Positions 1 to 64,000 of a stretch of DNA of 64,000 nucleotides are shown in pieces (position 1 is the first letter of the stretch; each line of letters starts with the position of its first letter). The notes under the pieces are model-generated. The model was not told where the DNA came from and ran no database searches. It saw nothing but the letters and a program-made list of their open reading frames with translations. Origin of the DNA: an uncultured candidate division Zixibacteria bacterium (GTDB lineage Bacteria > Zixibacteria > MSB-5A5 > RBG-16-43-9); assembly GCA_963713865.1 (NCBI GenBank), contig OY970208.1, positions 2,144,001 through 2,208,000 of the forward strand, read 5' to 3'. Both the position numbers and the translations under genes were made by a program.

Positions 1-523
1 CAAGGATTACAATGTGACCATTGTATGAAAGTTCTTTTCCGGCTATAGTAGAGATTAAGGAAAAAATAAGCAGGGCCAATAAGAAAGCCAGTAAATAGAT
101 CAGGCAGGTGAGGATGAAGATTTTCAAAAAACTCCAGAAGTATCTAGCGCAATCCCCAAAGAATTTTTCACCTTTAAATTTCTGCTCCCCCTCCTTTAAA
201 TCCCTGAAGAAAGCGCCCCAGAGACCACCGGAGAGGAATATATAGCTGAAAACTGAGAATGCGCCGAGGATTAAAAATAACACCTGGTATAGACCAATGG
301 TTTTACGCCACTCCACCAGAAAATCTACCAGGAGAGAGAAATCGTATCCATTCAGGAAATTCAGGGATAAAGGGGATAAGGAAAAAGTCCTGGAGAACAT
401 ATAATAAGCCGGGATTAAAAGGAGAAGGGCAAAAAACAGCTTGAACAGAAATAGAATCAAGGCCAGGATTTTATTCTCCCAGACTTTTTTGATTCCATCT
501 CTAAATGAGTTCCATATAACCAT
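1..523 (-). CDS. Hypothetical multi-pass membrane protein (runs off the window)
   Basis: Read manually: ATG at 523, open to position 1 (MVIWNSFRDGIKKVWENKILALILFLFKLFFALLLLIP...), several hydrophobic segments. Not in the ORF track because its stop lies outside the window. Confidence 0.75.
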   Translation of the reverse strand, partial: MVIWNSFRDGIKKVWENKILALILFLFKLFFALLLLIPAYYMFSRTFSLSPLSLNFLNGYDFSLLVDFLVEWRKTIGLYQVLFLILGAFSVFSYIFLSGGLWGAFFRDLKEGEQKFKGEKFFGDCARYFWSFLKIFILTCLIYLLAFLLALLIFSLISTIAGKELSYNGHIVIL

Positions 524-547
524 TCTTTTAACCTTGAGGAAACCTTC

Positions 548-601
548 TGGATTGTAAACCTTTAGGTTTACCAAAAAGTAAAGCTTAAGCTTTACACTCC
601 A
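548..601. repeat. TGGAGTG...CACTCCA-type double-hairpin palindromic element
   Basis: GTAAACCTTTAGGTTTAC and GTAAAGCTTAAGCTTTAC hairpins; near-identical copy at 43685-43734. Confidence 0.75.
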
Positions 602-661
602 ATTAATTTTCAGATAACAATTTTTTACCTACAACTTATTATTTACCACCTAAAACCTTCT

Positions 662-2515
662 CTAAAACAAATCCATCATCCACTGAATAACGCTTTCCAT
701 CCAGAATAGATAATCTGAGAAAAACTTAAAAACCGGCCAGCGATAAGGATTGGTTGAAAGTGCGTTGTTATTGATATTTACATCTAAAATATTTACATAC
801 TTCGGACCTAGGGTAGCTGATTTGATTTTAGCTTTAGTCTTGAGTTTCAGCTTGGCCCATTTGTCTTTCCCATTCCAGCTTTCTTTGAGTTTCTCTCCAT
901 TCTCCAGTTCAATCTGAACTTCTACCGGTATAATTATCTCGCCATTCCGCCATAACTCAACTGTAGTCTCATAGAGTTTTTCTTTTTTATTCTTAGAGCT
1001 GCCTAGTTCTTCACTTTTTATTTTTCGCACTTCATAATCACAAGTTTTCGTCGAATAAAGCCAATCCTCGAAAAAGCTATCTAATTTTTGACCTGCTATC
1101 TCTTCTGTAATTATTATGAAATCCTCTATTTTCGGATGTTTGAACTGGTATCGGTTATAATATTCTTTAAGGAGCTTATCCATCTTCTCTTTTCCAATGG
1201 TATTTTCCAGAAGTTCCAAGATCAGAGAGGCTTTATAATAGACGTTTGTCGAATAGCTGAATAAATTTACAGATTTCCAGGCAGGTGTGACAACCAGGTC
1301 AAGTTTGGGAGCAGTTAAATAAGCCAGTCGAGATATATCCTGGTCAGAAAGCACAACTCCCCAGCGATTCAAGATATTCCCTTTCTCCCCGAATTCTTTT
1401 TCCATTATTTTTCGAGTAGTATAGGTAGTGAACCCCTCATCTAACCAGGCTTCCTCCGTCTCATTTGAAGCCACTATCCCATACCACCATTGATGAACCA
1501 GCTCGTGGACTATAACCCATTCATCGAGTTTCATATAACATAATAAGAAAGGAGTCTTGGGAGTCACAGTTATCATCATGGGACATTCCATTGCCCCTGC
1601 ACCCATACCAATAGAGATATCAGCTATAACTAACTTATTATAAGGGTATTTACCAAAATGAGAGTTGCAGTATGAAAGTGTAAACTCGGTTGCTTTTAGC
1701 CATCTTTGAAATTTATATAAATCCTCGGGCAGGATAAGGAAAATCACTTCTACCCCTTCAATATTTGCTTTTCTTATTTTAAAATCAGGGGAAGCGCAAA
1801 AAGAAAAGTCATGTACTTTTTCAGCATGAAAGGTAACTGTTTCTGTAGAATCTGGATTCTTTTTCTCATTAGTTATATCCCCCGTTCCATCAATTATATA
1901 TTTCAAAGGTAAGGTAATCGTAACATCATAAGTCCCAAAATCTGAATAATGTTCGGTTAAAAAATGCTGTGGTTGAGCGCTCCAGTTCCCATCTTTCTCT
2001 AAAACCGCCATCTTGGGTAACCAATCGCGCATAATATAATTATCCTTGTCATATCCCGATTCAAGGACTATTTTAGGCAGCTTCAGTTCAAATTCCAGCT
2101 CAAATTCGATATTCTCTCCGGGTTTCAGAGGCCTGGACAAAAAGATTTGCATTATGGTTTCATACATTTTGTATCTGAGTTCTTCTAAATGACTATTGAT
2201 CTTTTTTATCTTCAGATACCCTTTATATTCCTTTTTCTCCATCAATTTCTTTAGATCATCGCTTTCCTTAACAAAAATGGTTGAATCCGAGGAGAAGGCA
2301 TTAAGATTGAGATGAAGATATAATGTGCCTATGTCTTTATTCGAGGTGTTCAGGAAATAAATCCTTTCCTGTCCGGAGATTTTCTTTTCTTTATCCTCCA
2401 ACCTGATATCGACCTTATATGAAGCTACGGGAAGATATTCTGATTGAGCCTGAGAGAAAAAAAGGGCGAAGAGAAAAATAAAGATGAATTTATTTGGCTT
2501 GAGAATTTTATTCAT
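662..2515 (-). CDS. M1 family zinc metallopeptidase, secreted
   Basis: Signal peptide, GAME motif, HELVH (HExxH) followed by WLDEG. Confidence 0.9.
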   Translation of the reverse strand: MNKILKPNKFIFIFLFALFFSQAQSEYLPVASYKVDIRLEDKEKKISGQERIYFLNTSNKDIGTLYLHLNLNAFSSDSTIFVKESDDLKKLMEKKEYKGYLKIKKINSHLEELRYKMYETIMQIFLSRPLKPGENIEFELEFELKLPKIVLESGYDKDNYIMRDWLPKMAVLEKDGNWSAQPQHFLTEHYSDFGTYDVTITLPLKYIIDGTGDITNEKKNPDSTETVTFHAEKVHDFSFCASPDFKIRKANIEGVEVIFLILPEDLYKFQRWLKATEFTLSYCNSHFGKYPYNKLVIADISIGMGAGAMECPMMITVTPKTPFLLCYMKLDEWVIVHELVHQWWYGIVASNETEEAWLDEGFTTYTTRKIMEKEFGEKGNILNRWGVVLSDQDISRLAYLTAPKLDLVVTPAWKSVNLFSYSTNVYYKASLILELLENTIGKEKMDKLLKEYYNRYQFKHPKIEDFIIITEEIAGQKLDSFFEDWLYSTKTCDYEVRKIKSEELGSSKNKKEKLYETTVELWRNGEIIIPVEVQIELENGEKLKESWNGKDKWAKLKLKTKAKIKSATLGPKYVNILDVNINNNALSTNPYRWPVFKFFSDYLFWMESVIQWMMDLF

Positions 2516-2644
2516 CTTTTAAACCAAACATGTAGAGCATCCGCTTATAGCTTTGCATCAGCGTCCCTTAAAAAAAGGTCGTACTACAAAAACCAAAGGA
2601 AGAATGGGTGTATTGCAATACGCCCCTACGTATATCTTATCCGA

Positions 2645-3613
2645 TTAATTACATTTCTCTTTCTCACTCTGATCTTTGCCCATTAAAGCCAGAAGATGAG
2701 CTTCAACTGAGCAGGCTAAGGCTTTGAGATTATACCCACCCTCTAAAACTGAAACTATTCTTCCCTGACAGGTTTTATCTGCTAATTCCTTTATCACCTG
2801 AGTCATCCCCTTAAACCCATTTGACGTTAGTTGTAGATTGGTCAGAGGATCGTTCTTATGCCCGTCAAAGCCTGCAGAAATGAAGATAAAATCTGGAGCA
2901 AATTTTAAAGCAGCTGGATATAAGATGGTCTCAAATACTTCTTTGTACTCTAAGTCACCACTTCCGGCAAACATCGGGATATTCAACGTATATCCCATGC
3001 CCTCTCCTGAACCTTTCTCACTTTCCTTTCCTGTGCCAGGATAGAAGGGGGACTGATGAATGCTGAAGTAATATACTGAAGGATCAGAATAAAATGCTTT
3101 CTGGGTTCCATTACCATGATGGGCATCCCAGTCAACGATCAATACTTTTTTCAACCCGTATTTTTCCTGAACGTATCTTGCGCCTATGGCTACATTATTG
3201 AAGATACAGAAACCCATCCCCCGATTAGGCTCCGCATGATGACCAGGAGGCCGAATTGCGCAGAAAACATTATTAAACTTACCTTGCATCACACCATCTA
3301 CCCCTACCAGAACCCCTCCCACTGCCAGAAGGGCTATCCTGTAAGTTTCTGAGCTGATAACTGTACCCATATCCAGATTCCCCGGGGCATGTTTGGAGTA
3401 TTCCTCAATCAACTGAATATATTCAAGCGGATGGATTTTATTCACCCATTCTAAAGAAGGATTATGTGGTTCAATTTTCACCAGTTCTGCATAATAATTT
3501 TTTCTCTCTAAACAATCTAAAAGGAAAGAAAGTCTGGAAGGACTCTCTGGATGAATTTTACCAGTCTCGTGCTTAAGATAATCCGGGTGATATACTAATC
3601 CAGTAATTGACAT
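2645..3613 (-). CDS. Histone deacetylase family (class II-like) amidohydrolase
   Basis: HPE, RPPGHHA, DWDAHHGNGTQ, SAGFD and LEGGY motifs. Confidence 0.93.
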   Translation of the reverse strand: MSITGLVYHPDYLKHETGKIHPESPSRLSFLLDCLERKNYYAELVKIEPHNPSLEWVNKIHPLEYIQLIEEYSKHAPGNLDMGTVISSETYRIALLAVGGVLVGVDGVMQGKFNNVFCAIRPPGHHAEPNRGMGFCIFNNVAIGARYVQEKYGLKKVLIVDWDAHHGNGTQKAFYSDPSVYYFSIHQSPFYPGTGKESEKGSGEGMGYTLNIPMFAGSGDLEYKEVFETILYPAALKFAPDFIFISAGFDGHKNDPLTNLQLTSNGFKGMTQVIKELADKTCQGRIVSVLEGGYNLKALACSVEAHLLALMGKDQSEKEKCN

Positions 3614-3833
3614 CTTTTCAACTGTTGTACATTATCTTTTAGACCTAATAACCTACATTTATATAATAATTAAATCTTTAAAAGTGAGAAGTCAAGTATG
3701 TTAGAATAAATTTTTTTGCTTCTCTTTTTAAAATGACTTACCCTCCGTTGCTGGGGATACCAACGAAGAGCACACACCCAATAATCGTTGGTCTCCTGAC
3801 CACCGACCTTTATCTCGTTGGTACGGAGATTTT

Positions 3834-5204
3834 TTACACTTCTCTGCTTTTCCACTTCCCTAATTTAAACCAGAAAGCTAAAACTATCCCTTTCACCATA
3901 GAGGTCAAAGTTATTGCCCACCAGACTCCCGACACACCTAAATTAATCTTTATAGCCAAAAAATATGCTATGGGAATCCTCAAGATCGATCCGGGAACAG
4001 AAACTATCATCGGTGGAAGGGTATTACCAGCTCCGGAAAAGGCTCCTTCAAGAACTATCTCTACAGCCATAAAGATTTGAGATAATCCTAATATTTGCAG
4101 ATATTTAACTGCTATCCTGATCACCTTTTCATCCGATATAAAGAAAGCTGCGATATATCTGGGAAAAGAAAAAAACATCACCGAGATAAAGCCGGTGACC
4201 AGGATCACAATCAGGACCGTTCTCCAGGCAGATTTCTCTGCCCTCTCCGGTTTTTTTGCACCCAAGTTCTGACCAACTAAAGCTGCTGCTGCCATAGAGA
4301 AACCAAAGCAGGTAAGGTAGGATAGAGATTCAGACCTGTTTCCTATGCCTAAAGCTGCAACCGCATCCGTTCCAAAATGAGCGGTTATTTTATTGAGAAA
4401 AAGATAAACCAGACTAAAAACAATACCTGCAATTGAAGTAGGTATACCTATTTTTAAAATTCGGTAAACAGTTTTAAGATCGATTTTTGTCCTATCTCTC
4501 AAACTTATTTTGAATGGAAGTTTTCCTTTATTAATATGACGCATAAAAAGGAGCACTCCTAAGAACTGTGAAGTAACTGTAGCTATGGCGGCACCTGTTG
4601 CTCCTAATTTTGGAAAAGGACCTAACCCGAAGATTAACACCGGGTCTAATAAGATATTTACTCCTACCGCTATCAGAGCTACCCTTAAAGGGGTTTTGGT
4701 ATCCCCGGATGCTCTGAATACACCACTTAAAGTATCTATCAGGAAGAAAAAGGGAGCACCTAAAAAGATTATGCGGAGATATTTTGATCCGATCAGAGAT
4801 ACTTCTTTTTCAGTCCCCATCAAATTGAAAAACTGCGGAGCTAAGATTATACCTATTAAAGTTAATAAAGATGCGGCTAAAATTGCAAACTGAAATGCCT
4901 GGCTGGATATGTAACCTGCCTGTTCTGGGTCCTTTGACCCAATAGACCTGGAAACCAAAGCTACTACTCCCACCGAGATAATCGAAGCTAAAGAATATAT
5001 GATCCAGATTACAAAGACAGAAGAAATCACCGCCGCCAAAGAAGTTGCTCCTAATTTCCCTACCCAGAAAGCGTTTGCAATGGAGAAGAAGGTCTCCAGG
5101 AACATCGAGGTAACCGCAGGCCAGGCAAGATTGAAGATGTTTCTGGTTATGTTACCGGAAGTCAAATCTAATCTATTGCTCTTTGTTTCCATTATCTCAG
5201 TCAT
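3834..5204 (-). CDS. MATE family efflux transporter
   Basis: About 12 TM segments; GDTKTP, NILLDP and GQNLGA motifs. Confidence 0.92.
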   Translation of the reverse strand: MTEIMETKSNRLDLTSGNITRNIFNLAWPAVTSMFLETFFSIANAFWVGKLGATSLAAVISSVFVIWIIYSLASIISVGVVALVSRSIGSKDPEQAGYISSQAFQFAILAASLLTLIGIILAPQFFNLMGTEKEVSLIGSKYLRIIFLGAPFFFLIDTLSGVFRASGDTKTPLRVALIAVGVNILLDPVLIFGLGPFPKLGATGAAIATVTSQFLGVLLFMRHINKGKLPFKISLRDRTKIDLKTVYRILKIGIPTSIAGIVFSLVYLFLNKITAHFGTDAVAALGIGNRSESLSYLTCFGFSMAAAALVGQNLGAKKPERAEKSAWRTVLIVILVTGFISVMFFSFPRYIAAFFISDEKVIRIAVKYLQILGLSQIFMAVEIVLEGAFSGAGNTLPPMIVSVPGSILRIPIAYFLAIKINLGVSGVWWAITLTSMVKGIVLAFWFKLGKWKSREV

Positions 5205-5255
5205 ATTTAAGCTTTAAGCTTTCAACTTTTAGTTATTGACTTTAACCTATAGACT

Positions 5256-6122
5256 TTAGACTAAATTAGAAGCCTGCTTCTTTGCGTGATATGAGCTTCT
5301 GACCAGAGGTCCAGATTCCACTTTTAAAAAACCGAACTTTACACCAATTTTCCCCAACTCAACAAACTCTTCAGGAGAATAATATTTCTTCACTGGCAGA
5401 TGTTTATCCGAAGGAGAAAGATATTGTCCTATAGTAAGCAGATCGCAATTAACCTTTCTAAGATCCTTTAGTAGTTCGACTATCTCCCCCCATTCTTCCC
5501 CCATCCCGATAATAATCCCGGATTTAGTAATAATCGAACTATCATATTCTTTTGACTTCTCCAGTAAAATCAAAGACCTCTTGTAATCCGCACCTTTTCT
5601 AACCACAGGGTAAAGCCTTTTTACCGTCTCTAAATTGTGATTCAAAACCTCCGGTCTTTCCTTAAGTACAATCTTTAATGGTTCAATCTCACCCCTAAAA
5701 TCCGGAACCAAAACCTCGATTTTACAATCAGGATTCAAATTTCTAATCTCCCTTATCACCTGAGCGAAATGTGATGCACCCCCGTCTTTTAAATCATCTC
5801 TGGTAACAGAGGTTATCACTGCGTATTCCAAACCTAAGTTTTTTACTGCTTGAGCAATATGCAGAGGCTTTGAAGGGTCTAAAGGTAGAGGTACCCCTCT
5901 ATCCACATCGCAAAAATTACAACCCCGGGTGCAGATTTTTCCTAAGATTAGAAAAGTTGCAGTCTTCTCCTCAAAGCAGGTACCGATATTAGGACAATTA
6001 GCCTCCTGGCAAACCGTATGTAAATTTAACTGAGCTAAAAGAGATTTTACTCTTCTATAATTTTCTCCAAAAGGGGGGGTAACTTTTAGCCAGAGAGGTA
6101 ATCTTTCTCTTTTAATTTTCAT
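5256..6122 (-). CDS. lipA: Lipoyl synthase
   Basis: CQEANCPNIGTC auxiliary-cluster motif, CTRGCNFC radical SAM motif, C-terminal RSSY. Confidence 0.97.
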   Translation of the reverse strand: MKIKRERLPLWLKVTPPFGENYRRVKSLLAQLNLHTVCQEANCPNIGTCFEEKTATFLILGKICTRGCNFCDVDRGVPLPLDPSKPLHIAQAVKNLGLEYAVITSVTRDDLKDGGASHFAQVIREIRNLNPDCKIEVLVPDFRGEIEPLKIVLKERPEVLNHNLETVKRLYPVVRKGADYKRSLILLEKSKEYDSSIITKSGIIIGMGEEWGEIVELLKDLRKVNCDLLTIGQYLSPSDKHLPVKKYYSPEEFVELGKIGVKFGFLKVESGPLVRSSYHAKKQASNLV

Positions 6123-6155
6123 ATCATTAATCTATTCATTGTCACTGCGAATTTC

Positions 6156-6226
6156 GTAGCGTCGGGCTTTATGCCCGACGTTTAACTTATTCACGGATAA
6201 GAGGGGCGAGGAAACCTCGCCCCTAC
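6156..6226. repeat. GTAG-type REP pair
   Basis: 6156-6180 is the exact reverse complement of 19711-19735; 6204-6226 is the reverse complement of the REPs at 30835 and 63313. Confidence 0.85.
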
Positions 6227-6306
6227 AAACCCAATCCGCCATTGGTTATTCGTAATTCGTATTTTTTGTCTTCTTTTTGCATTTTCCTTCTCTCCCTAAA
6301 TTCATA

Positions 6307-6335
6307 TTGACAAAAATAAAAATTTCCTTTAAAAT
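6307..6335 (+). promoter_or_regulatory. Sigma70-type promoter for trxB
   Basis: TTGACA-17 nt-TAAAAT. Confidence 0.6.
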
Positions 6336-6461
6336 TAATAACCGAACCGCCTGAGGCGGGAGAAATAAAATTTCTTTAATCTAACGTATGAAGATTTAAA
6401 AATCAAGCCAAACCAAGGACTTATATGTTTAAAACACATTATTAACTTCAGAGGATAAAAA

Positions 6462-7436
6462 ATGACAGAATTATTTTTCAAAACCCCTTCCGAAAAAAAA
6501 TCACCGCAGGATAAAGATAAAGTTTATGATCTGATAATCTTAGGAGGAGGACCAGCAGGTTTAACTGCAGCCATCTATGCCACCCGTTCCAAACTGGATA
6601 CCCTATTGATTGAAAAAGCCGTGCCCGGAGGATACGTCTCTTCAACTGACTGGATAGATAATTATCCTGGTTTTACAGAGGGTGTCTCCGGGATGGAGCT
6701 TTCCAAAAAGATGGAAGACCACGCTAAGAGATTCGGCGCGAATATAATCTTAGATGAAGTTGTAGAGGTGGATTTGAAATCAGAGCCAAAAACAGTTAAG
6801 ACCAATCAAGGTAAGTATCAAGCTCGAGCCATAATCCTTGCCACCGGAAACGAGCCTAAGAAACTGAACGTTCCCGGAGAGGAGAAATTCAGAGGCAGAG
6901 GGATATCTTATTGTGCCACCTGCGATGGACCTTTTTTCAAGGATAAGGACATTATCATTGTTGGATGTGGAAATTCTGGTATTCAGGAAGGGCTTTACCT
7001 TTTAAGATTTGTCAAAAGCATAACCTATGTGGAAATTCTTCCTTACATAATTGCTGAAAAAATCCTCCAGGAAAAAGCCCTGCGGGAACCGAAGATGAAA
7101 TTCTATTTAGAGCATGAGCTTTTATCCATAGATGGAAAAGACAGGGTTGAATCCGTTACTATCCAGAATCTAAAAACTAAAAATAACATTATAATTCCTG
7201 CCCAGGGTGTATTTTTCTACGTGGGCTTAGTACCAAAAACTGAACTTTTTAAAAGTAAAATTGATTTAGCTAAGGATGGCTATATTATATCTGATGAAAA
7301 TACAAAAACCTCGTTACCTGGAGTTTTCGCGGCTGGAGATGTAAGGCAGAAAAGTCTCAGACAGATTGCAACCGCAGTAGGAGATGGCGCTATTGCTGCA
7401 GTTATGGCACAGAAATATTTAGAGGAGAAAGTGTAG
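6462..7436 (+). CDS. trxB: Thioredoxin-disulfide reductase
   Basis: GGGPAG, CATCDG and AAGD motifs. Confidence 0.95.
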   Translation: MTELFFKTPSEKKSPQDKDKVYDLIILGGGPAGLTAAIYATRSKLDTLLIEKAVPGGYVSSTDWIDNYPGFTEGVSGMELSKKMEDHAKRFGANIILDEVVEVDLKSEPKTVKTNQGKYQARAIILATGNEPKKLNVPGEEKFRGRGISYCATCDGPFFKDKDIIIVGCGNSGIQEGLYLLRFVKSITYVEILPYIIAEKILQEKALREPKMKFYLEHELLSIDGKDRVESVTIQNLKTKNNIIIPAQGVFFYVGLVPKTELFKSKIDLAKDGYIISDENTKTSLPGVFAAGDVRQKSLRQIATAVGDGAIAAVMAQKYLEEKV

Positions 7437-7577
7437 TAGAGGTCTTCAGACCTCCTAAAAAATGGAAGACTGAAGTCTCAAGACCTTGATGGCCTTCCAC
7501 TACCCGTCCCGCATAAATGCGGGACGCCACATCTTTTTTCCCTATCACCTATTACCTATAACCTACCACCTGTTTTA

Positions 7578-8132
7578 TTAATATTCAATCCCCTCCTGGG
7601 CTAAAATCCCCTTTCTGAAAGGATGCTTTATCTCTTTCATCTCCGTAATTAAATCCGCAACCTGAATTAATTTCTTGGGAGCATCTCTGCCGGTTAAAAC
7701 TATATGAACCTTATTCTTTAATTTTTTTATGAATTTAATCACCTCATCTATCTTAAGCAATCTCAGCTTTAAAGCCACATTTATCTCATCTAAGATTATC
7801 ATAAAATACCTGCTGGATAAACCCCGTATCTTGGCAAATTCCAAAGCCCTTTTAGCTGCTTTTTTGTGTTCAGACAACGGAAGCTTATCACCAAAAATTC
7901 CCACGTAACCTTTGCCCATAGAATAAATCTCTATTTTATGTGGATGTTTTTTACAGAACTTTATCTCCCCATAATCTAAGAAATCTTTAATGAACTGAAC
8001 CATCAAAACTCTTTTCCCCTGTCCGGCAGCCCGTATCGCCATCCCCAGGGCAGAGGTGGTTTTCCCCTTGCCATCCCCGGTGAAAATCATCACCAAGTTT
8101 TTTTGATTTTCTTTTGATCTTTTTTTCTTCAT
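7578..8132 (-). CDS. cobO: Cob(I)yrinic acid a,c-diamide adenosyltransferase
   Basis: TGDGKGKTT, QFIK, ILDE, LTGR and KHPF motifs. Confidence 0.92.
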   Translation of the reverse strand: MKKKRSKENQKNLVMIFTGDGKGKTTSALGMAIRAAGQGKRVLMVQFIKDFLDYGEIKFCKKHPHKIEIYSMGKGYVGIFGDKLPLSEHKKAAKRALEFAKIRGLSSRYFMIILDEINVALKLRLLKIDEVIKFIKKLKNKVHIVLTGRDAPKKLIQVADLITEMKEIKHPFRKGILAQEGIEY

Positions 8133-8332
8133 TTTTACAACCTCTGAATTATTCGTTAAGACGCATTCAATGCGTCTCTACAAGAACCACAAGGGCAGGC
8201 ACAGGGGTCTGCCCCTACAAATTTCGTTCGTTATCCATCATCCCTCATATCTATTTTTTCTTTCTTATTCATTATTCGATATCCGTCATCAGTAATTTAT
8301 TATCTTTCTTATCTTCCTTCTCCCTTTTTCTT

Positions 8333-9664
8333 TTATTCCGGTGGCTGTGGAATAATATGTGAATCCATTAAAACTTCCGCTTGCTTTCTGGCTCTTTTTA
8401 TCATTTTAGTTGCCTGTTCTAACAGCTCAGATTTAGATGGCTTTACCCTTGCCAGACCTTGCTCAATTGCCTTTAAGCCCACTGCCACAGCTTCCCGCGG
8501 ATATACTTCCCAATCCTCCATCGTGGGAATAAGATATTCCTCATGTATCCCTCTATCCTGGGCAGTCTGAGCCAGTTCGTAAGCCGCAGTAATAACCATC
8601 TCATCCGTAATCGTCTTAGCCCTGACATCTAAGGTTCCTCTGAAAATACCCGGAAAACCCAAAGAATTATTTATCTGATTTGGGAAATCAGATCTTCCGG
8701 TTGCAACTATCCTGGCACCAGCTTCTTTTGCCTCCCAGGGCCAGATCTCCGGCACCGGATTGGCACACACGAAAACTACCGGATCTTTTGCCATATCCGC
8801 AATCCACTCTTTCTTAATAACACCAGGACCAGAGGCAGAAAGAGCTATAACCATATCCATCCCTTTCATCGCCTCTGCAATCCCACCTTTTCTTTTATCC
8901 TTATTAGTTATCTGGCAGAACCTGTATCTTGGATCGTTTTTTCCAAAATCTTTCCTGTCCGGATGAAGTGTCCCATTTATATCCGTCATAATTACCTTGG
9001 CCGGATCAACTCCAGCCGATAATAAAAGTCTTAAAATAGCAGTATTAGCCGCCCCAGCTCCGATCATGGAAATTTTAACCTCTCCCATCTTTTTGCCAGT
9101 GATCTTTAAAGCATTAATCAACCCCGCTAGGGTTACTGCCGCAGTTCCCTGCTGGTCATCATGCCACACTGGAATGTGAGCTTCCTGCCTAAGTCTATCC
9201 AGGACATAGAAACATTTGGGTTGAGCAATATCCTCTAAATTCACTCCTCCGAAAGAGGGCTGAATCAATTTCACTACTTTGATCAGCTCATCCGGGTCTT
9301 TAGTCTCAACGCAGATCGGGTAAGCATCCACCCCGCCGAGATATTTGAATAATAAAGCTTTCCCTTCCATCACTGGTAACCCAGCTTCTGGACCTATATC
9401 CCCCAAACCTAAAACCCTGGTTCCATCAGAAACCACTGCCACTGCATTCCCTTTGTTGGTATGTTCATAAACCTTGTTCGGGTCTTTAGCTATTTCTTTA
9501 CAAGGTTGTGCTACTCCGGGAGTATACCAGATGGCAAAATCGTTAAAATCCCGGATAATACATTTCGGGGCTATCTCTATTTTACCCTTATAAAAAGGGT
9601 GCAATTTTAAAGCATCCTTACCCGGCTTTTCAGCATTAGCTATCTTCTGCTCTTTGGTTAACAT
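8333..9664 (-). CDS. NAD(P)-dependent malic enzyme (no PTA domain)
   Basis: [33 protein letters not shown] and [10 protein letters not shown] motifs. Confidence 0.93.
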
Positions 9665-9895
9665 AAACTACAAATCTCCTTTCTCTAATCTACTCTTATC
9701 TGTTCTTTAATTCCAACTATTTTTGTCTTTCGTAGGACAATCCTGAAGGGTTGCCCTACATTTACTTCATTTACTTGTAGTGAGGAGGGTGGAGACCCTG
9801 TAAAATCTGGGTTTCGCTTAGCTTAACAAGCTCCATCTCCACGCTATTTTTTTGTTTTTATACCCTTTAACCTTTGATCTCTATTAGAAAGAGCA

Positions 9896-9926
9896 ATAGC
9901 ACAGGGTTATCTTTCCTGTGCTATTT
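9896..9926 (-). terminator. Stem-loop downstream of porB
   Basis: AATAGCACAGG-N9-CCTGTGCTATT inverted repeat. Confidence 0.5.
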
Positions 9927-9951
9927 CTTCTTAAGAGATAAATAAAATCGA

Positions 9952-10875
9952 TTACATCAGGTTGAACTTTCTTATATTTTCATCCGCCATCGCCTGAATC
10001 CTCTTCAGCTCTTCCTCAAATCCTTCTTTTCTAAAGAGATGCCTGAACCTTCCCTGCAGTTTCAAATATTCCTCAACCGGCATCTTCTTGGTTATCTTAC
10101 GGACTGAGGTGATTACTCCATTTTCCATCTCATAAACAGGTATAAGTCCGGTTTGTACTGCAAGTTTAGCTACTTTTATAGTATCGTGAGGCTCATGTGC
10201 CCAGCCCAAAGGACAGGGACAGTGGATCTGAAGATATTTAGGTCCAACTATATTTAAAGCCTTTTGAACCTTCTTCTCTATGTCTTTCAAATAGGCAACT
10301 GAGGCGGTTGCTACATAGGGTATTCCGTGAGCTGCGGCAATGGCTGGCATATTCTTTTTGTCAGTCTGGTTTCCCCAGGAAACTTTTCCTGAAGGGCTGG
10401 TAGAGGTCCACGCTTCAAACGGGGTTAAACCGCTTCTCTGCACACCGGTATTCATATAAGCTTCATTATCATAACATATATATAATATATTATGCCCTCT
10501 TTCGAACATACCGGATAGACAACCTATACCAATATCTGCGGTTGCTCCATCTCCACCCTGAGCAATAATTTTAGCCTCTTTTTCCCTTCCCAACGCTTTC
10601 AGGGCTACTTCTATTCCGGAGGCAACTGCGGCTGAATTCTCAAATAACGAATGAATCCAGGGCATCTTCCAAGCAGACTGAGGATAAGAAGTAGAGAAAA
10701 CCTCTAAACAGCCGGTGGCGGCAGTTACAATCACATCTTTTCCTGCAGTATTCATAGCTGTCCTGGCAGCCAGGGCTAAGCCACATCCAGAACAGGCTTT
10801 ATGTCCTGGTGCAAGCTGGCTCTCAGTTATCTCCTCTTTTACCTTTTTACCGATAGTAAGTTCTTCTTTTGCCAT
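9952..10875 (-). CDS. porB: Pyruvate:ferredoxin oxidoreductase beta subunit
   Basis: GHKACSGCG and GGDG...[10 protein letters not shown] (TPP binding); start moved to MAKEEL after a GGAGG RBS. Confidence 0.92.
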
Positions 10876-10876
10876 C

Positions 10877-12052
10877 TTATTTCCCTCCACCGATTAAATG
10901 CTCTTTCAAATCGACAAAACCATTCTCCACCACCGAAGTTTCACCTTTCTCAATTACCTTAACAATTGATTCCTTGGGAATATCTCTCCCTCCTAAGCCG
11001 GCAATAAACCCTGAAACTTTTGGCTGAGTCGGTTTACCATATAAGGCTGCCTTAATATCATCATACAACATCCCAGAAGCACCTAAGGAGATAGCCTTTT
11101 CGATCACAATTACGTTCTTGACATTTTTAAGAGCATCATAAACAGCTTTCTTAGGGAAAGGTCTGTATGCTCTGATTTTTAAGACTCCGACCTTTTTACC
11201 TTTATCTCTTAACTCATCCACAACTTCTTTTATAGTCCCAACTACTGAGCCCATAGAGATAACTGCAGTCTCTGCTCCATCTAATCTATAGTTTTCCACT
11301 AAACCACCCGAATATCTGCCAAAGGTTTTATTGAACTGGTTTGCTACTTCCTCGATCATATCTGCGGAAACCTCGATCGCTTTCTGCAGTCTGTACCTTT
11401 CTTCCATATACCAGTCTGGCTCCGCTAAAATTCCGAATGTTAAAGGATTTTTAGTGGTCAGGTATAACTCCGGTTTATAAGGCGGTAAAAATTCATCTGC
11501 CATCTTCTGGTCTAAAAGTTCAATCGGCTCAAAAGCATGAGTCAGGATAAACCCATCCATATTGACCATTACCGGGAGCATAATCTCCGGATGCTCCCCG
11601 ATCTTGAAAGCCTGTAATTGCATATCTGCGGCTTCCTGATTATCCTCAGCAAAAAGCAAAATCCAGCCTGAATCCCTGACCGTCATCGCATCCTGCTGGT
11701 CGTTCCAGATATTGATCGGAGCAGAAATCGCCCGATTAGCACAGGTGATAGACACCGGCAATCTTAATCCTGCAATGTTAAACAAAACCTCCGCCATTAA
11801 AAGAAGACCCTGAGCGGTTGTGGTCGAATAAGCCCTGGCACCAGTAGCTGAGGCACCCAGGACCACTGAGGCGGCACCAAATTCGCTCTCTACATTTATA
11901 AACTGGGATTTAAGTTCCCCATCTGCTACAAACTGCGAAAGATTCTCCACAATATGAGTCTGGGGAGTAATCGGATAAGCTGATATCACGTGTGGTCGGC
12001 AGACTTTTACCGCCTCTGCTACGGCCATTGATCCTTCGATAACTTTTCTCAT
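10877..12052 (-). CDS. porA: Pyruvate:ferredoxin oxidoreductase alpha subunit
   Basis: [11 protein letters not shown] and GLGGRD motifs. Confidence 0.92.
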
Positions 12053-12053
12053 C

Positions 12054-12311
12054 TTATTTAACCTCCACGATCATCTCGATATCTTTAACCGGACACTCTT
12101 CAGCGCATATCCCGCATCCCTTACAGTAATCTAAATCTGCCCAGTATTTCTTGTTTGCGCCAAAGACAACTCCATCCGGACAAACTGCCACACAGATCCG
12201 GCAGTCGTTACACTTTATCTGCTTGAAAATAGGTTTCTTAGTTCTCCAGGCACCGGTTTTATACGCTTTGCTTGAGCCTGGCTTGGAAACCGTTCCTTCA
12301 GGTTTAGGCAT
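12054..12311 (-). CDS. porD: Pyruvate:ferredoxin oxidoreductase delta subunit (2x4Fe-4S)
   Basis: TGAWR, two CxxCxxCxxxCP motifs, DYCKGCGIC. Confidence 0.92.
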   Translation of the reverse strand: MPKPEGTVSKPGSSKAYKTGAWRTKKPIFKQIKCNDCRICVAVCPDGVVFGANKKYWADLDYCKGCGICAEECPVKDIEMIVEVK

Positions 12312-12858
12312 TTTTAGCTCCTTTCATTATACCATAAGCTTTTTCAACTGCTGCTACATTTTTCTTCCCCAGCTCACCAGGAAATCGTTCCATAACGCTT
12401 CTTTTGATAGCCTCAAGGGAGATAAGGCCAGTTGCTCCGGCAAAAGCTCCCATCAATGTTGTATTCTGAATAGGCCTTCCTAAGATTTCCATGGCGATTT
12501 TTGATGCGGGAATAGTTAAAACTTTAGCTTTGGTCTTCAAGCCTACTTCTTCTGGACTTTTCTCTGTATCGACGATAACCAATCCATTTACCTTAAGGCC
12601 CTTCAGTAGATCGACCGCACCTATGAGTGTATAATCCTGAATAATCAGGAAATCCGGCTCGTAGATCTGGTTTCTGGCTCTGACCTTATGGTCTGCAATC
12701 CGCACAAATGATTGTACTGGTGCACCCATCCTCTCGCTGGTAAAGGTAGGAAAGGCTTGAGCATATTTGCCATCCTCAAAAGCAGCTACTGCCAGAAGCT
12801 CAGCCGCGGTAACCACACCTTGACCTCCTCTACCATGTATCCTAATCTCTTTTAACAT
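12304..12858 (-). CDS. porC: Pyruvate:ferredoxin oxidoreductase gamma subunit
   Basis: HGRGGQG and ERMGAPV motifs. Confidence 0.92.
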   Translation of the reverse strand: MLKEIRIHGRGGQGVVTAAELLAVAAFEDGKYAQAFPTFTSERMGAPVQSFVRIADHKVRARNQIYEPDFLIIQDYTLIGAVDLLKGLKVNGLVIVDTEKSPEEVGLKTKAKVLTIPASKIAMEILGRPIQNTTLMGAFAGATGLISLEAIKRSVMERFPGELGKKNVAAVEKAYGIMKGAKNA

Positions 12859-13039
12859 ATACCTCCTTTAAAGAATCAATTAAATTTATACGCTTTTTCT
12901 TCGTTTCAATTTGCTTTACTTCTAAGTCTTATATCTTTTAGAGTTTACTTGTCGAAATTTCCAGTCTTTTGAACTCTTCTTTAAACCCTTGAGCTCTTAA
13001 ACCTTTGAATTTTTAAACCTTTCTTAACGTTCACGTCTT

Positions 13040-13594
13040 TTACATTCTCGGGAGAGTGATCTTCTTCTGAGCCTGATATTTCCCTTTTTTATCCTTATAA
13101 GAAACTTCACACTCCTCATCCGCTTCAAGAAAGATTATCTGGGCGATCCCTTCATTGGCATAGATCTTGGCTGGCAGGGGTGTGGTATTGGAAATCTCCA
13201 AGGTGGCATACCCCTCCCATTCTGGTTCAAATGGGGTAACGTTTACAATTATACCACAGCGGGCATAAGTAGATTTTCCTAAACAGATTGTCAAAATGTT
13301 ACGGGGAATCTTGAAATATTCAACTGTCCGGGCAAGAATAAAGGAATTGGGGGGGATAATACAGTAATTCCCCTTTACATCAATTAAAGAACGGGGATCG
13401 AATCTTTTAGGGTCAACTATGGTAGTATTGGTATTGGTGAAGACTTTAAATTCATCTGCCACTCTTATATCATAACCATAAGAAGATAAACCATAGGAGA
13501 TCTTTTTTCTGGAAATCTGCCTTTTAGAAAAAGGTTTTATCATATCATATTTTAAAGCCATTTTTCTTATCCATCTATCCGATTTAATAGACAT
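13040..13594 (-). CDS. dcd: dCTP deaminase
   Basis: [19 protein letters not shown] and YANEGIAQ motifs. Confidence 0.96.
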
Positions 13595-13660
13595 AAAAAT
13601 ACCCCTTTAATCTCTTTTATTTATGAAATGAAAAAAAAAGAATTCGTACTATTATAAAAA

Positions 13661-14063
13661 TCAGGTAGAGATCAGGTCTGCTAAGGTTTTTTTAGCTAAA
13701 AGATTGTTTAGATAATCCTGGGCTTTAACCCAGACTTTCCTTAATGAGCAGGTATCTTTTCTCTCACAGGGATCTGCATCATTCATACATCTGGTTAAAT
13801 AGATTGGACCCTGCACGCTCTCTAAAACATCTTTGACGGTAATCTTGTCTGGCGGTTTAGCCAGTGAGAATCCGCCTCTAGCACCACGATGTGATTGTAC
13901 TAAACCAGAACCTGGTGTAGCCCTGAAAGATCTTGGCTAAGAATTTCTCGGGAATATCCTCATTTTCGGAGATTTCCGACAGACGAACTATCCTTTTTGC
14001 GGGCTGTTGAGCTAAATATAAGATACCCAGAAAACCATAATCTCCTGCTTTGGTCAATTCCAT
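13661..14063 (-). CDS. Rrf2 family Fe-S transcriptional regulator, apparent +1 frameshift at 13905-13911
   Basis: Removing one base gives ...LAKIFQGYTRSGLVQSHRGARGGFSLAKPPDKITVKDV...RCMNDADPCERKDTCSL...LADLIST-TGA; span is 403 nt = 3n+1; three C-terminal Cys. Confidence 0.88.
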
Positions 14064-14155
14064 AATAACCTGCCTTTTAAGTTAAAAAGACTATTACTAT
14101 CTACAAAGTTAAGATAGTAACTTATTTGATTCTGTCAATAAAAATCTTTGAGAAT

Positions 14156-14173
14156 TTGTTACTTTTTTCACAA
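14156..14173. promoter_or_regulatory. Rex-like operator upstream of the Rrf2 gene
   Basis: TTGTTAC-TTTT-TTCACAA versus Rex consensus TTGTGAA-N4-TTCACAA. Confidence 0.4.
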
Positions 14174-14262
14174 ACAAAATAAGGCTAACTTAGTCTTTAT
14201 TATTATTAATCAATAACTTACAAAGACAAAGCCCAGTGTATAACATTAAGATACATATAGGT

Positions 14263-15762
14263 TTATCTTTTATCCCAATTTCTCAGGAATTCTAAAAACA
14301 ATCGGACTCCAAAACCAACCGGGCCTTTAGGTATATAAGGCTTACTTTTTTCCTCCCAGTCTCTACCAGCAATATCTAAATGTGCCCAGGGAGTTTTTCC
14401 TATAAACTTCTTTAAAAAAGCGGCTGCCGTTATTGTTCCTGCAGGTCTGCCACCTGAATTTTTCATATCTGCTAAATCACTCTTTATCTGCTCATCATAT
14501 TCCTCATGCAAAGGTAATTCCCAGACCTTTTCCCCGGTTTTTTCTGCTGACCTTTTCACTTTATTTAACAGCCTCTGGTCATTACCCAAAAGACCAGCCA
14601 CTACATTCCCTAAAGCGATCACACAGGCACCGGTTAAAGTTGCTATATCTAAAATCGCTTTAGGTTCATATTTCTGGGCATAAGCTAAAGCATCTGCCAG
14701 GATCAAACGCCCTTCAGCATCAGTTGAGATTATCTCAATCGTCTTGCCAGAGTATGATTTGATTATATCCCCTGGCTTATAAGCTGTTCCGGAGGGCAGG
14801 TTTTCTGTGGCCGGGACCAACCCTATCAGATGAACCGGAATACCTTCTCTGGCTGCACAAGCCATTGTTGCTATCACTGCGGCACCACCTGCCATATCCC
14901 CCTTCATCTCCCACATTCCATCTGATGGCTTTATAGATATCCCGCCAGAATCAAAAGTTATGGCTTTGCCAACTAAGACTATTGTACCCTTTCTCTTTTT
15001 CTCCGGCATATGCTCCATAACAATAAATTTAGCTGGCTGCTGGCTCCCTTGTGCCACAGCTAAAAGAGCCCCGAATTTTAGCTTTTCCAAATCAGCAGGG
15101 GATAAGACTTCACATCTGAATTTATATTCTTTGGAAAGATTTAAAGCGATTTCAGCCATCTTGCCTGGAGTCATCACATTACTCGGATGGTCCACCATAT
15201 TCCGTGCTAAATTAGTTCCCCAGGAGTTTATCTCACCGGTTTTCATCCCTTTTTCGATAACATTCTTTTTTGTTTTATCTTCTTCAAAGATGGTCATACT
15301 ATCGACTTCAAACAGCTCCTCTTTACCTTCGGTTTTATACTGGGCCAGATGATAAGAAGAAAGCAAAGTCCCCTCAGTCAGGGCTTGGGCAGATGATTGA
15401 AAATCGATCCCTTTCTGCCCTCTGCCATAAAGACAGCTTACGTAGTTTTTTATCTTTAGCTCCTTAACTTTTTTATAAACCGTACCTGCCGCTTGTCTGA
15501 TCTTGTCCAGTTCAAACTTCTCCCTTTTACCCAGCCCAACCAGGATAACCCTCTTCATTACAAAACTCTTAGGATACAGAACAGCAGTTTGGTTCAGCTT
15601 TGCAGTGAAATCACCGCTTTTCAGAAGTTGAGAGATTGCTCCCTCTAACTTTTTATCTAAAACCTTAGCTTCTTTAGCTAGTCCCTGTCCTTCAAAAATT
15701 CCTAAAGCCAGAGCTTCAGCTTTTGGCTCTTCCATCTTCCCTAATTTAAGCTCAACTTTCAT
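14263..15762 (-). CDS. pepA: Leucyl aminopeptidase (M17)
   Basis: GKAITFDSGG, MKGDMAG, TDAEGRL and ATLTGA motifs. Confidence 0.95.
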   Translation of the reverse strand: MKVELKLGKMEEPKAEALALGIFEGQGLAKEAKVLDKKLEGAISQLLKSGDFTAKLNQTAVLYPKSFVMKRVILVGLGKREKFELDKIRQAAGTVYKKVKELKIKNYVSCLYGRGQKGIDFQSSAQALTEGTLLSSYHLAQYKTEGKEELFEVDSMTIFEEDKTKKNVIEKGMKTGEINSWGTNLARNMVDHPSNVMTPGKMAEIALNLSKEYKFRCEVLSPADLEKLKFGALLAVAQGSQQPAKFIVMEHMPEKKRKGTIVLVGKAITFDSGGISIKPSDGMWEMKGDMAGGAAVIATMACAAREGIPVHLIGLVPATENLPSGTAYKPGDIIKSYSGKTIEIISTDAEGRLILADALAYAQKYEPKAILDIATLTGACVIALGNVVAGLLGNDQRLLNKVKRSAEKTGEKVWELPLHEEYDEQIKSDLADMKNSGGRPAGTITAAAFLKKFIGKTPWAHLDIAGRDWEEKSKPYIPKGPVGFGVRLFLEFLRNWDKR

Positions 15763-15941
15763 TTTAAACTCCTTTTGAAGTTGGTTTTTAACCTGGGTAA
15801 AATTATAATAGATAAGAAAAAGATAAGCAAGGAATATTTGAATACTGATTGAAAGGTGTAGGGGTTCAAAATTTTGAAATCCTACAAAAAAATCCTGTCA
15901 TAAACGTCGAGACGCATTGCATGCGTCTATACTAATTATTA

Positions 15942-16094
15942 TGGAGTGCATCAGCTTGCTGATGTTCCTTAAATGCAATTATGATGACTCGGGAATAGTC
16001 TCTAGATCCCCTATGGGGAAAATTCTCAAAACTAATCAGTATCGGCATTCCCTAATGCTGACGCACCAACATGGCATCCGTAGGATGCACTCCA
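15942..16094. repeat. MITE-like element with 11-bp terminal inverted repeats
   Basis: TGGAGTGCATC ... GATGCACTCCA, with several internal hairpins. Confidence 0.55.
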
Positions 16095-16179
16095 CTCCAA
16101 AAAACTGTAGGGGCACATTGTCCCGTCATCGGCGGGATGCCCTCCTCTAAACTCCTAACTAACAAACTCTAAACTGTTT

Positions 16180-17721
16180 TCAAATACACGGTGCCGGTCC
16201 AAACTTGAAAAGATAATTGATTAAATAAACTATATCGCCAAGCGATACTTTCCCATCACAATTTGTATCTCCAGTCTGAATCGGTTCAGGTGCAGGACCA
16301 AATTTGAAAAGATAGTTTATCAGATAAACTATGTCTGAAAGACTTACCTTTTTATCACTGTTAGCATCCCCGCGCAGAAACTGGACATACTTGATCGTGA
16401 GAAAGTCATAATCAGTGTTACCGAAGCTTCCACCGGTTACGTAGACACTACCTTTGTCATCGAGAGCTATGGCATAAGCCTTATCGCTATCACTGGCTGG
16501 TCCATCATATATTTGTTGCCAGAGCAGATTTCCAGTTGAATCATATTTTAAGGTAGCATAGTCCCACCTGGGTGGGTCGCCAGTACATATAGTAAAACCT
16601 GTGACGTAGGTGTTACCCTTATGGTCTATTGCTAAGTCAAAAGCATTATCCCCGCACCCTGGTGGTCGATTGTATCTTCTCACCCAGGCGGTATCCCCAT
16701 TGGGGTAATATTTTATGGTAGCGAAGTCATGGCTGGTGGTGGCATCGCCCACACTCTGTCCGGTTACATAGGAATTACCTGAACTATCTACAGCTATGGA
16801 CATCACGACGTCAAAGCCATTCCCCGGTCCATTATATCTTTTATCCCAAAGCTTATTTCCTGAGGGATCATACTTTATAGTTAAATAGTCCAGAGCTGTC
16901 CCTATGCCGGTGCTTGCTCCAGTAACATAAACATTGCCTGAGCCATCGAGAGCTATTCTCAAGGCGCCATCCATAGAATCTCTCGGTCCGTTATATCTTC
17001 TAACCCAGCCAGTATCACCATTAGGCTTATATTTTATCGTGGCAATGTCATAATCGGTCCCGATACCGTAACTCCATCCGGTTACATAGACATTGCCGGA
17101 CGAGTCCACTACCAATGCTTCAGCAATATCCTGACCATTTCCAGATCCATTATACCTGCTTACCCAAAAGATGTCTCCGTTAGGGTAATACTTTACGGTA
17201 GCATAATCACCAGATGTCCCGCTCCCATTACTGTGTCCTGTCACATAAACATAACCAGAATCATCCACTGCCAAACCATAAGCCCAATCGTGCCCGTTTG
17301 CCAGACCGTTGTATCTTCTTACCCAGGCAGTGTCACCGCTAGGGGAATATTTGATAGTAGCATAATCATTGTCTGACACGCTGCTCTTACTTCCTCCCGT
17401 CACATATACATTACCGAAGCCATCTATCGCAATAGCTGAAGGCCAGTCACTGGCATTCCCTGGTCCGTTGTATCTCCTAACCCAAGCAGTATCTCCATTA
17501 GGAAAATATTTTATGGTGGCATAATCATCGTTAAGCCCACCACTCGAACTATTACCAGTCACATAGATATTGCCGGAATTATCTATAGTTATTGCCTGAG
17601 CTATATCTGTTGAGTTTCCAGGGCCATTATATCTTCTCACCCAGGCGGTGTCAACTGACTGAGCGAAAAGGGGTAAAGCTAAAAATAAAACCAAGAGGAA
17701 AGTTAAAAGCAATCTGGTCAT
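16180..17721 (-). CDS. Secreted beta-propeller (SBBP-like) repeat protein with C-terminal dockerin-like domain
   Basis: Signal peptide; about 8 repeats of WVRRYNG...D.SGNVYVTG...DYATIKY; duplicated GD.N.D.KVSL.DIVYLINYLF. Confidence 0.88.
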   Translation of the reverse strand: MTRLLLTFLLVLFLALPLFAQSVDTAWVRRYNGPGNSTDIAQAITIDNSGNIYVTGNSSSGGLNDDYATIKYFPNGDTAWVRRYNGPGNASDWPSAIAIDGFGNVYVTGGSKSSVSDNDYATIKYSPSGDTAWVRRYNGLANGHDWAYGLAVDDSGYVYVTGHSNGSGTSGDYATVKYYPNGDIFWVSRYNGSGNGQDIAEALVVDSSGNVYVTGWSYGIGTDYDIATIKYKPNGDTGWVRRYNGPRDSMDGALRIALDGSGNVYVTGASTGIGTALDYLTIKYDPSGNKLWDKRYNGPGNGFDVVMSIAVDSSGNSYVTGQSVGDATTSHDFATIKYYPNGDTAWVRRYNRPPGCGDNAFDLAIDHKGNTYVTGFTICTGDPPRWDYATLKYDSTGNLLWQQIYDGPASDSDKAYAIALDDKGSVYVTGGSFGNTDYDFLTIKYVQFLRGDANSDKKVSLSDIVYLINYLFKFGPAPEPIQTGDTNCDGKVSLGDIVYLINYLFKFGPAPCI

Positions 17722-17877
17722 AAATCCTCCTTTTTTAAAAGAGCGGTTAGGTTCGTTATTTTCAAAATTAATATAAGTAGTTTTTTTGATTTTGCAAAGG
17801 GTTTTTTTATTAAAGGGAGATGTTAAATGGAAAACGTGAGACGAAAGAAGAGTTCAAAGACTCGAAGGTCCAGAGCA

Positions 17878-18115
17878 TAACCTCACCCTAAACCGTAATC
17901 CCACCTTGCGAGCAAGGTCGGGGGATTTAAGCGTAGAGACGCATCGCATGCATCTCTGCAAATATCTCGACCCAGGTTGAGGGCAACCTGGGTCTACCGA
18001 TCGTACTACGAATCGGTAACCCCACCTCGCCTACAAAGTGGGATTTTATGTTGTAGTGCGTCCCGCTGTTAGCGGGATTAACCTCGCCAAAGCGAACCTG
18101 AAGGTTCGTACTATG
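17878..18115. repeat. Compound cluster of REP-like hairpins downstream of the nuo operon
   Basis: Includes GTAGAGACGCATCGCATGCATCTCT, GACCCAGGTTG..CAACCTGGGTCTAC, TCCCGCTGTTAGCGGGA and CGAACCTGAAGGTTCG. Confidence 0.7.
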
Positions 18116-18121
18116 AAAAAA

Positions 18122-19583
18122 TTAAAAAATCGAATAGTAGGCTAAATCTAAGAGGGGTTGAGGGAAGATACCGAAAGCTAAAACTCCTATTCCTGCAAGA
18201 AATATCACAAGCCCCAAAGAGAAAGGTATCGAAACTGGTTTTAACTCTTTCTCTGCTGGTTTCATAAACATATAGACAATAACTCTTAAATAATAATAAA
18301 CCGAGATAAAACTATTTATCACCGCGATTATCACCAATCCCAAATATCCAGAACTTTACCGCAGAACTGAAGATATAAAATTTACCTAAGAATCCCGCAG
18401 TTGGTGGGAAACCTGCTAAAGAAAACATAAAGATAGCCATAAAAACGCCTAAGAACGGATTTTTCAAACCTGCACCAGCATATTCCTTGAAAAGGTCAGT
18501 CCCTTCTTTCTCTTTTGAGCCCATTGAGATAATCACCGCAAAAGCACCCAGGTTCATCAAAACATAAACAAACAGATAAAACATAACAGATGAAATAGCA
18601 GTATTCCCTCCTGCCACCAGAGCAATTAGAATATATCCTACATGAGCAATGGAAGAATAAGCCAAAAGTCTTTTTAAATTGGTTTGCCATAAAGCTAAAA
18701 GATTTCCAGTGGTCATAGAGAGGACCGATAAAATCCAGAAAACCATAGTCCAGTCAGGCTTGATCGAAGAAAAAGCTAAAAGGAAAACTCTTAATAAAAC
18801 CGTAAACCCGGCTGCCTTGGGACCGGCGGAGATGAAACCGGCAACCGGTGTCGGAGCACCCTCGAAAACATCCGGCATCCACATATGAAAAGGAACCGAG
18901 GCGATTTTAAACCCGAACCCGACTATCAAAAGCCCTATGCCGGCGAAAAGGAGAAAGTCTTTTCCTCCGCCTGAGACAGCTTGTGTAAAAGGAACTAAAA
19001 ATATTATCTTTTCTAAATTGGTAGTGCCCAAACTTCCGTAAATTAAAGCGATCCCGTATAAAAGAAAACCGGTAGCAAAAGCACCCATCAGGAAGAACTT
19101 CATCGAGGCTTCATTCGACCTCAAATCCTTCTTTCTAAAACCGGATAGGATATAAAGCGAAACCGATACGATTTCCAATCCCAAGAATATCACTATAAGA
19201 TCAAGAGTAGAAGCCATCAGCATCATTCCCATTGTAGCAAAGAGAACTAAAGCGTAATAATCCCCTCTCACTAATTCTTCTCTTTTAAGATAGCTTAAGG
19301 AAAGAAGGATCACAAAGAAAGAGCTTAGAAGAAAAATAAAAGAGAAAAACAAAGCGAAATTATCTGCTAAAGCCATTCCCTTAAAAGCAATGAGCTGATA
19401 GTCATAAAGGTTGAAACAGAAAATGAAAGATATGACAATCCCGATCCAGGCAAGATGAGCTAAAATCCCTTTTTTATCCTTAGGTAGAAAAGCCTCCAAG
19501 AGCAAAAGGAGAAATCCGAAAACCGCTAAAGTGATTTCCGGCATGATCACATTCCAGTTAATTCCGATTGAACTCAAATCCAT
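18122..19583 (-). CDS. nuoN: NADH-quinone oxidoreductase subunit N, apparent +1 frameshift at 18348-18354
   Basis: PFHMWMPDV and LKRLLAYSSI; ORFs 18312..19583 and 18122..18343 join as FSSAVKSGYLGLVII after removing one base. Confidence 0.93.
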
Positions 19584-19612
19584 ATTGTTTTTCTTTTTAA
19601 ATCAGTTTTAAT

Positions 19613-19735
19613 GTAGCGGAGGTCTTCAGACCTCCATTAATATGTGGAAGGCTGAAACCTTTCACTACATTCAACCTCTTCCTGTCCCTCTCCTTATAAA
19701 GGAGAGGGAACGTCGGGCATAAAGCCCGACGCTAC
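19613..19735. repeat. Cluster of three palindromic elements between nuoN and the glutaredoxin-like gene
   Basis: GTAGCGGAGGTCTTCAGACCTCC..CACTAC (similar copy at 7432-7503); CCCTCTCCTTATAAAGGAGAGGG (copy at 21630-21652); CGTCGGGCATAAAGCCCGACGCTAC (copy at 6156). Confidence 0.8.
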
Positions 19736-19741
19736 TTTCCC

Positions 19742-19762
19742 ACTCTGACCCACGGTCAGAAT
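19742..19762 (-). promoter_or_regulatory. Putative bacterial SECIS hairpin
   Basis: AUUCUGACC-GUG-GGUCAGAGU; the loop begins 18 nt after the in-frame UGA. Confidence 0.75.
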
Positions 19763-19978
19763 TTAAAATCCTCATGCACCTCCGAATCCGACTGTTACTT
19801 TCCCATCCTCCACCATCACCGGCACAGCTTTTCTCTTAGCTAAATTCAATAACTCTTCCTGATATTCCGGATTCTTTATCACGTCAATCTCTTTATATTT
19901 GATCCCTTTTTTATCCAAATCCTCTTTCAAGGTTTTACAAAAAGGACATCCCTCTCTTATATAAATTGTAACCGCCAT
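19763..19978 (-). CDS. UXX-stop (Uxx-star type) glutaredoxin-like selenoprotein
   Basis: CPFC glutaredoxin fold; C-terminus GGT GCA TGA GGA TTT TAA = GFGGA-U-GF-stop, followed by a SECIS-like hairpin. Confidence 0.82.
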
Positions 19979-20033
19979 AATCTCCTCCTTCCTTCCTATA
20001 ACCTATTACCTACCACCTATTACCTGTGAATTA

Positions 20034-21608
20034 TCATTTACAACCTTGAACCGACCCTGTTACCTCCATCATTTCACATTTATTAATGGATTCCTTTTCC
20101 ACCGAAGCTGATGAATTGGTTTTATCATTTACATACTCCAGCATACTCTTAACCGAAGGCTCTATCTTAGACAAAAACGGCTTGGGATAAAAGCCGATCC
20201 AGAAGATTAAAAGAACTATCGGTATTAAAATCAGCTTCTCCCTTAGATTCAAATCTATAAGTTTTTTGTTCTCCTCATTTTTTACTTCTTGGAACAAAAC
20301 TCTCTGAATCATCCAGAGCATATAGACTGCAGCTAAGATAATACCCACTGCTCCCAAAACCGCATAAACCGTTTTAGAATTAAAAGCTCCCAACAGGATT
20401 AAAAATTCACCTACGAATCCGTTGGTTCCGGGTAATCCGATAGAAGATAAAGTTACGATCATAAAGAAAGTCGCAAAAACTGGAACCACTTTGGCGATTC
20501 CACCATAATCCTCAATTAAGCGAGTATGCCTCCTCTCGTAGATCATCCCCACGATTAAGAACAATGCACCGGTGGAAATCCCATGATTTATCATCTGCAA
20601 AATCCCGCCCTCGATTCCCTGCATATTCAAAGCAAAAAGACCTAACATCACAAATCCAAGATGGCTCACGCTGGAAAAAGCCACTAAACTTTTTATATCC
20701 TTCTGCATAGTGGAGACTAAAGCTCCATATATTATTCCGATGATAGCCAGAATGGAGAAAAGAGGAACGAAATTCATAAAGGCATTCGGGAACAAAGGCA
20801 AGCAGAATCTCAAAAAACCGTATGTCCCCATTTTCAGTAATACACCTGCCAGAAGGACACTTCCGGCAGTTGGAGCTTCAACGTGTGCATCTGGAAGCCA
20901 GGTATGAAAAGGAAACATTGGCACTTTAATTGCAAAAGCCAATGCAAAAGCTAAAAATAGCCAGGTTTGAGCACCCAGGGGGATAGGGAGTTGTAAAATC
21001 TTTATAAGATCGAAACTGTATTCGCCCGTATAACTATAGTTCATAAAGTATAAAACCAGAATCGCCACCAGCATAAAGATACTGCCTAACATCGTGAACA
21101 GGACGAACTTGATAGTTGCATAGATTTTGCGTGGACCTCCCCAGATCCCGATCAGGAAATACATGGGAATGAGCATTGCTTCCCAGAAAACGTAGAATAA
21201 AAACAGGTCCAGGCTCACAAAAACACCGATCATACCTGCTTCTAGGAGAAGCATGGTGATCATATACCCCTTCACCTTATCCTGAATAGCGCTCCAGGAG
21301 AAAAGTATAGCTAATGGCGAAAGGAAAGTAGTAAGAAGAACCAGAAATAAACTTATCCCGTCTATACCTAAATGGAAGTTGATCCCTAAACTCTGAATCC
21401 AGATACGGTCGATCTCAAACTGGAAACCTGAATTACCTGTTTGAAAATTAAAATAAAGATAAAGAGATAATATGAAATTCAGAAAAGAGACAATAAAGGC
21501 AAACGATTTTATCGTTCCAACCTTTTCTCTACCAATTAAAAGAAGTAAAAGTCCGCCTACTAGCGGGATAAAAACCAAAAGTGTTAAGATATATCCTGAC
21601 ATATTCAT
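20034..21608 (-). CDS. nuoM: NADH-quinone oxidoreductase subunit M
   Basis: [20 protein letters not shown] and LLKMG motifs. Confidence 0.96.
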
Positions 21609-21666
21609 CTCGAGATAACCTCACCCTGACCCTCTCCTTATAAAGGAGAGGGGAAAATAATCATAA

Positions 21667-23575
21667 TCATCTCCATATAAAATAGGCTAAAATTAAAAGT
21701 GCACCCAGGACCATTCCTAAGGCGTAATTGCGAACATAGCCGGTTTGAATCTTCCTGCCCATTCCCGCAAACCAGTTAACTATATCCGCTAATCCATTTG
21801 CCATCCCATCGATGACTTTAATATCAATGAACTGCCATAAGAAAGTGGCGAATTTCAATAAAGGATTAACAATTACTTTGAAATAAAGCTCGTCTATATA
21901 ATACTTATTCAAAACGACTTTATAAAGGAAACTGAATCTTTCCGCTAACCTCTTGGGCAGCTCAGGGGTTTTGATATAAAATCTATAGGCGAAAAATATG
22001 CCTAACAAAGCCACTGCAACTGAGACTGCCATCACCAGATATTCAGTTAAAGGAGAATGTATTGCCATCTCCCCTTTTTCGCCAAAGACCGGAGATAAAA
22101 AGTGCTCAAAACCATTTCCTCCACCTAACGATTTGGGAATTCCCACATAACCACCGATAACCGATAGAACTGCCAAAATCATCAGGGGTATGGTCATCAC
22201 CTTTGGAGATTCGTGGATGTGATGTTTAACTGATTCCTCCACTCTGGATTTTCCAAAGAAAGTCAAGAATAGTAACCGGAACATATAAAATGCGGTCATC
22301 CCCGCAGTTGCAACTCCGATAATCCAGAGGAAAATGTTTCCTTGAGAGAAAGCTTTCCATAAAATCTCATCTTTGCTAAAGAAACCAGAGAATAAAGGAA
22401 TTCCGGAAATAGCCAAGACCGCCATAAAAACTGTCCAGAAAGTAGCTGGAAGTTTTTGTTTGAGAGCTCCCATCTTCTGCATATTCAGTTCGCCGGACAG
22501 AGCATGCATCACGCTTCCTGCACCCAAGAAGAGCAGAGCCTTGAAAAAAGCATGAATCATTAGATGGAAAATCCCGGCCGCAAATGCACCCACTCCACAT
22601 CCAAGGAACATATAGCCAAGCTGGCTGATGGTTGAATAAGCCAGGACTCTTTTGATGTCGTTCTGCACCATCCCGATGGAAGCGGTATAGATTGCAGTAA
22701 TTGCACCGATAACGGCAACCAAACCCATGGTAAAAGGAGCTAACTCATAAAGTATGTGACATCTGGCTACCATATAAACCCCGGCTGTTACCATAGTAGC
22801 TGCATGAATTAAAGCTGAGACCGGGGTAGGTCCCTCCATTGCATCCGGAAGCCAGAACATACAAAGGTATCTGGGCAGACTTCCCCACTGCTCCCATAAA
22901 GAGAAGCAGGGTAATTGCAGTTACCAGACCACCACCTGCGATAAGGGTCGAGGGTGCAGACTGGAAAACCTCTGTATAGTTAAGGCTCCCGAAAGTCCAG
23001 AAGATAAGCATAACTCCTAAAGCGAAACCGAAATCTCCAATTCGATTTACGACAAAAGCTTTCTTGGCCGCATCCGAAGCAGATTTCTTCTCATACCAGA
23101 AACCGATTAAAAGATAAGAGCATAATCCCACTGCTTCCCAACCCAGGTAAAGCAAGAGGAAGTTATTAGCTAAAACCAGCATCAACATCGAGAAAACAAA
23201 AAGGTTAAGAAAAGAGAAGAACCTGGAAAATCCTTTATCCTCATGCATATAACCAACAGAATACACGTGAATTAAAAATCCCACTCCGGTTACCACTAAA
23301 AGCATAACACAGGACAAGGGGTCAACCAAAAAAGAGATATTAACCTTGAAAAACCCGGAGTAAATCCAAGGAAAGACTATTTTTTCAAAAACCCTTCCGT
23401 TTGCAGGTAAAGCTAAAAGCTCAAAGAAAATTTTTATCGATATAAGGAAAGAAAGCCCGACTGAGCCACATCCGATCCAGGAGACAAGGGTCTTTCCCAG
23501 TTTTTTACCCAGTAGTCCGTTGATTAAAAATCCTGAGAGCGGAAGTAAAGGTATTAACCAGATATAATTAATCAT
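21667..23575 (-). CDS. nuoL: NADH-quinone oxidoreductase subunit L, apparent +1 frameshift at 22852-22858
   Basis: Two ORFs join into the invariant [32 protein letters not shown] after removing one base. Confidence 0.94.
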
Positions 23576-23697
23576 CTTCTTTCCCTACTTTTTATAGGGT
23601 AACCCTTTAGGGTTGCTTATTTTCGCAAGGCTAAAGACTTACCCTACTTTCTCCTTGTTATCCGTCATCCGTAATTCATCATCCGTCATCTCTTTTC

Positions 23698-24000
23698 TCA
23701 CCATTTCATCAAATTTCCTTCATCCACGTTTGCGCTTTTTCTGTTTCTATAAAAAAGAATTATTATGGCTAAACCAACCCCAGCTTCCGCTGCCGCTACA
23801 GCCATCACTAAAAAGACTATCACCTGCCCGGATAATGAACCCATCTCCTTAGCAAAAGATACCAGGGCTAAGTTAGCTGCATTTAACATAAGCTCGACTG
23901 ACATAAAAACCACCAGCACGTTTCGTCTAATCAGAAAACCTAAAACTCCTATAGAGAAAAGGATTGCGCTTAACAGGATATAGTAAGAAACCGGGACCAT
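23698..24000 (-). CDS. nuoK: NADH-quinone oxidoreductase subunit K
   Basis: SVELMLNA and VAAAEA motifs. Confidence 0.95.
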
Positions 24001-24001
24001 C

Positions 24002-24505
24002 CTACTCCTCCCTCTGGGCTAAAAAAATGGCACCCACCATAGCGATCAAAAGGAGCACTGAGGTTATCTCAAAAGGAAAAAGGTAATCAGAGAAAAGGAG
24101 TCTGCCGATAAGTTGAGGAGTGCCAAAATCTGCCTGTGATGATAAAACCTTTCCTGCCTTTCCCGAAATGGCATAATTCACAATGAGAAAAAGCTCAATC
24201 AGAAAAAGAGCCGAGAAAATCAGAGCGAAGAACCTCTGCAATTTCCTTTTTTCCGGACCGAACTCATCTTTTCTTAAGTTCAAAAGCATAATCACAAAAA
24301 GGAAAAGCACCATAATGGCGCCAGCATAGATAATCACCTGAATGAAAGCTAAAAAGAAAGCATCCTGAAGTATAAAAAGACCGGCTATGCTACCCAGGGT
24401 AATGATCAAAGACAGGGCAGAATAGACAGGATTTTTCTGCAGTATCACGCTTAAGGCGGAAACAACAGCCGCCAGACCAAAAATTATAAAGAAAGCCAAT
24501 TCCAT
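24002..24505 (-). CDS. nuoJ: NADH-quinone oxidoreductase subunit J
   Basis: [16 protein letters not shown] and FPFE motifs. Confidence 0.95.
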
Positions 24506-24508
24506 TTT

Positions 24509-24976
24509 CTAATCTATCTCCCCTCCGATAATCTTCTTTCGATTTTTCCTATCTCTGGGGAATAAAGACAAAAGCTTTTCTTTGCTGTATATGTAATTAA
24601 CACGGTTATCATAGATGAACTCATACTCCCTTCCCAGAAAGATCGCATTTTCCGGACAAGCCTCCTCACAATAACCGCAGAAAATACACCTCAGCTCATT
24701 TATCTCATATACCTTGGCTCGCCTTTCCCCTTTTTCATTCTCTTCACCCTCCATATAAATACATTCAGCCGGGCAGGCAGCCGCACAAAGTCCGCAGCAG
24801 ACGCATCTTTCCTTCCCATCTTCATACCGGGCTAAATAATGCAGACCCCGGTACCGGGGAAGCATCTCCCTTTTTTTCTTCGGGTACCTATCAGTAGTAG
24901 GAGGCTTGAAGATGTGCTTGAAGGTGACCGCAAGACCTTTCACCAATGCAATTATATATTTCACAAAATTAAACAT
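24509..24976 (-). CDS. nuoI: NADH-quinone oxidoreductase subunit I
   Basis: Two 4Fe-4S motifs, RCIFCGYCEEACP. Confidence 0.95.
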   Translation of the reverse strand: MFNFVKYIIALVKGLAVTFKHIFKPPTTDRYPKKKREMLPRYRGLHYLARYEDGKERCVCCGLCAAACPAECIYMEGEENEKGERRAKVYEINELRCIFCGYCEEACPENAIFLGREYEFIYDNRVNYIYSKEKLLSLFPRDRKNRKKIIGGEID

Positions 24977-24980
24977 AGAC

Positions 24981-25967
24981 CTATGCCATTATTATACCGG
25001 TTATAAATATATTAAAAAGAGCTAAAGGCAATAAGACCTTCCAGCCAAAATTCATCAACTGATCATATCTGAAACGGGGAACTGTTGCCCTGATCCAGAT
25101 ATATAGGAAAAGGAGTACGAAAACCTTTACGAAGAACCAGATAAAAGAAGGCAGGATCGGACCCTGCCATCCGCCTAAGAACAATGTTGTGGTAAGGGCC
25201 GAGATATTTATCATATTGCCATATTCACCTAAAAAGAACAGGGCGAATTTCATACTGGAGTATTCGGTGTAATATCCAGCTACCAGTTCATTTTCTGCCT
25301 CCGGCAGGTCAAATGGTGAGCGGTTATTATCTGCTATTCCGCAGATGAGAAAAATTATAAAACCAAGAGGTTGTCTGAAGATATACCAGTGGAAAAAACT
25401 ATCCTGTGATTTTACAATCTCCACCAGGTTCAAACTACCGGAGATCATCAAAAGCCCTATCAAAGAAAGACCCAAAGAGACCTCATAGCTTATCATCTGG
25501 GCAGTTGACCTGATCCCGCCTATAAGCGGGTATTTGCTGTTGGAGGACCAGCCAGCCAAGACTATCCCATAGATTGCTACAGAGAAGACTGCTAAGACAT
25601 AAAGTACACCTACGTTCAAGTCAGAGACCACCAACTCTATATCTTTCCCGAACAGTGTTATTTTATCTCCTATAGGAATTACCCCGAAAATGATAAAGGC
25701 TGGCACAAAGGTCAAAAGCGGAGCCAGAGTGTAGATCAGTTTAGATACAGAGGAAGGGGTAATATCCTCTTTGAATAAAAGTTTCAAACCATCTGCCATT
25801 GGCTGCAAAAGTCCATAGGGACCAACATACAGAGGTCCGAACCTCACTTGAAAATCACCTAAAAGCTTCCTTTCCAGCCAGGTAAGATAAGCCATCCCTA
25901 AAAGCCAGATGACAAAGAAGACTATAATTTTTATTAAAGTTATGATGATGAACTCAAGCATAATCAT
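24981..25967 (-). CDS. nuoH: NADH-quinone oxidoreductase subunit H
   Basis: LERK, GLLQPMADGLKL, AQMISYE and PFDLPEAE motifs. Confidence 0.96.
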   Translation of the reverse strand: MIMLEFIIITLIKIIVFFVIWLLGMAYLTWLERKLLGDFQVRFGPLYVGPYGLLQPMADGLKLLFKEDITPSSVSKLIYTLAPLLTFVPAFIIFGVIPIGDKITLFGKDIELVVSDLNVGVLYVLAVFSVAIYGIVLAGWSSNSKYPLIGGIRSTAQMISYEVSLGLSLIGLLMISGSLNLVEIVKSQDSFFHWYIFRQPLGFIIFLICGIADNNRSPFDLPEAENELVAGYYTEYSSMKFALFFLGEYGNMINISALTTTLFLGGWQGPILPSFIWFFVKVFVLLFLYIWIRATVPRFRYDQLMNFGWKVLLPLALFNIFITGIIMA

Positions 25968-28616
25968 CCAATCTTAGTCAATTTTACTCGATCAATAGAT
26001 TTATCTTTATCTAAAAGCAAATTCAACTTAATCTCTTTAAAATTCAAAGGGATAAAAACCGTACCTGGATTTAAAGAATCATCTGTTTTCAATCTCATCT
26101 TTATTTTCCCCTTTGATGATTCTACCCAGACCTCTTCTCCGTTTTTTAGATTTAATTTATCAGTATCCGAAGGGTTAATCTGGCAGAATCCTTCAGACAT
26201 AATTGAGCAAAGGTTTTCCGAGTAAGAAGTTAATCTCCCGGAGTGATTAGCTGAGGAACCGGTTATTAAAATAAACGGAAATTCGCTATCCTCTGGAATT
26301 TCCACAAAATCGACCAGTTCAAGCTCTGCCCCTTTGTTTAAGAAATTATCTGGCAGAAGCTCTTCAGTGCCTGAATCGTTGAGATTCAAACAGGGCCATT
26401 GCAATCCGCAGTTATCTAACCTGTCAGCTTTTATCCCTCCATATATGGGTGAAACCTGGGCTATCTCCTCAGTTATCTGGAAGGTCGAGGCATAATCCTG
26501 TTTAAACCCCATAAGCGATGAAAGCTCACAGATTATTTGCCAGTCGGGTTTGGATTGATGAAGCGAGACTAAAGCCCGATCAAGTTTCTGTACCCTTCTC
26601 TCGACATTGGTGAAGGTCCCGTCTTTCTCGGCAAAGCTGACTCCTGGAAGAACTACGTCCGCAGTTTTTGCGGTCTCCGAGAGAAAGATATCCTGAACCA
26701 CTAAAATATCCAACTTTTTCAGGGTTGATTCCACATAATCTCTATCCGGAAAATTTTCTACTGGATCTTCTCCCATTATATATAACCCTTTGATCTTCTG
26801 AGCATTGACAGCTAACAGAATCTCGGTAAAATTAAGACCTCTCTCTTTAGGTATCTGTGCATTCCAGATTTTCTCTAATCTTTCCCTGCCTACTTCGTCT
26901 TCAATAGGAATAAATCCCGGCAGTCTGTCCGGCAATACCCCCATATCCAGAGCACCCTGAGAGTTATTCTTCTCCCGGAGGAGATTAAATCCAGAGTGCT
27001 TTTCACCCCATTTCCCTATTAAGAGCAACAGATTATTCAGAGATTTTATCAGCCCCTCTGCCAGTGGACTCTGGTTAATCCATCTGCCGGAAAGGATAAT
27101 CAAGTTTTTTGAGCTGGCAGTTTTTCTGGCAAAATCCCTGATTTCTTCTTCAACTATCCCGGTAATTAGTGAAACTCTTGAGAGAGGATAATTTTCTACT
27201 CCTCTCTTCAGTTTTTCTATTTCTTTCTCCGCTACCTTTTTGGAATATAAATTTTCAGCTAATATGACATTCATCAGACCATTGATCAATATCCCTTCAG
27301 AACCGTATTTATAAATTAACTCCTTCTCTGCTAAAGGACTGAACTTTATCCTTTTTGGATTAGCAATTAAAAGGACTGACTCATTTTTACACACCGCTTT
27401 TCTAACCCTTAAACTTATTATGGGATGTTCTGAATTGAGGTCTGAGCCGAAGATTAAAATCGTTTTTGCTTTTTCTATCTCTTCTATGGAATTAGTCATG
27501 GTGTAGGATTTAGAATAATCAAAAAGACCGGGGCTTTCCAGAATCTTTTTGAAACTTACCCGGTGGTCTAAATTATTAGTTCCCAGAACCGTTCTGAAGA
27601 ATTTCTGGAAAGCATAGTTCCCTTCGTTCGTAGTTCTCTCCGATCCTATACCGGCTAAAGCTTTAGGACTAAATTTTTCTTTTATCTCCAAAAGCTTTGT
27701 TATAATATAACCGTAAGCCTTCTCCCAGGTTGTCTCCACTAATTTCCCGTCCTTTTTAATCAAAGGAGATTTAATCCTCTCAGGATGGTTAACCAGATCA
27801 TAACCCCATCTCCCTCTATCGCAGATGAACCCCTCATCTATTTTATCGTTCCTTCTGGAAGTCATTCGATAAAGCTTGTTCTGATCAACCCATAGAGTTA
27901 GATTACATCCATCCCCGCAAAAAGGACAGATGCTTTTTATCTTTTGAGTTTTCCAGAACCCTGATTTTATATCTAAAAGATTTAGCAGTTAATGCTCCAA
28001 CCGGGCAGATTTCCACAGTATTCCCGGAATAGATGTTAGTCACAGGTATACCCGGGAGAACATTTATCTCGCTTTTTGAGCCTCTTCTAAATGCCCCCAG
28101 ATCGTATTCGCCTGCTATCTCTTTCAAGAAACGGATACATTTTAAACAATAGATACAACGGTTCTGATTCCTGATTATCTGGGGACCGATTTTAAGGTCA
28201 TCAAAAGTAAAGTTTTTATCTACAATATACTTTCTCTTCTCCTCAACAAACCTGCTTCTATCAGAGCCATATTTGAAGGTGATATCCTGCAGGTCACATT
28301 CACCACCCTTATCACAGGTAGGACAATCCAGGGGGTGGTTAATCAGGAGTAATTCCACTATCCCTTTTCTGGCTTTAACTACCTGCGGGGTATTTGTTCT
28401 AACTGCCATTCCCTGAGCAGCCTGAGTATTACAGGCGATCTGCAGTTTGGGCCATTTCTCTATCTCTACCAAACAGATCCTGCACCCTCCTAAAATCTTC
28501 AACTTCTCGTGCCAGCAGAAAGTAGGGATTTCTATCCCGGCTTTTTTAGCTGCCTCCAAGATAGTTTTCCCTTCTTCTATCTCAACCAGTTTATCATCTA
28601 TAGTTAAACTAATCAT
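25964..28616 (-). CDS. nuoG: NADH-quinone oxidoreductase subunit G, apparent +1 frameshift at 27953-27959
   Basis: HPLDCPTCDKGGECDLQ; removing one base gives RYKIRVWKTQKIKSICPFCGDGC..., running into ORF 25964..27865. Confidence 0.92.
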
Positions 28617-28632
28617 CTCTTTATACTCTATC

Positions 28633-28710
28633 TGTCATTCTGAGCCCTAAGGGCGAAGAATCTGTAAGGATTCTTCGGTCGTCCCCGTAGGGAACTCCCT
28701 CAGAATGACA
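28633..28710. repeat. TGTCATT...AATGACA palindromic element (nuoF-nuoG junction)
   Basis: Terminal IR TGTCATTCTGAG/CTCAGAATGACA with internal GAAGAATC/GATTCTTC. Confidence 0.85.
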
Positions 28711-28721
28711 ATTTCTCTAGT

Positions 28722-29990
28722 TCACCTTTCCATTGGACATTTCTTATTTCTAATATGATATTCATACTCATCTCTGAAATATTGTAAAGAGCTGCTTATA
28801 GGAATCGTAACAGAATCACCTAAAGGACAGATGGTTTTTCCGAAAATATTATCGCACAAGTCTAATAGCAAATCGATATCCTCCATCCTTCCCTGTTCAT
28901 ATTCTATCCTTCTCATTATTCTGGAGAGCCAGTACGTCCCTTCCCGGCAGGGCGTGCATTCGCCGCAGGACTCCTCCTCATAGAATCTGACTAATCGATA
29001 AGTTGTTTTGACCATACAGGTATCCTCATCCATAACTATAACCGCGCCGCTACCTAACATCGAGCCTGCTTCGACCAAAGATTCAAAATCCAATTTCACC
29101 TCCACCTTACTTGCAGGTAAAATCTGGGTTGAAACACCTCCTGGTATAACTGCTTTGAGTTTTTTCCCATTTTTTATCCCGCCACCATATTCATAGATTA
29201 ACTCTTTCAAAGGTGTCCCCATCGGAAGCTCATAGTTGCCGGGTTTATTCACCTGACCGGACAGGCAGAAGATTTTTGTGCCGGTGCTCTTGGGAGTCCC
29301 GATTTTACTATACCACTCCGCACCGTTCAGGATAATATGAGGTACATTCGATAAGGTCTCTACGTTGTTTACCGCGCTGGGACAGGAATAACACCCGGAT
29401 ATTGCGGGATAGGGCGGCCTGAGCCTTACCAGAGGCCTTACCCCTTCGATTGATGATAAAAGGGAAGTCTCCTCTCCACAGATATAAGCTCCTCCGCCAC
29501 GATAGACTTTTATATCCAGATCATAACCTGTACCCAGTATATTTTTTCCTAAAAAACCTTTACTTTGTGCTTCATCTATGGCTTCCTCTAATCTTTTTGC
29601 TTCAAAAGCGAACTCACCCCGGATATAGATGAATGAAAGATGTGCACCGATGGCATAACTCCCGATAATAATCCCTTCTAACAGCTGGTGTGGATTCTTT
29701 GCCATTAATTCCCGGTCTTTGAAAGTTCCCGGCTCCCCTTCATCGGCATTGCAGAGTAAAAATCTGTTCTTGGGAGAATCCTTAGGTACAAATCCCCACT
29801 TCAGACCAGTTGGAAATCCTGCTCCACCCCTTCCTCTCAAACCCGATTTTTTAACTATATCTATTACTTGTCCAGGAGAAAGTTCTTTTAGGACTTTAGG
29901 AATTGCCTGATAACCACCGTTTTTAATATAGGTGTCAATTTTATACTGCTCAGGTTGATCGATATATTTAAAAAGAATCTTCTCTGGCAT
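28722..29990 (-). CDS. nuoF: NADH-quinone oxidoreductase subunit F
   Basis: GRGGAGFPTG, NADEGEPG, YICGEET and SCGECTPCREG motifs. Confidence 0.97.
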   Translation of the reverse strand: MPEKILFKYIDQPEQYKIDTYIKNGGYQAIPKVLKELSPGQVIDIVKKSGLRGRGGAGFPTGLKWGFVPKDSPKNRFLLCNADEGEPGTFKDRELMAKNPHQLLEGIIIGSYAIGAHLSFIYIRGEFAFEAKRLEEAIDEAQSKGFLGKNILGTGYDLDIKVYRGGGAYICGEETSLLSSIEGVRPLVRLRPPYPAISGCYSCPSAVNNVETLSNVPHIILNGAEWYSKIGTPKSTGTKIFCLSGQVNKPGNYELPMGTPLKELIYEYGGGIKNGKKLKAVIPGGVSTQILPASKVEVKLDFESLVEAGSMLGSGAVIVMDEDTCMVKTTYRLVRFYEEESCGECTPCREGTYWLSRIMRRIEYEQGRMEDIDLLLDLCDNIFGKTICPLGDSVTIPISSSLQYFRDEYEYHIRNKKCPMER

Positions 29991-29993
29991 AGT

Positions 29994-30464
29994 CTATTTA
30001 TGGGAAAGCTCATCCAAGAGCTTATCTATTTTTGCTTTAGAGAGGTTCTCGTAATATTCCTCATTTACCATCATAACCGGTGCAGTTCCGCAGGAACCAA
30101 GACATTCTACAGTTGAAAGGGTAAAAAGACCATCGAGCGTCGTCTGATTTACTTTTATTTTCAATTTCTCTTCTAAATATTTAATTAATTCTTCTGCACC
30201 TAAAAGGGAACAGGAAAGGTTATCGCATACCCTGATCCAGTATTTACCAATCTTTCCCACGGGGAAAAAGGTGTAAAAAGATGCCACCTCATAGATCTCT
30301 AAAATAGGAACCCCTAATAGCTCAGAGATCTTCTGCATCCCTCTCTCATCCAGATATCCCACCTCTTGATACAGGATATGGAAAGCTGGAAGGATAGCAG
30401 TTTTAACTTTGGGATATTTACATTTCAAACTGCGAATTTTTTCTTCTGTTTCTTTAGTCATCAT
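29994..30464 (-). CDS. nuoE: NADH-quinone oxidoreductase subunit E
   Basis: VCDNLSC...ECLGSC 2Fe-2S motif. Confidence 0.95.
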   Translation of the reverse strand: MMTKETEEKIRSLKCKYPKVKTAILPAFHILYQEVGYLDERGMQKISELLGVPILEIYEVASFYTFFPVGKIGKYWIRVCDNLSCSLLGAEELIKYLEEKLKIKVNQTTLDGLFTLSTVECLGSCGTAPVMMVNEEYYENLSKAKIDKLLDELSHK

Positions 30465-30559
30465 CTTTTTATTTTACATTTTTGTAGGGGCGAACCTACG
30501 TTTTCGCCCAAATTCACAGGCCAGACACACAGGTCTGCCACTACAATTTCATCTATCAA

Positions 30560-31156
30560 TCATTTAACCATCTGATTTGTCGTTCTTGAATTAAAAATCT
30601 CCTCTTCTAATCCATCTATGCCATCCCTTTCAGGATTTTCCCTGTCCAGATGCCAATTCAAGGGATTGGTTTGGATATAATATCTAATTTTGTTTAATTC
30701 ATCCTCATTTCGAACGACATGTTCGTAATAGTTCCTCTGCCATACCTGTAACCCTGGGGTTGAACGAATTTTATTTATTATCTTAGTTGTTTGATATTTA
30801 AAATAGGCTACTATCTGCCCCAATTTTGGTATTTGTAGGGGCGAGGTTTCCTCGCCCATGGGCGGGGTAACCCCGCCCCTACATTCGTTATTAATTACAA
30901 TAACTCCATGAATATGATTGGGCATAACCATAAACCAATCGCTTTCTATATTAAAAAAATGATTGGGTAACTCGTTCCATAATTGGTTAACAATTTTCCC
31001 ATATTTATTCAAAACTATTTCTTCTCTAAAAACATTTCCAAAAAATGATTCATGATTACGTGCACATACTGTAACAAAATATGCTCCATTTTGTGAATAA
31101 TCATAATCCTTTAACCTAATAGAATTGTATCTGGATTTTTCTAAATCATGTTTCAT
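30560..31156 (-). mobile_element. REP-associated tyrosine transposase (RAYT/TnpA-REP, HUH Y1) inside the nuo operon
   Basis: SIRLKDYDYS..GAYFVT, MPNHIH (HUH), WQRNYYEHVVRN, YI..NP; adjacent REP doublet at 30484-30544. Confidence 0.9.
30835..30882. repeat. GTAG REP doublet embedded in frame in the RAYT gene
   Basis: GTAGGGGCGAGGTTTCCTCGCCC-AT-GGGCGGGGTAACCCCGCCCCTAC, 48 nt. Confidence 0.9.
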
Positions 31157-31196
31157 TATTTGTAACTCTGCTACGAGCTACCTGCTAAAAGCTGTT

Positions 31197-32387
31197 TTAC
31201 CTATCTATTTCTCCTAACACGATATCTATACTCCCGATAATTGCCACCACATCAGCTATCAACCTACCAGTAACCAGTCTATTTAAAACACTTAAATTTA
31301 CAAATGAAGGAGGCCTTACTCTTACTCTATAGGGCTTGCTTGAGCCATCTGAAACAATAAAATAGCCCAATTCCCCTTTAGGCGATTCGATCGAGTGGTA
31401 AACTTCTCCTGCAGGAACCCGGAAACCCTCCTCCGCGATCTTGAAATGATAGATCAATGCCTCCATCTCTTTTTTCACTATCTCTTTGGGAGGATAGGTA
31501 ACTCCCGGGATTTTAGCAATATAATCACCTTGAGGAATACCATTTAAAGCCTGTTTGACGATTTTCAAAGACTGTCTCATCTCTTCGACCCTGATCAGGT
31601 ATCGATCATAAATATCTCCATTCTTACCAGTGGGAATATCGAACTCAAATTTTTCATAACCCGAATAAGGATTCGATTTCCTTAAATCCCATTTTAAACC
31701 ACATCCTCTTATAATAGGTCCAGAAAGGCCACAATTGAGAGCTTCTTCTATAGTAATAGTTCCAATTCCAACTGTTCTCTGGAGCCATAGTTTATTCTTG
31801 GTTAAAAGGTTCTCGTAATCCTGGACTTTCGAGGGAAAAACTTTTATGAACTCCTTGACTCTTCTTTCGAATTCGCCGGTTGAGGGTAAATCCCTGGCTA
31901 AGCCTCCAACCCTGAAATAAGAGGTCATCATCCTCTGCCCGGATACGGTCTCGAAGATATCCATAAGCATTTCCCGTTCACGGAAAGCATACAGGAGCAT
32001 TGAGAGTGCGCCAATATCTGCAGCATGGGAGCCAACCCAGACCAGATGAGATGCTATTCGAGTTAACTCAGTTAAAAGAACCCTTAGATATTGTGCCTTG
32101 GGCGGAGCTTCGACATCCAGCAACTTCTCCACAGCTAAGACATAACCCAGGTTATTAGAAAGATTAGCCACATAGTCAGTCCGGTCAAAAAGGGTTATAG
32201 CTTGAGAATAAGTTTTATATTCTGCCGTTTTCTCAATTCCGGTATGCAAATAACCAATGTCCGGGGTAGCTTTCACTACTGTCTCACCATCCAGCTCCAG
32301 AACAACCCTCAACACTCCATGAGTAGCCGGGTGCTGAGGACCCATATTCAGAATCATCGTATCCTGTTTTTTCCTTTTTATCTGCAT
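31197..32387 (-). CDS. nuoD: NADH-quinone oxidoreductase subunit D
   Basis: NMGPQHPATHGVLR, GYLHTGIEK and DIVLGEIDR; start uncertain because the upstream ATG at 32447 lies in a repeat end. Confidence 0.94.
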   Translation of the reverse strand: MQIKRKKQDTMILNMGPQHPATHGVLRVVLELDGETVVKATPDIGYLHTGIEKTAEYKTYSQAITLFDRTDYVANLSNNLGYVLAVEKLLDVEAPPKAQYLRVLLTELTRIASHLVWVGSHAADIGALSMLLYAFREREMLMDIFETVSGQRMMTSYFRVGGLARDLPSTGEFERRVKEFIKVFPSKVQDYENLLTKNKLWLQRTVGIGTITIEEALNCGLSGPIIRGCGLKWDLRKSNPYSGYEKFEFDIPTGKNGDIYDRYLIRVEEMRQSLKIVKQALNGIPQGDYIAKIPGVTYPPKEIVKKEMEALIYHFKIAEEGFRVPAGEVYHSIESPKGELGYFIVSDGSSKPYRVRVRPPSFVNLSVLNRLVTGRLIADVVAIIGSIDIVLGEIDR

Positions 32388-32441
32388 AATTTTGCTGTTT
32401 GTTTTTGCTGTTCGCCCTTTGCCTTTCGCTATTCGAGATTT

Positions 32442-32545
32442 TGTCATTCTGAAGGAGTCCGCCTTCGGCGGGACGACTGAAGAATCTGTCGCATTTAACC
32501 TTGAGAGAGATTCTTCGTCCGCATCTTGCGGGACTCAGAATAACA
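32442..32545. repeat. TGTCATT-family palindromic element (nuoC-nuoD junction)
   Basis: TGTCATTCTGA...GAAGAATC...GATTCTTC...TCAGAATAACA. Confidence 0.8.
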
Positions 32546-32596
32546 ATTCATTATTCCTTTTTCATTTTCCTTCTTTCATCTTACGTCTTACTTTTT

Positions 32597-33097
32597 TTAT
32601 TTTATGATTCTCGGAGGATTATCTTTATTATGGCTGAATGCAATCTCTTCAAAATTCAATGGATAATCTTTTCTTAAGGGATGCCCGACCCAGTCATCCG
32701 GCATAAGGATCCTCTGCAAATCAGGGTGATTATCGAACTTCACCCCGAACATATCGTAAACCTCCCTCTCCAGCCAGTTAGCTGCTTTCCAGATAGGGGT
32801 AACTGAATTAACCGATTCACCTCCAGATACTCTAATTTTCAGCCTTATTCTCCATCTGAAATGTAAGGAGTAAAGGTTATAGATGACCTCAAATCTTTTC
32901 TCTCTTTGAGGATAATCCACTCCACAGATATCAGACAAGAAATCATATTTTAACTCTGGCTCATCTTTTAAAAATTTACAGACTAAAAGCAGGTCTTCTT
33001 TCTTAATTTGAATCGAAACCTGCCCTCTATATTCAGTTACATCCAAAATTGAGTTGGGGAAATTCTGTTTTATTTTTTTTAGAGTAAGGTTTTCCAT
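32597..33097 (-). CDS. nuoC: NADH-quinone oxidoreductase subunit C
   Basis: WLEREVYDMFG and HPLRKDYP motifs. Confidence 0.96.
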   Translation of the reverse strand: MENLTLKKIKQNFPNSILDVTEYRGQVSIQIKKEDLLLVCKFLKDEPELKYDFLSDICGVDYPQREKRFEVIYNLYSLHFRWRIRLKIRVSGGESVNSVTPIWKAANWLEREVYDMFGVKFDNHPDLQRILMPDDWVGHPLRKDYPLNFEEIAFSHNKDNPPRIIK

Positions 33098-33103
33098 ATT
33101 ATC

Positions 33104-33613
33104 TTATGCTTTCTCTTTGAAATAACCCTGTTTTTTGACCTTTTCGTGCAGTTTCATAATCCCGTCTAAAAGCTGTTCCGGCCGTGGAGGGCATCCTGGT
33201 ACATATATATCAACCGGTATTATTTTATCCACTCCCTGAACGATAGCATAGTTATTGAACACGCCACCGCAGGAAGCACAGGCACCCATAGCAATCACCC
33301 ATTTGGGCTCAGGCATCTGGTTATATAATTGTCTTATAATCGGAGCCATCTTCCTGGATACCCTGCCAGCTACGATCATTAAATCAGCCTGCCGGGGCGA
33401 GGACCTGAAAATCTCCATCCCGAATCGGCCTAAGTCATACCGGGAGGCTGCGGTACACATCATCTCAATTGCACAGCAGGCAAGTCCGAATCCTAAAGGC
33501 CACATCGAGGATTTCCTTGACCAGCCTACCAGGCTATCCAGGGTAGATAAGATAATCCCATGAGGTATATGTTCTTCCTTTCCAGGGTTAAGGACCTTAT
33601 CATCTACTCCCAT
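33104..33613 (-). CDS. nuoB: NADH-quinone oxidoreductase subunit B
   Basis: GLACCAIEM and PGCPPRPE motifs. Confidence 0.96.
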
Positions 33614-33960
33614 TTCAGTCCGCCTTTCTTGACTATATATATATAACCGATCAAAAGGACCAGTAAAAATATCCCCATTTCTATTAACCCGAAAATCTTT
33701 AACTCTTTGTAAATAACTGCCCAGGGGAATAAAAACGCAACCTCAACATCGAAAATTATAAAAAGAATAGCCACCATATAGAATTTAACCGGGAATCTCC
33801 CTCTGGCATCCTCTTCCGGGATATTTCCACATTCGTAAGGTAGAAGTTTTTCTTTGGAAGGCACCCTTTTCCCTATGAACCTTGAAAGAATAAGAATAGC
33901 CACCCCCACCCCCCCTACTATAACTATCAACAATGCTAAAGCGATATATGCGTTATACAT
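33604..33960 (-). CDS. nuoA: NADH-quinone oxidoreductase subunit A
   Basis: PYECG and [12 protein letters not shown] motifs. Confidence 0.96.
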
Positions 33961-33981
33961 AACTAAGGGTTTACATATATA

Positions 33982-34048
33982 TAACTGACCATAATTACTG
34001 GTCAGTTAAGATTGTGAAGATAATAACAAGTTAGTAAAAAGTTGTCAA
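33982..34048 (-). promoter_or_regulatory. nuo promoter with overlapping Rex-like site and a downstream inverted repeat
   Basis: TTGACA (34043-48)-17 nt-TATTAT (34020-25); TTGTGAA-GATA-ATAACAA (34012-29); TAACTGACC-N9-GGTCAGTTA (33982-34008). Confidence 0.55.
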
Positions 34049-34140
34049 TACAAATTTTGGTTAAGAATGTCATCCAAAGTATGAAAGGATTTATTAAAAC
34101 CTCTTGACAAAAAAACGGAATTATAATAGTTTTCTTTTGT

Positions 34141-34217
34141 TGTCATTCTGAAGGAGTCTCCTACGGGGACAACTGAAGAATCTGTAGATTTTTCACCCCC
34201 CTTGGTTCAGAACAACA
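34141..34217. repeat. TGTCATT-family palindromic element (degenerate)
   Basis: Shares TGTCATTCTGAAGGAGTC..GGAC.ACTGAAGAATCTGT with the 32442 copy. Confidence 0.75.
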
Positions 34218-34302
34218 AATCAGATGAAGGTATCTTCGGTAATCCGGGTTACCCTCAAGCTGGTTGATTCGAAAAGTTAACATCTTTACGCAGGAGAATA
34301 AA

Positions 34303-35766
34303 ATGGCTTTAAAAAACGCAGAAGAATACAAAGATAGTCTCAGGAAGATGAGACCCAACATCTACAAGTTCGGGGAATTGATTAAGGATGTAACCACCCA
34401 TAAAGCCACAAAAAACACCATCGAAGGTCATTCCCAGATCTTCTCTGCCCAGCACAACCCGGAATATGCAGATCTTGTTACCACAACCTCTCATTTAACC
34501 GGAGAAAAAATCTCCAGATATCTTTCTATCATTCAATCACCGGAAGATATGATAGCCAATTCAAAGATGAAAAGGCTCTTATTCCAGTTGACCGGCACCT
34601 GTACTGGAGGAAGATGTGTGGGCTGGAACTCAATCAATGCGATGTGGGCAACCACTTATGATCTAGATAAAGAGTATGGAACGAGCTATCATGAAAGACT
34701 GAAAAACTGGCTCATCTATGCTCAGAGAAACGACATTACCATAGCAGGAGCTTTAACTGACCCTAAAGGTGATCGAACCAAATCACCCACTCAGCAAAAA
34801 GACCCGGATATGAATTTACATATAGTCGAAGTAAAAGAAAATGGCATAATTGTTAGAGGAGCCAAAGTGATGATCTGTGGAGTTGCCGCCTCTAACGAGA
34901 TCTTCGTCCTGCCTGGCTCTGCCTATAAAGAAGAAGATAAAGACTATGCAGTCTCCTTTGTTATACCCAGAGATATAGAGGGATTAACCATAGTTGAGAC
35001 CAGAAGACCCAGCGATACCCGTGAAGAGGAAGAAGGTTTTGATATACCGGTTAAAAAAGGAGGTATTACTCAGGCTTATCTTTTCTTTGAAGATGTCTTT
35101 GTTCCTATGGAAAGAGTTTTTATGTTCCGTGAATATAAATATGCCTTAAGTGCGGTTTTAAATTTTATTATGCCTTATCGAGCTGCCATAGGTGGGTGCG
35201 TAGCTGGGCAGGGTGATGTAAAAATCGGTGCATCGATCTTAGTTGCCAGAGCCAATGGTCTCTCTTCTAAGCTTTTCAATGAAAAACTAACTAAAATGTA
35301 TATCAATAATGAGACCACCTTTGGAATGGGAATCGCTGCTGCAGTCCTGGGTAAAAAACATCCATCCGGAGTCTGGCAGCCGGATCCATTACTATCCAAT
35401 GTAAACAAAGTACACGTGGCGACATTACCCTATGAAACCTCTATATTAGCCCAGGACATAGCTGGCGGGATTGCAGAGACTGGCTGTATCCCTTCATGCA
35501 AAGATTTCTACGACCCTAAATACGGACACTTAGTCCAGAAATACCTCAAAGCATGCTCTTCCGCCGAATCCAGAGTAAAAGCCGCCAGATTAGTGGAATG
35601 GGCAACCATTGGTGCAGGGGTCCCTGGATGTATGCACGGAGGCGGCTCACCTGACGGTGCCAAATTAGTCATCCGGGCAAATGCTGACTTAGAAAAGAAA
35701 GTAGAAATCGCTAGAAGATTAGCTGGAATAGAAGAGGAAATCCCGGACCCGGAGAAAAGGAAATAA
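34303..35766 (+). CDS. 4-hydroxybutyryl-CoA dehydratase / HpaB-family flavoprotein (divergent)
   Basis: TDPKGDR, GIIVRGAK, FEDVFVP.ERVF, QDIAGG and MHGGGSP motifs; ATG after an AGGAG RBS. Confidence 0.82.
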   Translation: MALKNAEEYKDSLRKMRPNIYKFGELIKDVTTHKATKNTIEGHSQIFSAQHNPEYADLVTTTSHLTGEKISRYLSIIQSPEDMIANSKMKRLLFQLTGTCTGGRCVGWNSINAMWATTYDLDKEYGTSYHERLKNWLIYAQRNDITIAGALTDPKGDRTKSPTQQKDPDMNLHIVEVKENGIIVRGAKVMICGVAASNEIFVLPGSAYKEEDKDYAVSFVIPRDIEGLTIVETRRPSDTREEEEGFDIPVKKGGITQAYLFFEDVFVPMERVFMFREYKYALSAVLNFIMPYRAAIGGCVAGQGDVKIGASILVARANGLSSKLFNEKLTKMYINNETTFGMGIAAAVLGKKHPSGVWQPDPLLSNVNKVHVATLPYETSILAQDIAGGIAETGCIPSCKDFYDPKYGHLVQKYLKACSSAESRVKAARLVEWATIGAGVPGCMHGGGSPDGAKLVIRANADLEKKVEIARRLAGIEEEIPDPEKRK

Positions 35767-35780
35767 AAGCTTGCCAACCC

Positions 35781-35874
35781 TGTCATTGCGAACCATAGGA
35801 GAAGCAATCCGTTTCTTCCTTAGTCAAAGGATTGCTTCGTCGTCTCGCCTTTGGAGGAACTCCTCGCAATGACA
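35781..35874. repeat. TGTCATTGCGA...TCGCAATGACA palindromic element
   Basis: Terminal IR with internal GAAGCAATC/GATTGCTTC. Confidence 0.85.
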
Positions 35875-36305
35875 AATATCCTCTGTTCTCTGTTGGTCTC
35901 CAGTCCCACTCCACCAAAGGCGGACAAATATGGAACCAAAAGAAAAAAAGAAACAAATCCAAAATTTCAACGTCTATAAGTATTAAAGATATGTGTAGAA
36001 TTATAAAACCACTTAACAGTCATAATCTTGACAAGAAGGAGGTGATAAATCAAAAAATAGTTAAGCCGGAAAATTGTGTATCTCCGAATATGATTCAGGC
36101 ATATCGCTGAATCAAGAGTATGTTCTGACCCGCTTCAGATATAAACGAGTTATTTGCTAGCTTTCTGAAAAACAACTGCAAGTTGAAACTTATTGCAGGA
36201 GCGAGGATTAGTTTTGTAATTACTACGGACTGTTAGTAGATGAATTGCATCTTAAAATGCGATTTACCTGTTTGAATGAAGTAAAATTTTAACTACCAAA
36301 AGGAA

Positions 36306-38210
36306 ATGACCATGAGACAAAAAAACCTAATTATTAGCTTTGGCTGGCTTATCTTGATCTGCTTGGTGAGCTCAATCACCTTTGCCCAGACGGCAAAACA
36401 AATCCCTATGCGGGACTTCTTTAAAAATCCGGAAAAAGCCTATTTCCAGATCTCCCCAGACGGAAATTATATCTCCTTTACCCAGCCGTACGAGAAGCGG
36501 ATGAATATTTTCGTTCAGGCTCGGGGCTCAAATGAGGCAAAAAGGATTACTTCCATAACTGACCGGGACCTGTCTGAATACTTCTGGAAAGGGAATGACC
36601 GGCTGCTCTACCTCAAAGATTTTGGCGGTGATGAAAATTTTCACTTGTTTGCAGTTGACAGAGAGGGTAAAGATACCAAAGACCTCACCCCTTTTGACAG
36701 TGTACAGGTAAGGCTCATCGACGACCTGAAGGACCACGACACAGATGTCATTATCGGTATGAATAAACGGAATCGGGAAATTTTCGATGCCTACAGGCTG
36801 AATACTGCCACTGGAGAGCTTACCTTTGTGGCAGAAAACCCCGGTAATATCACCGGGTGGGTAACAGATCATGACGGCAGAATCAGGGTTGCTATAACCA
36901 CAGACGGGGTTAATACCAGTCTCCTCTACCGGGAAAATGAAAAAGATAGTTTCAAGGTAATACTTACCACTAACTTCAAAGAGAGCTTCAGCCCCCTGTT
37001 TTTTACCTTCGACAATAAGAATTTATATGCTGCCTCCAATCTTGGACGGGACAAAGTCGCCATTGTAAAGTTTGATCTGGCAAGCGCCAGGGAAATCGAA
37101 TTAATCTACGAGAATCCGGAGGTAGATGTCGATGGTATGACTTATTCCAGACTGCGAAAAGTGCCAACCGTGATCTCCTATACCACCTGGAAGACCGAAA
37201 GAAAATTCTTGGATAAAGAGACCGAAGATCTTTATAAGAAACTGCAGAAACAACTTCCCGGATACGAGGTTTACATCACCTTTAACAACAAAAACGAGGA
37301 TGTCTTCACTGTTCGAACAATTAGCGACCGCACCCTGGGATCATACTATATTTATGATAAAAGCACAGATAAATTAACCAAGCTGGCAGATAGGAATCCC
37401 TGGTTAAACGAAAATGATTTAGCCGAAATGAAACCGATTTCCTACAAATCCAGAGATGGTCTGACCATTGACGGGTACTTAACTCTCCCCAAAGGCAAAG
37501 GTCAAAAAAATCTGCCTGTGGTGGTCAATCCTCATGGTGGTCCCTGGGCAAGGGATATCTGGGGTTTCAACCCTGAAGTCCAGTTTCTGGCTAACCGGGG
37601 GTATGCGGTACTGCAGATGAATTTCAGAGGCTCAACCGGGTATGGGAAAAAATTCTGGGAAACATCGTTCAAACAGTGGGGCAAAACGATGCAGGATGAC
37701 ATATCAGACGGCGCAAAGTGGCTGATCGATCAGGGAATTGCAGACCCTAAGCGTATAGCCATTTACGGTGGCAGTTACGGCGGCTATGCCACACTCGCCG
37801 GGCTTGCCTTTACTCCGGATCTCTATGCCTGTGGAGTTGACTATGTTGGCGTTTCTAATATGTTCACCTTTATGAAATCAATCCCTCCCTACTGGAAACC
37901 CTATCTTGATATGTTCCATGAGATGGTCGGCGATCCCTCAAAAGATAGCCTGTTATTTGTATCAGTTTCACCAGTCTTTCATGTGGATAAAATTAAGGCA
38001 CCTCTTCTGGTTGCTCAGGGAGCAAAAGATCCTCGCGTGAACCTCAATGAATCCAATCAGATAGTCGAGGCTCTTAAAAAAAGAGGCATTGATGTCCCAT
38101 ATCTGGTCAAGGATAACGAGGGTCACGGGTTCGCTAATGAAGAAAACAGATTCGACTTCTACGAAGCGATGGAGAAATTCTTAGCTAAGCATTTACTGAA
38201 TCAAGAATGA
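36306..38210 (+). CDS. S9 family (prolyl oligopeptidase / acylaminoacyl peptidase-like) secreted peptidase
   Basis: Signal peptide; HGGP, GGSYGG, DPRV and EGHGF. Confidence 0.93.
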   Translation: MTMRQKNLIISFGWLILICLVSSITFAQTAKQIPMRDFFKNPEKAYFQISPDGNYISFTQPYEKRMNIFVQARGSNEAKRITSITDRDLSEYFWKGNDRLLYLKDFGGDENFHLFAVDREGKDTKDLTPFDSVQVRLIDDLKDHDTDVIIGMNKRNREIFDAYRLNTATGELTFVAENPGNITGWVTDHDGRIRVAITTDGVNTSLLYRENEKDSFKVILTTNFKESFSPLFFTFDNKNLYAASNLGRDKVAIVKFDLASAREIELIYENPEVDVDGMTYSRLRKVPTVISYTTWKTERKFLDKETEDLYKKLQKQLPGYEVYITFNNKNEDVFTVRTISDRTLGSYYIYDKSTDKLTKLADRNPWLNENDLAEMKPISYKSRDGLTIDGYLTLPKGKGQKNLPVVVNPHGGPWARDIWGFNPEVQFLANRGYAVLQMNFRGSTGYGKKFWETSFKQWGKTMQDDISDGAKWLIDQGIADPKRIAIYGGSYGGYATLAGLAFTPDLYACGVDYVGVSNMFTFMKSIPPYWKPYLDMFHEMVGDPSKDSLLFVSVSPVFHVDKIKAPLLVAQGAKDPRVNLNESNQIVEALKKRGIDVPYLVKDNEGHGFANEENRFDFYEAMEKFLAKHLLNQE

Positions 38211-38232
38211 AATTTATCTGACCTACTCTGTT

Positions 38233-38257
38233 CGGGCGGGAGTAAAACTCCCGCCCG
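38233..38257 (+). terminator. GC-rich stem-loop after the S9 peptidase gene
   Basis: CGGGCGGGAG-TAAAA-CTCCCGCCCG; no clear U tract. Confidence 0.5.
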
Positions 38258-38425
38258 TAAATATTAATGTAAGTCAAGTATATCCTCTGAATTGCTTGAC
38301 AAAAATAGTAAATCCATGTTACCTTTGATCTGGATATGAAAATGAAATGTCCGACTCCCCGCCAAAGGCGAGGTCGGACCCTATGAAAAACTTATGAATT
38401 CATTTATCTGTAAACATGGAACTTG

Positions 38426-39307
38426 ATGACCAGAGAGCTTAAAGGTTATTTCTTCATCCTTCTAGGTGCAACTCTCTTAGGAAGCATCGGAGTTTTAGGC
38501 AGAGCAATCTATCAATATGAGCCTGACCCGATAAAAGTAGTAACTTACAGGGGAATCATCGCTGCTATATTGCTAATCGGAGCTCTTGCCATATTCAGTC
38601 CCGAAAAACTCAAACTCAAATTAAAAGACCTCTCCTTCTTTGCGATCTACGGATTTTTAAGCGTTACCATGACTTTTATCTTATTCTTTTATGCCATAAA
38701 ATATACCACTGTAGCTATGGCAACGATTTTAATCTACACCTATCCTGCCTGGGTGCTACTGTTCTCTTTGCTAATTTTAAATGAAAAGTTAGATAAACAA
38801 AAAATTACAGCACTACTTTTAACCTTTTCAGGATGTTTACTGGTGGTGCAAATATATAATCCTTCAGTCTTGAAATTTAATCTAAAAGGGATTATCTATG
38901 GTCTGTTTTGCAGTTTGGGAGCCGCTTCTTATACCCTCTTTGGCAAAAAGGCTACTTTTAAATACGATTCCTGGACCGTGGTTTCTTATGCCTTAGGTTT
39001 TGGAGCTTTATTCCTATTATTTTTTCGAGGACCTTATACTCTTTTAAATTTTAATTATCCTGTATCTGCCTGGATTTTTATTTTCACCTTAGCGATAGTC
39101 CCGACCCTCTTAGGATATTCTTTTTATACCAAAGGATTGAAGTATTTGGAAGCAAGCCACGCAGGAATAGTTGCCACCTGGGAGGTAGTGGTCGCAACTG
39201 TTTTAGCCTTCATCATTTTTGAAGAGAAATTATCTCTAATCCAGATATTAGGAGCAGTCTTGATTTTCTGGGGAATTTTTATTATAAAGAAACGTAGAGG
39301 CGTATAG
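38426..39307 (+). CDS. EamA/DMT family transporter
   Basis: About 10 TM segments in two EamA repeats. Confidence 0.88.
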   Translation: MTRELKGYFFILLGATLLGSIGVLGRAIYQYEPDPIKVVTYRGIIAAILLIGALAIFSPEKLKLKLKDLSFFAIYGFLSVTMTFILFFYAIKYTTVAMATILIYTYPAWVLLFSLLILNEKLDKQKITALLLTFSGCLLVVQIYNPSVLKFNLKGIIYGLFCSLGAASYTLFGKKATFKYDSWTVVSYALGFGALFLLFFRGPYTLLNFNYPVSAWIFIFTLAIVPTLLGYSFYTKGLKYLEASHAGIVATWEVVVATVLAFIIFEEKLSLIQILGAVLIFWGIFIIKKRRGV

Positions 39308-39443
39308 AATGCGTCTCCATATTCTGTAGGGGCGGGACTTGAACTCCTGCTCCAACGACCAGCCAGGAGAAATGTAGGGACAGAACATTGTTCTGTCCTC
39401 TCGTTGCGTGTAGGAATTCCAATTCCCGCACAAACAAAAAAAT

Positions 39444-40277
39444 ATGAACAAAATTTACAAAGAAATTCAAAATTTAAAAAGACAATTTTCTTTATCCTCA
39501 ACTGAAGCAAAAGAATACTATAGTATCATCCAGCAGAAATTAGAGAAAGAAACCTCGGTAGTTAAAAAATTAAATCTCCTCAAGGGAAACATTATTTTGG
39601 AATGCTCAACCGGGTCGGGAAACTTCACCCGAAAGCTCTTGGATAAAATCTTGAAACCTGATCAGACTCTTTACACTATCGATTCTTCTCCGGAGATGAT
39701 AAAAAAAATCAGCTCCAGTATCAAAAGAAAAAATCTTCATCCTCAAGTAGCCGAACTGTGGAAACTCCCTTTCCCTGATAACCATTTTGATGCCCTCGTT
39801 TCACATTATACCCTTCACGGCCTTCGTTCCAAAAACCGGGATTTCCTGAAACCTATTAAGGAGATGGTCAGGGTATTAAAACCCGGAGCTCCATTTGTAG
39901 CTATGACTTTTTATTATGCTAAGGGGAAGAATTTGCCAGCTTATTTTTATCACCGCTTAATTCAACTAAATTATCTGGATAAAAAGATGAATTTCTTTGG
40001 TCTTCAGAAACCGGAAATTTATAAAAAGCTTCTAAGGAAAGCTGGATTAAGACAGATTAAATCTAAGGTGATAAATTACGATTCTATTAAATTTCCAGAA
40101 GAACTTAGAAATAAACTCTGGGATGCTCGATTAAAAGAAGAAAAAAGGTTGATTAAAAAAATTAAATCGTCTAAACTAAAAAGGGAAGCTCAAAAAGTTT
40201 TAAAGAGTTTTGAGGATAAACCAGAATTAAAAAAACAGAAAATAGGACCGACCCTTTTATTATGGGGTAAAAAGTAA
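39444..40277 (+). CDS. Class I SAM-dependent methyltransferase
   Basis: LECSTGSG motif I, IDSS, LPFPDNHFD and RVLKPG. Confidence 0.85.
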   Translation: MNKIYKEIQNLKRQFSLSSTEAKEYYSIIQQKLEKETSVVKKLNLLKGNIILECSTGSGNFTRKLLDKILKPDQTLYTIDSSPEMIKKISSSIKRKNLHPQVAELWKLPFPDNHFDALVSHYTLHGLRSKNRDFLKPIKEMVRVLKPGAPFVAMTFYYAKGKNLPAYFYHRLIQLNYLDKKMNFFGLQKPEIYKKLLRKAGLRQIKSKVINYDSIKFPEELRNKLWDARLKEEKRLIKKIKSSKLKREAQKVLKSFEDKPELKKQKIGPTLLLWGKK

Positions 40278-40309
40278 GGGGCACAGCGTGCTGTGCCCTT
40301 GTCAAGAAC

Positions 40310-40383
40310 TGTCATTGCGAGACGAAGGCGAAGTCCCGCCAAAGGCGGGACTTCGTCGTCCAAATGGACTCCTCGCAAAGACA
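40310..40383. repeat. TGTCATT-family element with nested CCCGCCAAAGGCGGG hairpin
   Basis: TGTCATTGCGAG...CTCGCAAAGACA. Confidence 0.8.
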
Positions 40384-40393
40384 CTTAATAATT

Positions 40394-41641
40394 TCACCCC
40401 ATATTCTCAATAATCGCAGTGCCGAACTCCGAGGTTTTTAGCTTAGTAGCACCTTCCATCAACCTTTCCAAGTCATAGGTAACTCTCTTCTGTTTTATCG
40501 TCTCCTGAATACCTTTATAGATTTTCTCAGCTGCTTCTTTCCAGCCAAGATATTCCAACATCATACAACCGGATAAAATCACCGAGCTGGGATTGATCAT
40601 ATCTTTATCTGTATATTTAGGTGCGGTCCCATGGGTGGCTTCAAACAGAGCTATAAAATCACCGATATTTCCACCGGGTGCCATTCCTAAGCCACCTATC
40701 TGAGCGGCACAGGCATCAGAAAGATAATCCCCATTCAGGTTAGGAGTGGCCACAACTTCATATTCATTTGCCCGGGTCAATATCTGCTGAAGCATACTAT
40801 CTGCAATCCGGTCTTTGATCACGACTTTACCTGCTGGAACCTGCCAGTTATAATCCTTTTCCAGCTCAGCTTCAGTTATAATCTTATCCCTGAATTCTTT
40901 TAAGGCTAACTCATAACCCCATTCCCGGAATGCACCTTCGGTATATTTCATAATATTACCCTTATGCACCAGGGTAACCGACTTGCGATTATTCTCTATA
41001 GCATGTTTTATCGCTTTCCGGACTAATCTTTTGGTTCCGGTAACGCTAATCGGTTTTATACCTATACCTGAATCTGACCGGATTTTGGTTTTCATGGTTT
41101 TATTTAAAAAACTGATCACTTTCTTTACCTCTTTGGAACCTTTGCGCCACTCGATTCCAGCATAGACATCCTCGGTATTCTCCCTGAAAATGATTATATT
41201 CATATGCTCTGGATGCTTAACCGGTGAGGGAACACCTTCGAAATATCTAACCGGACGAACACAGGCATAAAGGTTTAACAGCTGCCTTAAGGATACATTC
41301 AGGCTCCTGAATCCTCCACCAATAGGAGTAGTCAAAGGACCTTTTAAAGCTACAATATAATACTTTATCGCATTCAAAGTATCTTTAGGCAGAAGCTCGC
41401 CATACTTCTCCTGAGCTTTTTCACCTGCATAGACATCGAACCAGACGATCTTCCTTTTTCCGCCAAAAGTTTTTTCTACCGCAGAATCCAGAACACGACG
41501 GGATGCCTTCATAATATCCCTACCCACCCCATCCCCTTCAATCACCGGGATAATCGGGTTATCCGGCACCTGGAGTTTATCTTTAACGATCTCTATCTTC
41601 TTACCCTCTGCGGGCGGGGTAATCTTGTTGAACTTAAACAT
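40394..41641 (-). CDS. icd: Isocitrate dehydrogenase (NADP+), E. coli type
   Basis: [37 protein letters not shown] and [10 protein letters not shown] motifs. Confidence 0.96.
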
Positions 41642-41675
41642 CCTTACTCCTTTCTTTCTTTTTGAAAGTTATTCT

Positions 41676-42176
41676 TTAATCTATTTTGAAATCGCCGTGT
41701 TTCTGAATATGATCAATTAACCCGCCATCGTTCAAGATATTGATCATCGCCTTGGGCAGAGGAGCGAAATTCAGAACAACCCCATTGGTCAAATCTTTTA
41801 TCACTCCTTTTTCTAAATCAATTTCTAGCTCATCACCTGAAGAAATTTTATCCGTGTCGCAGATCATAACCGGCAAACCCACATTAATAGCATTCCGGTA
41901 AAAAATACGGGCAAAAGATTTGGCTAAAACTGCAGAGACTCCAGCCAGTTTGATAATCGTGGGGGCATGCTCTCTGGATGAGCCGCATCCAAAATTCTCA
42001 CCTCCAACTACAAAATCACCTTTCTGGACTTTGGTAGCAAAAGATGTATCTGCATCCTCCAAGACATGCTTAGCCATCTCCGGAAGATTGGAGCGCAGGT
42101 GAAAATATCTGCCTGGAGCAATTAAATCTGTGGAAATATCATCCCCGAATTTAAAGACTTTTCCTTTTAAAATCAT
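41676..42176 (-). CDS. LeuD/HacB-type hydro-lyase small subunit
   Basis: DDISTDLIAPG, NFGCGSSREHA and SFARIFYRN; start moved to MILKGKV. Confidence 0.88.
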   Translation of the reverse strand: MILKGKVFKFGDDISTDLIAPGRYFHLRSNLPEMAKHVLEDADTSFATKVQKGDFVVGGENFGCGSSREHAPTIIKLAGVSAVLAKSFARIFYRNAINVGLPVMICDTDKISSGDELEIDLEKGVIKDLTNGVVLNFAPLPKAMINILNDGGLIDHIQKHGDFKID

Positions 42177-42254
42177 AAATTCCTCTTTTTTGGTAGGGGC
42201 GTATGCAATACACACCTACATTTTCTCGGAGACGCATGCGATGCGTCTCTACGT

Positions 42255-43562
42255 TTATTTTCTTTTCCTTTTTACTACCTTTACTTTTTTGCCTTTAGGT
42301 TTCTTCTTGGTTACAAATTCTCTTGGGTCAACTATTTCCCCGGCAACTGCAGCTGCAACTGCGGTAGCGGGTGAAGCAAGATAGATAAACCCTTCAGGAT
42401 TACCCATCCTCCCTTTGAAATTCCGGTTCATAGTGGAAATACAGCTTTCCCCATCGCCTAAAATCCCTTCATGAACCCCTACACAGGGACCACATCCCGG
42501 AGCTAAGATTGCAGCTCCAAATTCCACTAACTCACGGATATATCCCTTCTTCAGTGCTTCTAAGAAAACCGCCTTTGATGCTGGGACAATTATGAACCTG
42601 GTCTTTTGATTTTTCTTCCTCCCTTTGATTATCTGGCAGGCAACTTCTAAATCTTCTAACCTTCCATTGGTGCATGTTCCCAAAAATACCTGGTCTATCT
42701 TTATCCCTATTGCTTGGTCAATCGGCTTGGTATTATCAACTGTATGCGGGAAAGAGATAGTAGGAACAAGCCTTGAACCATCGATTTTTATCATCCGCTC
42801 ATAAATAGCATTCTCATCCCCTTTAAGGACCTTGAATTTACTTGCTCTCCCATGCTCTTTCAAGAATTTTTCTGTTATTTTATCAGACCCTATTAAACCC
42901 GCCTTCGCACCTGCTTCTATCGCCATATTGGAAAGGGTCATTCGACTACTCATCGACATATTCTCAATAGTATCCCCGGTGAACTCTAACGATTTGTAAG
43001 TAGCTCCATCTGCTCCAATTAAACCTATCAGGTATAAAATTAAATCTTTGGAATAAACTCCAGGCTGGAACTCTCCTGTAACCTCAATCTTGAAGGTCTC
43101 AGGAACCCTGAGCCAGGTCTTGCCTAAGGCAATACCGATAGCCACATCAGTTGAGCCCATTCCAGTAGAAAAAGCTGCCATTGCTCCACCGGTGCAGGTA
43201 TGAGAATCAGCTCCGATCAGGATTTCACCTGGATTGAGGTATGATTCAAATATTATCTGATGGCAGATCCCCATCCCCACGTCCGAAACCTGACAGCCGG
43301 TCTTCTCTGCAAATTTCCTGATGGTCATATGGTCGTTGGAAAGCTCTTTCCTGGGAGAAGGGGCAGAATGGTCGATGAACAAGACTGTCCTTTTAGGATG
43401 AGCTGCTTTTTCCAAATTTATTTTCTGTAATTGTCTTATCGCTAAAGGTGCAGTCCCATCCTGCATTAGACAGACATCCACCTGCACCAGGACTATCTCT
43501 CCAGCTTTTACTTCTCTGCCAGCATGTTTACCGATTATTTTTTCAGCTAAGGTTTTACCCAT
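42255..43562 (-). CDS. LeuC/HacA-type (aconitase family) hydro-lyase large subunit
   Basis: GADSHTCT, GTCTNGR, PGCGPCVG and NRNF.GRMG motifs. Confidence 0.9.
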   Translation of the reverse strand: MGKTLAEKIIGKHAGREVKAGEIVLVQVDVCLMQDGTAPLAIRQLQKINLEKAAHPKRTVLFIDHSAPSPRKELSNDHMTIRKFAEKTGCQVSDVGMGICHQIIFESYLNPGEILIGADSHTCTGGAMAAFSTGMGSTDVAIGIALGKTWLRVPETFKIEVTGEFQPGVYSKDLILYLIGLIGADGATYKSLEFTGDTIENMSMSSRMTLSNMAIEAGAKAGLIGSDKITEKFLKEHGRASKFKVLKGDENAIYERMIKIDGSRLVPTISFPHTVDNTKPIDQAIGIKIDQVFLGTCTNGRLEDLEVACQIIKGRKKNQKTRFIIVPASKAVFLEALKKGYIRELVEFGAAILAPGCGPCVGVHEGILGDGESCISTMNRNFKGRMGNPEGFIYLASPATAVAAAVAGEIVDPREFVTKKKPKGKKVKVVKRKRK

Positions 43563-43684
43563 TTTGTTCCTCTCTGTTCTCTATTTGATATTTGATAACA
43601 ACTTAAATCTGCTTTTGGATGTGTAATTTAAAATAAAAATGGTTTAAAGTCAACTTTTTTTGTGAGATTTTTCGGGGAATAAAT

Positions 43685-43734
43685 TGGAGTATAAACCTTT
43701 AGGTTTATTAGTAAAGCTAAAGCTTTACACTCTA
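43685..43734. repeat. TGGAG...CACTC double-hairpin element (copy of 548-601)
   Basis: AAACCTTTAGGTTT and GTAAAGCTAAAGCTTTAC. Confidence 0.75.
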
Positions 43735-43768
43735 GAAAAACAATCGGGCAACCATAGGTTGCCCGATT
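43735..43768 (-). terminator. Intrinsic terminator after citrate synthase
   Basis: ATCGGGCAACC-TAT-GGTTGCCCGAT followed by TGTTTTT on the minus strand. Confidence 0.6.
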
Positions 43769-43788
43769 TATCTTTCCCTGTCTACTAT

Positions 43789-45093
43789 CTACTTACCTAC
43801 TACATTCTTCTTAATCCATTCAGTAGTCACCGACTTTGGCCGCTCAATTGGAAAGCCCAAACCTCTATCCCAGATAAGTTGCGCTAAAACACCCATCGCC
43901 CGTGAAACTCCGAACAGAACCGTGTAGAAATCATATTCCCTGACCCCGTAATACCACTGCAATACCCCTGAATGTGCATCCACGTTGGGCCAGGGATTTT
44001 TGGCTTTACCATGCTTCGTCAAAATATCAGGCGCAACTTCATAGATCATACTGACTAATTTGAAAAGCTCATCATCCGGCATATGCTTCAGGGCAAATTC
44101 TCTCTGAGCAGTATACCTTGGGTCTGTCTTTCTTAAAACCGCATGTCCGTATCCGGGTATAACCTGCCCGCTATTCAATGTATCCCATAAAGCTTTGGAA
44201 AGTTCTTCCTTGGTAGGGAGCTTCCCGCCTAATTTCTTCATCAGATTCTGAATCCAGCGTAAAACCTCCTGATTAGCCAAGCCATGTAAAGGACCAGCCA
44301 ATCCATTCATACCAGCGGAAAGTGAGTAAAAAGGATCAGACAAAGCGGAGCCAACCAGATGAGTAGTATGTGCGCTGACATTTCCACCTTCATGGTCGCA
44401 GTGCAAAACCAGATATAATCTCATCAGGTCATAGTATTCTGGATTATCAATTCCCATCATACGGGCAAAATTTGCACCCCAATCCAGTTTATTATCTGCG
44501 GGAACTCTTTTACCGTCTTTGTAAGTTCGGCGATAAATATAAGCAGCAATAGCTGGGAGCTTTGCCAGAAGATTCATCGTATCCTCATAGGTAGGATCCC
44601 AGTAATCAGCTTTTGGTATACCCTGATCATATTTATTAGCAAATAAAGATGCGGTCTGAAGGGAAAGGATACCAATAGAAAACTGCGTCATAGGATGCAT
44701 ATTTTTGGGAAGTGCATCCAGAATCTTCCAGGTTTCCTCGGAAACATTTCCTCGGCTCTGCCATTCTTTGGTTACTTCCCTGACATCATCCTCGGTAGGA
44801 AGCTCACCGGTTAGAAGAAGCCAGAAGATTCCTTCCGGCAAGGGTTCTTCCCCACCAGCTGCTTTAGGTAATTTTTCACTAACTTCCGGGATGCTATATC
44901 CACGAAACCTGATCCCTTCCATAGGGTCAAGCAAAGAGGTTTCCCAAACCATACATTTTATACCCCTCATCCCACCGTAAGCTTGCTCAACCGTCGCTTC
45001 AGAAATAACCTTAGCTCCGTACTCCTTTACCAGAGATTTGATCTCGCTCTGTGTCTCTTTAATTTTGTTTATCAGTTTCTCTTTTAAGGGCAT
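43789..45093 (-). CDS. gltA: Citrate (Si)-synthase, eukaryotic/Geobacter type
   Basis: [53 protein letters not shown] and [10 protein letters not shown]. Confidence 0.95.
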
Positions 45094-45167
45094 ATCAGTT
45101 CCTCCTGTTTAATTATTTTTTAATATGGAGTGTATCCACCTAAGCCGGATAGCTTTACCTTTCAACC

Positions 45168-45185
45168 TTGTGAATTTTTTCACTA
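45168..45185. promoter_or_regulatory. Rex-like operator upstream of gltA
   Basis: TTGTGAA-TTTT-TTCACTA, one mismatch to TTGTGAA-N4-TTCACAA. Confidence 0.55.
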
Positions 45186-45214
45186 TAATATAAATATAAA
45201 AAATATACCGTCAA

Positions 45215-45619
45215 CTATTTTCTACCAAAAAAGAAATCTATCTCTATCTTTGCATTTTCATTGGAATCTGAAGCATGTACCGAGTTATGGCAGATATCCA
45301 GTCCAAAATCAGCTCTTACTGTTCCTTTCTCTGCTTTTTTAGGGTCTGTAGCACCAATAAGTTTTCTAAGTTTTTCTACCGCCTTTTCTCTTTTCAGCCA
45401 GGTTACCACTATCTTACCGGAGGAGATATAATCAACTAATTCCTGGTAAAACGGTTTACCTTTGTGTACCTGATAGAATCTACCACCTTCTTCCGGAGAG
45501 ACTTTAAGCATTTTGAGCCCTTCGATCCTGAAGCCATCAGCCTCCACCCTTTTTAATATCTCACCAATTATATCTCTGTTAACAGCATCCGGTTTAATAA
45601 TTAAAAGCGTCTGTTCCAA
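45215..45619 (-). CDS. ndk: Nucleoside-diphosphate kinase
   Basis: IIKPDA, GATDP and NSVHASDS; TTG start after GAGGAGG. Confidence 0.94.
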   Translation of the reverse strand: MEQTLLIIKPDAVNRDIIGEILKRVEADGFRIEGLKMLKVSPEEGGRFYQVHKGKPFYQELVDYISSGKIVVTWLKREKAVEKLRKLIGATDPKKAEKGTVRADFGLDICHNSVHASDSNENAKIEIDFFFGRK

Positions 45620-45756
45620 AACTCCTCCTCTCAGTCTTGTAATTCGATTTTCTGTTTCTGTCAGGTCCACTGACCTGATAGATAAAATTTCTAAGATTAT
45701 AACTTGCCAGGTCAGGGGACCTGGCAATCACGGCCATCTGCTTTGAGCAGAACCTG

Positions 45757-46344
45757 CTACTTTGGCTTTTTCCTTTTTCTTTTTTGTTTATTCGCCAGCT
45801 CAAATCCCAACTCTACTGCTTTCAGGTTCAAATCCAGCATCGCCTTGGGAGATTTACTTTTAACTGCCTCGATAAACGATTCTTTCGAGACTATTTTGGT
45901 CAAGGAGACAATGACTCCCAGGGCTATTATATTGGCAACCACCGGAGTACCTAAGTTCTCCTTGGCAGTTTTAGTTAAAGGGAGGCTGATTATCTCTCTG
46001 GCTGGTGGCTGATCCACCAAACCTGAGTCAACTATTAATATACCTTCATCCTTCAGGTTAAGATAATAGGTATCGCAGGCTTCCTGGGTTAAAGCTAAAA
46101 GCAAATCCAATTTTAAAGCTTTGGGGTAATAGATCTCTCCTGAGCTGAAAACTATATCCGAGCGGCTAGCACCACCCCGTGCTTCAGGTCCGTAACTCTG
46201 GGTCTGGGCAACGTTTTTATCCTCATATATTCCTAAAGCCTCAGCTAAGATTGTTCCGGCAAAAACCAACCCCTGGCCACCGGAGCCGGACAGCCTTATA
46301 TCGTATCTATCCTCATAATCAACATCCATCTTCCTGACTTTCAT
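45757..46344 (-). CDS. korC: 2-oxoglutarate/2-oxoacid:ferredoxin oxidoreductase gamma subunit
   Basis: SGSGGQG and QSYGPEARGGAS motifs. Confidence 0.88.
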   Translation of the reverse strand: MKVRKMDVDYEDRYDIRLSGSGGQGLVFAGTILAEALGIYEDKNVAQTQSYGPEARGGASRSDIVFSSGEIYYPKALKLDLLLALTQEACDTYYLNLKDEGILIVDSGLVDQPPAREIISLPLTKTAKENLGTPVVANIIALGVIVSLTKIVSKESFIEAVKSKSPKAMLDLNLKAVELGFELANKQKRKRKKPK

Positions 46345-46354
46345 ATCAAATCCT

Positions 46355-47197
46355 TTACTTGGAAGCTTCTGGCTGAGACTGGAATTGAGCAATCACCTTA
46401 TCATACTCCTCGCAATATTCCGGGAAATCCACATCCCAGAGCACGCCTATCAAAAATTTATCTTTGAGTTTATCTGGTGGAAGTTTGGCAGCCGCTTGAA
46501 TCGGGATGGCATGCTCTTTCTGCCATTCCATCATCTTGACTGCGGTCCCTTCCTTGTTAAGCCTTCCGTAAAAAGTATGGCAGTGGCTGATAACCTCAAC
46601 CAGGGAAAAACCCTTTTTCACAATCGCCTGCTGAATTAGTTTCTCCAGTAAAGTCACATGATAGACCGTTCCGCGGGCAACAAAAGTCGCTCCAGCAGAT
46701 TTAGCCAAACTACAGATATCAAAATCCCTCTCACGATTTCCATAAGGAGCAGTTGTCCCTATCTTCATAAAAGGGGTAGTGGGCGAATATTGACCACCGG
46801 TCATCCCGTAAATACTGTTATTTATCAGAATAGTAGTGATATCTATATTCCTTCTGCAGGTATGGATAAAATGGTTACCGCCGATAGCCAAACCGTCCCC
46901 ATCTCCGGTTATGACCATTACCTTAAGCTTCGGGTTAGCTAATTTCACCCCGGTAGCAAACGCTAAAGCCCGGCCGTGAGTAGTATGCAGGGTATTGAAA
47001 TCCACATAAACCGGCATCCGGCTGGAACAGCCGATCCCTGAGACCATAGCCACATCATCCCGGTTTAATTTCAAACTATCTATCGCCCGGATAATTGCCC
47101 CTAAGGCTATACCTATACCACATCCAGCACACCAGACATTGGGAAACTTCTTTTTTGTGCGTAAATAATGATGAGTAACTTTAGGCATAGTTTCCAT
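46355..47197 (-). CDS. korB: 2-oxoglutarate/2-oxoacid:ferredoxin oxidoreductase beta subunit
   Basis: WCAGCG, SGIGCS, GDGD and YGMTGGQ.SPTT motifs. Confidence 0.9.
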   Translation of the reverse strand: METMPKVTHHYLRTKKKFPNVWCAGCGIGIALGAIIRAIDSLKLNRDDVAMVSGIGCSSRMPVYVDFNTLHTTHGRALAFATGVKLANPKLKVMVITGDGDGLAIGGNHFIHTCRRNIDITTILINNSIYGMTGGQYSPTTPFMKIGTTAPYGNRERDFDICSLAKSAGATFVARGTVYHVTLLEKLIQQAIVKKGFSLVEVISHCHTFYGRLNKEGTAVKMMEWQKEHAIPIQAAAKLPPDKLKDKFLIGVLWDVDFPEYCEEYDKVIAQFQSQPEASK

Positions 47198-47199
47198 AT

Positions 47200-48339
47200 C
47201 TATCTAACCTCCCTGATCTTGGCAAAGATCTGTTCCGGGGTTAAGATATCACCATCAAATCTGTTCAGACCATAGATTTTGGCTTTTCCACAATTGGTCC
47301 GCATAACTTCTCCTATTAACTGCCCCTGGTTCAGCTCTGCCACGATTATTATCTCTAACTGTTCTGACATCTGTTCCATATAGATATCCGGGAATGGCCA
47401 GATCGTCAAAGGCTGGATTAAGCCTACTCTGATTCTTTTATGCTGAGCCATCCTGATTGCTTGTCGGGCTGCCCGGGCAACGATCCCGTAAGCGAAAACC
47501 GCAATGGTAGCCTCTTCCATAAATTCTTCTTCCACCTGCACTATGTCGTTCACGTTATGCATTATCTTTTTCTCTAATTTATCCAGCTTAGCCTGTATCT
47601 CTTCTGAACGAGAGGTGGGAAACCCGAGCGGGTCATGGGTTAACCCGGTTACATTATACCGGTAACCTTCGCCAAAGCTTGCCATAGGCGAGACGAAATG
47701 AGGATTTATCTCAAAATGCTGATACCATTCGGGTGGAACCGTTGGCTTCATCCGGTTAAAAACTTTGATCCCTGCTGGATCTGGTAGAATTATCTTCTCC
47801 CGCATATGTCCTAAAACCTCATCCATAAGGAGAATCACCGGAGTCCTGTATTTCTCCGACAGATTAAAAGCCCTGACCGTCAGCTCAAAACATTGCCTGA
47901 CAGAAGAAGGAGCTAAAGCAATAGAATGATAATCCCCGTGAGTGCCCCATCTTGCCTGCATCGTATCAGACTGTGAGACTTTAGTAGGAAGTCCGGTAGA
48001 GGGACCTCCCCTCTGTACATCCACTATCACGCAGGGAACCTCAGCCATATAGGCATAGCCAAGATTTTCCTGCATCAAGGAAAATCCTGGACCGGATGTT
48101 GCGGTCATTGCTTTTGCCCCGGCAATAGAAGCTCCTATAACTGCGGCTATGCTGGCTATCTCATCCTCCATCTGGATGAACTTGCCACCCCGGCGGGGGA
48201 GATTCCTGGCCAAATACTCAGCGATCTCTGTGGAAGGGGTAATCGGATAGCCGCCAAAGAAATTAACTCCTGCAGCTAAAGCTCCTAATGCACAGGCTTC
48301 ATTCCCCTGGATAAGCTGTGCCTTCTGATTTTGATTCAT
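47200..48339 (-). CDS. korA: 2-oxoglutarate/2-oxoacid:ferredoxin oxidoreductase alpha subunit
   Basis: YPITPSTE, QMEDE, TSGPGFSLMQE and QRGGPSTG motifs. Confidence 0.9.
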   Translation of the reverse strand: MNQNQKAQLIQGNEACALGALAAGVNFFGGYPITPSTEIAEYLARNLPRRGGKFIQMEDEIASIAAVIGASIAGAKAMTATSGPGFSLMQENLGYAYMAEVPCVIVDVQRGGPSTGLPTKVSQSDTMQARWGTHGDYHSIALAPSSVRQCFELTVRAFNLSEKYRTPVILLMDEVLGHMREKIILPDPAGIKVFNRMKPTVPPEWYQHFEINPHFVSPMASFGEGYRYNVTGLTHDPLGFPTSRSEEIQAKLDKLEKKIMHNVNDIVQVEEEFMEEATIAVFAYGIVARAARQAIRMAQHKRIRVGLIQPLTIWPFPDIYMEQMSEQLEIIIVAELNQGQLIGEVMRTNCGKAKIYGLNRFDGDILTPEQIFAKIREVR

Positions 48340-48360
48340 CTTCTTTAATCCTTATAATCT

Positions 48361-48639
48361 CTAAGATTTTCCTTCCTTAAGCTCTTTGGGCTTAACGGTT
48401 ATAGCGAAATCCGGACATCTCAACTCGCACATTCTGCATTGAGTGCATTTTTCCGGGATCAATACTGGAAGCCCATCCTTGTTAGCTACCAGAGCTCCTG
48501 TGGGGCAAAAAGATATACAGATATTGCATCTTTTACACCAGGCTGCGAAGACGTGGACTTTTTCTTCTTTTTCTTCCTCTTTTGTAATCCTGGTTATTTC
48601 TGGTTTCTTTATGTTTTCTTTTTTTGTATTTTCAGTCAA
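48361..48639 (-). CDS. korD: 2-oxoacid:ferredoxin oxidoreductase delta subunit (2x4Fe-4S)
   Basis: WCKRCNIC..FCP and KCTQCRMCELRCPDFAI; TTG start after AAGGAGG preferred over 48672. Confidence 0.82.
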   Translation of the reverse strand: MTENTKKENIKKPEITRITKEEEKEEKVHVFAAWCKRCNICISFCPTGALVANKDGLPVLIPEKCTQCRMCELRCPDFAITVKPKELKEGKS

Positions 48640-48685
48640 ATTCTCTTCTTCCTCCTTATCCTGAATACGCAAGCTGGAAAAAAAT

Positions 48686-48730
48686 CTTGACTTTTTCAGG
48701 TATATATGCTAAACTTAGTAAAAAGTCAAG
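48686..48730. promoter_or_regulatory. Overlapping bidirectional sigma70-type promoters (kor operon / hdrCB)
   Basis: Plus strand TTGACT-17-TAAACT with extended TG; minus strand TTGACT-17-TATATA; the two -35 boxes lie in an 11-bp inverted repeat. Confidence 0.5.
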
Positions 48731-48739
48731 GTGATTCTG

Positions 48740-49198
48740 ATGAAATCCGTCAACTTCAAATTCAGACATAAACTCAATACTATTATCGGTGGAGATGCTC
48801 ATAACTTTTGTTATCAATGCGGCGCCTGCGTGGGAGATTGCCCTGCCGCTCTATACTCACCAGCTTTTAATCCCAGAAATATCCTGCTTATGGCTCTTTT
48901 AGGGGATGAGGAATCTTTAGTTGGACCTGATTCAATAATCTGGGACTGTACCAACTGTAATACCTGCTATGAACGGTGTCCGCAGGCTGTAAGACCGGTA
49001 GAAGTCATAATCGCTTTGAAAAACATCTGTTTTGAAAGAGGAACCAACCCTCCGGAGGTTAAATCTATTCTGGACAGTGTTAAAGAAAGCGGCAGAACCG
49101 TAAAAGAAAGCTCTCTTTCTGAGAGAAGAAGAAAAGAGTTGGGTTTAAAAGAAATAACTATAGTACCATTGGAGGAGCTGAAGAAGTTATTGGAATGA
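48740..49198 (+). CDS. hdrC: Heterodisulfide reductase subunit C-like (2x4Fe-4S)
   Basis: CYQCGACVGDCP and IWDCTNCNTCYERCPQ motifs. Confidence 0.88.
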   Translation: MKSVNFKFRHKLNTIIGGDAHNFCYQCGACVGDCPAALYSPAFNPRNILLMALLGDEESLVGPDSIIWDCTNCNTCYERCPQAVRPVEVIIALKNICFERGTNPPEVKSILDSVKESGRTVKESSLSERRRKELGLKEITIVPLEELKKLLE

Positions 49199-49269
49199 TG
49201 GATTAGCCTGTAGCAAGTAGCTTGTAGCTTTTTAACGGTCACGAGCAACGGTCAACGAGGAACGTTTTT

Positions 49270-50136
49270 ATGAAGTATGCTCCTTTTTTCGGTTGTATGA
49301 TCTCCGTCAAATACCCCCAGATGGAAGCCTCTGTTCGAAAGACTATGGCAAATTTAGGGATTGAGCTGGTAGATCTGGAAGGTTTCTCCTGCTGTCCTGA
49401 TCCCATATATTTCAAAGCTACGGACAAGCTTATCTGGATGACCTTAGCCGCCAGGAATATAACCATAGCTGAGGAAGCCGGACTTGATCTGGTAACAATG
49501 TGCTCAGGTTGTACTGCTACTTTATCTGAGGTGAATTTTCATCTTAAACACGACCCAGAGCTGAAGGAAAAAGTAAACCAGAAACTAAAGAAAATAGGAA
49601 AAGAATATAAGGGAACGATCTCAGTCCGGCATATAGTAACGGTTTTAAGGGATGACTTAGGAATCAGCAAAGTAAAATCCTCAGTTAAAAAGCCATTGAA
49701 TTTAAAAGTAGCTATCCATTACGGCTGTCACCTTTTAAAACCGAGTGAGATAATGAGAGTGGATGACCCGGACCATCCCACTATCCTGGAAAACCTATTT
49801 GAAGCCACCGGAGCAGAGACCATAAAACATGAAAAACAGGTCCTATGCTGTGGCAAAGCCTGTACGCACGAGGAAATCCCGGAGAAGATGACCTTAGACG
49901 TTTTAAGCTCAATCAAAAAATCCGGGGCTGACTGCATGGGATTGATCTGCCCCACCTGTTTTGACGAGTTCGATTTAGGACAGATAAAACTTTCAAGAAA
50001 ATTCTCAGTCGATTTAAATGTTCCCATAATCTATTACTTCCAGTTCTTAGGACTCTCCCAGGGGCTTTCGCCTGAAGATGTAGGCTTACATCTGCACAAG
50101 ACCAGAGTAGATGAGATGTTAAAAAAAATAACTTAA
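49270..50136 (+). CDS. hdrB: Heterodisulfide reductase subunit B-like (two CCG domains)
   Basis: FGC..., FSCCP, CSGC; HYGCHLLKP, CCG, CPTC..FD.GQ. Confidence 0.9.
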   Translation: MKYAPFFGCMISVKYPQMEASVRKTMANLGIELVDLEGFSCCPDPIYFKATDKLIWMTLAARNITIAEEAGLDLVTMCSGCTATLSEVNFHLKHDPELKEKVNQKLKKIGKEYKGTISVRHIVTVLRDDLGISKVKSSVKKPLNLKVAIHYGCHLLKPSEIMRVDDPDHPTILENLFEATGAETIKHEKQVLCCGKACTHEEIPEKMTLDVLSSIKKSGADCMGLICPTCFDEFDLGQIKLSRKFSVDLNVPIIYYFQFLGLSQGLSPEDVGLHLHKTRVDEMLKKIT

Positions 50137-50320
50137 ACTCTGTAGAGACGCATCGAATGCGTCTTTTTTTATTTATATATTTCACGCTGGTTGTCCAATG
50201 GACGTCTACAACTTTGTTGGTGAAAACACTAACAAAGAGCAAAAGTTTTTTGTAGGGACGCATTGCAATCCGAATGGATCCATTCTGGATACGCCCCTAC
50301 GGTATCAAAAGAAGTGACCT

Positions 50321-51082
50321 ATGCTTGAGATAAAAACCATCTCTTCAGAAAACGTTACAGATCTTTATAACCTCTGTACTCCTCCCAAGGAGGATTATCA
50401 AAAAGCCTCAAAGGAATCAGCAGATTTCTTCTTAGAAAAACAAAAAGTTGGCTGGCAGGGATTAGTTCTGTATGACGGTCAAAACCCTGTAGGTCGGGCT
50501 GAATTCCATCCTTTAGAAGAATCCTTTAATGCCATCAGCGGAGATAATCTCTATTTTATTCCTTGCTTCTGGATAAAACCTGAATATGAGAAAAAAGGAT
50601 GTGGCAAAAGATTGATGGAGGAAGTATTAAAAATGACCCTTAACCGAAAAGGTGTAGCAACCGTTACCGCATCTGGCTGGATGCCCCAGGAATTTTTCTT
50701 AAAATTTGGTTTTGAAAAAATTCAGGAAAAGGGAACAGTTCAGCTTTTATTAAGAAAATTTCAGAGAGATGCTTCCTGTTACTGGTTCGGGCCATCCTTT
50801 ACACCGCAAAATCAAAAAGGGCGGATAAATGTCGATGTAATCTATAACCTGAGCTGTCCTTATATCGTAGCTAACTGGCGCAATTTAATAAGAAAAGCCA
50901 AAGAAATAACCGATAAACTCGAACTTAATATCTATCAGCAAAAAGATAGAAAAGATTTGGAAAGATATGGGGAGGCAAATATTTATATAGATGGAGAAGC
51001 ACCCTTTTACGGACCGGCAAGTGAAGAGGAGATCGAAAAGATAATCAAAGAGCACCTGAAGAGAAAAGGACTTCAGAAATAG
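50321..51082 (+). CDS. GNAT family N-acetyltransferase (YoaP-like)
   Basis: CFWI...KKGCGKRLM, FF.KFGF, C-terminal CPY segment. Confidence 0.72.
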   Translation: MLEIKTISSENVTDLYNLCTPPKEDYQKASKESADFFLEKQKVGWQGLVLYDGQNPVGRAEFHPLEESFNAISGDNLYFIPCFWIKPEYEKKGCGKRLMEEVLKMTLNRKGVATVTASGWMPQEFFLKFGFEKIQEKGTVQLLLRKFQRDASCYWFGPSFTPQNQKGRINVDVIYNLSCPYIVANWRNLIRKAKEITDKLELNIYQQKDRKDLERYGEANIYIDGEAPFYGPASEEEIEKIIKEHLKRKGLQK

Positions 51083-51146
51083 TTTTTGTAGGGGAGGGGT
51101 TCATCCCTTCCCGCTTTATATTCAGATTAGAATTCGGATAAAACGG

Positions 51147-51662
51147 ATGAATAAAAAAACAAAAATGGTTCTGATCGGAAATCAACTTATCGGCTTGGTC
51201 GGTTTGGATGAAATATTTGAGGAGCTTCTTAAAAAAGACCAGAAACCAAACGAGTCCATTCAAAATAAATTGCTCTCTTTAGCTCGAAAAGATAATTATA
51301 TCCCTTCAAAGCAAGAGAAAATTTATTCAGAAGCACTGCTCAGAGAGTATTCTATTTTTTATCAGAAAAAAATAGGTGGCTCTAAAGACGAAACCTCAGT
51401 TTATTGTGAAACCTGGCAGGGAATCCCCAGGGAAACCATCCCCTGGTATCCAACCGTATATGAAGAAAAATGTGATGGTTGTGAAAAATGTTATGATCTG
51501 TGCCCTCAGAAAGTCTATTTCTGGGAGGAGAAGATAAATAAGCCCAAGGTGATTAATCCATTCGCCTGTATAGTTGGCTGTTCTGCCTGTGCTGAGATCT
51601 GCAAACTGAAAGCCATCAGCTTCCCGCCCATAAGTATTCTGGATAACCTAAAATCCCATTGA
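51147..51662 (+). CDS. Ferredoxin-domain protein (C-terminal 2x4Fe-4S)
   Basis: IPWYPTV..KCDGCEKCYDLCP and CIVGCSACAEIC. Confidence 0.8.
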   Translation: MNKKTKMVLIGNQLIGLVGLDEIFEELLKKDQKPNESIQNKLLSLARKDNYIPSKQEKIYSEALLREYSIFYQKKIGGSKDETSVYCETWQGIPRETIPWYPTVYEEKCDGCEKCYDLCPQKVYFWEEKINKPKVINPFACIVGCSACAEICKLKAISFPPISILDNLKSH

Positions 51663-51917
51663 ACCATAACGTCCGACCATCGTGTCGGACGTTTAAGTTC
51701 GTAGAGCAAGGCTTTTAACCTTGCTTTTTAATTACTCTGGGTTCGATAAATCGAACCCCTACCTTCGAATTTGTAGTTGCTTGATTAATCAGGCAAACGG
51801 GAGGGGACAAGCCCCTCCCCTACGAAAGATTCTTAGACCCTTTCAGGGGTGCATAGTATAGTGATGTATTGCCATATACCCTTATAAATATTTCGTATAA
51901 ATTTTAGGTAGGTAATT

Positions 51918-52574
51918 GTGAAAAAGAGAGTGTTACTATTTTCGATAATATTTTTATTTTTCATATCTGGATGTGAAGAGGAACAGCCAATAAAGGGACA
52001 GAAAGAGCTTGAGATCAAATATTACGATGGTAAAAAATTATCTATAATAAAAGACTTCCGGGAAAATTCCATCAAAGGACCTCAGCATATCGATAAAGAA
52101 AAATGCCGGCTTGAAATCACCGGCTTGGTCATCAATCCGAAAACCTACACTTATGACGAGGTAATAAACAACCACAAATCATACAAACAGCTGGTTGAAC
52201 TTAATTGCGTGGAGGGATGGAGTGTAAATATACTCTGGGAGGGGGTTCTGGTAAAGGATTTATTAACCGAAGCTCAGATATTACCCAGAGCAAAGGTGGT
52301 CATATTCCATTCTTATGAGGGATATTCAACCTCTTTCCCCATTGATTATATTATGAATAACGACATAATTATGGCATACAAAATGAACAATGTTACCATA
52401 CCAGCAGAAAGAGGTTTCCCTTTTCAACTTGTGGCACAGGGTAAGTGGGGATATAAGTGGATAAAATGGATAACCAGAATCGAGCTGTCTGAGGATATAA
52501 ATTATCGTGGTTACTGGGAACAAAAGGGATATTCTAATGATGGGAATTTGAATGAAGATTTTTTGGGGAAATAA
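51918..52574 (+). CDS. Sulfite-oxidase-family molybdopterin-binding oxidoreductase, probable lipoprotein
   Basis: NCVEGW, WEGV, RGFP, GYKWIKWI and GYWE..GY motifs; lipobox ISGC. Confidence 0.85.
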   Translation: MKKRVLLFSIIFLFFISGCEEEQPIKGQKELEIKYYDGKKLSIIKDFRENSIKGPQHIDKEKCRLEITGLVINPKTYTYDEVINNHKSYKQLVELNCVEGWSVNILWEGVLVKDLLTEAQILPRAKVVIFHSYEGYSTSFPIDYIMNNDIIMAYKMNNVTIPAERGFPFQLVAQGKWGYKWIKWITRIELSEDINYRGYWEQKGYSNDGNLNEDFLGK

Positions 52575-52713
52575 ATCTTCAAGTGTTTCTCAACGAAACT
52601 ATATAATAGAGAATATGGGCAGACACATGGGTCTGCCCCTTCAACCTATGGTCACGTCTTTTTATCCGTCATTCGTCATTTGATATTCGATATTCGTAAT
52701 TTATCTTTTTATT

Positions 52714-53514
52714 TTATCTGATCAGCCTTCTCTTCATCAGGTTTATGGACAAAATGAAGAAAAAAGGAGTGGCAACCACTATCCAGAAAAGGTTAAATAA
52801 AAGGTTCGTGGTAAATCTTCCAATAGTTAATGCCCTGGTGAGTACCACAACGTGATATAAAGGTAAAAATAGCTTGGAGACAATCTGCACCGCTTCAGGC
52901 AGGTTATGGGTGGAGAAAAATGTTCCGCTTAAAATGAACATCGGGGTGATGAATAAAAAAGAGGGATAGTTGAACGAATCTATGTTAGGGGTGATGGCGG
53001 TGAAACACATTGCCATTGCCGAGAATAAAAGCCCGACTAAAAATGCCAAAGGTGGAATGAGTAAGAACAACGGACTTGAGACCAGTCCAAAGGCAAATAC
53101 TACGCCTAAGACTATGGTGGAGTTTATCAGGCTCTTGGTAGCACCCCATAAGAGTTCACCAGCAATGACTTCTTCCAGGCTTACTGGGGTAGCGATTATT
53201 GCTCCAAAGGTTTTCTGGTAGTACATCCTGACGAAGGAGGCATAAGTGCATTCGAAAAAGGAAGAGAACATCATCGAAATTGCCACCAGGGCTGGAGCGA
53301 TAAACGCAATATAAGGCAGACCCTCTTGAGGTTGAACAAAACCTCCCAATCCGAAACCCAACCCCACTAAATAGAAAATGGGTTCAAGCAAAGGCGGGAA
53401 AAAATTGACTCTGTAAGTCTTCATAAAGACTTCGAGGTTTCTCCTCCATACCCTCCAGATACGATAACTCAGCTCCGGGACATGGAAATATGAAGCTACA
53501 TCCTTTGTTCTCAT
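52714..53514 (-). CDS. ABC-2 type permease (NodJ-like)
   Basis: About 6 TM segments, TPM..LSGTFF; coupled to the ATPase gene. Confidence 0.88.
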   Translation of the reverse strand: MRTKDVASYFHVPELSYRIWRVWRRNLEVFMKTYRVNFFPPLLEPIFYLVGLGFGLGGFVQPQEGLPYIAFIAPALVAISMMFSSFFECTYASFVRMYYQKTFGAIIATPVSLEEVIAGELLWGATKSLINSTIVLGVVFAFGLVSSPLFLLIPPLAFLVGLLFSAMAMCFTAITPNIDSFNYPSFLFITPMFILSGTFFSTHNLPEAVQIVSKLFLPLYHVVVLTRALTIGRFTTNLLFNLFWIVVATPFFFILSINLMKRRLIR

Positions 53515-54431
53515 TCTTTTAACCGCCTGCCGGTTAATTTCAGAAACACATCTTCCAGGTTGGCATCTCTGATCATCGCTGACCTGAAGCTGTATTTATT
53601 CAGGATTTCGGTGAAAACGCCCCTGGTATGATTGGTGAAAACCTGGATCCTGTCTCCTAAAATCTCAAGTTTTGCCTCAGGAAACGTATCCTTGAGGAAT
53701 TTCAGGACATCCTCGTCACAGGCTACTTCCAATACCTCTTCTCCCGCATGTTTTTTAACTAAATCCAAAGGTCTGCCTTCCTCGATAATTTTCCCATAAT
53801 CCATAATAACAGTTCGCTCGCAGAGCTGGGCTGCTTCCTCCATATAATGGGTAGTCAGAACTATGGTGACCCCTTGTTTCTGTAAACTTCTGATTTTGTC
53901 CCAGATCAGATGCCGGGCTTGAGGGTCTAAGCCGGTGGTTGGTTCATCTAAGATAAGAATCTGCGGCTCGTTTATTAAGGATCTGGCAAGAATAAGCCTT
54001 CTTTTCATCCCTGCGGATAACTGGTCGATTATGACATCCCGTTTATCCCCTAACTGGACGAATTTCAGAAGTTCCTCTGCTCTTTTTTGAGCTTTTACTT
54101 GAGGTATGTCAAAATAGCGGGCATAGACTATGAGATTATGCAAAACCGTGAAATCCGGGTCAAGGTTATCCTCCTGCGAAGCAACGCCGATCATCTTTTT
54201 AATCTCTCTTCCCTCTCTGGTTACGTCCATACCTGAAACCGAAAGACTGCCTGAGGTTAAGGGCAACACACACTGGACCATTTGCATGGTTGTGGTCTTC
54301 CCAGCCCCATTAGGACCAAGAAAACCAAAACACTCACCTTTATATACCTGGAAGCTGATTTGGTCCACCGCTGTAAAATCTCCAAATTTTTTGGTAAGAC
54401 CCTCTGCTTTAATGAGAACTTCTGATTTCAT
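53511..54431 (-). CDS. ABC transporter ATP-binding protein (NodI-like)
   Basis: GPNGAGKTT, LSAGM and LDEPTTGLDPQARH motifs. Confidence 0.92.
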   Translation of the reverse strand: MKSEVLIKAEGLTKKFGDFTAVDQISFQVYKGECFGFLGPNGAGKTTTMQMVQCVLPLTSGSLSVSGMDVTREGREIKKMIGVASQEDNLDPDFTVLHNLIVYARYFDIPQVKAQKRAEELLKFVQLGDKRDVIIDQLSAGMKRRLILARSLINEPQILILDEPTTGLDPQARHLIWDKIRSLQKQGVTIVLTTHYMEEAAQLCERTVIMDYGKIIEEGRPLDLVKKHAGEEVLEVACDEDVLKFLKDTFPEAKLEILGDRIQVFTNHTRGVFTEILNKYSFRSAMIRDANLEDVFLKLTGRRLKE

Positions 54432-54668
54432 AATTTGCCTTCCTCACACCCACCAATTTATTCAGTATGAAGTGCATGCAATTTATGCTGTGGAATAAGT
54501 ATAGTCAAGATTTTTTAGGGACATGTTGCAGCCTACCCCTACCTTAAAACCGTAACGTCCGACCATCGCATCGGACGAATAAAAAAAATTTAACTCGTAG
54601 TGCGACCCTTTCAGGGTTGCATAGCAATGTAGGAGCGTATTGCGATGTGCCCCTACCATAAATAAAAT

Positions 54669-54815
54669 TTATTTCTTTTCTTCCTCTTTAATCCTTCTCA
54701 CCGAGTTCGACTGGCACTTGGGGCAGGCGCGTTCCACTAAAGGACCCTTCGGGTCAAAGGGCATTTTGAACTCATGCCCGCAGCGTAAGCATTTGAATTT
54801 GGCTTCTTCTGGCAT
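54669..54815 (-). CDS. Small zinc-ribbon / rubredoxin-like protein (48 aa)
   Basis: MPEEAKFKCLRCGHEFKMPFDPKGPLVERACPKCQSNSVRRIKEEEKK; two CxxC pairs; shorter than any ORF in the track. Confidence 0.72.
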   Translation of the reverse strand: MPEEAKFKCLRCGHEFKMPFDPKGPLVERACPKCQSNSVRRIKEEEKK

Positions 54816-54845
54816 AGTAAAAACAGTTTAAAAGTTTATTAATAC

Positions 54846-54933
54846 TGTCATTGCGAGCGACTGCAAGGAGCAAAGCAATCTTTTTACTATGAAGGGATTG
54901 CTTCGTCGGTCAAATGACCTCCTCACAAAGACA
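54846..54933. repeat. TGTCATT-family palindromic element
   Basis: TGTCATTGCGAG..AAGCAATC..GATTGCTT..CTCACAAAGACA. Confidence 0.8.
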
Positions 54934-55043
54934 GCAAGATCAAGGGCAGACACGGAGGTCTGCCCCTACGATTTACGGTCACGAAACACGAATGACGGTC
55001 ACGTTTTTTTCTTTTCCTTTTTCCTTTTTCAGTCTTCCTTTTT

Positions 55044-57494
55044 CTATGCAGTCTTAACTGCTACCTTCACCTTCTTCGTCCCTTTTGGTTTCAGGTCTGA
55101 CAGGGCTTTTTTGGTGAACTCTATTTCCTCTTTGGTAACTATCTTCCTCATCTCTTCCATCACTCTCATCACCCGGGCAAATTTCTGACCTTCTGCCGCG
55201 CTAATCCACTCCAGCTGCAGTCTTTCCGGACGAATCCCTTTCTTCTCCAATTTATCCCACAGCCTTTCCACCCTTCTTTGAGTCCATCTATTCGCATCGA
55301 TATAATGACAGTCTGCAAAATGACACCCGGAAACCAAAACAATGGGAGCACCCTTCTGAAAAGCATATAAGACGAACTGTTCATCTACCCTGCCCGAACA
55401 CATTGTCCTGATCAGCCTTGAGGTAGTGGGATACTGCAATCTGGAGATGCCTGCCATATCTCCACCCGCATAGGAGCACCAGTTACAGGCAAAGACCACG
55501 ATCTTCTCCTCAGGGTTTTCATCTAAGATCGCATCTATCTGAGAGAAAATCTGCCTGTCAGTGAAATGCCTCATAGTGATGGCACCAAAAGGACACTCCG
55601 CTCCGCAGGTTCCACACCCGGCACAGGCCGCCTCGATTATCTCCGCCGGAATTTTCTTTTCACGATCGACAATTATTGATTTAAAGGGACAGGCACGGTA
55701 GCAGATCTCGCAGGCAGTACAGATTTCTTTATCTACAATCGAGGTAATGGCTTCAATTTCTAATTTATCTGAGGCTAATATAATTCCCGCACGTGCTGCT
55801 GCAGCAGATGCCTGGGTTACGCTGTCCTTTACATCTTTAGGAGACTCAGCTACTCCTGCGAAGAAGACCCCTTTGGTAGGAGCATCTATCGGTTTTAATT
55901 TGGGATGTGATTCCATATAAAATCCATCCTGGGTTCGGGAAAGAGTCAAAAGCTGCTGGATAGGGTCATTTTTCCATTTAGGCTCGTATCCGATAGATAA
56001 CACCAGCATGTCCAAATTATGCTTTTCCACCTTCCCGGTGGTGGTGTTCTCTACGGAAAGCAGAAGATTTTTGGTTTCAGGATCTTCCTCTATGTCGCCA
56101 GGGATTCCTCGAATATATTTTACTCCTGCCTCCTTGCTTCTTTTATAAAGGTCCTCAAACCCCTTGCCGAACGTCCGCATGTCCATATAGAAGACTTTCG
56201 CCTCTATGTCCGGATAATGGTCCTTTAAAAGCACTGTATCCTTAACCGTATTCATACAGCAGATATTACTGCAGTAAGGGTTCCCTCTCTTCTCCGAGCG
56301 TGAGCCTACGCACTGGATAAAACCGATGGTTTTAGGGGCTTGGTGATCAGCCGGTCTGATGAAATGCCCGCCAGTTGGACCTCCGGCGCAGATAAGCCTT
56401 TCAAATTCCAGACTGGTGATTACGTTCTCAAAGCGGGTGTAACCGTATTCATCTAATTGAGTGGGGTCATAAATATCCAAGCCCGTAGCGGCGATTATCG
56501 CCCCTACTTCTACATCGATTATCTGATCCTGCATATCGTAATCGATACATTTCTTCTCGCATACCTCAGCGCATTTCCCGCAGGCAATAGGATTATTCCC
56601 CAGACAATCATTCATATTTATCAGATAAGCAGAAGGGACGGCTTGAGGGAGTTGTATATAAATAGCTTTGCGCGAGGAGAAACCCATCTGGTATTCATCC
56701 GGCACTGCAACCGGACAAACCTTAACGCATTCTGCGCAGGAATTGCACTTGGTCTCATCCACATACCGGGCTTTTTTCCTGATCTTAACCTTAAAATTTC
56801 CAATATAACCTGAGACTTTTTCAACTTCACTGTAAGCGTAGAGCTTAATCTTCGGATGTCGACCGACATCCATCATCTTCGGTCCCAGAATTCATATGGA
56901 ACAGTCCATCGTGGGATAGGTCTTATCAATTTGTGCCATTATCCCGCCAATAGAAGGGTCTTTTTCAACCAAATAGACCTGATAACCGGTATCCGCTAAA
57001 TCTAAAGCGGCTTGAATTCCCGCTACACCTCCACCGATAACCAGAGCTTTATTCGTAACTGGAACTACCTTCTCAATCTGCGGCTCTAAAAACCTTGCAC
57101 GTGCTACTCCGATTTTCACCATATCCTTTGCCTTATCCGTAGCACCTTTCCTGTCGTGCAGATGTACCCAGGAACAATGCTCTCTCAGATTTACCATCTC
57201 CAGTAAATATGGATTCACGCCCACATCTGCCACGCAGGCTCTGAAAGTAGGCTCATGCATTCTGGGAGAACAGGAAGCCACCACTACCCGGTTGAGATTA
57301 TTTTCTTTGACATACCTTTTGATCTCATTCTGTCCCGGGTCCGCGCAGGTATATTTGTTCAAAACCGAAACCTTTACATCCGGTAGGGTCTCAGCAAATT
57401 TCCTGACCTCTTCGCAGTCTAAAGAGCCAGCGATATTCAGCCCGCATTCACACACGAAAACCCCGACCCTCAACTCTTCTGCCAAGCTACTCAC
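55044..57494 (-). CDS. hdrA: Selenocysteine-containing HdrA-MvhD fusion (816 aa, Sec UGA at 56892-56894)
   Basis: ORFs 56892..57494 and 55044..56876 are in frame via [27 protein letters not shown] motif, QCVGSR..YCS.ICC, C-terminal MvhD domain (CNWCSY, MCSGRV, GCH..DCHY). Confidence 0.9.
56854..56871 (-). promoter_or_regulatory. Putative SECIS hairpin within hdrA
   Basis: GGAUGUC-GGUC-GACAUCC; the loop starts 27 nt after the UGA. Confidence 0.75.
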
Positions 57495-57550
57495 CTCCTA
57501 TGGCTAAAGCCAAAAGTAAAGTTAAATTCATGATATCGTTTTTTTAGTTC
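57488..57550. repeat. Duplicated 3' end of the hdrD-like gene
   Basis: 57488-57517 is identical to 59066-59095 (30 nt); degenerate similarity continues for about 30 nt more. Confidence 0.9.
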
Positions 57551-57591
57551 TTATTCTTGGCTATTATTGCATAAATGCATATTAATACCTT

Positions 57592-58209
57592 TTATAAAAA
57601 TCTTTCATAACAATCTTTAATAACTATAATAACCTGTTTTCTCAATAATTTATTATTCCACCATATTATTAGACATATAACAGTGGAAGTTATCCCTACT
57701 AATAGGAATCTCATGAATTCGATTTGAACTGTAGAAATTAATAAACAATACGCAAATGCTGCGATTAATGCAAGTGGAGTTGCGATAATTAATGAAAAGT
57801 CTATCGAAATAAAATCCATCCGCTTTCTGACCCACTCGCGTAACCATTCATATCTTTTTAATTTTTCGATATCTTCCAGTTTATCAGTTTTTGTAGTAAG
57901 GATTACAGTATGAGCTTCGATGACTGGTTCGTCCTCAACAGCTGGACTAAACTGTTTATTTGCTTTCCTTAAAGCTGACCTAGACATACCCAGACAAGGA
58001 AGCCACAAATATAAACACTGTTGAAATGCAGATAAAATGTAACCTGCTGGAATAAAAGAAACACCTGCTATTACGCCAATATCACGAAAAGAATTTTCAG
58101 TTTGAGTTAGTAAACAGGGAGATATCGCCCAAATCCATCCGATTACAAGCCCCCAAAAATATGCTCCTGGAATTCCATTTCGTTCAAACCAGTTCACTCT
58201 ATTCTCCAA
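57592..58209 (-). CDS. Hypothetical membrane protein (about 4 TM), in AT-rich insert
   Basis: 205-aa ORF with two hydrophobic pairs; start codon uncertain. Confidence 0.6.
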   Translation of the reverse strand: MENRVNWFERNGIPGAYFWGLVIGWIWAISPCLLTQTENSFRDIGVIAGVSFIPAGYILSAFQQCLYLWLPCLGMSRSALRKANKQFSPAVEDEPVIEAHTVILTTKTDKLEDIEKLKRYEWLREWVRKRMDFISIDFSLIIATPLALIAAFAYCLLISTVQIEFMRFLLVGITSTVICLIIWWNNKLLRKQVIIVIKDCYERFL

Positions 58210-58244
58210 TGGCTAAAGCATATGTTATTTTAAAATATTTCATC

Positions 58245-59072
58245 TCATTTCGTTGTTGTGCTAACATATTTCCCCCAATTTTCTAATAATTCTTCTTTAC
58301 TAATATTGTTATCATTAATGATAGGGCTTATCAATTCTATCTTTTCTTCCATCAAATATTTTTTATCAACTCTCTCCAAAAAACTGATCAGTGAATCTCT
58401 AACCCATATAATATTTTCATAAGCAGTCTTCGCGCATTCATAGTTAAAAGAAGAAAAATCTTTTCCTATCTTCGAGATTGGCCAAAAATTATCTGGAAAA
58501 TTATCAGTAAGTTCATGCACTCTATCGGGCTTTAGTTTAGCTAGTACCATGAATGGTTCAGGTTTACCATGCATAATAGAATTCCTTATCTCCACCAATT
58601 CCTCGAAAAGACTAAATGCCTTTGTATTCTTTCTAAAATAGACCGCAGGTGGCGACAGTTGAGAGTTGCATAGAGTCGGTAGAAAATAGACCTTATCTAC
58701 AAGACGCCAGTAATCAATATGATTTTTTCTCTGGTGTCTACTCAGTAGATTCTTAGGCAGATCATCTTTTGCTCTAATAGAGAAATCTTTTAAAACATTA
58801 TTAGCAAATGCCTCAATTCCAGCTATACCCATAATAAAACAAGCTCTGGATGCAGACTTTTCTTTCATCCATAAATCTTGATTGAATTCTTGTGGTTTTG
58901 ATGGATCTTGTCCATGAACTTTTTGATACAATTCTCGTGCCTCATTGTAATAATATTCCATGCTATAAAATAGCGACTGGAATGGACGTCTAATATATTT
59001 AGCGAATTGCCACGGCATAGTAAATTCTTTTGTGTCAGGGTGAGATCCTGACATAATTTGAAATTTACTCAC
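58245..59072 (-). CDS. Hypothetical protein with HEPN-like RxxxxH motif, in AT-rich insert
   Basis: AGIEAFAN helix and IRNSIMHG; the family call is an inference. Confidence 0.6.
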   Translation of the reverse strand: MSKFQIMSGSHPDTKEFTMPWQFAKYIRRPFQSLFYSMEYYYNEARELYQKVHGQDPSKPQEFNQDLWMKEKSASRACFIMGIAGIEAFANNVLKDFSIRAKDDLPKNLLSRHQRKNHIDYWRLVDKVYFLPTLCNSQLSPPAVYFRKNTKAFSLFEELVEIRNSIMHGKPEPFMVLAKLKPDRVHELTDNFPDNFWPISKIGKDFSSFNYECAKTAYENIIWVRDSLISFLERVDKKYLMEEKIELISPIINDNNISKEELLENWGKYVSTTTK

Positions 59073-60216
59073 CTCCTATGGCTAAAGCCAAAAGTGTAGT
59101 TAAGTCTATAATATCAATTTTTAATTCTTCTTTCTTTTTCCCCTTTTCTTTTTCTGAACCAGACTGAGCACACTTAAAATGAATCTGGCATTTTGGACAG
59201 GCAGTTACCAGTATCTCTGCTCCAGTTGACCTTGCCTCTTTCAACCTTTCATCTTGAATCTTTTTGGAAGAAGCATCACAGTTTATCCAACCAACAGTAC
59301 CACAGCAGATAGCTTTAGCACCGCTTCTTTTCATCTCTTTAAAATCTACCCCTTTAATGCTGTTAATGACCTTACGGGGAGCTTCATATATGTTCATAAA
59401 TCTGCCCAATCTGCAGGGATCCTGGAAGGTAACTTTTTTATCCAGACCTTTTATTTTTATCTGGGGTAATCTTTCAGCTAAAAACTCGGAGATATGCATA
59501 ACCTCATAGTCAACTTTTCCCACCAAATCCGGATAATCTATTTTCAGGGTCATAAAACATTCCGGACAGGAAGTGATGATTTTCTTAGCCCCGGTTTTTT
59601 TAATCCCGTTTATATTATGTTGAGCTAATTTTTTGAAATTCTCAAAATCCCCGGTCCATAAAAGATCGTGCCCGCAGCACCTCTCATTGGGCATAATCTG
59701 AGGCTCTACTCCTAAGAGATTTAAGATTTTTAAAGTTGAGCGAGCAATATCCAGAGAACTGGCTTTAATATCTGAGAAGAATGTGTCAAAATAGGGCAGA
59801 CAGCCAACAAAGTAAAGATATTCGCCATTTTTTGAAGTTTTTAAATCGGGAGTTATCCAGCCAGTTCTGTCCTGATTCAATTCTGGTGCAGTCATTATCT
59901 TCATAAGAGAATGCAAAGCCCCACCGTGAGAGCATTTCCCTTCCTCGCCAATTTTCTTAGCCTCAAACCTTAGAAGCTTGGTGAACTCAACATAATCCAC
60001 GTCCGAAGGGCAGATATCCTGACACCTCCTGCAGGTCAGACAACTCCATAATCCTGCATCCTGCAAGACATAATCATCTGAGCGGTTCACCGTCAGAGTT
60101 ACCAGTTTTCTCGGAGAATATCCATTCTTGACATTAGCAATCGGGCAAACCGCAGTACATTTACCGCAATCAAGACAATAATAGGCTTTGGTTTTTTTGA
60201 TGATATCTTCTTTCAT
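59065..60216 (-). CDS. HdrD-like Fe-S oxidoreductase (2x4Fe-4S plus two CCG domains)
   Basis: CLDCGKCTAVCP, CLTCRRCQDICP, YFVGC..ERCCG..CPEC and DPCRLGR..CCG..CPKC. Confidence 0.88.
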   Translation of the reverse strand: MKEDIIKKTKAYYCLDCGKCTAVCPIANVKNGYSPRKLVTLTVNRSDDYVLQDAGLWSCLTCRRCQDICPSDVDYVEFTKLLRFEAKKIGEEGKCSHGGALHSLMKIMTAPELNQDRTGWITPDLKTSKNGEYLYFVGCLPYFDTFFSDIKASSLDIARSTLKILNLLGVEPQIMPNERCCGHDLLWTGDFENFKKLAQHNINGIKKTGAKKIITSCPECFMTLKIDYPDLVGKVDYEVMHISEFLAERLPQIKIKGLDKKVTFQDPCRLGRFMNIYEAPRKVINSIKGVDFKEMKRSGAKAICCGTVGWINCDASSKKIQDERLKEARSTGAEILVTACPKCQIHFKCAQSGSEKEKGKKKEELKIDIIDLTTLLALAIGGE

Positions 60217-60262
60217 AATTTTGCTTTTCGTTTTTGGCTGTTCGCTGTTCGATATTTGATGG

Positions 60263-60367
60263 TGTCATTGCGAGCGATTCCGTAATTTGCTGGAGAGCGA
60301 AGCAATCTGTTTACCCAGATTGGGCGGATTGCTTCGTCGTCCCCTACGGGAACTCCTCGCAATGACA
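60263..60367. repeat. TGTCATT-family palindromic element (mvhD-hdrD junction)
   Basis: TGTCATTGCGAG..CGAAGCAATC..GATTGCTTCG..CTCGCAATGACA. Confidence 0.85.
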
Positions 60368-60405
60368 GCTTTCATCTATCCTTCATTCATCATTTATTTT
60401 TCCCC

Positions 60406-60849
60406 TTAAACCTTTGAACTATTGAACTTTTGAACCTTTCTTAATGGGCTCGGTCCTACTTTCTTCACGTCCTCCACGAACTCCTTGATCAGTTGAGCCC
60501 ATCTCCCGCCTTCTGCGGCTGAGACCCATTCCAGTCTCAATCTTTCCTTTTCTATCCCTAACATCTTCACTAAATTCTTGGTAATCTCGAACTGCTCCAC
60601 TGCCCGGTAATTTCCGAAAACGTAATGGCAATCCCCGAAATGGCAACCTGACCACATCACCCCATCTGCACCTAATTCAAATGCTTTCAAAATAAAAGCA
60701 GGCCTGACCCTTCCTGAACACATCACCCGGATTAGCCTGACATTTGGAGGATACTGCAATCTGCCTACCCCGGCTGTATCCGCACCCGCATAAGAACACC
60801 AGTTGCAGGCAAACACTATAATTTTAGGCTTGAATATCTTTTCCGTCAT
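60406..60849 (-). CDS. mvhD: MvhD/FlpD 2Fe-2S subunit
   Basis: [26 protein letters not shown] and WVSAAEG motifs. Confidence 0.92.
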   Translation of the reverse strand: MTEKIFKPKIIVFACNWCSYAGADTAGVGRLQYPPNVRLIRVMCSGRVRPAFILKAFELGADGVMWSGCHFGDCHYVFGNYRAVEQFEITKNLVKMLGIEKERLRLEWVSAAEGGRWAQLIKEFVEDVKKVGPSPLRKVQKFNSSKV

Positions 60850-60855
60850 AATTGT

Positions 60856-61344
60856 TTACTCCCCGAAAAAAGTCTGAGCAAAAATCCCGGCTATCGGTGG
60901 AAAGATAAGGGTAGATAAAAATCTCACTATCGCAACTTTAGGACCGATTATCGCCACCTCCACAGGAATCCTGTAAACCTGCCATAAAGACCAGGCAGCC
61001 ACAAAACCAACAACTGCACCCAGACTGGCACCTGCCTTATAAAACCCTGCTACAATGGGAAAGGATATGTAAGGTGCGCCCGGGGTTAAAGCTCCAGCCA
61101 CACAACCGATTAGAATCCCCTTATATCCAGACTCAGTTCCAATCCATCTGGCTATCACCTCTTTTGGAATCAAAACCTGCATCAAACCTGCAATGGCAAA
61201 GGAAACAATTAGAATGGGCAGGATGCTGATGAACATCTTCCCACCGTTTTTAAGCCCAGCCAGTGGTAAGTCTGAACTTTTTATATAGGCTATCACACAC
61301 AATATTATAGCCAGCACAATCATCACCCAGGTCGCACCAGACAT
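60856..61344 (-). CDS. Small permease (ArsP/DUF318-like)
   Basis: Hydrophobic; LIPKE.I.RWIG and GALTPG.PY.SFP; start moved to MSGATW because the upstream part is REP sequence. Confidence 0.72.
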   Translation of the reverse strand: MSGATWVMIVLAIILCVIAYIKSSDLPLAGLKNGGKMFISILPILIVSFAIAGLMQVLIPKEVIARWIGTESGYKGILIGCVAGALTPGAPYISFPIVAGFYKAGASLGAVVGFVAAWSLWQVYRIPVEVAIIGPKVAIVRFLSTLIFPPIAGIFAQTFFGE

Positions 61345-61372
61345 TTTATTTTCCTTTATGTTTTCTGAATCC

Positions 61373-61433
61373 GCGTAGGGGCGGAGTTTACCTCCGCCCT
61401 TGGGGACGGGTGGAGACAAGCTCCACCCCTACG
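61373..61433. repeat. REP doublet at the 3' side of the second RAYT
   Basis: GTAGGGGCGGAGTTTACCTCCGCCC..GGGTGGAGACAAGCTCCACCCCTAC; direct repeat of 61911-61972. Confidence 0.9.
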
Positions 61434-61875
61434 CAAATAGCTCATTTCTTTCTTTCTCCAACTCTTTCTTCAATCGATTATTTAAAATATATTGTGCTTT
61501 TTCAAGATAATCCTTCTCATTTCTAATCACATGATCATAAAATCCTCTCTGCCAAATCTTTTCACTGACACCAAATTCTTCTCGTATGTCTTTAGCAGTA
61601 ACAGATTTAAACCTCTGAATAAGTTGGGATAAAGTGTAATTCTGTTTCTGATTGAAAAACAAAATCAGATGTATATGATCTGGCATAACGCAGAAATGAT
61701 CGATCTCCAACTTATCTATTCTATTTAAATCTTTAAGATTTTTCTCTGCAATCTCCTTAAATGGAATTGTTTTAAAATACCCCTTTTTATTATTACAACT
61801 GATCGTGACAAAGTAAGCCCCTTCAGAGGAATAATCATAATCCTTTAATCTTAATGAGTTCTTTCTTCTGTACAT
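61429..61875 (-). mobile_element. REP-associated tyrosine transposase (RAYT, HUH Y1)
   Basis: RRKNSLRLKDYDYS..GAYFVTI, MPDHIH, WQRGFYDHVIRN, YI.NN; flanked by REP doublets. Confidence 0.9.
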
Positions 61876-61910
61876 TGCTTCTCTTTCTCTGCTCTTTATC
61901 TATTCAGTTC

Positions 61911-61972
61911 GCGTAGGGACGGAGTTTACCTCCGCCCTTGGGGAAGGATGGAGATAAGCTCCACCTCTATGC
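61911..61972. repeat. REP doublet at the 5' side of the second RAYT
   Basis: GTAGGGACGGAGTTTACCTCCGCCC..GGATGGAGATAAGCTCCACCTCTATGC. Confidence 0.9.
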
Positions 61973-62710
61973 TATTGATCTCTTATACAACTCCAAAGTT
62001 TTATCTATCGTTTCTAAATGTTCCTTTTCATGCTCTAAAAATCTTCTTAACACTTTTCCAAACGTCCATTTTTCATCTTTATATTTAGCATATTTCTTGG
62101 GGATATTTATTCTATTTTTATCTTCTTGGGAAAGATTTTTCAAAATCTTTACAGCTAATTCCCTGGTCTTTTTTAATTTCTCAAATATTTTTCCCGGTGG
62201 GCATTTATATACATAGGGTAAAGCATAAAGCTCCTTGTAATCTTTCATCCTGGAAAGATACCACCACTCGGCATTGGCAATATGATTTAAAGTATCTCTG
62301 ATAGAACGTTTATCTTTGTTTGCTTTCCAGTCTAATGTCTCATCCGATAATTTTCTGACCTTATTCAAAAGCTCTTTCCGGTTATATCCCATCCATTTCA
62401 GACATTTTTTAATAAAATCTTTCGTTGGTGGAATTAAATCGTAAGAGAACAAAGCAGCCTTGCTTCCGCTGATAAGGGGGCAAGTTCCTTTCTGGGTCTC
62501 CACGATTTCGAACTCAATCTTCTTAGGAATTAGCAAACTTTTCTCACCATTTTTCTTTAGATATTCAAGATGTTCTTTTATCACTTCAGGAATTTTTTTT
62601 AAAGCTTTCTTTTCAGTTTTATCCCAGACAAAACATCCTGGGAGTTCCCGGACGTGAGCCATACAATAACCTTTTTTATCAACTTCAAGATAAACTTGAT
62701 ACTTTCTCAT
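61967..62710 (-). CDS. HicB-like N-terminal domain fused to a DinB-like domain
   Basis: AHVRELPGC..EKKAL..I.E.I (HicB-like); RSIRDTLNHIA.AEWWY and HEKEH (DinB-like); start moved to MRKYQV. Confidence 0.7.
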   Translation of the reverse strand: MRKYQVYLEVDKKGYCMAHVRELPGCFVWDKTEKKALKKIPEVIKEHLEYLKKNGEKSLLIPKKIEFEIVETQKGTCPLISGSKAALFSYDLIPPTKDFIKKCLKWMGYNRKELLNKVRKLSDETLDWKANKDKRSIRDTLNHIANAEWWYLSRMKDYKELYALPYVYKCPPGKIFEKLKKTRELAVKILKNLSQEDKNRINIPKKYAKYKDEKWTFGKVLRRFLEHEKEHLETIDKTLELYKRSIA

Positions 62711-62811
62711 ATTTTTTGTTTCCCTTCTTGCAGGGCTGGGAGCCCTGCCTACGGGAACAAAAGATTTTGTTTTTCGTAGGTCGGGCACCTTTGCTCGACC
62801 GATTTCATCGC

Positions 62812-63285
62812 TTATTTATAACCGTACAAATCCGGGGGTTTAATACCCAACAGTCGTAAGTAAGTAAACAGCTGACCCCGGTGATGCCAGTGCTCATCAT
62901 GTATTGATGAAAAGCAAATCCAGGTTGGGAATTGGTCTCCCCAGAATACCTTCACATTCTTTTTCATCTGAGTTGGCGTGAGCTTTTTTGCGATTCGGTT
63001 AGTATTTTGATGAACCTTCTTGGCATATTTGATTAAATCATCTATGCTCTTAGCTTCACACGTAGCCTTTTTGAAATCGTCCTCAGAGATAACACCTTTC
63101 TTAGCTCCGTCTGCAAATACTTTCTCACTTTTATAAATATGACAGACCAGCTCTTTTATGGACATAACTTCTGGACAGGGTTTGAAATCGAGCTTGTCCT
63201 CAGGAATTAACTTAATCGCTTTCAAGGTTACCTTATGAACTTTATCAAAGTAACCGAGCATACCCATCACATCTTTTTTCTCCAT
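62812..63285 (-). CDS. DinB family protein
   Basis: LDFKP..MSIKELV.HI and HEHWHHRGQL..YLR..G..PP-like C-terminal motif. Confidence 0.85.
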   Translation of the reverse strand: MEKKDVMGMLGYFDKVHKVTLKAIKLIPEDKLDFKPCPEVMSIKELVCHIYKSEKVFADGAKKGVISEDDFKKATCEAKSIDDLIKYAKKVHQNTNRIAKKLTPTQMKKNVKVFWGDQFPTWICFSSIHDEHWHHRGQLFTYLRLLGIKPPDLYGYK

Positions 63286-63481
63286 AAGACCTCCTTCTAA
63301 AATTAATTCTGTGTAGGGGCGAGGTTTCCTCGCCCTTAATTGGGGCAGGGGAACCCTGCCCTTACAAAAATCATTATTCTCAGTGCTTTTCCGTCAGGTC
63401 AGTCCTCCTTAGGTGGACGACGGATACAAATCCGTTTTGCTATAAGGGCACGTTGTCCGCCAAAGGCGGATGCCCCTACTT

Positions 63482-64000
63482 TTATTCAAAGAGCAAACAG
63501 CTTTCTACCATCTCTTCGATCTGTTCATCCGTAAAGTGATGAGCCACAATTGCACCAGTGGGACACAAAGCCGCACAGGTACCACACCCTTTGCACAAAG
63601 CCTCATTGATCCTGGCTATATATAAACCATCCTTTTCCTCTAAGGATGGAGCATGAAACTCACATATCTTCACACAGGTTCCACATCCCCGGCATAATTC
63701 GGATTCAACTACCTGACAGACAATAGGGGCAAGGTTAATCTTATCCTTGGAGGCAAGGATTGCTGCTTTCCCTGCAGCACCGATCGCCTGTCCAATCGCC
63801 TCCGGAATTAGCTTAGGAGATTGTGCACATCCACAGATGAAAATCCCCTCGGTATTTGTCTCCACTGGTCCTAATTTGGAGTGTCTCTCCATAAAAAACC
63901 CATCTAAACCCCGCGGAGTTTTCAGAAGCTCCTGCAGAAAGGCAAAATCTTTTTCTTTTGGAACCATCCCCACTGACAGAATAACCAGATCTGCTGGAAT
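63482..64000 (-). CDS. hdrA: HdrA-like flavoprotein, C-terminal part (5' end outside the window)
   Basis: ADLVILSVG, GFF.E.H.KL.PVET..EGIF.CG.AQSPK and two C-terminal 4Fe-4S motifs. Confidence 0.88.
   Translation of the reverse strand: MPADLVILSVGMVPKEKDFAFLQELLKTPRGLDGFFMERHSKLGPVETNTEGIFICGCAQSPKLIPEAIGQAIGAAGKAAILASKDKINLAPIVCQVVESELCRGCGTCVKICEFHAPSLEEKDGLYIARINEALCKGCGTCAALCPTGAIVAHHFTDEQIEEMVESCLLFE

Follow-up and report, generated by a model that had tools for sequence, protein, structure and literature searches.

Small accessory genes and duplicated hdrD ends at the hdrD-hdrA junction of Zixibacteria: a possible case of homology-driven insertion

In an uncultured Zixibacteria bacterium (genome G000), a two-gene insert of 1,578 bp lies between the core genes hdrD and hdrA and is bracketed by copies of the 3' end of hdrD. 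At this locus and in its relatives, we found repeats of the hdrD end, empty and alternative alleles, a nested order of insertions, mosaic hdrD ends, and inserts that are free of recombinases. Our leading interpretation, to which we give roughly even chances, is that the hdrD-hdrA junction of this Zixibacteria order is a recombination hot spot for small genes, whose insertion is driven by homology and involves no dedicated integrase.

We analyzed a 64,000-nt stretch of contig OY970208.1 (the window; all coordinates refer to it). The features of the locus are as follows:

59065..60216, minus strand: upstream core gene, HdrD-like Fe-S/CCG-domain subunit, 383 aa (Pfam CCG, 5e-34; Fer4_8, 4e-11)
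59066..59136, minus strand: copy B, the true 3' end of hdrD (its final 23 codons plus two bases of the stop codon); contains AGGAGGTGA
59033..59053, minus strand: degenerate REP-like hairpin of the TGTCAGGA..CCTGACA type, just 3' of the hdrD stop, in the optional N-terminal extension of ORF1
58245..59018, minus strand: ORF1, HEPN-fold protein, 257 aa from ATG; frame open up to GTG 59072
58195..58219, minus strand: third copy, GCTTTAGCCATTGGAG then AATAGAGTG; its GTG is the likely start of ORF2
57592..58197, minus strand: ORF2, 201-aa membrane protein (counted from GTG), family unannotated; four hydrophobic segments read by eye
57488..57558, minus strand: copy A, a decayed hdrD 3' remnant; last 30 nt exact; supplies the Shine-Dalgarno sequence of hdrA
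55044..57485, minus strand: downstream core gene, hdrA (HdrA-MvhD fusion; Pfam FAD/NAD-binding, Fer4, and FlpD domains)

All NCBIfam matches of the HdrD-like subunit were under the cut-off, the best being to TfrB/HdrC/HdrB-type models, and its orthologues are present across the order. hdrA has an in-frame TGA at 56892-56894 (..TMDCSIUILGPK.. if TGA is read as U), and it is likewise split into two reading frames in relatives.

The original prediction placed a 30-mer at 57488-57517 and 59066-59095, and both copies are there; allowing up to 3 mismatches, the window has no further match. The 30-mer occurs twice in the 2,723,046 bp of the genome, both times at this locus. It is part of a repeat pair (57488-57558 and 59066-59136) that aligns over 71 nt without gaps, at 80% identity and with 30 nt exact, with a spacing of 1,578 nt. 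We considered whether an assembly artefact or a chance match might lie behind the duplication. The sole read run that we found held 0.06 of the sampled words and had no joints, which leaves some room for an artefact; it yielded no circle, no read of an empty site, and no polymorphism in the population. However, contigs from run X1 are identical to the window at 58206-58350 and 59530-59757, and independent assemblies span homologous junctions: hdrD-X-ORF1-repeat-hdrA in L040 and L042, ORF2 homologue-remnant-hdrA in L048, and another in L047. As for chance, 100 shuffles of the window gave an expectation of 0 for the 30-mer match. An artefact is very unlikely, and we give this explanation next to no chance.

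The copy at 59066 is the true end of hdrD, as had been proposed: it terminates the 383-aa HdrD-like ORF, and in the 41 nt that precede the exact core, just 2 positions differ from the empty-site allele of a relative in the same genus (G001). The copy at 57488 is indeed decayed: on the gene (minus) strand, it shows an in-frame stop as well as a 1-nt indel, and its distal 41 nt have 14 mismatches and one indel. The divergence between G000 and G001 at 4-fold sites is 0.27-0.29 (both lineages summed), so a difference at 14 of 41 nt implies that copy A is either older than the split between these genomes or foreign. Across 11 lineages, the final 30 nt of hdrD show conservation at the nucleotide level; because of this conservation, the exact identity of these 30 nt is not on its own evidence of a crossover core. 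Copies A and B also have in common a G (GGTGAGTA; the GAG variant) that is found elsewhere in one lineage only, L047. This fits better with duplication in situ or gene conversion than with the import of a foreign arm.

That both copies have this rare variant would also be expected if the insert is vertically inherited: one or a few old illegitimate insertions in situ, with local duplication (for instance, via unequal sister-strand exchange or template switching), were followed by inheritance and precise losses, with no mobility between genomes. The decay of the distal part of copy A is as expected of a noncoding relic, and direct repeats permit precise deletion back to the empty state. In addition, the divergence of ORF1 between G000 and G006 at 4-fold sites (0.34) lies inside the range for core genes within the g1 group (0.27-0.38). 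Nevertheless, we consider vertical inheritance unlikely, given the alleles of relatives.

Relatives do not always carry the same two genes, and both empty and alternative alleles exist. Among 23 relatives with a resolved hdrD-hdrA junction, 8 are empty (including G001) and 15 are filled; six of nine metagenome loci are also empty, and the other three are filled. The inserts at filled loci range from about 320 to 3,090 nt. Other cargo includes toxin-antitoxin pairs, a CPBP protease, and a PNPOx-like gene, all co-oriented: in G000 and the relatives examined, every cargo ORF with a homologue or Pfam support is on the hdrD strand (plus-strand ORFs were scanned). The cassettes are ORF1 and ORF2 in G000, CPBP and ORF1 in G006 and L042, and CPBP and MNT in L047, and G026 has an MNT-HEPN pair at the junction. 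A metagenome contig (L048) contains a 264-aa ORF without known identity, an ORF2 homologue, and an hdrD remnant of about 120 nt.

These alleles argue against vertical inheritance in four ways. First, many independent precise losses would be needed (in G001, G003, G004, G005, G007, and six metagenome lineages). Second, the ORF2 homologue in L048 is just 47% identical, although hdrA is about 94% identical. Third, close lineages differ in their combination of cargo. Fourth, the G006-type hdrD is 82-97% identical to that of G007, and its last 150 nt switch to the g1 type (89% identity to G000 and 82% to G007), while the start of hdrA in G006 is G007-like (95%). A g1-type hdrD end beside a G007-like hdrA start indicates that the locus in G006, which belongs to genus g3, was imported by recombination within hdrD.

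The hdrD 3' end is duplicated in other relatives as well: by 136 nt (93% identity) around a DUF4258 toxin-antitoxin pair in G009, by about 80 nt (75%) in G026, and by 18-26 nt in G006. In 11 of 12 f2 genomes, a leader that contains GGAGGTGA and resembles an old hdrD 3' end lies upstream of hdrA. No repeat was found flanking the extra cargo of L023, L024, L026, L027, or L028. Across alleles, the repeats vary from 16 to 136 nt, and the right edge is constant at the hdrD stop codon.

A third, 16-nt copy with one mismatch had been noted at 58204-58219, and it holds up, with a chance expectation of 0.07 (up to 2 mismatches). It aligns to the empty-site junction (the hdrD stop and the hdrA start codon), except for a 3-nt and a 1-nt gap. 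It is also orthologous to the 26-nt right-hand repeat 3' of the ORF1 homologue in G006, which implies that ORF2 was added to an ORF1-only array and supports the proposal of successive acquisitions. Hairpins mark some boundaries: the REP-like type near the hdrD stop occurs at least 21 times in the genome (the match here is at window position 59034), and homologous hairpin doublets are found at cassette boundaries in G006 and in the metagenome locus L047.

The insert is AT-rich, as had been suspected: its GC content is 0.336, compared to a genome mean of 0.404 (standard deviation, 0.029; 1.5-kb windows), which places it in the lowest 1.1% of windows. Codon positions agree, with a GC3 of 0.25-0.29 in the insert versus 0.39-0.51 in neighboring genes. 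A Pfam scan found no family for either cargo gene. The AF2 model of ORF1 (pLDDT 93.2) was compared to 48,161 chains, and the top 8 were all HEPN proteins, with Z of 7.9-8.7, rmsd of 3.3-4.1, and 113-134 residues aligned, although Z below about 13 is common among helical bundles. Foldseek alone found no match for this model at E ≤ 0.001. ORF1 has the R-x4-6-H motif as R145-N-x3-H150; across 30 sequences, H150 never varies, and R145 and N146 hardly do. None of the curated HEPN models matched ORF1 above threshold (RTasHEPN, E = 0.0088), and the G006 homologue scored 18.0 bits against HEPN_RiboL-PSP, below the cut-off of 28.4. Of 285 Zixibacteria genomes, 24 encode a protein of this type, and those homologues that lie at other loci stand alone.

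For ORF2, homologues at E ≤ 1e-3 form 161 representative clusters across phyla and align from residue 1. Among 50 members, there was no consistent Pfam or PADLOC family. ORF2 lacks an NTase domain, unlike the partner gene of a HEPN-MNT type II toxin-antitoxin pair. ORF1 is a putative RNase, and by analogy the two genes may be of a conflict or defense type.

The three co-oriented core copies at cassette boundaries also suggest another alternative: the hdrD end could be an attachment site, used by integrase-less mini-elements (like CIMEs or IMEX) that are moved by a recombinase that is encoded elsewhere or was lost. Tandem insertion would then give attL-cassette-att-cassette-attR. An attachment site would account for the palindrome in the core (TGGCT-TT-AGCCA, as read from the sequence), for two events whose junctions fall directly behind GGAG or at the start codon of hdrA, and for the recurrence of CPBP, MNT, ORF1, and ORF2 in varied combinations at one locus. 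In two Planctomycetota genomes, genes of the ORF2 family are bounded by conserved local repeats that share an 18-nt core, a hint that cargo of this family could move in the form of site-specific cassettes.

However, we doubt this explanation. Pfam scans detected no integrase domain in the window ORFs that were covered, ORF1 and ORF2 among them, or in 17 cargo ORFs from relatives (plus-strand ORFs). None of the 15 filled loci has an integrase-bearing element (inserts of up to 3.1 kb; scanned ORFs), and no cognate element on the same att site was found in these or in the three filled metagenome loci. The G000 genome contains one intact tyrosine recombinase, along with fragments; we found no serine recombinase in it, and a whole-genome search for integron integrases (TIGR02249) gave nothing above the 265-bit cut-off. 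The best match (106.7 bits) was a 99-aa fragment 1.4 Mb away. Also, the repeats vary in length and their arms resemble hdrD coding sequence, not a fixed att; nucleotide-level constraint explains the conserved 30 nt; and around ORF1 homologues at 8 other loci, there are no comparable repeats, save one 15-nt match. Of the original prediction of an integrase-less or trans-mobilized capture site, the first term holds for the inserts themselves. The repeat lengths and the mosaic hdrD ends lean toward no dedicated enzyme.

A precedent for an attachment site is known from Dehalococcoides: as described in PMC3146451, ssrA islands have accumulated one after another behind a conserved gene, the tmRNA gene, and a direct repeat (a fixed 20 bp) of its 3' end borders each island. 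Many of these islands carry a serine-recombinase integration module, and 15 lack it and were proposed to be cis-mobilizable (PMC3146451). The hdrD-hdrA locus is similar in its stacked inserts, in its direct repeats of the target's 3' end, and in that an integration module is absent from some of the islands. It differs in having a protein-coding target within an operon, repeats of 16-136 nt, and inserts that consist of single cassettes of 0.3-3 kb; also, no integrase was seen in any hdrD-hdrA allele.

CIMEs, which are also named in PMC3146451, are segments flanked by attL- and attR-like sequences that lack recombination or transfer genes and accrete in tandem at att sites; the term implies a cognate ICE or IME with an integrase that acts on the same site. 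The locus is bordered on either side by att-like repeats and lacks recombination genes, but in the genomes searched, there is no cognate element at or near the site. As with islands or prophages that integrate at 3' ends, direct repeats of the target's end lie at both borders and the target is intact, but ORF1, ORF2, and the 17 cargo ORFs of relatives encode no integrase. For IMEX, the site is inside an operon, where dif would not be expected. The locus resembles an integron array in its co-oriented, promoter-less small genes, stacked at one site 3' of a fixed expression signal, which are rich in toxin-antitoxin and unknown genes and vary in combination. However, there is no IntI above the cut-off and no attI, and the expression signal is the coupling region of the core operon. 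The boundaries look like direct repeats of the end of hdrD, some with REP-like hairpin doublets (G006 and L047), rather than attC sites (imperfect inverted repeats that end in RYYYAAC and GTTRRRY). Defense and toxin-antitoxin hot spots have variable conflict cargo between conserved core genes, exchanged via flank homology; they are usually intergenic, between separate transcription units, and span kilobases to tens of kilobases. Here, the site is between stop and start codons that are a few nucleotides apart, and the target end is duplicated.

Homology-facilitated illegitimate recombination and Campbell-type insertion-duplication are described in PMC2884548, which cites de Vries and Wackernagel 2002, Prudhomme et al. 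2002, and Meier and Wackernagel 2003. These processes insert foreign DNA through one homologous anchor and an illegitimate join, or through a single crossover with a circle; the anchor can be duplicated, the length of the duplication varies, and no dedicated enzyme is needed, all of which resembles this locus. The cases in the available text of PMC2884548 are from the laboratory or from generic genome comparisons, and that text contains no natural, recurrent hot spot of the kind proposed here, within an operon and with stacked cassettes and a preserved coupling sequence.

The start codons that had been proposed for hdrA (the GTG of the repeat) and for ORF1 (GTG 59072) are probably not the ones used, judging from sequence. 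For hdrA, TTG at 57485-57483 is more likely: it is outside the repeat, has an 8-nt spacer after GGAGG, and aligns with the start in empty-site relatives. For ORF1, the conserved start is the ATG at 59018. The claim that downstream expression is kept intact is supported at the level of sequence: the duplicated piece carries the Shine-Dalgarno sequence of hdrA, so the signals for downstream translation are retained. The cargo would be expressed by read-through. The insert has 4 terminators, which is not an excess (1.9 ± 1.7 in shuffles), and the region has 5 promoter-like sites (10.6 ± 3.3 in shuffles).

We favor homology-driven integration (Campbell-type or homology-facilitated illegitimate), along with selection, over a dedicated integrase, and we infer the following route. 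Small co-oriented accessory genes would enter the junction of the translationally coupled hdrD and hdrA one by one. The donor DNA would already bear an hdrD-3' segment beside the cargo, either as a circle excised between repeats or as a linear fragment from a relative, and would integrate via a single crossover or homology-facilitated illegitimate recombination. After each surviving insertion, the terminal 16-136 nt of hdrD would be present a second time, next to hdrA. Because this tail comprises the Shine-Dalgarno sequence and the upstream initiation region of hdrA, hdrD would keep its C terminus and hdrA its ribosome-binding site, and selection would retain the products in which both core genes work. 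Alleles would then spread or vanish by ordinary homologous recombination, either in the flanking hdrD and hdrA sequences or from one repeat to another. Variable repeat length with a fixed right edge is predicted by insertion-duplication through homology and would be unexpected if there were a fixed att core.

Besides the G shared by copies A and B, the repeat-bounded genes of Planctomycetota, and the cargo without flanking repeats, two observations run counter to the homology route. For recombination that depends on RecA, a core of 16-30 nt is short. And in f1-type alleles, the junctions cluster at a small stretch with a palindrome, TGGCTTTAGCCA, a pattern that a site-specific enzyme could produce as well.

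A bolder reading, which we consider quite unlikely, is that the hdrD end and the hdrA initiation region form a dedicated docking site, at which a trans-acting recombinase shuffles mini-cassettes among Zixibacteria. The pool of cassettes would include HEPN, CPBP, MNT-HEPN, the four-helix membrane protein, and others, and the candidate enzymes would be the only Xer-type enzyme of the host or one of the Y1/RAYT type that acts on the border hairpins. If true, this would be an integron-like capture platform in a core energy-metabolism operon that lends transcription and translational coupling to conflict genes, and the repeat-bounded ORF2-family cassettes of Planctomycetota would be a sister case.

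If our preferred reading of homology-driven insertion is right, then a stop-start junction of a few nucleotides, in a conserved energy-metabolism operon of an uncultured phylum, can be a site where selfish or defensive genes settle over long periods. Duplication of the upstream tail would be the price of insertion, because that tail holds the ribosome-binding site of the downstream gene. The locus would provide a sequence-defined case of how small accessory genes move without a recombinase of their own, and it lets one ask how operon coupling limits which insertions survive and whether insertion-duplication through homology can mimic integron-like arrays. It also adds two unannotated families, a 257-aa HEPN protein and a membrane protein of about 200 aa, to the candidate genes of conflict systems.

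Two genes, ORF1 and ORF2, lie between hdrD and hdrA on the minus strand, and they are bracketed by copies of the 3' end of hdrD. The features of this region are as follows:

60406-60849, minus strand: mvhD
59065-60216, minus strand: hdrD, encoding an HdrD-like Fe-S/CCG protein
59066-59136, minus strand: copy B, the real end of hdrD
58245-59072, minus strand: ORF1 (mechanical ORF call)
58204-58219, minus strand: third copy of the hdrD end, 16 nt
57592-58209, minus strand: ORF2
57488-57558, minus strand: copy A, a relic whose exact 30 nt are preceded by an in-frame stop and a 1-nt indel
about 57494 down to 55044, minus strand: hdrA, broken by one TGA

As originally predicted, a 30-mer is present at 59066-59095 and 57488-57517, and the third copy matches with one mismatch. 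Even with 3 mismatches allowed, the 30-mer has no further match in the window (the chance expectation is zero), and a search of the closed 2.72-Mb genome found it in those two places only. The repeat reaches 71 nt at 80% identity, with the copies spaced 1,578 nt apart. The insert is indeed AT rich: its GC content is 0.336, as compared to a genome mean of 0.404, which places it in the lowest 1.1% of 1.5-kb windows, and its GC3 is 0.25-0.29, versus 0.39-0.51 in hdrD, hdrA, and mvhD. Strong terminators are absent from the insert, and an Rfam search of 54000-62000 gave nothing at E ≤ 1.

We found HdrD orthologs in 41 related genomes and compared the downstream DNA. The junction was resolved in 23 genomes, including this one (G000); in a further four (G010, G015, G027, and G028), the hdrD contig stops before the junction is resolved. 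Eight junctions (G001, G003, G004, G005, G007, G011, G017, and G034) are empty, the two genes being 0-55 nt apart. The other 15 of the 23 hold inserts of about 320 to 3,090 nt: 2 of 7 in family f1, 12 of 12 in f2, 1 of 3 in f4, and 0 of 1 in f5. Among the cargo are DUF4258 toxins whose partners are MqsA-like or unnamed, a ParE pair, MNT and MNT-HEPN modules, a CPBP/Rce1-like protease, a DUF483-like protein of 332 amino acids, unknown proteins, and a PNPOx-like gene of 143 amino acids, which is found in 11 of the 12 f2 genomes. All of the supported cargo ORFs are on the strand of hdrD, in a scan of plus-strand ORFs only. Both empty and alternative-cargo alleles are present among the relatives. 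The relatives do not always carry the same two genes, since 8 of 23 junctions are empty and the cargo varies.

Scanning metagenome contigs with a 21-nt core gave nine more loci, of which six are empty. L042 has the same arrangement as G006, a genome from another genus (g3) of the same family. L047 has a CPBP gene and then an MNT gene. L048 has an unknown 264-aa ORF, a homolog of ORF2 (47% identity), a decayed hdrD remnant of roughly 120 nt, and hdrA. The MNT genes of L035 (in G026, from f2) and L047 (an f1-type contig) are ~70% identical, as estimated by eye from the translations; HdrD is about 65% identical between these families.

The comparison to G006 also bears out the proposal of successive acquisitions. 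The order in G006 is hdrD, a CPBP gene, a homolog of ORF1 (78% amino acid identity), a 26-nt hdrD-end repeat, and hdrA. The ORF1 region of the window aligns with G006 through to the third copy. Because this alignment continues into it, the third copy is the right-hand repeat of an array that had ORF1 only; therefore, ORF2 was added behind it, later. The third copy can be aligned beyond its 16 nt: GGAG, AATAGA, and GTG (with gaps between them) match the junction of the G001 type, including the start codon of hdrA. (G001 is from the same genus and has an empty site.) This GTG is now the likely start of ORF2, and the homolog in L048 has the same TAGGAG-TATAGA-ATG leader. Given these alignments, ORF2 has the remains of the stop-start junction on one side and a second remnant, of the hdrD tail, on the other, which is what an insertion-duplication at the junction would be expected to leave. 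We also considered a 3-nt deletion common to the left junction of G006 and the third copy, and rejected it: the alignment gives a different change in G006.

The empty junction of G001 reads ...GCCATAGGAGGTGAATAGAAGTGGCAGAG, that is, the stop codon of hdrD, two bases, and the start of hdrA. On this reading, the terminal codons of hdrD contain the Shine-Dalgarno sequence of hdrA (GGAGG). The corresponding hdrA start in the window is the TTG at 57485-57483, which is 8 nt past GGAGG and just beyond the repeat; the GTG at 57494, which had been put forward as the start of hdrA, adjoins the Shine-Dalgarno sequence without a spacer. ORF1 had been proposed to start at the GTG of the repeat; its homologs start instead at MPWQF, or the ATG at 59018, and the 18 codons upstream of this ATG span a hairpin that is intergenic in G006. 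Homologs of ORF2 align from the residue of the GTG at 58197. Thus, from the G001 junction and the starts of the homologs, the repeat does provide hdrA with its ribosome-binding site, but it probably does not supply the starts of the original prediction.

The last 30 nt of hdrD are constrained at the nucleotide level: among 11 true hdrD ends, all of different lineages, variation is confined to 7 of the final 30 columns, versus 23 of the 45 before them. The constraint is presumably on the initiation region of hdrA. Given this constraint, the exact 30-nt identity is not by itself a signature of crossover.

Duplication of the hdrD tail recurs independently in other genomes. G009 has a DUF4258 pair bracketed by a 136-nt repeat (93% identity), the copy in G026 is about 80 nt long (75%), and that in G006 is 18-26 nt. 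A leader containing GGAGGTGA lies upstream of hdrA in 11 of the 12 f2 genomes, and most of these leaders resemble an old hdrD tail (GATTTGAC...GCTTAGGAGGTGAATG). The right edge of the repeats is constant, at the stop codon of hdrD; the left edge varies, from 16 to 136 nt. The ends of hdrD are also mosaic between lineages over the last roughly 150 nt, even at empty sites. Along hdrD, the allele of the G006 type shares 82-97% identity with G007, its last 150 nt are of the type of genus g1 (89% to G000 and 82% to G007, with a common indel pattern), and the start of hdrA is G007-like again. The reverse is seen in L041, a metagenome allele that has a G007-type tail but is otherwise g1-like. These mosaic tails (L041, L040/L042 versus L005, and G006) suggest that breakpoints cluster at the end of the gene.

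We give about an even chance to homology-driven insertion at the junction, without a dedicated enzyme. A circle with an hdrD tail beside the cargo would integrate Campbell-type; alternatively, linear DNA from a relative would enter by homology-facilitated illegitimate recombination, which the part of PMC2884548 used here describes as a source of variable segments. Cassettes would later be exchanged or lost by ordinary recombination, either between the repeats or within the flanks, and selection would discard products that harm the C terminus of HdrD or the ribosome-binding site of hdrA.

An old event in situ, followed by many precise losses, seems unlikely to us. A recent duplication in situ is also unlikely given how far the copies have diverged: copies A and B differ at 14 of 41 positions, as compared to a 4-fold-site divergence of 0.27-0.29 (both lineages summed) between G000 and G001. 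A rough binomial estimate gives p of about 0.01 against a recent duplication if 4-fold sites are assumed to be neutral.

A site-specific recombinase might instead act in trans, in a CIME-like situation, and we view this as similarly improbable. Three observations favor it: junctions of the f1 type cluster at a single short stretch that contains a palindrome, the cassettes at this one locus come from a small, recurring set, and ORF2-family cassettes are bounded by repeats in Planctomycetota. As was noted for the insert itself, no integrase is encoded: a recombinase domain is absent from every cargo ORF scanned, including those of relatives. In G000, the tyrosine recombinases amount to one intact gene plus fragments, eight Y1 (IS200/RAYT-like) genes are present, and a search of the genome found no serine recombinase and no integron integrase above the cut-off. 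Among viral contigs, a 17-nt core pattern matches 12, none of which has hdrD, hdrA, ORF1, or ORF2. A genome-wide scan for isolated direct repeats around AT-rich segments found mainly paralogs and REP/MITE-like elements and no second gene-tail duplication, with a filter that removed the hdrD pair too. An assembly artifact is very unlikely. The contigs from the one public read run that we found (X1, with 0.06 of sampled words) gave three short perfect pieces, with no joint and neither repeat bridged.

Hairpins of the form GTCAGGAG-N-CTCCTGAC occur at least 21 times in G000, often as doublets. In several places, they border segments of 0.9-1.8 kb (such as C1:1249892-1251680, 776772-777670, and 2689199-2690157), one of which is an AT-rich (GC 0.35) two-gene module where G001 has other DNA. 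This type of hairpin is also at the borders of cassettes at the hdrD-hdrA junction in G006 and L047.

ORF1 does not belong to any Pfam family, and searches of PHROGs and NCBIfam found nothing for either ORF1 or ORF2. R145-N-x3-H150 is kept in a 30-member alignment of ORF1, and there are weak HMM matches to HEPN models. The AlphaFold model is confident (pLDDT of 93.2), and its best eight matches among 48,161 chains are all HEPN proteins (Z = 7.9-8.7, values that are common among helical bundles). Foldseek found no match in the PDB at E ≤ 0.001, and PDB chains searched by sequence yielded no meaningful match. Taken together, the motif, the structural matches, and the weak HMM matches point to a HEPN-superfamily protein, probably an RNase. 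ORF1 is present in 24 of 285 Zixibacteria species genomes. It stands alone, amid unrelated genes, at the eight closest other Zixibacteria loci that we examined, with hairpins of mixed types nearby and no flanking repeats at E ≤ 0.05 except for a 15-nt match in L059. The ORF1 profile found no relative among viral contigs.

The product of ORF2 is roughly 200 amino acids long and contains four hydrophobic segments. At E ≤ 1e-3, 161 representative clusters match it; Pfam and PADLOC gave no consistent family for 50 members, and a protein atlas search found unnamed clusters only. It was found in just 1 of 285 Zixibacteria genomes. Chloroflexi, Planctomycetota, Omnitrophota, a Methanoperedens genome, and others also have members, whose neighbors differ. 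Relatives were found at 12 loci in genome contigs, and we examined 11 of these (L110, a 63-residue partial match, was omitted). One is within a restriction-modification operon (L100, described below), one is next to a group II intron reverse transcriptase, the others are among housekeeping or unknown genes, and no partner gene was found across the 11 loci. From its company at the hdrD-hdrA junction, our guess is that ORF2 has a role in a conflict system. In L100, from a Sedimentisphaerales genome, the hsdS and hsdM genes of a type I restriction-modification operon have an ORF2-family gene between them, a position known to be taken by abortive-infection genes.

In two Planctomycetota (L105/L111 in G285:C59 and L102/L112 in G286:C101), ORF2-family genes are in small low-GC arrays, with the cassettes separated by a 26-50-nt repeat with a common core, CAATCGTTAAAATGGTGC. 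The core is identical in the two genomes, which are labeled as different orders. With 1 mismatch allowed, three copies are found in each genome, none of them away from the ORF2-family locus; G286 has one extra match with 2 mismatches on a different contig. No integron integrase was found above the cut-off in these Planctomycetota. A tRNA origin of the repeat was rejected, as the sole tRNA is 160 nt away.

The nearby genes have features of their own. First, the in-frame TGA at 56892-56894 (minus strand) divides hdrA into frames of 200 and 610 amino acids. Read as U, it gives ..TMDCSIUILGPK.., and the two-piece pattern is in all relatives examined. The TGA probably encodes selenocysteine, which is known at this position of HdrA; the Rfam search over 54000-62000 found no SECIS or other match for it. 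Second, the mvhD-hdrD spacer is filled by an inverted-repeat MITE-like element at about 60236-60385 (TCATTGCGAGC...GCTCGCAATGA type), on which many contigs from run X1 pile up, with indels. Conservation in the mvhD-hdrD alignment is lowest in this spacer (51-74% identity). Third, an IS200-like Y1 transposase at 61429-61875 (Pfam Y1_Tnp, 2e-13) is flanked by a 25-nt exact direct repeat (61382-61406 and 61920-61944) with a GGAG..CTCC hairpin, which looks like a RAYT with its REPs. DinB/HicB-like genes at 61967-63285 adjoin the transposase, and GC content is low there (0.32-0.36).

The nearest documented case, in the part of PMC3146451 that we draw on, is the tandem ssrA islands of Dehalococcoides, which have a 20-bp repeat of the end of ssrA at their borders; 15 of these islands have no integration module and were put forward as cis-mobilizable. 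As compared to the islands as described there, the target here is the tail of a protein-coding gene within an operon, the repeats vary in length, the cassettes are single genes, and no integrase-bearing sibling was found. Like integron cassettes, those at the hdrD-hdrA junction are co-oriented, promoter-less, and stacked behind a fixed expression signal, but no IntI was found above the cut-off. Where integrons would have attC sites, the cassettes here are bounded by direct repeats of the hdrD end, with REP-like hairpin doublets at some boundaries in G006 and L047. In the portions of the literature that our searches covered (on Zixibacteria heterodisulfide reductase and on toxin-antitoxin insertion hotspots), neither this locus nor a stop-start junction as a cassette site is described. 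The locus is a variation on known kinds, namely islets bounded by att repeats and insertion-duplication at a hot spot. Overall, the finding is more general than could be seen from the one sequence: by comparison of these genomes, the hdrD-hdrA junction is a site where cassettes recur throughout an order of Zixibacteria.
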